This document shows positions 1-33,505 of a DNA stretch of 33,505 bases, one piece after another. Numbering within the stretch: position 1 is the stretch's first letter; the number at the start of each line of letters is the position of its first letter. Origin of the DNA: a virus (Duplodnaviria; Heunggongvirae; Uroviricota; Caudoviricetes); the IMG/VR virus record IMGVR_UViG_3300028584_000450, positions 223,394 to 256,898 of that record. The stretch is one strand, 5' to 3'. A program made the translations under genes and the position numbers. The notes beneath the pieces are model-generated. The model saw only the letters and a program-made list of their open reading frames with translations, was not told where the DNA came from and searched no databases.

Positions 1-7
1 GCAAAAA

Positions 8-1156
8 ATGGCAAATGATGTAAATGAAAGAAGTATCGGTGATGTAATTTCAGCAACATTTGGGCTGATTAGAATGCAAACCCAAGGAAAAAATGTCGGT
101 ATCCCATATTGGAGAGGGGCTCCTGGGATTGGAAAAACGACAATCGCAGAGGCAACTGCCGTAGCAAATGATATGAATTTTATGGGCACACATTATGCCC
201 TTCGTCCGATTGAGGAAATAAGTGGGTTACCAAATTTCACAACGGTAACTGTTAATGGAGCTCAAATGGCCGGTACTGTCTGGACATTTCCAGATATATT
301 AACAGAGTTGTATAAATTGGCAGCTAATGGTAAACCAACTGTTTGGCTTTTAGATGATTTTCATTTAGCTTCACCAGCAATCATGAATTTAGGTTATGAG
401 ATGTTTAGTGAACGGCGTCTCAGAGGATTTGAGATCCCACCAAATGTTGGATTTTTGTTGGCTGGTAATATGTCAGCAAAAGCTGGTTCAAAGAAAAATT
501 TAACTTCAGCTGTAGCAAATAGATGTTGCATAATGAATGTTAAAATGGGATTCAATGAATGGAAAAGAAACTTTGCATTGGCAACAAAAGTCAATAGCAA
601 AATTATCAATTTCCTATCACAACCAAAATCCAAGAAATTCTTCCAAGAAGAAGAACAATTGGACAGACCATGGGCATCCGCTCGAAGTTGGACACGATTT
701 TCTGAATTCTTAAATCCGTGGGAAGCAGATATGCCAATGTCAATGAGTGATGTTCTATATTATGCAGAATCTCACATTGGAACTGAAGCAGCGTCAGAAT
801 TTGCTGTATATTATAAAATCTTTTCAGAGATCGAAATGGATAAGATCTTTAATAAGGAATTACCAATCAAAATTCCAGATGATATGTCAAAGCAATATAT
901 CTATGCCTTGGCATCGGTAAGCGAGTTCATAAAAAGATACATCGCTAAAGATCCAACAGGTATAGATATCATGTCAGATATCATAATTGAGATTGCAAAA
1001 CAGAAAATCGAAATTGCAATCACAGCATTGAAAGAGATTGTAATAACAGAACAATCTCTAAAACTTCGAGATTGTTATTTCCCAATAAAAAAGATGATCA
1101 TGACTAAAGACATGGCCATTGGGAAAAAGATCGAAATCGACATCAAACACATTTAA
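8..1156 (+). CDS. MoxR-like AAA+ ATPase
   Basis: Walker A GAPGIGKT, Walker B VWLLDDF, sensor LAGN, arginine-finger region AVANRCC; directly upstream of a VWA protein, the usual MoxR arrangement. Confidence 0.85.
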   Translation: MANDVNERSIGDVISATFGLIRMQTQGKNVGIPYWRGAPGIGKTTIAEATAVANDMNFMGTHYALRPIEEISGLPNFTTVTVNGAQMAGTVWTFPDILTELYKLAANGKPTVWLLDDFHLASPAIMNLGYEMFSERRLRGFEIPPNVGFLLAGNMSAKAGSKKNLTSAVANRCCIMNVKMGFNEWKRNFALATKVNSKIINFLSQPKSKKFFQEEEQLDRPWASARSWTRFSEFLNPWEADMPMSMSDVLYYAESHIGTEAASEFAVYYKIFSEIEMDKIFNKELPIKIPDDMSKQYIYALASVSEFIKRYIAKDPTGIDIMSDIIIEIAKQKIEIAITALKEIVITEQSLKLRDCYFPIKKMIMTKDMAIGKKIEIDIKHI

Positions 1157-1161
1157 ATCAT

Positions 1162-2547
1162 ATGGGCGATTGCAATTTTGCGATTGCCCATATAAAGGAT
1201 AATCAAATGAACGCTGCCGAAAAATTAAGAATTTGCCAGATAAAGATATTAAACTCCAATTATCTTCGATTATTTGGATGTTTATATTATAATTTTGATA
1301 TAAATATAATTCCAGAATCAAGTTTATCTTGGGATGGAATGGATGAACATCAAATAGAAGATGCTAAAGCAGGATTGACTGCGGCAGTATGTGTTACTTC
1401 TAATCAAAAACCATCAATTATGATTTTTGAACATTTTATAAACCAGAACACAGTAGAAGAATTGATATTTGTATTAATTCACGAAATATTACATGTTCTA
1501 TCTGGTCATTTTAATCGAGGATCATCATTTGATCATGAAATTGCAAATTTAGCGCAAGATCATGTAATAAATGTTCCATTAGATGATGATATATCTGCTG
1601 GACTTTTAAAAAAGGTATCAACACCAAAAAGTGCATTTATAATTAATGAGTTAAGAGATAAAAATCTATCAATGGAGGAGGTATATAGTTGGTTAATTAA
1701 AAATTCTGAAACATCAACAATATCAATTAATATCAATGGGCCTGGAAATGAATCCGACTCTGAAATGACCCTTGATGTTAATGTTATAAAGATTAAAATT
1801 AATGGAAAAACCAGAACAATAATGAAAGATGTTGTTCATAATGGTAAACTAAAGAAACTAGAAAAGCAAGTTAGCGATAATTTAAAAGCTGAAGCTAGAA
1901 TCTTGAGTAACAGTGATCACATCATATCAAAAGGAGATGGACATTCCGCATTAGATAAATTAATTGCTTCAATAATTGAGGTGGAAATTCCATGGTATGT
2001 ACTAATGGAGAAAGCGATAGCCTCAAAAATTTCTCCAGATTCAGATGATCGAAGTTGGAGTAATATCCAAAAAAGACCATTTGCCCTAGGATTAAAACTC
2101 CCAGGATATGGAACTGAAGAATTGTATTCAACATTGGTGATTATGGAAGATACATCTGGAAGTGTTTCAGATACCAATGTAAAACAATTTTCCTCAGTAA
2201 TTGAACAATCTATGAAGTACTTTGATCGGGTTAGAATACTTCAACATGATATGAAAGTAAATTCAGACATAACATTAGATGTCAATGATGTAACGAATAC
2301 TGATCTCATATTTAAAATAAAAGGTCGCGGAGGCACATCTCATTATAACTGTTTTGAGATTGTACAGGAAATGTTTGATGAAGATGAAGATGTCAGTTTA
2401 GTTATAATGCTAACTGATTTTGAATCAGATATCGAAAGTTCCTGGAATAAATTTTCATGGACGAAACATATTCCAGTAAGTGTGATATTAACGAGAAAAT
2501 ATGATGTACCATCATATGTCGATAAAAAGCCAATATTAATCAAATAG
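1162..2547 (+). CDS. Metallopeptidase-like (HExxH) plus VWA domain protein (DUF2201-like), partner of the AAA+ ATPase
   Basis: HEILH zinc motif with downstream N-x-A-x-D; C-terminal MIDAS-like EDTSGSVS, GRGGTS and MLTD motifs. Confidence 0.8.
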   Translation: MGDCNFAIAHIKDNQMNAAEKLRICQIKILNSNYLRLFGCLYYNFDINIIPESSLSWDGMDEHQIEDAKAGLTAAVCVTSNQKPSIMIFEHFINQNTVEELIFVLIHEILHVLSGHFNRGSSFDHEIANLAQDHVINVPLDDDISAGLLKKVSTPKSAFIINELRDKNLSMEEVYSWLIKNSETSTISININGPGNESDSEMTLDVNVIKIKINGKTRTIMKDVVHNGKLKKLEKQVSDNLKAEARILSNSDHIISKGDGHSALDKLIASIIEVEIPWYVLMEKAIASKISPDSDDRSWSNIQKRPFALGLKLPGYGTEELYSTLVIMEDTSGSVSDTNVKQFSSVIEQSMKYFDRVRILQHDMKVNSDITLDVNDVTNTDLIFKIKGRGGTSHYNCFEIVQEMFDEDEDVSLVIMLTDFESDIESSWNKFSWTKHIPVSVILTRKYDVPSYVDKKPILIK

Positions 2548-2556
2548 GAGATAAAT

Positions 2557-2582
2557 ATTAGGGGATTTAATTATCCCCTAAT
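2557..2582. terminator. Probable bidirectional intrinsic terminator
   Basis: Perfect 10-bp stem ATTAGGGGAT/ATCCCCTAAT, 6-nt loop, T-run after it on +, located between convergent genes. Confidence 0.75.
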
Positions 2583-2591
2583 TAATTTTTT

Positions 2592-2978
2592 TTATTCGCT
2601 TGACCAAGTTGGAAGTTTTCCCATATTTAAATGATTATAATGTGTAGGAGGATGATATATTGGTTTAAGTGGTTTATGATATTTAGATGAATCTGTTTTT
2701 CTATTAAGTTTTGCTATTATATCTGCTTGTTCAAGAATAGATTCAATATTTACTTTTTTTAATCCATACTTACTCTTTAAATTTTTTGGTACACCAACGG
2801 TAGATTGAGATGTTGGTGTGAATTTAGATCTAAATGGCTTATTATTTGATGTTTGAGAATTTGAATGTTGATTTAATCTTTGTTTTATTATATTACGATA
2901 TTTTAATTGATCATTAACCGAATGAGCAGTTGTAATGATTGGTCCGGTATTTCCAATAGGAACTCCAGAAGGATCCAT
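2592..2978 (-). CDS. Hypothetical basic protein (128 aa)
   Basis: ORF with GAGAGG RBS upstream of ATG; fills the gap at the end of the small-protein operon; lacks the family C-terminal motif. Confidence 0.65.
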   Translation of the reverse strand: MDPSGVPIGNTGPIITTAHSVNDQLKYRNIIKQRLNQHSNSQTSNNKPFRSKFTPTSQSTVGVPKNLKSKYGLKKVNIESILEQADIIAKLNRKTDSSKYHKPLKPIYHPPTHYNHLNMGKLPTWSSE

Positions 2979-2998
2979 AAATATCCTCTCATATTTTA

Positions 2999-3613
2999 TT
3001 ATTTCTTTCGTCTAGAAAGATATTTCTTAGCAGCAAGTCCAGCACCAATTGCTCCAATTGTACCAGCAGTAATTGATCCAAATTTAGCTGGATTGTTCAT
3101 TATATAATCTTTAGCATCAGCTCCAAGAGATTTCAAAGATGATTTTACAGACCCAAGACCACTTCCATTCTTCAAATTATTAATTTTATCTATTGCCAAA
3201 CGATGTGAAATTGCAGCATCATCTGCTATTTTTTGAGCAGTTTTTTTAGCCCGATTATGCATATATACAGAAGTCCCACCAGCAGCAGTTAGACCACCAA
3301 CAACCAATCCACCAATACCTCCAATCTTTACTCCTTTTTTAATACTCGGTCCAGCAGTATCATTGACTCCAAGAGTATATATTCTGTCAAATTCATCCCG
3401 TGTTGTAGATTCATTTTTATTAGTAATAATATTGGTGTTTTTAGGATTATGTAATTTACGAATTTCATCAACTTTAGAGGCATATGAATTAATAAGAGTT
3501 TTTGGATTATAATGTGAAATGGCTTTAGAATTTGAATGCAAATCTCTTAAATTTGATCTTATAGAATCATTAAGTTCAGATCCTTTTTTATGATAAGCAA
3601 TATATGTATCCAT
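2999..3613 (-). CDS. KKYL-tail family protein (two glycine-zipper segments)
   Basis: Ends AGTIGAIGAGLAAKKYLSRRKK; internal GGIGGLVVGGLTAAGG; C-terminal half paralogous to 5210..5887. Confidence 0.8.
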   Translation of the reverse strand: MDTYIAYHKKGSELNDSIRSNLRDLHSNSKAISHYNPKTLINSYASKVDEIRKLHNPKNTNIITNKNESTTRDEFDRIYTLGVNDTAGPSIKKGVKIGGIGGLVVGGLTAAGGTSVYMHNRAKKTAQKIADDAAISHRLAIDKINNLKNGSGLGSVKSSLKSLGADAKDYIMNNPAKFGSITAGTIGAIGAGLAAKKYLSRRKK

Positions 3614-3624
3614 ACAATTTTCCT

Positions 3625-3900
3625 TTAATGTCCCTTTGGTCTAGAAAGATATTTCTTAGCTGCAACACCAGCACCAATGAGACCAGCTCCAAGTGCAATT
3701 TTAGGATTATCTGAGGCATAATCTGTAAGACTAGAACCTACATTTTTAACTGAATCGATAAGTCTATGTCCAGAAGTATATCCAACTGCATTCTGGAAGT
3801 TTCGGCTAGCATGTTTAACTATATGTTCTGGAGTAGGAGTAGTAGTAGTATTATTATTATTATTAACTTGATTCCGGATATTGTCTAATATAGATGGCAT
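3625..3900 (-). CDS. KKYL-tail family protein
   Basis: Ends NPKIALGAGLIGAGVAAKKYLSRPKGH; contains an Asn/Thr trinucleotide run. Confidence 0.8.
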   Translation of the reverse strand: MPSILDNIRNQVNNNNNTTTTPTPEHIVKHASRNFQNAVGYTSGHRLIDSVKNVGSSLTDYASDNPKIALGAGLIGAGVAAKKYLSRPKGH

Positions 3901-3946
3901 AATCTAATTCCTTTATAAAATAATTTTCATTTTTTAATTTTAATTT

Positions 3947-4372
3947 TTATTTTTTCTTTCGTCTAGAAAGATATTTCTTAGCTGCAATTCCAGCACCAAC
4001 GAGACCAGCAGTACCAGCAGCAGCCATACCAACTTTACCAGGATGATTCATTATATAATCTTTGGCATCGACACCAAGATCTTTCAAAGATGATTTCATA
4101 GATTTTACAGGAGTTTTAGTCCCATGTATTATATCAGATCCTAATGAATGGATATCTTTTCCTAATTTTCCACCATCCTTATATAGGGTTGAATATCTTT
4201 CATCGGAATTAATAAAATTCATAGCATCATGTTTTATATTTTTTACGTTATCATTAATTGCATCTCCGGCAGAAGTTACATGTTTATTTACATAATTCTT
4301 AACATCCATATCATCGATCTTGTCTTTTGCAGAAGTTATATGTTTATTTACATAATTTTTAATTGAATCCAT
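3947..4372 (-). CDS. KKYL-tail family protein
   Basis: AAGGAG RBS; ends NHPGKVGMAAAGTAGLVGAGIAAKKYLSRRKKK; N-terminal duplication KNYVNKH(I/V)TSA. Confidence 0.8.
   Translation of the reverse strand: MDSIKNYVNKHITSAKDKIDDMDVKNYVNKHVTSAGDAINDNVKNIKHDAMNFINSDERYSTLYKDGGKLGKDIHSLGSDIIHGTKTPVKSMKSSLKDLGVDAKDYIMNHPGKVGMAAAGTAGLVGAGIAAKKYLSRRKKK
3957..4051. repeat. 95-bp identical repeat, copy 1 (encodes the family C-terminus)
   Basis: Base-for-base identical to 4428..4522 and 5217..5311. Confidence 0.95.
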
Positions 4373-4420
4373 GATGAATACTCCTTATAATATAATTGTT
4401 AGAATAATTAAAGATTATTA

Positions 4421-4741
4421 TTATTTTTTTCGTCTAGAAAGATATTTCTTAGCTGCAATTCCAGCACCAACGAGACCAGCAGTACCAGCAGCAGCCATAC
4501 CAACTTTACCAGGATGATTCATCATATAATCTTTAACATCAGAAGCGAGATATTTTAATGTTGATCCAAGAGAATCTGGATTACGAACATTACGAAGATT
4601 TGTAATATAATATTCCACAGATCCATCAGCATTATGAATTGGATGATCAAGATCAATTTCAACTGGAGTCCCATCAGAAAAAACTGGACTCCCATATTCA
4701 TCTTTATGAATTGAATTATCAGATTTATATTTATTTATCAA
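4421..4741 (-). CDS. KKYL-tail family protein (start uncertain; possibly the 3' part of a frameshifted gene)
   Basis: Family C-terminus; only a TTG start without an evident RBS, overlapping the stop of the 28-aa ORF 4731..4817. Confidence 0.65.
   Translation of the reverse strand: MINKYKSDNSIHKDEYGSPVFSDGTPVEIDLDHPIHNADGSVEYYITNLRNVRNPDSLGSTLKYLASDVKDYMMNHPGKVGMAAAGTAGLVGAGIAAKKYLSRRKK
4428..4522. repeat. 95-bp identical repeat, copy 2
   Basis: Identical to 3957..4051. Confidence 0.95.
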
Positions 4742-4817
4742 GTCTACGGTTATGATAGTTTACTAATCCTCTCGAAGCCAAAGATGCTCCAAGTACTGTT
4801 GGTAAAATCAAATCCAT
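4731..4817 (-). CDS. 28-aa peptide MDLILPTVLGASLASRGLVNYHNRRLDK (not in ORF track)
   Basis: Read manually; fills the gap between a terminator and 4421..4741; hydrophobic then basic like the family tails; RBS weak. Confidence 0.4.
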   Translation of the reverse strand: MDLILPTVLGASLASRGLVNYHNRRLDK

Positions 4818-4865
4818 CTTTGGTATATTATGGTGCCCCTATATTTTTTTTAAAATAGACTTTTA

Positions 4866-4900
4866 AAAATAGACAGATCTAAAAAAGATCTGTCTATTTT
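4866..4900 (-). terminator. Intrinsic terminator-like hairpin
   Basis: Perfect 15-bp stem AAAATAGACAGATCT/AGATCTGTCTATTTT, 5-nt loop, just past the stop of 4909..5160. Confidence 0.7.
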
Positions 4901-4908
4901 CTAAAACA

Positions 4909-5160
4909 TTAAGCAATGATGGATTCAACCATATTACTAATCAAACAATTAGCAGCAGTTTCAGTGAAAATTGCAATATTTTCAAAAGTTTCCTCAAGAT
5001 TCTCACCAATAAAATCTTCAAGATTCTCTAAAACGTGATTTTTAATATCCTGAGGAAAAGTATGATATACAGCGGCTGCTCCGAGGATTTCATCTTCGCA
5101 ACCCTCAAGATATGATTGCATTGATTCATTTTCAAGAATAACGGAAATAAACTGTGTCAT
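4909..5160 (-). CDS. Small acidic protein, possible prohead core/scaffold-like
   Basis: AAGGAG RBS; very Glu-rich with repeated (I/L)-x-E and LE motifs (ILENE, YLEG, VLENLE, MVES), like T4-type prohead core proteins; function inferred. Confidence 0.55.
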   Translation of the reverse strand: MTQFISVILENESMQSYLEGCEDEILGAAAVYHTFPQDIKNHVLENLEDFIGENLEETFENIAIFTETAANCLISNMVESIIA

Positions 5161-5209
5161 GATAAATACTCCTTATAATATAATTGTTTACAATAATTAA
5201 AGATTATTA

Positions 5210-5887
5210 TTATTTCTTTCGTCTAGAAAGATATTTCTTAGCTGCAATTCCAGCACCAACGAGACCAGCAGTACCAGCAGCAGCCATACCAACTTTACCA
5301 GGATGATTCATCATATAATCTTTAGCATCGACACCAAGAGATTTCAAAGATGATTTTACAGACCCAAGACCACTATTACCAGTCTTCAGATTATCTGATG
5401 TTGTCTGCAGTTTATCTGCTGCCAAACGTTTGGCAATTGCAGCATCATCTGCCACTTTTTTAGCAATTTTAGCTGCACGATCCTTCATATGAAGATAACC
5501 ACCACCAGCAGCAATACCTCCCGCAGCAAGTCCACCAAGAAGACCAGCTCCCCCACCTTTTATTAAACCCTTCTTTGTTCCGCGCGATGTTCCACGCTCA
5601 TATCCTTCTTTATCTCCACTGGACTTCCCTTTATAGTAGAATTTTCGATTTCTATCTTCAACACTACTTGCAGGGTTTTTCTGTTTACCGGTATTATATG
5701 GATGGTCTTTAACTTTACTACCAGTTTTTGCAACTTCACGATCATGCTGTCTATATGCCGTATTTATTTTTTCTTGATTCGAAGATTGTAAACTTTCCTC
5801 GATAGATGCAAAATCAATCCCAGAACAAGTACCACCAGAAGATTCGATAGATTCATGAACAAGTTGTCTAATATTAATAGAAGCCAT
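5210..5887 (-). CDS. KKYL-tail family protein (two glycine-zipper segments)
   Basis: N-term MASINIRQLVHESIE; internal GGGAGLLGGLAAGGIAAGGG; family C-terminus. Confidence 0.8.
   Translation of the reverse strand: MASINIRQLVHESIESSGGTCSGIDFASIEESLQSSNQEKINTAYRQHDREVAKTGSKVKDHPYNTGKQKNPASSVEDRNRKFYYKGKSSGDKEGYERGTSRGTKKGLIKGGGAGLLGGLAAGGIAAGGGYLHMKDRAAKIAKKVADDAAIAKRLAADKLQTTSDNLKTGNSGLGSVKSSLKSLGVDAKDYMMNHPGKVGMAAAGTAGLVGAGIAAKKYLSRRKK
5217..5311. repeat. 95-bp identical repeat, copy 3
   Basis: Identical to 3957..4051. Confidence 0.95.
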
Positions 5888-5961
5888 AATAATTTTCCTT
5901 TTATAAATTAATGTTGTTTATTTTATCTTATTTAGAAAAAATACTAAATAAAAAACCAGAT

Positions 5962-6432
5962 TCAATTTTTATTTTTACGATATTGTAAATACTTCTTAAT
6001 ACCAACCCCAGTAGCAATGCCACCAGCAATTGCACCACCACCAGCACCAATAATACCAAAAATATCAGCAATAATAGACTCTGGGTCTTCCGACTTTGGT
6101 GCCTCTTTTTTTAATCTCATAAGTTCATCAGACATATGTTTATACTCAATTGCTTTAACAGCGGCTAAATCTTGGGCACTTTTTATTTTCTCTCGAAGTA
6201 CATCTTTACCTAAACTTCCAAGAAAATATCCGCCAGCTCCGCCAGCAGCAACTCCACCAACAGCAGCAGTCATATTAGTATTAACTGGCTTTGCATTTCC
6301 AGTTTCAATCTTTTTTTTACCATATCCATATGCAGTTTTTGATGTATCCCATGCCTTGCCTGGCGCTTTTGATATAATACCTTTAGCTCGATCCCATTTG
6401 GGACCTTCAAGAATAATTTGGTTTATATCCAT
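5962..6432 (-). CDS. KKYL-tail family protein (divergent)
   Basis: Start moved to MDINQIILEG (GGAG 8 nt upstream; abuts the previous gene's stop at 6434); ends GAGGGAIAGGIATGVGIKKYLQYRKNKN. Confidence 0.75.
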   Translation of the reverse strand: MDINQIILEGPKWDRAKGIISKAPGKAWDTSKTAYGYGKKKIETGNAKPVNTNMTAAVGGVAAGGAGGYFLGSLGKDVLREKIKSAQDLAAVKAIEYKHMSDELMRLKKEAPKSEDPESIIADIFGIIGAGGGAIAGGIATGVGIKKYLQYRKNKN

Positions 6433-6433
6433 A

Positions 6434-6688
6434 TCATAATCTCCGTTGTCCATTCTTATTACCAAGATGGGCAGCAAGACCAACAGCAGCCGCTCCTAAT
6501 GCAGCATGAGGGTGAGCGCTAATAGTATCCATAATTCCACCAACAGCACCTTTAGCATGATTGCCAAGATCATGTCCAGCAGCAGTAAGACTAGAACCAG
6601 CTTGTCTAGTTTTTGCAGCAACATCCGCCGGATTTACATATTTAGTTGGTACAAATGCTTCAATAACTAATTGATTAATATCCATCAT
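6434..6688 (-). CDS. KKYL-tail family protein (divergent)
   Basis: MMDINQLVIEA start coupled to the upstream stop (ATGA); ends HPHAALGAAAVGLAAHLGNKNGQRRL. Confidence 0.75.
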   Translation of the reverse strand: MMDINQLVIEAFVPTKYVNPADVAAKTRQAGSSLTAAGHDLGNHAKGAVGGIMDTISAHPHAALGAAAVGLAAHLGNKNGQRRL

Positions 6689-7335
6689 GTTCTCCGACTA
6701 AATTTCTTTTTAAGATATGCAGCTCCACCAATTGCAGCCGCTCCAATTGCAGCGTGAGGATGATTTGAAATTACATCTAAAGTATGACCAACAATACCTT
6801 TTCCAGCATCTGAAACATGATTTGCAGCTTTAGTAGCTGTACTTGCAACGGTAGATGCGTGATCACCAATACCTTTTCCAGCATCTGAAACATGATTTAC
6901 AGCTTTAGTAGCTGTACTTGCAACGGTAGATGCGTGATCACCAATACCTTTTCCAGCATCTGAAACATGATTTACAACTTTAGTAGCTTTACTTGCAACG
7001 GCAGATGTATTATTATGTGGAGATACAGCAGCAGAGACTGAATGATTTATTGGGTTTGAACTTGGAGGTTTAGGAATTGGATACTTATGTTCATCTGGAG
7101 ATGGAGATGTAGTTACCTTTGCCTTTGGTTCAGTATATTTAGCTCCAGGACCAAAATCGGTCCAATGATTTGGATCATGTTGTCCTGGAACTGTAGTTGG
7201 ACTGTTTGCACGATACACTTGTCGTTTTATCGCATCAGACTTGGCCTTTTTAGCAGCAACAGTGGCTATATATTTCGGATCATCATATCCATCTTCAAAT
7301 ATTGACATTTGAACTAAATCATTAATATCTGACAT
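6685..7335 (-). CDS. KKYL-tail family protein with 25-aa tandem repeat
   Basis: MSDINDLVQMSIFE start; Pro-rich linker; ends NHPHAAIGAAAIGGAAYLKKKFSRRT. Confidence 0.8.
   Translation of the reverse strand: MSDINDLVQMSIFEDGYDDPKYIATVAAKKAKSDAIKRQVYRANSPTTVPGQHDPNHWTDFGPGAKYTEPKAKVTTSPSPDEHKYPIPKPPSSNPINHSVSAAVSPHNNTSAVASKATKVVNHVSDAGKGIGDHASTVASTATKAVNHVSDAGKGIGDHASTVASTATKAANHVSDAGKGIVGHTLDVISNHPHAAIGAAAIGGAAYLKKKFSRRT
6792..7001. repeat. 75-bp tandem repeat, about 2.8 copies, in frame
   Basis: CAATACCTTTTCCAGCATCTGAAACATG recurs at 6792, 6867 and 6942. Confidence 0.95.
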
Positions 7336-7341
7336 AATATT

Positions 7342-7611
7342 CTATCCTTTATTCCTATTAAGATATTTTTTAGCAGCAACACTCGTGGCTAAAATTGAAA
7401 TTGAATTACTCATCTCTTCAATTATTTCTTGAGTGATGTCAGATACTCCAGGAATAAACATATTATTCTCTAATAATTTAGTCTTAAATAATTCAATATG
7501 TTCGGAATTCTCAAATATTTCTGGAAACACATCCTCTAAAAGAGTTGCAGAAATAATCGGTTCATTTTTAAGCTCACTTACTAATTCTTCTATAAATAAT
7601 TGCATTGTCAT
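7342..7611 (-). CDS. Acidic protein with KKYL tail
   Basis: Glu-rich (LLED, IFEN, LLEN, IIEE) and ends ILATSVAAKKYLNRNKG. Confidence 0.75.
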   Translation of the reverse strand: MTMQLFIEELVSELKNEPIISATLLEDVFPEIFENSEHIELFKTKLLENNMFIPGVSDITQEIIEEMSNSISILATSVAAKKYLNRNKG

Positions 7612-7620
7612 AATATACTC

Positions 7621-16301: not shown

Positions 16302-17428
16302 CGTTACCTTCAATAAGGATCGCGACTCCTTATCCGCAGCATTACCTGCAGCTACATGTTTCCATGCAGACGAGACTATATCATTATCCTATATTTTATT
16401 TTATTTTAAATTATTACATGTTTCCAAGTTTTATTATCTCTAATTCTATAAATTGTTGCTGGACTGACATTATATAACTTAGCAATATGTTTTCCAACTT
16501 CTCCATTCTGAAGCCTCAATTTAATAGACACAACATCAGATTTAAGTAATGTTGCGACATTAGTAGGACAATCAGGATCAACAATTCGATTATATAAATC
16601 ACTAAGTGGAATGATTAACTGATTAGTTATATGTGTCCAAGTCAATCCTCTTAGAATTCTCATAATTGCAATATAATTCACATTATATATTTTTGAAATA
16701 TATGTTGCACTTTGTCCATCATAACGCCCATTATAAATATCAGTTAAGATACATCGAACAATATCATCCGTTAGCTTGGAACCAAAAACATCAGTTCCTT
16801 TTGCTTGTCGATTAGCAGCAACCATATCATCGGAATTATCCTGAACTGTTCCAGGTAGAAGGTGATTTGGATTAACACAACTTGGATTATTGCAAGTATG
16901 TCTGATTAAAAGATCATTTGGAATTTTACCATTATATATATAATATGAAATTCGATGAGCTTTATGTGGTGTATTATTAATCCCAATATTATAATGTCCA
17001 TTCCGATCAGGAGTATAATCCATTTTCCAACAATCATCTGGACAATTCTTCCAATCTGTAATTATATGGGAATAAAATCTATCTATATCTTTTTGAGTTA
17101 AATTAATTTCTAACATATTTTCCTCCTTATATAAGGAAAACATATAACTGGTGGAGGTGAGAATAAATTAATATAAGTAATTCATTCAAGGTCTGCAGGA
17201 CCATGTCCCTCCATATAAAATATAAAATATAGGATCTCTTGCGCTTCGAACCCGCTTGGGTTCTACTCTACTCCCACAGATAGCATCTGGGTTTCGATAG
17301 TCGTTGCACGTTCCCTAATATTAGGGCTTCGCTCAGGATTGCCATAGGATCTCTCCCTTAAGTATTCCCTGAATTCACAAGTTTATTCGATTACCATTAC
17401 TGGTAAAAGGGGCTATTTATGGCCATTA
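16302..17428 (-). mobile_element. Group I intron (IA-like), 1127 nt, with HNH ORF in the P8 loop
   Basis: P1 GGGU/GCCC with U-G; AATTCAGGGAA, AATCCTGAGC, CAACGACTA ... ATATAGTCT; P3 CTTGTG/CGCAAG; P8 ATCCTATATTTTAT/ATAAAATATAGGAT flanks the ORF; ends ACG like intron 1. Confidence 0.85.
16406..17116 (-). CDS. Intron-encoded HNH homing endonuclease with two C-terminal HTH-like repeats
   Basis: AHRISY...IRHTCNNPSCVNPNHL...N; start moved to the ATG after AAGGAGG; duplicated K-x-YNV...I..I....TW.H domain. Confidence 0.88.
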   Translation of the reverse strand: MLEINLTQKDIDRFYSHIITDWKNCPDDCWKMDYTPDRNGHYNIGINNTPHKAHRISYYIYNGKIPNDLLIRHTCNNPSCVNPNHLLPGTVQDNSDDMVAANRQAKGTDVFGSKLTDDIVRCILTDIYNGRYDGQSATYISKIYNVNYIAIMRILRGLTWTHITNQLIIPLSDLYNRIVDPDCPTNVATLLKSDVVSIKLRLQNGEVGKHIAKLYNVSPATIYRIRDNKTWKHVII

Positions 17429-18061
17429 ACCCTGCCATGTACTGTTTCGTCCTACATGTTCAGATGCACCAGGATATGCTGCTATAATTTTATCACGATG
17501 CATTCCGGGAGCAAATTTCCCCCAATGAGTTATACTCCAGTCTAAACCCGCACGATAGTCAGCACTCCCAAGATCTAGATCGAATGGACAAAATTTCAAA
17601 AAATCAGTAGCTCGAAGAACCATATGTCCAGCTCGGGCGGTATTCTTCCAAAGCCAACCATCTTCATCTTTATCAATAATATCATGTTCAGGAGAATTAT
17701 AAAAAGTTGCAATATGTGCAGTTAGACATGAATGCAATTTATCGCATAATAATGTAAAATCTTCAAAAAATTCATTATCTTGATCACTAAGCATTACATA
17801 TTTACAATCATTAAAAAATCCACTTTTAAAAACTGCATTTGTTCCACCACGTTGTCCTAGATTCTGTGGTAATGCAATTACTTGAATATCATCAAATTCA
17901 GAACAAACTGCAATTGATTTATCTTGAAGATTTCTATCATCACTTTGCTCAAGCACACAAATCTTATCATCTTTACTTTTATGAGCAATTATAGATTTTA
18001 AAGTATTTCTGAGGTATTCTGGTCGGTTAAAAGAAAGGATTTGAATTCCGATTCGATACAT
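17429..18061 (-). CDS. Multidomain glycosyltransferase, exon 1 (GT2 domain)
   Basis: IQILSFNRPEYLRNTLKSI, VLEQSDD, NLGQRGG, LSDQD. Confidence 0.8.
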
Positions 18062-18073
18062 TTCTACTCCTTA

Positions 18074-18808
18074 TTAAAGTAATGATTTTTGGAAAAGTCT
18101 ACTAATTAGGTCATTTCCTGTAAGAAGTCCAACTTTAGTTAAAGGTGGATTCATTGCGGAGAATACTTTATTAAATAAATAATGCAAGCATATATCAGAG
18201 TCTAAAATATACTCTAAATTATCAGTATTAAAAAATTTATCTCTATGTCGATATGTAATTGGAGATATAGATCCAAGATCACGAAATATGGGTTTATTGT
18301 CTACACAAATAGGAGTCAACATACTAGATCCTAAATCACACCAATTCATATTATATGATGCATCTATTCGACGATCTTGGCGGTTAGCATATTCAGTAAT
18401 TATTTTTCCATTTTGAATAGATGATATAACACCATTTGTACATATACCCTCATTATTTGTGCGACAATTAAAATCTATAATAGGTGAAAATAATCTATCT
18501 AATGGTCCCATAACAATAGAATCGGCATCAATCCAAAGTCCACCAAACTTCTTTAATAATGCAACTCGAATATAATCCACTTTCAACGAAATATTCTGTG
18601 AAGGAATATTTGATACATGAATTTTATTAAGATCTGTACGAATATCTGGAAGAAATTCAAAAAGATTCTTATCAGTAACTATCATGAAAGAAGATGGATC
18701 AAGGTGTTTTTTCATTGTTTCAAAACACAAATTAATAAGTTCAGAAGGTTGAGTTTGTCCAGGTGGACATTCCCAATATGTCCAAATCATAGTATTAAGA
18801 GAAATCAA
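18074..18808 (-). CDS. GT32 / capsular polysaccharide synthesis-type glycosyltransferase
   Basis: IWTYW start; KVDYIRVALLKKFGGLWIDAD DxD motif. Confidence 0.85.
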   Translation of the reverse strand: MISLNTMIWTYWECPPGQTQPSELINLCFETMKKHLDPSSFMIVTDKNLFEFLPDIRTDLNKIHVSNIPSQNISLKVDYIRVALLKKFGGLWIDADSIVMGPLDRLFSPIIDFNCRTNNEGICTNGVISSIQNGKIITEYANRQDRRIDASYNMNWCDLGSSMLTPICVDNKPIFRDLGSISPITYRHRDKFFNTDNLEYILDSDICLHYLFNKVFSAMNPPLTKVGLLTGNDLISRLFQKSLL

Positions 18809-18872
18809 TATATTATCCTTAATTTTTATAGTTAAATGACTAATATAATTTCATATGTTTAGTATTTAAAAA

Positions 18873-18901
18873 ATGCCTAAAGAATATTAATCTCTAGGCA
18901 T
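18873..18901 (-). terminator. Hairpin, possible terminator
   Basis: ATGCCTA/TAGGCAT stem with a T-run on the - strand, between the 348-aa gene and the GT cluster. Confidence 0.5.
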
Positions 18902-18937
18902 ATTAATTATCTTAAATAAAAGATTAATTCGAGTGTA

Positions 18938-19984
18938 TTATTTTTCTGGTTCTGATTCTGAATTATATCCAGTAAATTCTGGGGTTTTATAAACAAAATC
19001 ATCATCAATTAGATGATCTAATCCAATTCTAGAAACAACTTTCTTATATTCACCCTTAAAATTATCATACATATCATCGAGAAACTTATGAAGATGTGTA
19101 ATTCCAGGAGCTTCTCCATTTTTCATCATCATTTCACAACTTGCAAGATATCTACGACCCAATTGCACAGCCACATATGGATGAACTCCCATTTGTTCGA
19201 GATATTCATGCGTTCCAACATTGAGAGCTCCAGTCATCGTTAGATCTCGAATAGTGTGAAGAAATGCCATACGAACATGTTCAGAGATTTCATTCTCTTC
19301 AAAATATTTCTCATCCCAATTTTCAGGAATATCACAATTCTTCATAATCTGTTCGTATGCAGTCTGATATTGACCAATCTCTTTAAGAGCAGCTTCAATA
19401 TAAATATTAGCATCAGTTATATTACAAACTTTCTCTTCAATATCAATTTCAATAAGATCGAGTTCCCTCTTCTTATTATTAACATCAATAGTTCTAAGTT
19501 TCGTTGTTACTTCATCAATCATAACAGGGTTTGCATTGGACATTACAATTTTTTGATATTGTTTAACCGTACCTCTTAATGAATCTCTACGCTCAATCAA
19601 TTCTTCAAGATTAATTCGATCGCGACGAAGCTTAAATATATTTTCTTTAAGAGCTCCACGCTTACGCTCAATTTTAGCAAGACATTGCTTCATACGATGA
19701 AGTGGTCCAGTAGCAAGCATCGTCAAACTCATCAACCGACCAGAAACTTGTGAATTCTGTTTACCAAATAATTTAGTAGCACGGTTAATTTCTGGCATCT
19801 TATCGGCAATCTGATTAAGCTGCATATCGCCAATTGCCGTAAATTCAACTAGGGATGTTGATGTTGGATCGCCTGCTCTTGAAAAAATTTGGATAAATCG
19901 ATTTGATTTATCCAAAAGGTCAGAATAATTAGTAGTTGACAAATCTTTAATTGAAACATCAATTGGAATAAGATCTTGAGTCAT
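18938..19984 (-). CDS. Hypothetical coiled-coil protein (348 aa)
   Basis: Long helical, charged ORF with AAGGA RBS; heptad-like central region. Confidence 0.7.
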   Translation of the reverse strand: MTQDLIPIDVSIKDLSTTNYSDLLDKSNRFIQIFSRAGDPTSTSLVEFTAIGDMQLNQIADKMPEINRATKLFGKQNSQVSGRLMSLTMLATGPLHRMKQCLAKIERKRGALKENIFKLRRDRINLEELIERRDSLRGTVKQYQKIVMSNANPVMIDEVTTKLRTIDVNNKKRELDLIEIDIEEKVCNITDANIYIEAALKEIGQYQTAYEQIMKNCDIPENWDEKYFEENEISEHVRMAFLHTIRDLTMTGALNVGTHEYLEQMGVHPYVAVQLGRRYLASCEMMMKNGEAPGITHLHKFLDDMYDNFKGEYKKVVSRIGLDHLIDDDFVYKTPEFTGYNSESEPEK

Positions 19985-20024
19985 TGGTAATCCTTTATTA
20001 ATTATATGTGAGAGGGTATTATTA

Positions 20025-20099
20025 TGGAAGGGATGGCTAGGATCAAACTAGCGACATGTTGAATCAAAATCAACCGTTCTGTCACTGAACTACATCCCT
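20025..20099 (-). tRNA. tRNA-Gln (TTG), copy 1
   Basis: Acceptor AGGGATG/CATCCCT, D-stem GTTC/GAAC, anticodon arm GTTGA-TTTTGAT-TCAAC, T-arm GCTAG-TTTGATC-CTAGC, encoded CCA. Confidence 0.8.
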
Positions 20100-20118
20100 T
20101 AATTTTTTATCTAAATAG

Positions 20119-20205
20119 TGGTACCCGAGGTCAGATTCGAACTGACAAGAGGATAATCCTCTAGGGATTTTAAGTCCCTTGCGGTTTCCATTTCGCCACT
20201 CGGGC
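20119..20205 (-). tRNA. tRNA-Leu (TAA)
   Basis: GCCCGAG acceptor, AGGGA-CTTAAAA-TCCCT anticodon arm, long variable arm, GTTCGAATC, ACCA end. Confidence 0.92.
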
Positions 20206-20216
20206 ATATGCTTTAG

Positions 20217-20291
20217 TGGAAGAGAGTATTGGACTTGAACCAATAACATTCAGCGTCAAAGGCTGACGTTCCACCATTGAACTAACTCTCT
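20217..20291 (-). tRNA. tRNA-Gln (TTG), copy 2
   Basis: AGAGAGT/ACTCTCT acceptor, TCAGC-CTTTGAC-GCTGA anticodon arm, GTTCAAG T-loop, CCA. Confidence 0.88.
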
Positions 20292-20301
20292 TCAAATAAA
20301 A

Positions 20302-20367
20302 TTATAGCAGAAGGTCCCGACCCTTCATCTTTAGCGTCCTAATGTTTTACCATTAAACTATACTATA
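20302..20367 (-). ncRNA. tRNA-like element with truncated anticodon arm
   Basis: Acceptor TATAGTA/TGCTATA, D-arm GTTT-AATGGTA-AAAC, T-stem GAAGG/CCTTC; the anticodon arm is only TTAG-GACG-CTAA; no CCA. Confidence 0.6.
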
Positions 20368-20373
20368 ATATTG

Positions 20374-21177
20374 TTACATAAATACAAACATACCATTGTG
20401 TCTTGGCTGTACACTTGTATCTACATATATATTAAATCCAAATTCTTCTCGGAGAACTCGACAAACATGAAAATCCTCAGAATCATAATGTCCATCCACA
20501 ACCCCAGTCTTGAAAACATTATAGTGTTTCATTTCTGAAGAAACTGTACCGCGACTAAATGGATTTGGATCATATGTATTGTCGTCATCGATAGCTTTCT
20601 GGATTAATTTATTAACAACCTTTCGAGATAGAATCATAACTGCTGTTCCAACTCGATCTACTTCTAAAAGATCATCGTCAACTTTATCTAAAACTTTACC
20701 AATATTATATACAGGCTTACCTTCAGAATCGAATCCTTTAAGTGCAACAGGTGCTGCAATGATATCTTTATTATGAGACATCAATTTCAACAATCCATCT
20801 GCTGGAAGGAAAATATCAGAATCAATAAATACAAGATGAGTAAAATCTTTCATCATATGAAAATATGAAATAACTGAATTTCGTCCTCTTGGAATTAATG
20901 ATTCATTCCCAATAGTCATGACGGTAAATGGAATTCCACATCTATGAAAGTCAATTATTGAATGGAGATAATCAGTATGAACCATTGCATTATATGCTGG
21001 TGTACCGATAAATAAGTTCATAGTTTTCATATGTTCTGGAATATTAGTAGCATCAAAAAGAGGGGCATTTCCATTTCCTGCAAAATTATCATTAGCATGT
21101 TTTGGAATCTTATCTACATTATCATTCGTAGTAATAGGTGCAATGTCATGTACAAGTTTAATAGTATCATTATTCAT
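20374..21177 (-). CDS. GT-A fold glycosyltransferase-like protein
   Basis: LFIGTPAY, ESLIPRGRN, LVFIDSDI (DxD), SEDFHVC. Confidence 0.75.
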   Translation of the reverse strand: MNNDTIKLVHDIAPITTNDNVDKIPKHANDNFAGNGNAPLFDATNIPEHMKTMNLFIGTPAYNAMVHTDYLHSIIDFHRCGIPFTVMTIGNESLIPRGRNSVISYFHMMKDFTHLVFIDSDIFLPADGLLKLMSHNKDIIAAPVALKGFDSEGKPVYNIGKVLDKVDDDLLEVDRVGTAVMILSRKVVNKLIQKAIDDDNTYDPNPFSRGTVSSEMKHYNVFKTGVVDGHYDSEDFHVCRVLREEFGFNIYVDTSVQPRHNGMFVFM

Positions 21178-21259
21178 TAAAATATCTCCTGTGTGTTTTT
21201 AAAGTACCTTATTATAATGGTATTATATCTATTTAATATTGTTCCGTTTTACATAAAAA

Positions 21260-22588
21260 TTAAAAGGACCAAGCAAAAATATCATTGATGCTATATGAAC
21301 CGGTAGAAATAATAGTAAATGATCTATCAGAATGAAGTACAGTCACATCTGTATCCCCACATGTAATATCAATAGCATTTGTTATCGAATTCATAATTAC
21401 CTTTTGAGCCTCTGTAAATGCTCCAGAATACTTAATAGTATTAGAATTTGTAATTGCAGCACACATCGTTCGACCACATGAAATTTTATTAATATTTGTC
21501 CAAGATGAAACATCAAATTCAAATCCAATGGTAGTGTTATTTAACTGTTTCATAAGATATTGATATCCACATGCATCAATATCTACAATATTTGATAATT
21601 CTTCAACTTCACTTTTAACAGTACTATTTGATGTGAATGCTTTAACTAATTTATTTTCGGTAAGTCCAAGAATCCCATATTCAAAAACTGCAATTTTTAT
21701 AAAAGTATCTGTAGATGCAGATATCTGAGAAACTAAATCTGATATATATTGTCCTTGAACTAAAATGTGACCATTTAGAGTCAGGGCGGCTATTATATTC
21801 GAAGATATACCAACTTGGGTAATTTCAATATTATTCCAAAGGTCTGGATCGAAATTAGTAAATGTACTAGAAACTAATATATCATTATTAATATCAATTC
21901 CAGCACAATAATCATGTCCAGTGGTAATAAATTCTAAATTTTTCCAAACCAAAGAAGAAAGAATTCCAGTCGATAATAATCTATTGATATCACTAATACC
22001 AACAATAGTATGATCGGATTTAATATTATGATTTTCTACAAAAGATAATCCTGGATAATATGGTAATGTAGAATTAAAAATCCAAGAAGTATCACATTTT
22101 GCAATCCATCGATTTGGAGATATGCAAGTTAATTCAATATTGCATTGATTACCAATAATATTTTCAATATAAGAACAATTCTGACCATTAACTTTAACAA
22201 ATGTATTGAATTCAATTTTAAGTATCTGTGAATTGAATTTGAATATATTTAGTTTAGTACCTTGAGTTAAACAACTAGGAATATTAATAATCTGGGTTAA
22301 CGTATTATTGCAAATATAAAAATCATATTGAAAATCAATTAATAATGATAATGATGAATTATTATATACTGTTCGTTGTTTAGATTCTACGTATTGAAAT
22401 TTCTCCCAATGATTTGATTTATATATATTTAATTTATGATCATGTAATGTAACAGCAATATATCCGTTTATTGGATTTATAATATTGAGTAATTCAGAAT
22501 CATTAGAAACCTTTAATATATTCTCCTTACGAATACCATTATTAAATATATCAGTAGATTGTAAGTTTAAATTTCCATAATAATCCAT
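21260..22588 (-). CDS. Tail fibre/adhesin-like paralog with RCC1-like repeat C-terminus
   Basis: Shared N-module (YGNLN...NDSEL...TLHDHKLNIY...W); ISCGRTMCAAI, GHDYCAGI, CGDTDVTVL repeats. Confidence 0.6.
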   Translation of the reverse strand: MDYYGNLNLQSTDIFNNGIRKENILKVSNDSELLNIINPINGYIAVTLHDHKLNIYKSNHWEKFQYVESKQRTVYNNSSLSLLIDFQYDFYICNNTLTQIINIPSCLTQGTKLNIFKFNSQILKIEFNTFVKVNGQNCSYIENIIGNQCNIELTCISPNRWIAKCDTSWIFNSTLPYYPGLSFVENHNIKSDHTIVGISDINRLLSTGILSSLVWKNLEFITTGHDYCAGIDINNDILVSSTFTNFDPDLWNNIEITQVGISSNIIAALTLNGHILVQGQYISDLVSQISASTDTFIKIAVFEYGILGLTENKLVKAFTSNSTVKSEVEELSNIVDIDACGYQYLMKQLNNTTIGFEFDVSSWTNINKISCGRTMCAAITNSNTIKYSGAFTEAQKVIMNSITNAIDITCGDTDVTVLHSDRSFTIISTGSYSINDIFAWSF

Positions 22589-22695
22589 ATTAAATTCCTT
22601 AAAATTCCTAATAGACTAATCCCATTTAGCCAGGTGGAAATTATTTTTAAAATGTCCTTAGATAGATTTGTTTATAATTAACGGCAAAATTTGAG

Positions 22696-24159
22696 TTATA
22701 TTCCAATATTATAAAATCCATTAGCAACTGAAGGCGTTCCACCAGAAGAGTTAGTAGATATGACAGTCCCATCCGATTTGATTGCTGTGAAAAAATATGG
22801 ACTTGCTGTAGCAAATAATATATCTCGATTTCTCCAAAGTTCTGGGTTATGTAGTTGGGTATTATATCCATAATATCCAGCAGTATTATATACTAATCCA
22901 CTTTTTGCAACAGCCAATATCTGATTATATCCACCTCCAATAGTTTTAATAGGATCTGTTGGCATAACATGCGTCCAATTCAAATTAGTTCGTATAATTT
23001 GATATGGCATATTTTGAAAAAAGATAGATCCATTTGTAAGATAAGAACCATCATCAAATAAAATCATAGATGCAACATCATATGATCCTGCACAATCAAT
23101 TGGTTTGCGAATCCCATCATATTTCCAAATTACCTTTGGAGGGGTTTGTGGATATTGCCAATTAAAATACTCAACACTCCCATCTCTATTAATCCAATAA
23201 ACTTGATATGTTGATAAAAATAAAATCCTAAATGGACTTCTTTCACTTTTACATGTAATTGTTGGATATCCAGAATAATTAATAATAATTGTACCATCAG
23301 CACGAATTGCGACACCACCATATATATTCATATCATAATCAATTATATTATAATATCCAGATTCTTGACTCATGTCTATAGTAGTTATACTTGTTTTACT
23401 TGTTGCTAAACTACCATCTGATCGAACCCCAACAAGATCAAGATATCTCGAACTAAGTTGAATAATCGAATTATCAAATCCATTAGCAGGTGTAATTGGT
23501 ATAGTATATGTTGAATTACCACAAGAAGCAATCCCACCATCCGAACGAATTGCAAAAATATTATAATATCCACAACATAATATATTACTATATTTAAGGT
23601 AAAAATCTCGTGGCCGAGTTAATCTATATGAATCATAGCAATTTAATGTCCCGAAATTATTTATTATACCCCAACAATTATAGGACGTTGCAAGAAGTGT
23701 AACTGAAGAATTAACCCCAACAATATCAATCTCAACATCTGAAGAATTAACATATTCATCATTAAAATAATTTGGTCTGATTGATAGTTTATCAATTCCA
23801 GTATTAATGAATGTAAATGATAATCCAGATTTCCAAGCAGGTAAATTAAAATACACTGGATACTTACAATTATAAATAAATGTATATCCATTATTAGAAT
23901 CAATATTGGTTGGAATGATATCAAATTCACAAGATGCTAAAGATATTGGAGTTTCATTTTGTTTAATCCATAAATTCAAAGGCCCAGAATATATATATAG
24001 TTTATAATTAGACAAATTAATAGCTAATTGTCCAATCTCTATAGGTAAATTAATTAAATCAATCTCAGAAGAAACTATATGGATTCCGAATTTAAACTCA
24101 GTTTGTGTATTATATAATTTACTACCTGGAAGAAAATTAAGATCTGCATAACACTTCAT
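22696..24159 (-). CDS. Tail fibre/adhesin-like paralog with RCC1-like repeat C-terminus
   Basis: Start moved to MKCYADL (GGAG RBS, abuts the upstream stop); CCGYYNIFAIRSDG, GGVAIRADG, FFTAIKSDG repeats. Confidence 0.6.
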   Translation of the reverse strand: MKCYADLNFLPGSKLYNTQTEFKFGIHIVSSEIDLINLPIEIGQLAINLSNYKLYIYSGPLNLWIKQNETPISLASCEFDIIPTNIDSNNGYTFIYNCKYPVYFNLPAWKSGLSFTFINTGIDKLSIRPNYFNDEYVNSSDVEIDIVGVNSSVTLLATSYNCWGIINNFGTLNCYDSYRLTRPRDFYLKYSNILCCGYYNIFAIRSDGGIASCGNSTYTIPITPANGFDNSIIQLSSRYLDLVGVRSDGSLATSKTSITTIDMSQESGYYNIIDYDMNIYGGVAIRADGTIIINYSGYPTITCKSERSPFRILFLSTYQVYWINRDGSVEYFNWQYPQTPPKVIWKYDGIRKPIDCAGSYDVASMILFDDGSYLTNGSIFFQNMPYQIIRTNLNWTHVMPTDPIKTIGGGYNQILAVAKSGLVYNTAGYYGYNTQLHNPELWRNRDILFATASPYFFTAIKSDGTVISTNSSGGTPSVANGFYNIGI

Positions 24160-24160
24160 A

Positions 24161-24703
24161 TTAATCTCCAATAAATTTCCAAGGACCATATTGATTAATT
24201 ATTATCCAGTGAATTGAATCAATACATAATAATGTTATTGAATCTAATTGTCCAGAAGTAGAGTTATTCTCAATATGATATCCAAGATTATTTGAAATAA
24301 TGTTATTTACATTAGCCTTTATTATAAATTTATAATTAGGAGCAGATATAGTTTTAATAAAAGTATAATATATTCCAGACATTGCAGGTGGTAATGTGAA
24401 TGCGATATGTTTTTTAGTAACATTATACTCATCCGTATGGATTAATCCGGAATCTCCAATCGTAAGACTATAATTAGATGGTTTTGGATTAATTAATTGT
24501 CTGAATTTAATCCAAATATTAGAAGAAATATCATAAATATTAAAAAAATAATCATATAAAGTCAATATAATATCACCATCTTCAATTCCATATAATGATA
24601 GTAAATCAACATCATTCTGGACCCATTCTATACCACATGAATATAAAATATCATTACTTTGTAAATTTCCATTATAAATCTTTATATCTCCATTAACATC
24701 CAT
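24161..24703 (-). CDS. Tail fibre-like paralog lacking a propeller domain
   Basis: N-module plus FTLPPA..G..YTFIK...SITL....HW domain only. Confidence 0.6.
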   Translation of the reverse strand: MDVNGDIKIYNGNLQSNDILYSCGIEWVQNDVDLLSLYGIEDGDIILTLYDYFFNIYDISSNIWIKFRQLINPKPSNYSLTIGDSGLIHTDEYNVTKKHIAFTLPPAMSGIYYTFIKTISAPNYKFIIKANVNNIISNNLGYHIENNSTSGQLDSITLLCIDSIHWIIINQYGPWKFIGD

Positions 24704-24711
24704 ATTAACTC

Positions 24712-26136
24712 CTATCCATTACTAATTCCAGCCATAGCCCAAGCATTCCCAATAAGAGAAGTAAAATCAACACTATTAGATTGAATTATTGGATTTATAT
24801 ATTTAACTAATTTACTATTATTAAAACATATTCGATTTAATGTACCAGAAGATGTTGCTGTAGGATATCCTAAGTTAAGTCCAATAACAGATCCAAATAT
24901 TGTACAATTTCCAGGAGAATTAATTCGCAAAACATCAATATATGAAGATCCACTTGACCCAGATATTACTCCAATATTTCCAATAGAATTGCTAGCACAT
25001 GCTGCACCCCATCCATTTTGATGTAGAACATCTCCAAAATATAAAGCATTCCCAGGTTTAGAAATATTTACAACTTCAATACTAGATATTCCATTCCAAC
25101 CACAACAAATTAACCCAATATTACCAACACCATTAGTTATTAATTGATTTAAATGACTTCTTGCATAATTTAAATATCCAAAAGTAATGCTAACCATAGA
25201 TGTTGATATTCTAAAAGTAGAAATTAACGTATTATTTGTATAATGATCCGCTGCCACCATCCCAGTATTAAGAACCCCATTAGATCCAGCACCACCCAAC
25301 CCATGAGTTTGCGTTAAATACCCATGGTATTGTGCATTTTCTCCATTAGAGTTAATATTAATCTTACATCCATATCGTACCGGAAAGCCTCCACCCCATC
25401 CATGAAAAAATACACCAGATCCCATCAATCCATTAGATGTATAATTAAGATGATATCCAATGTACGTCATTTCACCAAAATATGTAGAAACAGCACCAAT
25501 TACCGAAATATTATATGTTTCAATTGAACTAGTTGAATATCCACCAGCAATAATAGCTTTACTACCACTACCACCATGCATCAATAATTCAGATTCAGAA
25601 GGTTCTTTCCAATCACCAACAAGTTCGGTAGAAATCCACTTATTATCTCCGATATATTGAATTGTAATATATGAAGTTCCAATAGTATTAGAAGTTAATC
25701 CAATAAAAGAATTAATTGTATGATTGACATTAGGAGACACAATAATAATATTAGTATCATCAATTTTAATAAAAGAATATGTTAATCCGATAATTCCAGC
25801 ATTAGGCAAAATGAATGTGGTGTATTCATATTCAAGATTAATTGTGGTTTTAAATGTAGATCCTGATTCAGAAGATTGTATAGCAATTATACTACTAGAT
25901 CTCATTGTGCCAAATTGTTGATTCCTATAAATATTCTCTGAAATTTTATGCCACATATTATTATATCTAAGATTAAGATAATGATCATGTAATGTTGTAA
26001 TGATGTCCCGTTCTTCTGGATTTTGAATAAGAGATAAATCATCATCATTAATAACATTTTTAAATCCATCAAGCTTAAAATCAGAACCATCCCGAAATAC
26101 AGAATTTATAAGATCAACATCTCCATAAAATTCCAT
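24712..26136 (-). CDS. Tail fibre/adhesin-like paralog with FG-L/SNG repeat propeller
   Basis: Start likely MEFYGD; about six repeats of I(S/N)..GN...FG.......SNG..N.G. Confidence 0.65.
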   Translation of the reverse strand: MEFYGDVDLINSVFRDGSDFKLDGFKNVINDDDLSLIQNPEERDIITTLHDHYLNLRYNNMWHKISENIYRNQQFGTMRSSSIIAIQSSESGSTFKTTINLEYEYTTFILPNAGIIGLTYSFIKIDDTNIIIVSPNVNHTINSFIGLTSNTIGTSYITIQYIGDNKWISTELVGDWKEPSESELLMHGGSGSKAIIAGGYSTSSIETYNISVIGAVSTYFGEMTYIGYHLNYTSNGLMGSGVFFHGWGGGFPVRYGCKININSNGENAQYHGYLTQTHGLGGAGSNGVLNTGMVAADHYTNNTLISTFRISTSMVSITFGYLNYARSHLNQLITNGVGNIGLICCGWNGISSIEVVNISKPGNALYFGDVLHQNGWGAACASNSIGNIGVISGSSGSSYIDVLRINSPGNCTIFGSVIGLNLGYPTATSSGTLNRICFNNSKLVKYINPIIQSNSVDFTSLIGNAWAMAGISNG

Positions 26137-26138
26137 CA

Positions 26139-26720
26139 TCATTCTCCATTTATCCAAAGTCCAGATTTATTAGTGATTACCCAATTTAAATTATCAATAC
26201 CAACAAGTGTAATTGAACTAGTTTTATAATTAGATATGATCCCAATTGAAGATTTATTAATAAAATTCCCAGATCTAGGATTAACCTGAATTGAATATTG
26301 ATCATTAGTAAAAGAAAAATTCATACCAAACTTTGGTATTGGTAAAGTAAATATAATATCATTACTAGATCCAACATTATTGAAATTAAGACCACTCAGA
26401 TGTTCTGGTAAAATAAAATCCGTAAGTTTTTGGATATTTGATAAAAATGGATATTTTTTCCAAACAGGAGGATAATATTCAGTCGTTCCAAGAGTTGAAT
26501 TTATTTCTTTAATTCGATAGAGTTCATAAACATTAATACAAGCATCATATAATGTAAAAATAATTAAACCATTATTATATCCACCAATAGAATTATCAGA
26601 TGTTAAATATAAATCTCGTTCAATATCTGTATCAGCAAACAATACATCGATATCAAAATATTTATCATTTCGAGTAATTCTACCAGGCCCTTTAATATTA
26701 ACATTCCCTATAATTTTCAT
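26139..26720 (-). CDS. Tail fibre-like paralog lacking a propeller domain
   Basis: N-module plus IFTLP..KFGMNFSF...SSITLVGID..NW domain only. Confidence 0.6.
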   Translation of the reverse strand: MKIIGNVNIKGPGRITRNDKYFDIDVLFADTDIERDLYLTSDNSIGGYNNGLIIFTLYDACINVYELYRIKEINSTLGTTEYYPPVWKKYPFLSNIQKLTDFILPEHLSGLNFNNVGSSNDIIFTLPIPKFGMNFSFTNDQYSIQVNPRSGNFINKSSIGIISNYKTSSITLVGIDNLNWVITNKSGLWINGE

Positions 26721-26731
26721 AATTTATCCTC

Positions 26732-28165
26732 TTATGAATTAGAACAACATCCATGGCCTCCACTATTATATGTTAAATTTCCAAAAAAACTAGAATTAGA
26801 CAATTGAACAATATTAACATATTCAATATTCCCAAAATTACAAAACACTGCACGATTTCGAATTTTATTAGAAGTAGCATCCCCATCTACTAAATTAGTA
26901 GATAAATCTCCAAAATAAACACTATCAGAATTAGTAGAAATTGCTATACTTGACATAGAATATATATCATGACTAGTTCCTCCAATTATTCCAATATTAT
27001 TAATCCCATTAGAAGTTGCAGATTTTCCACTCCCAATATGAGAAGCACTCCCAAAATCAACTGCATTTCCAAGGGATCTAATATTAATAGATTCTATAGA
27101 AGTTGTTAATTCAGAACCAAATAAAATTAATCCTTTATTATTTATATCATTGGATAATAAAGCGCTCCAATTTCTTGAATATAATAAAGTTCCAAATAAA
27201 TCAGAATTAGATAAAATATTAGTTGCAATATATTGAATTTGCAGACCATATGTCCCATTACCACCAACAATTATTCCACGATGATTAATACCATTATCAG
27301 TACATGATCTAGTAGCATCATCATTTAAATTATAATTGCATTCACCAAAAGTTACAGCATCACCAGGTGTAGAAATATTGACATAATCAAAAGTGCTACA
27401 ATAATATAAACAACCAGGACCAAATATTCCACGGTTATTAAGACCAGTAGACATTGCTCCAATTCTATCTCGACCAAATGTTAAATTTCCAAAAAGTAGA
27501 GAATCTGAAGCATTTGATATATCATAATAATCTATACTTCGAAATAAATAATCATATGATCCAGAACTAACCCCAATATTTCCACCATCAATAATAATAG
27601 AAGATGGAACACAACTCAATTCAAATGCATCTGATTTACCACCAACAATCCAATTATATATAATCCCAATTAAGTGAATGAAGTTTACTGAACCAACAGA
27701 AGTTAAATTAATTTCATTATATATAGAATTAATAATATTTCGTTCATTATCTGTCTTAATATTAATTTTATATGATTCAAATTGAACTATTGTTATGTCT
27801 ATAAAGTCAGTAATTAACGGCAAAATCAATGTAATATCTTTCGTTATTCCAAGATTAATTAATACTTTACCATGATCTTCTGATGAAATAACACAATCAT
27901 CAGTAAGTATTCGTATTGGTTTATTCTGAGAAATATCATAATTATTAAATTTAGTCCACGATTTCCCTACAGAATTATAATAATATAATTTATAATCATC
28001 TAGAGTAATTGCATATTGACCATTCTTTAATACATAATTACGATTATTTATTAAAGAATTTAAATCAAATTTATCAATAGATTTATGAATTGAACCTAAT
28101 GAAATTAAATTACTATTATATTTTGCATTTGAATTGTATATATTTATACTTCCATAAATATCCAT
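26732..28165 (-). CDS. Tail fibre/adhesin-like paralog with repeat propeller
   Basis: N-module, middle domain, about six FG(N/D)L...(S/D)NG.N.RG repeats. Confidence 0.65.
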   Translation of the reverse strand: MDIYGSINIYNSNAKYNSNLISLGSIHKSIDKFDLNSLINNRNYVLKNGQYAITLDDYKLYYYNSVGKSWTKFNNYDISQNKPIRILTDDCVISSEDHGKVLINLGITKDITLILPLITDFIDITIVQFESYKINIKTDNERNIINSIYNEINLTSVGSVNFIHLIGIIYNWIVGGKSDAFELSCVPSSIIIDGGNIGVSSGSYDYLFRSIDYYDISNASDSLLFGNLTFGRDRIGAMSTGLNNRGIFGPGCLYYCSTFDYVNISTPGDAVTFGECNYNLNDDATRSCTDNGINHRGIIVGGNGTYGLQIQYIATNILSNSDLFGTLLYSRNWSALLSNDINNKGLILFGSELTTSIESINIRSLGNAVDFGSASHIGSGKSATSNGINNIGIIGGTSHDIYSMSSIAISTNSDSVYFGDLSTNLVDGDATSNKIRNRAVFCNFGNIEYVNIVQLSNSSFFGNLTYNSGGHGCCSNS

Positions 28166-28176
28166 ATACCATCCTT

Positions 28177-29283
28177 TTATGAATTAGAAGTCCCAGAGAA
28201 TCCATATCCAGGATTAGATAAACTCCCAAAAGATGACCCATTGCTCATTGTAGATATAGTTACATATTCCATCGTATTCCAAGCATAATTATAATCAACT
28301 GCAGTAGTCCATCCACCAACAAATACGGCTCTATTATTTACATGATTGGAACATGCTGCTGGGCGCCAACCTCTAGGACTTGATAAATCACCAAATACAA
28401 TAGAATTAGCTGGAGTAGTTATAGTTATATAATCAATCATATTCATAGTTGGAATACTATTACTACCAACAAAAATGCCTCTATTTAAAATCCCATTAGA
28501 TGTAGCAACACCAAGATAATGATATCTAGAGATTGTACCAAAAATTATAGCACTTGAATGAGTTTGTAAACTATAATACCATGAAGAAGTTTCACGTGCA
28601 AGAATAGCTCTATTATTTTGACAATTAGAAGTTATTGTATCCCAATATGAGCTAGAAGTTACAACTTCTCCAAGATATACTCCAATAGATTTACTAACTA
28701 AATTATATTTGATCATTGCATTCCAACTAGGATATGTTCCATATTTAAATGCAGAATTTAGAATACCATTTGACGTCATACATACATACCAACCCCATCC
28801 ATCTGCAGCTGCAAATTCAGTAGAATTAGATAATATTGAAATATTAACATATTCAGTATTTCCTCCTGCCCACCAATAACCCTCAAGTCCACCAGACATA
28901 AGACCAATATTACCAACACCATTAGATGTCGTTCCAAAATCATATTTAGGCAAAAATAAATTTCCAAAATAACTAGAATCACAACTACTATTAATGGAGA
29001 TATATTCAATTATATTTTGAGGCACTACTGTATTTCCAGAAAATATACCACGATTTTGGCAAGTATTAAATAAATTCTCAATTTTCAACCATTGAGATGT
29101 TGATGAATCATATATATTTATTGCCCAATCAACAGATGTTAAAACACAATCTCCATCATTAGCGTTTAATTGATTCCGATCAATATCATTATACATGATT
29201 GGAAAATTAAATCCAAATTGAAGATTAGAGTTATTAATAAATTTACCACCAAATCGAATATTAAAATGTCCAGGAATATCCAT
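28177..29283 (-). CDS. Tail fibre/adhesin-like paralog with repeat propeller
   Basis: N-module followed directly by about six repeats (YITITTPANSIVFGDLS...SNHVNNRAVF). Confidence 0.65.
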   Translation of the reverse strand: MDIPGHFNIRFGGKFINNSNLQFGFNFPIMYNDIDRNQLNANDGDCVLTSVDWAINIYDSSTSQWLKIENLFNTCQNRGIFSGNTVVPQNIIEYISINSSCDSSYFGNLFLPKYDFGTTSNGVGNIGLMSGGLEGYWWAGGNTEYVNISILSNSTEFAAADGWGWYVCMTSNGILNSAFKYGTYPSWNAMIKYNLVSKSIGVYLGEVVTSSSYWDTITSNCQNNRAILARETSSWYYSLQTHSSAIIFGTISRYHYLGVATSNGILNRGIFVGSNSIPTMNMIDYITITTPANSIVFGDLSSPRGWRPAACSNHVNNRAVFVGGWTTAVDYNYAWNTMEYVTISTMSNGSSFGSLSNPGYGFSGTSNS

Positions 29284-29295
29284 AATTAAATACCT

Positions 29296-30525
29296 CTATG
29301 CATTTGATGCAGTTGCCTGAAAATTTCGAGCACCAGCTAAATAACCAAATAAACTTGAATTTCCAGATGTTATTATATTAATATGGTCTATAATATTTAA
29401 ATATGTTCCATCTCCACCAACATGTATAGATGAGCCACCAATAATTAATCCTTTATTTAAAGGACCATTAGAAGTTCCGACAGCCCCCCAACGTTTAGTT
29501 GATAATTGACCAAAAGACATGCAAGTAGAAAGAACATTAATATTGATATAATCAATAAGATTCATATAATTAATATCAGCAATTCCACCACAATATAATG
29601 CTCTATTATTTATTCCATTATCAAGAGTAGCTCGACGAACCCACCAATATTGTGAATATGTTAATGTACCAAATGCTACCCAACTTGAAGAAACTTGAGT
29701 AAATGATTTATAACACATTCCATTAACAACCGCACCACCCTGCCATGATTGATATTGAACAGTACGATTTAATTCAGAATTCGAAACAACAGCAGGACCA
29801 TTATATGACCAAGTAGGCAATCCCCCAAATGACGTGAATGTTCGTATACCATTTATATTTGTATACTCAGAATGAGTTCCATATATATAAGACCACCACC
29901 AACCATTACCCCACCAAAATCCAAGATTCACAACGAGATTTAATGAACCATTAGATGTTGTACCAGAATATAATCCACAATAAGTACAAGTACCAAATTT
30001 GGTAATATCAACACCATTATTAATATTTATTGATGTTACTGAAGTAGTAGGATAATTACATGTTCCAGAAAATATTATCATATTCCCACTAAATCCATTA
30101 GATGTAGCACTACCATCATAATTCCAAAAATTAATCTCATTAATAAAAGCAGCATCACTTGAATTTAAATATGAAATGTAATCAATCGTATTCCAAACAT
30201 ATTTATTAGTTAATGGTGCATTCGTATTTCCTCCATAATTAACACAGGTATTTCCAGAAGGATGGTAACCAATGAAAATTTGATCTCTAAGATTATTATC
30301 TCCAATTGAAATTTTTATACCATAATTAAATAAACATGTTTTTTTAAGATCAATATCAACAACAATATCTCCATCTTTAAGAAAATCATCAACAACATCA
30401 TTAGTAACACCAGAATAAGTACCGATACGTCTAGGAAATTGATATGTATTAAACTCAATAATATCATAATTATCAGTTATATTTATATCTCCACCCAACA
30501 TATCTAGATCGCCATAAAATTTCAT
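29296..30525 (-). CDS. Tail fibre/adhesin-like paralog with repeat propeller
   Basis: MKFYGDLD start; about six repeats; Trp-rich loops. Confidence 0.65.
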   Translation of the reverse strand: MKFYGDLDMLGGDINITDNYDIIEFNTYQFPRRIGTYSGVTNDVVDDFLKDGDIVVDIDLKKTCLFNYGIKISIGDNNLRDQIFIGYHPSGNTCVNYGGNTNAPLTNKYVWNTIDYISYLNSSDAAFINEINFWNYDGSATSNGFSGNMIIFSGTCNYPTTSVTSININNGVDITKFGTCTYCGLYSGTTSNGSLNLVVNLGFWWGNGWWWSYIYGTHSEYTNINGIRTFTSFGGLPTWSYNGPAVVSNSELNRTVQYQSWQGGAVVNGMCYKSFTQVSSSWVAFGTLTYSQYWWVRRATLDNGINNRALYCGGIADINYMNLIDYININVLSTCMSFGQLSTKRWGAVGTSNGPLNKGLIIGGSSIHVGGDGTYLNIIDHINIITSGNSSLFGYLAGARNFQATASNA

Positions 30526-30527
30526 TT

Positions 30528-32756
30528 TTATTCTCCATTTGAAGTTGCAGAATGTCGGGCTCGGTTTCGTCTTAATGTACTAAACATTGAAGAATTTACA
30601 TTAACAGAAAATAAATTTACAGAATCAATACTCTGTAATGCTGTTGATCCAACATTAGATCCTCCAGAAAAAATACTAAGATTTTGGCTAGTTTCTGTAA
30701 TTGCTGCACAATTAACTCGAGGACACCTAAGTGTACCAAAAATAACACAACTGCTTTCTTGCATAATATTAAATGCAGATATCCCATCAAGACCTTCAGT
30801 ATATTTAGTTCCAGGCACACCAATTGTAGATCCTTCAGGATATATTTTTGTAGCTGTTCCACCACCAAACATTGCACGATTTCCACGTCCATTAGATGTT
30901 GCGCAAACTCCAGTAGTATTATATAATAAAGTACCAAAATAAACAGCATCTGTAATATTAGTAATATTAATCAAATCAATAACATTATATGATTCATAAC
31001 CACCAGCAAAAATTGCACGATTATTTATACCATTAGATGCACCAGCTAAATCACCACGACCATTAACTAAATTTCCAAAAAATACAGCATCTCCAAGAGT
31101 AGATATAGAAATGTAATCAATTGTTGTTCTACCAATTAACCCACCAGCAAAAACGGCACGATTATTTAATCCATTAGAAACCCCAGCTAATCCATATCTA
31201 CCAGAAGATAAATTACCAAAAAAAGAAGAAGAAGAAGATTTTACAATATCAATATATCGAATTGTAGCTACACCTCCTCCACCGCCTCCAATTATAGCAC
31301 GACCAGCAGAACCATTAGAAGTAGCAGCGGTACGATCTAAAGCAGCACTTAAATTACAGAAATATCGCCCATCTCCTTTAGTTACTAGATTTATTTTCTC
31401 AACTTCAGCAGTTATAGAACTTCCAGTATATCCTCCACAAAAAATACCAGAACATTCTGGACGTGGTATTAATTTCTGCCAATCAATATTAGCTTTATAA
31501 ATTTGGTTTATTGAATTCTTTAAATATGATATAATTGGAATATTTAATGCATGATCATCTAACGTAATTATAACTTCCCCTAATCGTAATGGTTCTGTTG
31601 GAGATATATTACTTATAGTAGCAGATCCATTTGAAGTTGCCATAACATCAAATACATATCCATTATATAGATTTCCAAAAAATGATGTTGAATATCCAAA
31701 ATTAATATTAATTTTTTCAATCGTATTTGTATAATATGCACCATATTTATAATAATCTGTACCTATTTCAACACAACCACCAGCAGCAACCCCAACATTA
31801 CCTATTCCATTCGAAACCGCCCGACTCCCCCAACGCCCAGTACTAAGATCTCCAAAATCATATGCATTCGATGTTACGGAAATATTAATATATTCAATAT
31901 GATTTGTATATACCCCATCTACACCAACAGCAACATCACTACTGCCACCACCAATAAATAATGCTCTATTTCCAACATCATTAGACATTACTGCCCGATC
32001 AGTATCTGAAAATGTTAAACTTCCAAAAAGTTGAGCATCCGCAGCAGTATCTATAGCAACATGGGATATTTTTTTTACTAATTTTGAAACTGGTTGAAAT
32101 ACTGCCCGATTAAGAACTCCATTATCAGTAGCTTGAAATCTAGAACCACCATAATCCATATCTGCAAAATAAGTAGAATTGCCAGAAGTAGAAATATTAA
32201 TAGTAGAAATTACATTAGATCCATCAAAACTTCCAGCAAAAAGACCTTTATTATTAGTCCCATTAGAAACTCCAGCTAATTGATATGAATGTTGATATAA
32301 ATCACCAAATGGGATTGATGTTGATGTGGTAGAAATTGTAACATAATCAATATGATCTGTAATATAATATATTATAGAATTTATAGTTATAGAAATTGCA
32401 CTCATAGTGCACCATCCACCAGAAACACTTCCTCCAGCAAATAATGCTCGATTATTAGAACCATTAGAAATAGCAGTGCCAGATCTCCCCCAACAAGTGT
32501 CATATAATGATCCGAAAAATACACTATTTCCAGAAGTCAACAAATTAAGATAACTACTAACGGAAGTACCATAATATAAAGTATCTGATGTCGTTCCAGA
32601 TGCAAATATTCCAATATAACCAGAAAAAAATAAAGGTCGAAGCTGATCTCTTTCATGATCATTTGCAACCTTTCGGAGGTTTGCATATTTAACTTGTTCC
32701 CCATTATTAAATAAATGACCGGATCCAATTACCTCAATATCTCCATAAATATCCAT
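30528..32756 (-). CDS. Tail fibre/adhesin-like paralog with two repeat propellers
   Basis: About 12 repeats in two blocks separated by GEVIITLDDHALNI...WQKL. Confidence 0.65.
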   Translation of the reverse strand: MDIYGDIEVIGSGHLFNNGEQVKYANLRKVANDHERDQLRPLFFSGYIGIFASGTTSDTLYYGTSVSSYLNLLTSGNSVFFGSLYDTCWGRSGTAISNGSNNRALFAGGSVSGGWCTMSAISITINSIIYYITDHIDYVTISTTSTSIPFGDLYQHSYQLAGVSNGTNNKGLFAGSFDGSNVISTINISTSGNSTYFADMDYGGSRFQATDNGVLNRAVFQPVSKLVKKISHVAIDTAADAQLFGSLTFSDTDRAVMSNDVGNRALFIGGGSSDVAVGVDGVYTNHIEYINISVTSNAYDFGDLSTGRWGSRAVSNGIGNVGVAAGGCVEIGTDYYKYGAYYTNTIEKININFGYSTSFFGNLYNGYVFDVMATSNGSATISNISPTEPLRLGEVIITLDDHALNIPIISYLKNSINQIYKANIDWQKLIPRPECSGIFCGGYTGSSITAEVEKINLVTKGDGRYFCNLSAALDRTAATSNGSAGRAIIGGGGGGVATIRYIDIVKSSSSSFFGNLSSGRYGLAGVSNGLNNRAVFAGGLIGRTTIDYISISTLGDAVFFGNLVNGRGDLAGASNGINNRAIFAGGYESYNVIDLINITNITDAVYFGTLLYNTTGVCATSNGRGNRAMFGGGTATKIYPEGSTIGVPGTKYTEGLDGISAFNIMQESSCVIFGTLRCPRVNCAAITETSQNLSIFSGGSNVGSTALQSIDSVNLFSVNVNSSMFSTLRRNRARHSATSNGE

Positions 32757-32764
32757 TCATCCTC

Positions 32765-33505
32765 CTAACAATTAGACGATCCCTCATTATACATATTCGA
32801 CACTAACATGTCCCCAAAATATACAGCATCAGATAATACAGAAATATTAACCATATCAGATACTAAAATTGCTGGAACTGTATGTTCATATGTAGCAACT
32901 GCTCTATTTTTAACACCATTAGAAACAAATACCCCTTGATTACACAAACTACATAAATTTCCAAAAAGTTTAGCATTTGCTGGAGTTGTAATTGAAATAT
33001 AATCAATAACATTAGTAGTTGCAACTCCAACTCCACCAAGTCGATAGCTACCACCAGCAATAATTCCACGATTATTAATTCTATTATCTGTAGATATTGT
33101 CCAACATGCTAATCGACATGATAATCTTCCAAAATCTAAAGCATTGCTCAATTTAGAAACATCCACATGTAAAATATCTTGAACTGATAAATTATTATTA
33201 ACATAATTATAATTATTACCAATAATAATACCCTTACTATTTATTCCATTTGAACATGCAGAACCATGACTTTGTTTCGAAGCCATATTACCAAAAATAT
33301 TTGCATTTTCAGGTCGGGATATAGTAATATATTCCATAGTTGTAGGTGCAGTTACAGCTCCATTCCAACAACCAATAATTAATCCACGATCATATTCAGT
33401 ATTAGATAATGCACATGGAGCATATCTACCAGTAGTTAAATCTCCAAAAATTTTAGAATTATTTAACGGAACACTTATAGATGTATATGATATTGGGAGG
33501 GTCCA
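32765..33505 (-). CDS. Tail fibre/adhesin-like paralog, 5' end outside the window
   Basis: The frame of 32765..33337 stays open to the edge (WTLPISYTSISVPLNNSKIFGDLTTGRYAPCALSNTEYDRGLIIG...), same repeat. Confidence 0.65.
   Translation of the reverse strand, partial: WTLPISYTSISVPLNNSKIFGDLTTGRYAPCALSNTEYDRGLIIGCWNGAVTAPTTMEYITISRPENANIFGNMASKQSHGSACSNGINSKGIIIGNNYNYVNNNLSVQDILHVDVSKLSNALDFGRLSCRLACWTISTDNRINNRGIIAGGSYRLGGVGVATTNVIDYISITTPANAKLFGNLCSLCNQGVFVSNGVKNRAVATYEHTVPAILVSDMVNISVLSDAVYFGDMLVSNMYNEGSSNC

Follow-up and report, generated by a model that had tools for sequence, protein, structure and literature searches.

The locus studied here raises the question of why an uncultivated 257-kb phage (256,898 bp) carries, at positions 2999-7611 on the minus strand of the window (the whole stretch of DNA analyzed, 33,505 nucleotides), nine genes for small proteins that bear the same kind of tail. 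The best explanation is that the nine paralogs form an unnamed family that occurs only in a clade of uncultivated jumbo myophages; no cultured relative of the phage was found.

The C-terminal tail module

All nine ORFs of a preliminary description are present on the minus strand (Table 1) and have a common C-terminal module, strict in seven and degenerate in two (...AAYLKKKFSRRT / ...NHPHAAIGAAAIGGAAYLKKKFSRRT in member 2 and ...AAHLGNKNGQRRL / ...AHPHAALGAAAVGLAAHLGNKNGQRRL in member 3). The tail runs in the order helix, (N/H)P, Ala/Gly zipper, KKYL, and polybasic end. The literal A-A/I-K-K-Y-L, followed by 4-6 mostly basic residues, forms the C-terminus of seven of the nine members (2999-3613, 3625-3900, 3947-4372, 4421-4741, 5210-5887, 5962-6483, and 7342-7611), and a KK[YF]L-type C-terminus was found eight times among the 1,045 ORFs of at least 40 aa in the 256,898-bp genome, seven of them inside the array. 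The D-Y-x-x-N-H-P motif described ahead of the zipper was recovered as D-Y-x-x-N-(H/N)-P or a variant in seven members, and the second zipper described for three members was likewise found (2999-3613 and 5210-5887, Table 1; 5962-6483, residues 73-89). The hydrophobic stretch is present as described, but it measured 10-18 residues and was not always within the 15-20 aa originally given.

A profile of the last 50 residues of the nine tails, run against 1.84 billion (1.84e9) proteins, gave 34 matches, nine of which were the phage's own and about 20 of which were foreign small proteins of 88-246 aa. All of these foreign matches ended at most eight residues from the C-terminus, and no Pfam domain or enzyme family was found in the full-length tail-bearing proteins. 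These data demonstrate that the tail is a genuine module found only at C-termini, in agreement with the earlier impression that it belongs to no named family. The zipper consists of 62% Ala+Gly and is far less hydrophobic than ElaB-type anchors, its best 19-mer scoring +3 to +11 (mean 6.4) vs +1.4 to +2.4 in ElaB, YqjD, and YgaM, although these scores are approximate, the scale values being approximate and lacking position terms; the classical tail-anchor reading is thereby weakened.

Concerning the individual members, nearly all are basic, with a net charge of +2 to +20. Translation of 5962-6483 probably begins at the ATG at 6432, and the database form, P0010, is also 156 aa. Five tails repeat at the DNA level with 72-93% identity, the downstream intergenic stretch included; therefore, some of the array arose by recent duplication. 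Member 6 and 5210-5887 have the same 22-codon tail core (96% identity across the final 120 nt), and member 6 is possibly a truncated duplicate; the intergenic region 5' of member 7 duplicates that upstream of 4909-5160. Orthologs of member 5 are P0017, P0021, and P0023.

Table 1. Features of the array and its surroundings in the window.
Feature	Coordinates	Strand	Description	Tail-profile match
Cassette head gene	7621..9678	-	685 aa; residues 1-224 tail-terminator fold, then beta-rich extensions	
Tagged member 1	7342..7611	-	89 aa; begins 9 nt past terminator gene; acidic body; variant leader MTMQLFIEELVSE; short zipper; end AAKKYLNRNKG	P0009, E 6.1e-11
Tagged member 2	6685..7335	-	216 aa; leader MSDINDLVQMSIFE; three 25-aa tandem repeats (75-nt repeats at 6785-7009)	P0006, E 1.2e-15
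Tagged member 3	6434..6688	-	84 aa; leader MMDINQLVIE	P0007, E 2.1e-14
Tagged member 4	5962..6432	-	156 aa; leader MDINQIILEG; internal and C-terminal zipper; end IKKYLQYRKNKN	
Tagged member 5	5210..5887	-	225 aa; leader MASINIRQLVHESIE; internal zipper 109-132; amphipathic helix; full tail	
Acidic untagged protein	4909..5160	-	83 aa; N-terminus MTQFISVILENE with hydrophobic-x-E motif; conserved cassette member	
Tagged member 6	4421..4741	-	106 aa; only TTG start; no leader	
Tagged member 7	3947..4372	-	141 aa; degenerate leader MDSIKNYVNK; two 20-aa repeats; full tail	
Tagged member 8	3625..3900	-	91 aa; short zipper; end AAKKYLSRPKGH	P0004, E 3.8e-18 (top match)
Tagged member 9	2999..3613	-	204 aa; no canonical leader; internal zipper 95-111; paralog of 5210-5887	
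Last gene of unit	2592..2978	-	128 aa; basic, untagged; conserved ...SILEQ... motif	
Bidirectional hairpin terminator	2557..2582	.	10-bp stem, T runs on both strands; between array and convergent DUF2201 gene	
DUF2201 metallopeptidase/VWA protein	1162-2547	+	Convergent with array; conserved cassette neighbor	
AAA ATPase	8-1156	+	Convergent with array; conserved cassette neighbor	

An N-terminal leader and a spacer

Besides the tail, a second signal was found, namely an N-terminal leader (MxDINxLVxE / MASIDINKLIQES) in most relatives and in five array members. The N-terminal regions had been described as unrelated, which does not hold, since five members have this common leader and 5210-5887 and 2999-3613 are 64% identical across 123 residues. 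A MASIDINKLIQES-type leader stands at the start of 14 of 20 foreign proteins picked by the tail alone, and, of 311 genes, 13 encode the pattern D[IL]N...[ILVMF]xE within residues 1-32, where about 0.9 would be expected (500 shuffles gave at most 4). Among these genes are that of the major capsid protein and a scaffold-like gene between the protease and the portal. Leader and tail are separable: the leader occurs without the tail in proteins of the phage genome and in a zinc-ribbon protein of a relative (L016), and four array members, each encoded 3' of the acidic gene, lack a clear leader. Because the leader is common to capsid, scaffold-like, and leader-only proteins, capsid targeting is more plausibly assigned to it than to the tail.

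The conserved residues of both tail and leader are encoded by differing synonymous codons across lineages, indicating selection at the peptide level. Between the two lie low-complexity or tandem-repeat spacers without a fold (AF2 pLDDT 42), which contradicts the idea of a tag on variable cargo.

Gene neighborhood and head module

The array genes are closely packed or overlapping, and the unit ends at the hairpin terminator. The product of its head gene (AF2 pLDDT 71; 13 full-length homologs) aligned in VIA-align with the phiKZ neck protein 9xps_w (Z 11.3), T5 p142 (Z 9.7), T4 gp15 (Z 8.9), and lambda gpU (Z 6.8), and Foldseek agrees with the tail-terminator fold. In L010, L015, and the P0040 contig, its homologs precede tagged genes, and the order tail terminator, tagged genes, acidic protein is conserved in at least five lineages. 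The acidic protein, with 37 unnamed clusters among 5.8e9 proteins, is always encoded 3' of tagged genes (L009, L010, L014, L015, L016, and L020), and the ...SILEQ... motif recurs in the last cassette gene of L016 and L020. The AAA ATPase and DUF2201 pair also adjoins the cassette in the P0040 contig, L015, L016, and L020. Within one clade, such conservation of gene order may reflect general collinearity and not a functional link.

The head module, about 125 kb from the array, includes a major head protein (phrog_20655, E 4.6e-14) and a head maturation protease (phrog_3014, E 5.8e-15). The latter scores 25.2 bits against Peptidase_S80 (PF20034), above the cut-off of 23.4, a sequence match that identifies it as a φKZ-type S80 prohead protease; S80 is the family of phiKZ gp175 (PMC5694885).

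Discussion

As for what the tagged proteins do, we give about even chances to the reading that they are virion-internal or ejected, with a tail that is membrane- or DNA-active after ejection, and we infer packaging, cleavage, ejection, membrane or DNA activity, and a role for the acidic partner in this connection. The proteins are small, mostly basic, and non-globular and would be built of three parts. The first would be an N-terminal propeptide of 10-15 residues (M-x-D-I-N-x-L-V-x-E in the phage, MASIDINKLIQE-S in relatives), which may bring the precursor to the assembling prohead and be removed there by the S80 protease, by analogy with the T4 capsid-targeting sequence and the leaders of phiKZ gp93 and SPN3US gp53-54. 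Next would come a variable spacer, either low-complexity or made of tandem repeats, and then the conserved C-terminal module of 45-50 residues. This module starts with an amphipathic helix that a (D/E/N)-(N/H)-P break separates from an Ala/Gly zipper of the 'small-xxx-small' type (10-18 residues); A-K-K-Y-L and 4-7 more basic residues complete it. As the only conserved part of the mature protein, this module would be its working end.

Since the zipper appears too weakly hydrophobic for a constitutive anchor, the tagged protein could stay soluble through synthesis and packaging. Once ejected, the proteins would self-associate by their zippers and insert into the host cytoplasmic membrane, and the polybasic end would be retained on the incoming DNA or at the cytoplasmic side of the membrane, which is negative, a behavior that may parallel the T7 gp16 C-terminus and glycine-zipper-dependent effector translocation. 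The acidic 83-aa protein, conserved together with the tagged proteins, probably acts as their partner in a core or as a chaperone. Among the roles listed in the preliminary description, a virion or ejection role is the best supported, while superinfection exclusion and anti-defence found no support, PADLOC giving no credible match and one marginal match (E 0.0067). The PHROG ejection-protein families gave no significant match, and only weak tape-measure matches were obtained. Further points against the virion/ejection reading are the four members that lack a clear leader, the distance of the array from the head module, the P3 residue of the presumed cleavage site, and the negative result for phiKZ_IP homology, and the weak in-register likeness to DUF883_C leaves some weight with a membrane anchor inside the cell.

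It is unlikely, in our judgment, that the tagged proteins are ElaB/YqjD-like C-tail-anchored or two-helix-hairpin inner-membrane proteins, made in the infected cell and never packaged (e.g., ribosome- or membrane-modulating factors), in which the N-terminal motif has another role. Both groups have a helical body, ...D-Y-x-x-x-x-P, a glycine-zipper helix, and a basic C-terminal end, with weak statistics: of 29 tails, 5 have a weak match to DUF883_C ('C-terminal glycine zipper region'; best E 0.0024), the matches being below the Pfam threshold or absent; in hhalign, ElaB, YqjD, and YgaM fall in register with the ...A-x-D-Y-x-x-x-x-P of the pre-zipper helix (probability 41%, 21 columns); and the top row of an Atlas structure search is a DUF883 cluster (TM 0.50 over 37 residues). 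P0022 has an ElaB-like H-P-W, and an N-in/C-in hairpin is possible for the three two-zipper members. However, PF19029 had no match in the phage genome at E <= 10, and the DUF883 N-terminal domain was not found. The tails are much less hydrophobic, some being just 10-14 residues, and their basic end comprises 9-12 residues (+4 to +8), vs 2-3 residues in the anchors, and in a tail-anchor topology would have to cross the membrane, contrary to the positive-inside rule. The tagged proteins also differ in having the leader common to capsid and scaffold-like proteins and in lying in a structural-gene unit behind the tail terminator.

Another doubtful possibility is that the proteins are packaged and the tail has no membrane role; the zipper would bundle them into a core- or inner-body-like mass while the polybasic end binds packaged DNA and neutralises it, or the tail would dock to the shell or scaffold like encapsulin cargo-loading peptides or the P22 scaffold C-terminus. 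Jumbo phages do pack large paralogous inner-body families (PMC5694885). The tagged proteins resemble the T4 internal proteins in their net positive charge, the zipper has too polar a composition to form a stable TM helix as a monomer, the small-xxx-small stripes of the tail alignment fit tight helix packing, and the very acidic co-conserved small partner could balance core charge. Only the post-ejection step separates this explanation from the virion/ejection reading, but the weak DUF883_C and Gram_pos_anchor likeness and the Pro-break/zipper/basic-stop layout are those of membrane segments, and the leader-only proteins suggest that packaging needs no tail. Holins and pinholins are small, with a glycine-zipper helix and a charged basic C-terminus, and the tagged proteins match this layout, three of them with two hydrophobic segments; nevertheless, a function in lysis or membrane damage, holin/pinholin-like or cationic disruptin-like, is very improbable. 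No PHROG holin or lysis match was found, no endolysin adjoins the array, the N-terminal regions are long and hydrophilic, and about 65 residues form the loop between zippers; nine paralogs, a leader common to head proteins, and a position behind a tail terminator are unlike lysis cassettes.

Comparison with known systems

For the virion/ejection reading, T7 gp16 (and P22 gp16/gp20/gp7) offers a parallel: it is located inside the virion and has putative TM helices in its C-terminal part, followed by a short positive end, five positive C-terminal residues being required for infectivity; it is soluble when purified and before ejection and membrane-inserted afterwards (PMC8954989). In contrast to the tagged proteins, gp16 is large (1,318 residues), folded, and part of a podovirus core stack, whereas the phage has a contractile-tail-type terminator; no sequence relation was found by PHROGs. 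The T6SS effector Tde1, as an analogy only, is an injected protein whose GxxxG-type zipper permeabilises the target cytoplasmic membrane and is required for translocation into prey cells (PMC10240207), although the Tde1 zipper sits at the N-terminus and a T6SS delivers a DNase as the cargo.

In T4, a 10-residue CTS loads diverse proteins and is then cleaved; IPI, IPII, IPIII, and Alt (protease gp21), which are small, basic, and dissimilar, and the head proteins have a short leader ending in hydrophobic-x-E (PMC9026906). A portable leader, with leader-only proteins, is a further feature common to T4 and the phage studied here, as are a gene location apart from the head cluster and a copy number that varies among relatives. 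There is no sequence homology between the two groups, and the protease is S77 in T4 but S80 in the phage. To our knowledge, the T4 internal proteins have no conserved C-terminal Ala/Gly-zipper and polybasic module.

The phiKZ gp93-95 and SPN3US gp53/54 proteins (PF12699; proteases gp175/gp245) also belong to jumbo myophages with an S80 protease and are tandem head-protein paralogs with near-identical leaders of 12-15 residues; phiKZ gp93 is cut at SLE-13, and the common leader of SPN3US gp53/54, MANFVKSKLARESVE, cut at about residue 12-13, resembles MASIDINKLIQES (PMC5694885). They are about 31 kDa, unlike the non-globular tagged proteins of 84-225 aa, in which no phiKZ_IP (PF12699) homology was found. 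The reported S80 motif in phiKZ and SPN3US is S/A/G-x-E, whereas P3 of the presumed leader cleavage site is I/V/L/M in the phage and looks more T4-like. Relative to these inner-body and ejection-protein families, the conserved C-terminal tail is new.

The array and its C-terminal module

The phage record comprises 256,898 bp (completeness 92% by CheckV), and the window, its final 33.5 kb, is AT-rich, with about 30% GC. Ten small genes lie tightly packed or overlapping on the minus strand from 7611 to 2999, and nine of them share a C-terminal module, referred to below as the tail. In the alignment, the tail opens with an amphipathic segment, ...K-x-L-G-x-x-A-K-D-Y-x-x-(D/E/N)-(N/H)-P-(G)-K, continues with a zipper of 10–18 residues (Ala+Gly 62%) carrying L/V/I at each third or fourth position, and ends in G-A-G-x-A-A-K-K-Y-L followed by 4–7 more residues, mainly Lys/Arg. 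Small residues at i and i+4 form stripes in the zipper, a pattern that suits tight helix packing. The preliminary description had read from the sequence nine ORFs sharing a zipper and a KKYL C-terminus, and this is borne out: the module is strict in seven members and degenerate in 6434–6688 and 6685–7335, and the second, internal glycine zipper reported for three of the nine was likewise seen on inspection of the array proteins. Genome-wide, 8 of 1,045 ORFs end in a KK[YF]L-type C-terminus, seven of them inside the array. The shared module is therefore real and far beyond chance.

The copies differ in age: the upstream four are old and have diverged. The tails of the genes at 2999, 3625, 3947, 4421 and 5210 are also DNA repeats (64–167 nt, 72–93% identity) that extend past the stop codon into the downstream stretch; the intergenic regions upstream of 4909 and of 3947 are near-duplicates. 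These repeats indicate that the tagged genes downstream of the acidic gene stem from the 3' part of 5210–5887 through recent duplication or conversion. Gene 4421–4741 has TTG as its sole start and is preceded by a 167-nt ORF-less gap (4742–4908), and its frame stays open for only 112 codons, suggesting that this gene may be a 5'-truncated duplicate.

Concerning the regions between the two ends, the middle parts of the tagged proteins are tandem repeats or low-complexity sequence, and the 225-aa member (5210–5887) reached an AF2 pLDDT of 42 with no fold. The proposal that the tail carries variable cargo was therefore not upheld: these parts are spacers, which leaves the tail as the conserved working end of the mature protein. 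Within 6685–7335, three tandem 75-nt repeats (6785–7009, minus strand; 89–96% identical) code for the 25-aa unit ATKAVNHVSDAGKGIGDHASTVAST, and similar internal peptide repeats are present in 3947–4372 and in the foreign proteins P0016, P0019 and that of locus L016. Conserved tail and leader residues are written in differing synonymous codons between lineages, a variation on which a conserved DNA or RNA element was rejected; tail and leader are both selected as peptides. NG86 pN/pS ratios for the 22-codon tail core (about 0.4–1) are not informative, because A/G/V/I/L interchange freely. Antisense Pro/Ala-rich ORFs (e.g. ...RLERYFLAA.PAP...) at 6017–6439, 2907–3107, 4371–4517 and 5184–5306 on the plus strand mirror the Gly/Ala-rich tails and are very unlikely to be genes. 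A scan for sigma-70 promoters gave 49 matches versus 48.6 by chance, i.e., no excess.

Distribution of the tail family

When a profile built on the C-terminal 50 residues of all nine proteins was run against 1.84 billion representative proteins, 34 matches were obtained at E <= 1e-3. Nine of these belong to the phage itself, and about 20 are foreign (88–246 aa), each matched no more than 8 residues from the C-terminus. The five remaining matches are off-type: three are partial, to a junk repeat translation, an ARM-repeat protein (only through 'VNHPNHP') and a 5,271-aa protein, and two are to P0033, a small two-zipper protein, and P0028, a foreign protein of 381 aa. In P0028, a tail-like unit (AHPKKALALGAAAGLGAGYG...basic) is present in four internal copies, and the module can thus also occur as an internal repeat. 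No Pfam domain was found in the nine own or the 20 full-length foreign proteins. These results agree with the earlier expectation of a C-terminally restricted tag outside any known enzyme family and under no recognised family name.

A word-index homology search with the 225-aa member returned only its own paralogs; GenBank phages gave no DNA or protein match to the region, the acidic partner or the profile-matched protein P0017, the family being absent there; a pattern search of IMG/VR did not find the family; and the protein Atlas yielded only viral hypothetical proteins, below the lead threshold. PHROG matches to the tagged proteins were weak and probably compositional, and SctB2 and tape-measure matches (Pfam/PHROG) on 6685–7335, which were weak and fell on Gly/Ala-rich repeats, were also taken as compositional. 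The PADLOC defence families gave one marginal match only (E 0.0067). The tail family is unnamed, clade-restricted and computationally solid as a family, and its function is entirely inferred.

The N-terminal leader and the head module

Fourteen of the 20 foreign proteins, picked by the tail alone, open with MASIDINKLIQES or a close variant, and five of the nine array members begin with a local version of this leader. Conservation ends directly after the Glu. As a sequence pattern, a short putative N-terminal propeptide ending in an x-E site stands on otherwise dissimilar proteins. In the phage genome, 13 of 311 genes have D[IL]N...[ILVMF]xE within their first 32 residues, versus about 0.9 expected and a maximum of 4 in 500 shuffles; the 13 include the major capsid protein and a small Gln-rich gene that lies between those for the protease and the probable portal, and these capsid and scaffold-like proteins begin with the leader-like motifs DLNLSDMIFE and DLNQKFNQYIQE.

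The leader also occurs without the tail, in several small proteins of the phage genome and in a zinc-ribbon protein of the relative L016. Leader and tail are therefore modules that can be separated, and most tail-bearing proteins also bear the leader. The leader-only proteins of the phage are candidates for additional head-loaded proteins.

The gene adjoining the capsid gene encodes a head maturation protease (phrog_3014, E 5.8e-15) that matches Pfam Peptidase_S80 (PF20034, the phiKZ gp175 family) with 25.2 bits against a cut-off of 23.4; through these two matches the phage is seen to encode an S80 prohead protease. The T4-specific Pfam models for portal and S77 (PF03420) gave no match.

Features of the array, its surroundings and the head module
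Feature	Position	Strand	Basis or remark
AAA ATPase (phrog_1297) and DUF2201 HExxH metallopeptidase/VWA genes	8–2547	+	Convergent to the cassette
Bidirectional hairpin	2557–2582		Closes the unit
Acidic 83-aa protein gene	4909–5160	-	Tenth gene of the array, without the C-terminal module
Tagged gene with leader MASINIRQLVHESIE	5210–5887	-	Alignment
Tagged gene with leader MDINQIILEG	5962–6432	-	Alignment
Tagged gene with leader MMDINQLVIE	6434–6688	-	Alignment
Tagged gene with leader MSDINDLVQMSIFE	6685–7335	-	Alignment
Tagged gene with leader MTMQLFIEELVSE	7342–7611	-	Alignment; looser match
685-aa protein gene	7621–9678	-	9 nt upstream of the array; no prior annotation
Head module (L007)	G000:C1 99345–104371		Outside the window; T4-like order: 713-aa probable portal, 150-aa Gln-rich scaffold-like protein, 253-aa S80 protease, 538-aa major capsid protein
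Major capsid protein, 538 aa	genome 99345–100961		phrog_20655, E 4.6e-14
Leader-only proteins	G000:C1 180313–180894, 134446–145950	-	MDINTLILE..., MSDINQLVLEG..., MDINDLVTNAILE..., MNMDINQLVLES..., MNINEMVESAVVE...

A recurring cassette

An AlphaFold model of the 685-aa protein, built from 14 homologs (pLDDT 71), assigns residues 1–224 to the tail-terminator fold. The predicted domain aligns with more than 25 solved terminators at Z 6–11, including the phiKZ neck chain (Z 11.3), T5 p142 (9.7), T4 gp15 (8.9) and lambda gpU (6.8), and Foldseek gave probability 1.00 for T4 gp15 and the phiKZ neck. The middle beta-rich domains of the model (residues 235–529) are like jumbo-phage capsid-associated chains (S6 7x30_a, Z 10.6; phiKZ 8y6v_a, Z 7.3). 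At 685 aa the protein is unusually long compared with about 130–270 aa for most terminators, and other phages have its N-terminal third joined to FN3-like domains (PF16656, PF00041).

Gene context in relatives was read from contigs encoding family proteins and from one MAG contig. The order is terminator homolog, one to five tagged genes, acidic 83-aa homolog and one or two small genes, as seen in L009, L010, L014, L015, L016, L020 and the P0040 contig; the nine tagged genes of the phage genome form the largest array seen. Beyond the cassette, in convergent orientation, lie the genes for a DUF2201 metallopeptidase/VWA protein and for an AAA ATPase, a pair found in the other lineages whose contigs extend there (P0040 contig, L015, L016, L020). 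A related-locus search returned none for the 685-aa and DUF2201 proteins, and none for the acidic-partner alignment in viral and metagenome contigs. The acidic protein is represented by 37 unnamed clusters. Complex prediction for the tail module with this protein scored 0.02 in a run without controls, a value that counts neither for nor against a complex. The idea that 7342–7611 is a fusion of acidic partner and tail was rejected (hhalign probability 1.7%).

Discussion

In layout the tail is like the tail anchor of ElaB/YqjD/YgaM (DUF883), and the tagged proteins might accordingly be ElaB-like membrane proteins acting in the cell. An hhalign comparison with the E. coli proteins gave a probability of 41% over 21 pre-zipper columns (the ...A-x-D-Y-x-x-x-x-P helix), the zipper being excluded, and a structure search of the Atlas listed a DUF883 cluster first, with a match over a single helix. 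DUF883_C (PF19029, gathering score 27 bits) has no match in the whole phage genome at E <= 10 and matched five of 29 family tails weakly, short of that score (best E 0.0024); Pfam did not find the N-terminal helical domain (PF05957) in the nine own or 20 foreign full-length proteins. Because the genome search is empty, the tail matches are weak and the hhalign match spans 21 columns, we do not place the proteins in DUF883; a distant common origin is possible. The best 19-mers of the tails score +3 to +11 (mean 6.4) versus +1.4 to +2.4 for the E. coli anchors on a Hessa-type scale, which is approximate, and some zippers are just 10–14 residues long. A hydrophobic C-terminal TM helix ending in 1–3 residues was not found; the segment after the zipper has 9–12 residues and a charge of +4 to +8, an obstacle to its passage through a membrane if the topology were that of a tail anchor. 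In-cell ElaB-like proteins are thus improbable in our view. The preliminary interpretation is partly supported: the C-terminal module is real and its resemblance to a tail anchor holds in outline, whereas the weak hydrophobicity, the charged end and the DUF883 profiles speak against an actual anchor, and the supposed cargo consists of spacers.

We favour, by analogy, virion-internal or ejection proteins with two signals, the tail acting after ejection, a reading that we regard as evenly poised. Within it, virion association is rather probable, and membrane insertion after ejection is rather improbable. The leader would load the precursors into the prohead and be cut after the Glu, and the mature basic proteins, possibly together with the acidic partner, would lie alongside the DNA. 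They would exit with it at infection, after which the marginally hydrophobic zippers would associate with one another within the cytoplasmic membrane, their polybasic ends facing the cytoplasm or contacting DNA. Similar modes of action are known: T7 gp16, soluble before ejection, has putative C-terminal TM helices, and infectivity requires five positive residues at its C-terminus (PMC8954989), and the T6SS effector Tde1 needs a glycine zipper for prey-cell entry (PMC10240207). Loading by the leader would also suit packaged proteins with a tail that does no more than form bundles and bind DNA, or attach to the shell; the zipper stripes and polybasic end could serve such a role, and we rate this as improbable as the in-cell reading. 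Small proteins with a zipper might also be holin-like lysis proteins, which is very improbable: no PHROG or Pfam holin match was obtained in the tagged proteins, and the window genes that were scanned with Pfam or PHROGs included no recognisable endolysin.

A bolder and doubtful form of the two-signal reading treats the C-terminal module as a portable, self-inserting 'ejectosome tag'. The module would be soluble in the capsid and, after ejection, oligomerise via its Ala/Gly zipper in the host cytoplasmic membrane, the polybasic end being pulled towards the cytoplasm. Small paralogs that differ in spacer length would build or anchor a DNA-entry channel or compartment of the jumbo myophage, and leader and tail would form a natural two-address system for capsid loading followed by host-membrane insertion.

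For contractile-tailed jumbo phages outside the phiKZ group, the passage of very long genomes across the cytoplasmic membrane and the proteins travelling with the DNA are poorly understood. The tagged family offers a defined candidate that is easy to test: its proteins are featureless apart from two short peptide signals, conserved and separable, and their genes share with an acidic partner and a neck gene a cassette that is found repeatedly within an uncultivated clade. Should the leader load heads with S80 proteases and the tail target host membrane or DNA once ejected, the two could be put to use for packaging and delivering cargo, and as markers by which ejected proteins are recognised in phage genomes from metagenomes. 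Even if the tail does no more than bind DNA or form bundles, the family would still represent new inner-capsid proteins.

Concerning known head-loading systems, internal proteins of T4 enter the head by means of an N-terminal capsid-targeting sequence of 10 residues, which is able to load foreign proteins and is afterwards removed by gp21 (PMC9026906). The tagged proteins are likewise of small size and, for the most part, net basic. Near-identical leaders stand on abundant paralogous ejection proteins of giant phages with S80 proteases; that of SPN3US gp53/54 is MANFVKSKLARESVE, and phiKZ gp93 is cut at SLE-13 (PMC5694885). The family leader MASIDINKLIQES is closely like MANFVKSKLARESVE, and its presumed P3 residue is I/V/L/M, as in T4, not S/A/G. 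No match to phiKZ_IP (PF12699) was obtained in the genome at E <= 10, and the proteins are not assigned to that family. On these likenesses, the leader looks like a head-loading propeptide, and the tagged family would be best classed with the internal or ejection proteins processed by prohead proteases, to which the C-terminal module would add a new feature.
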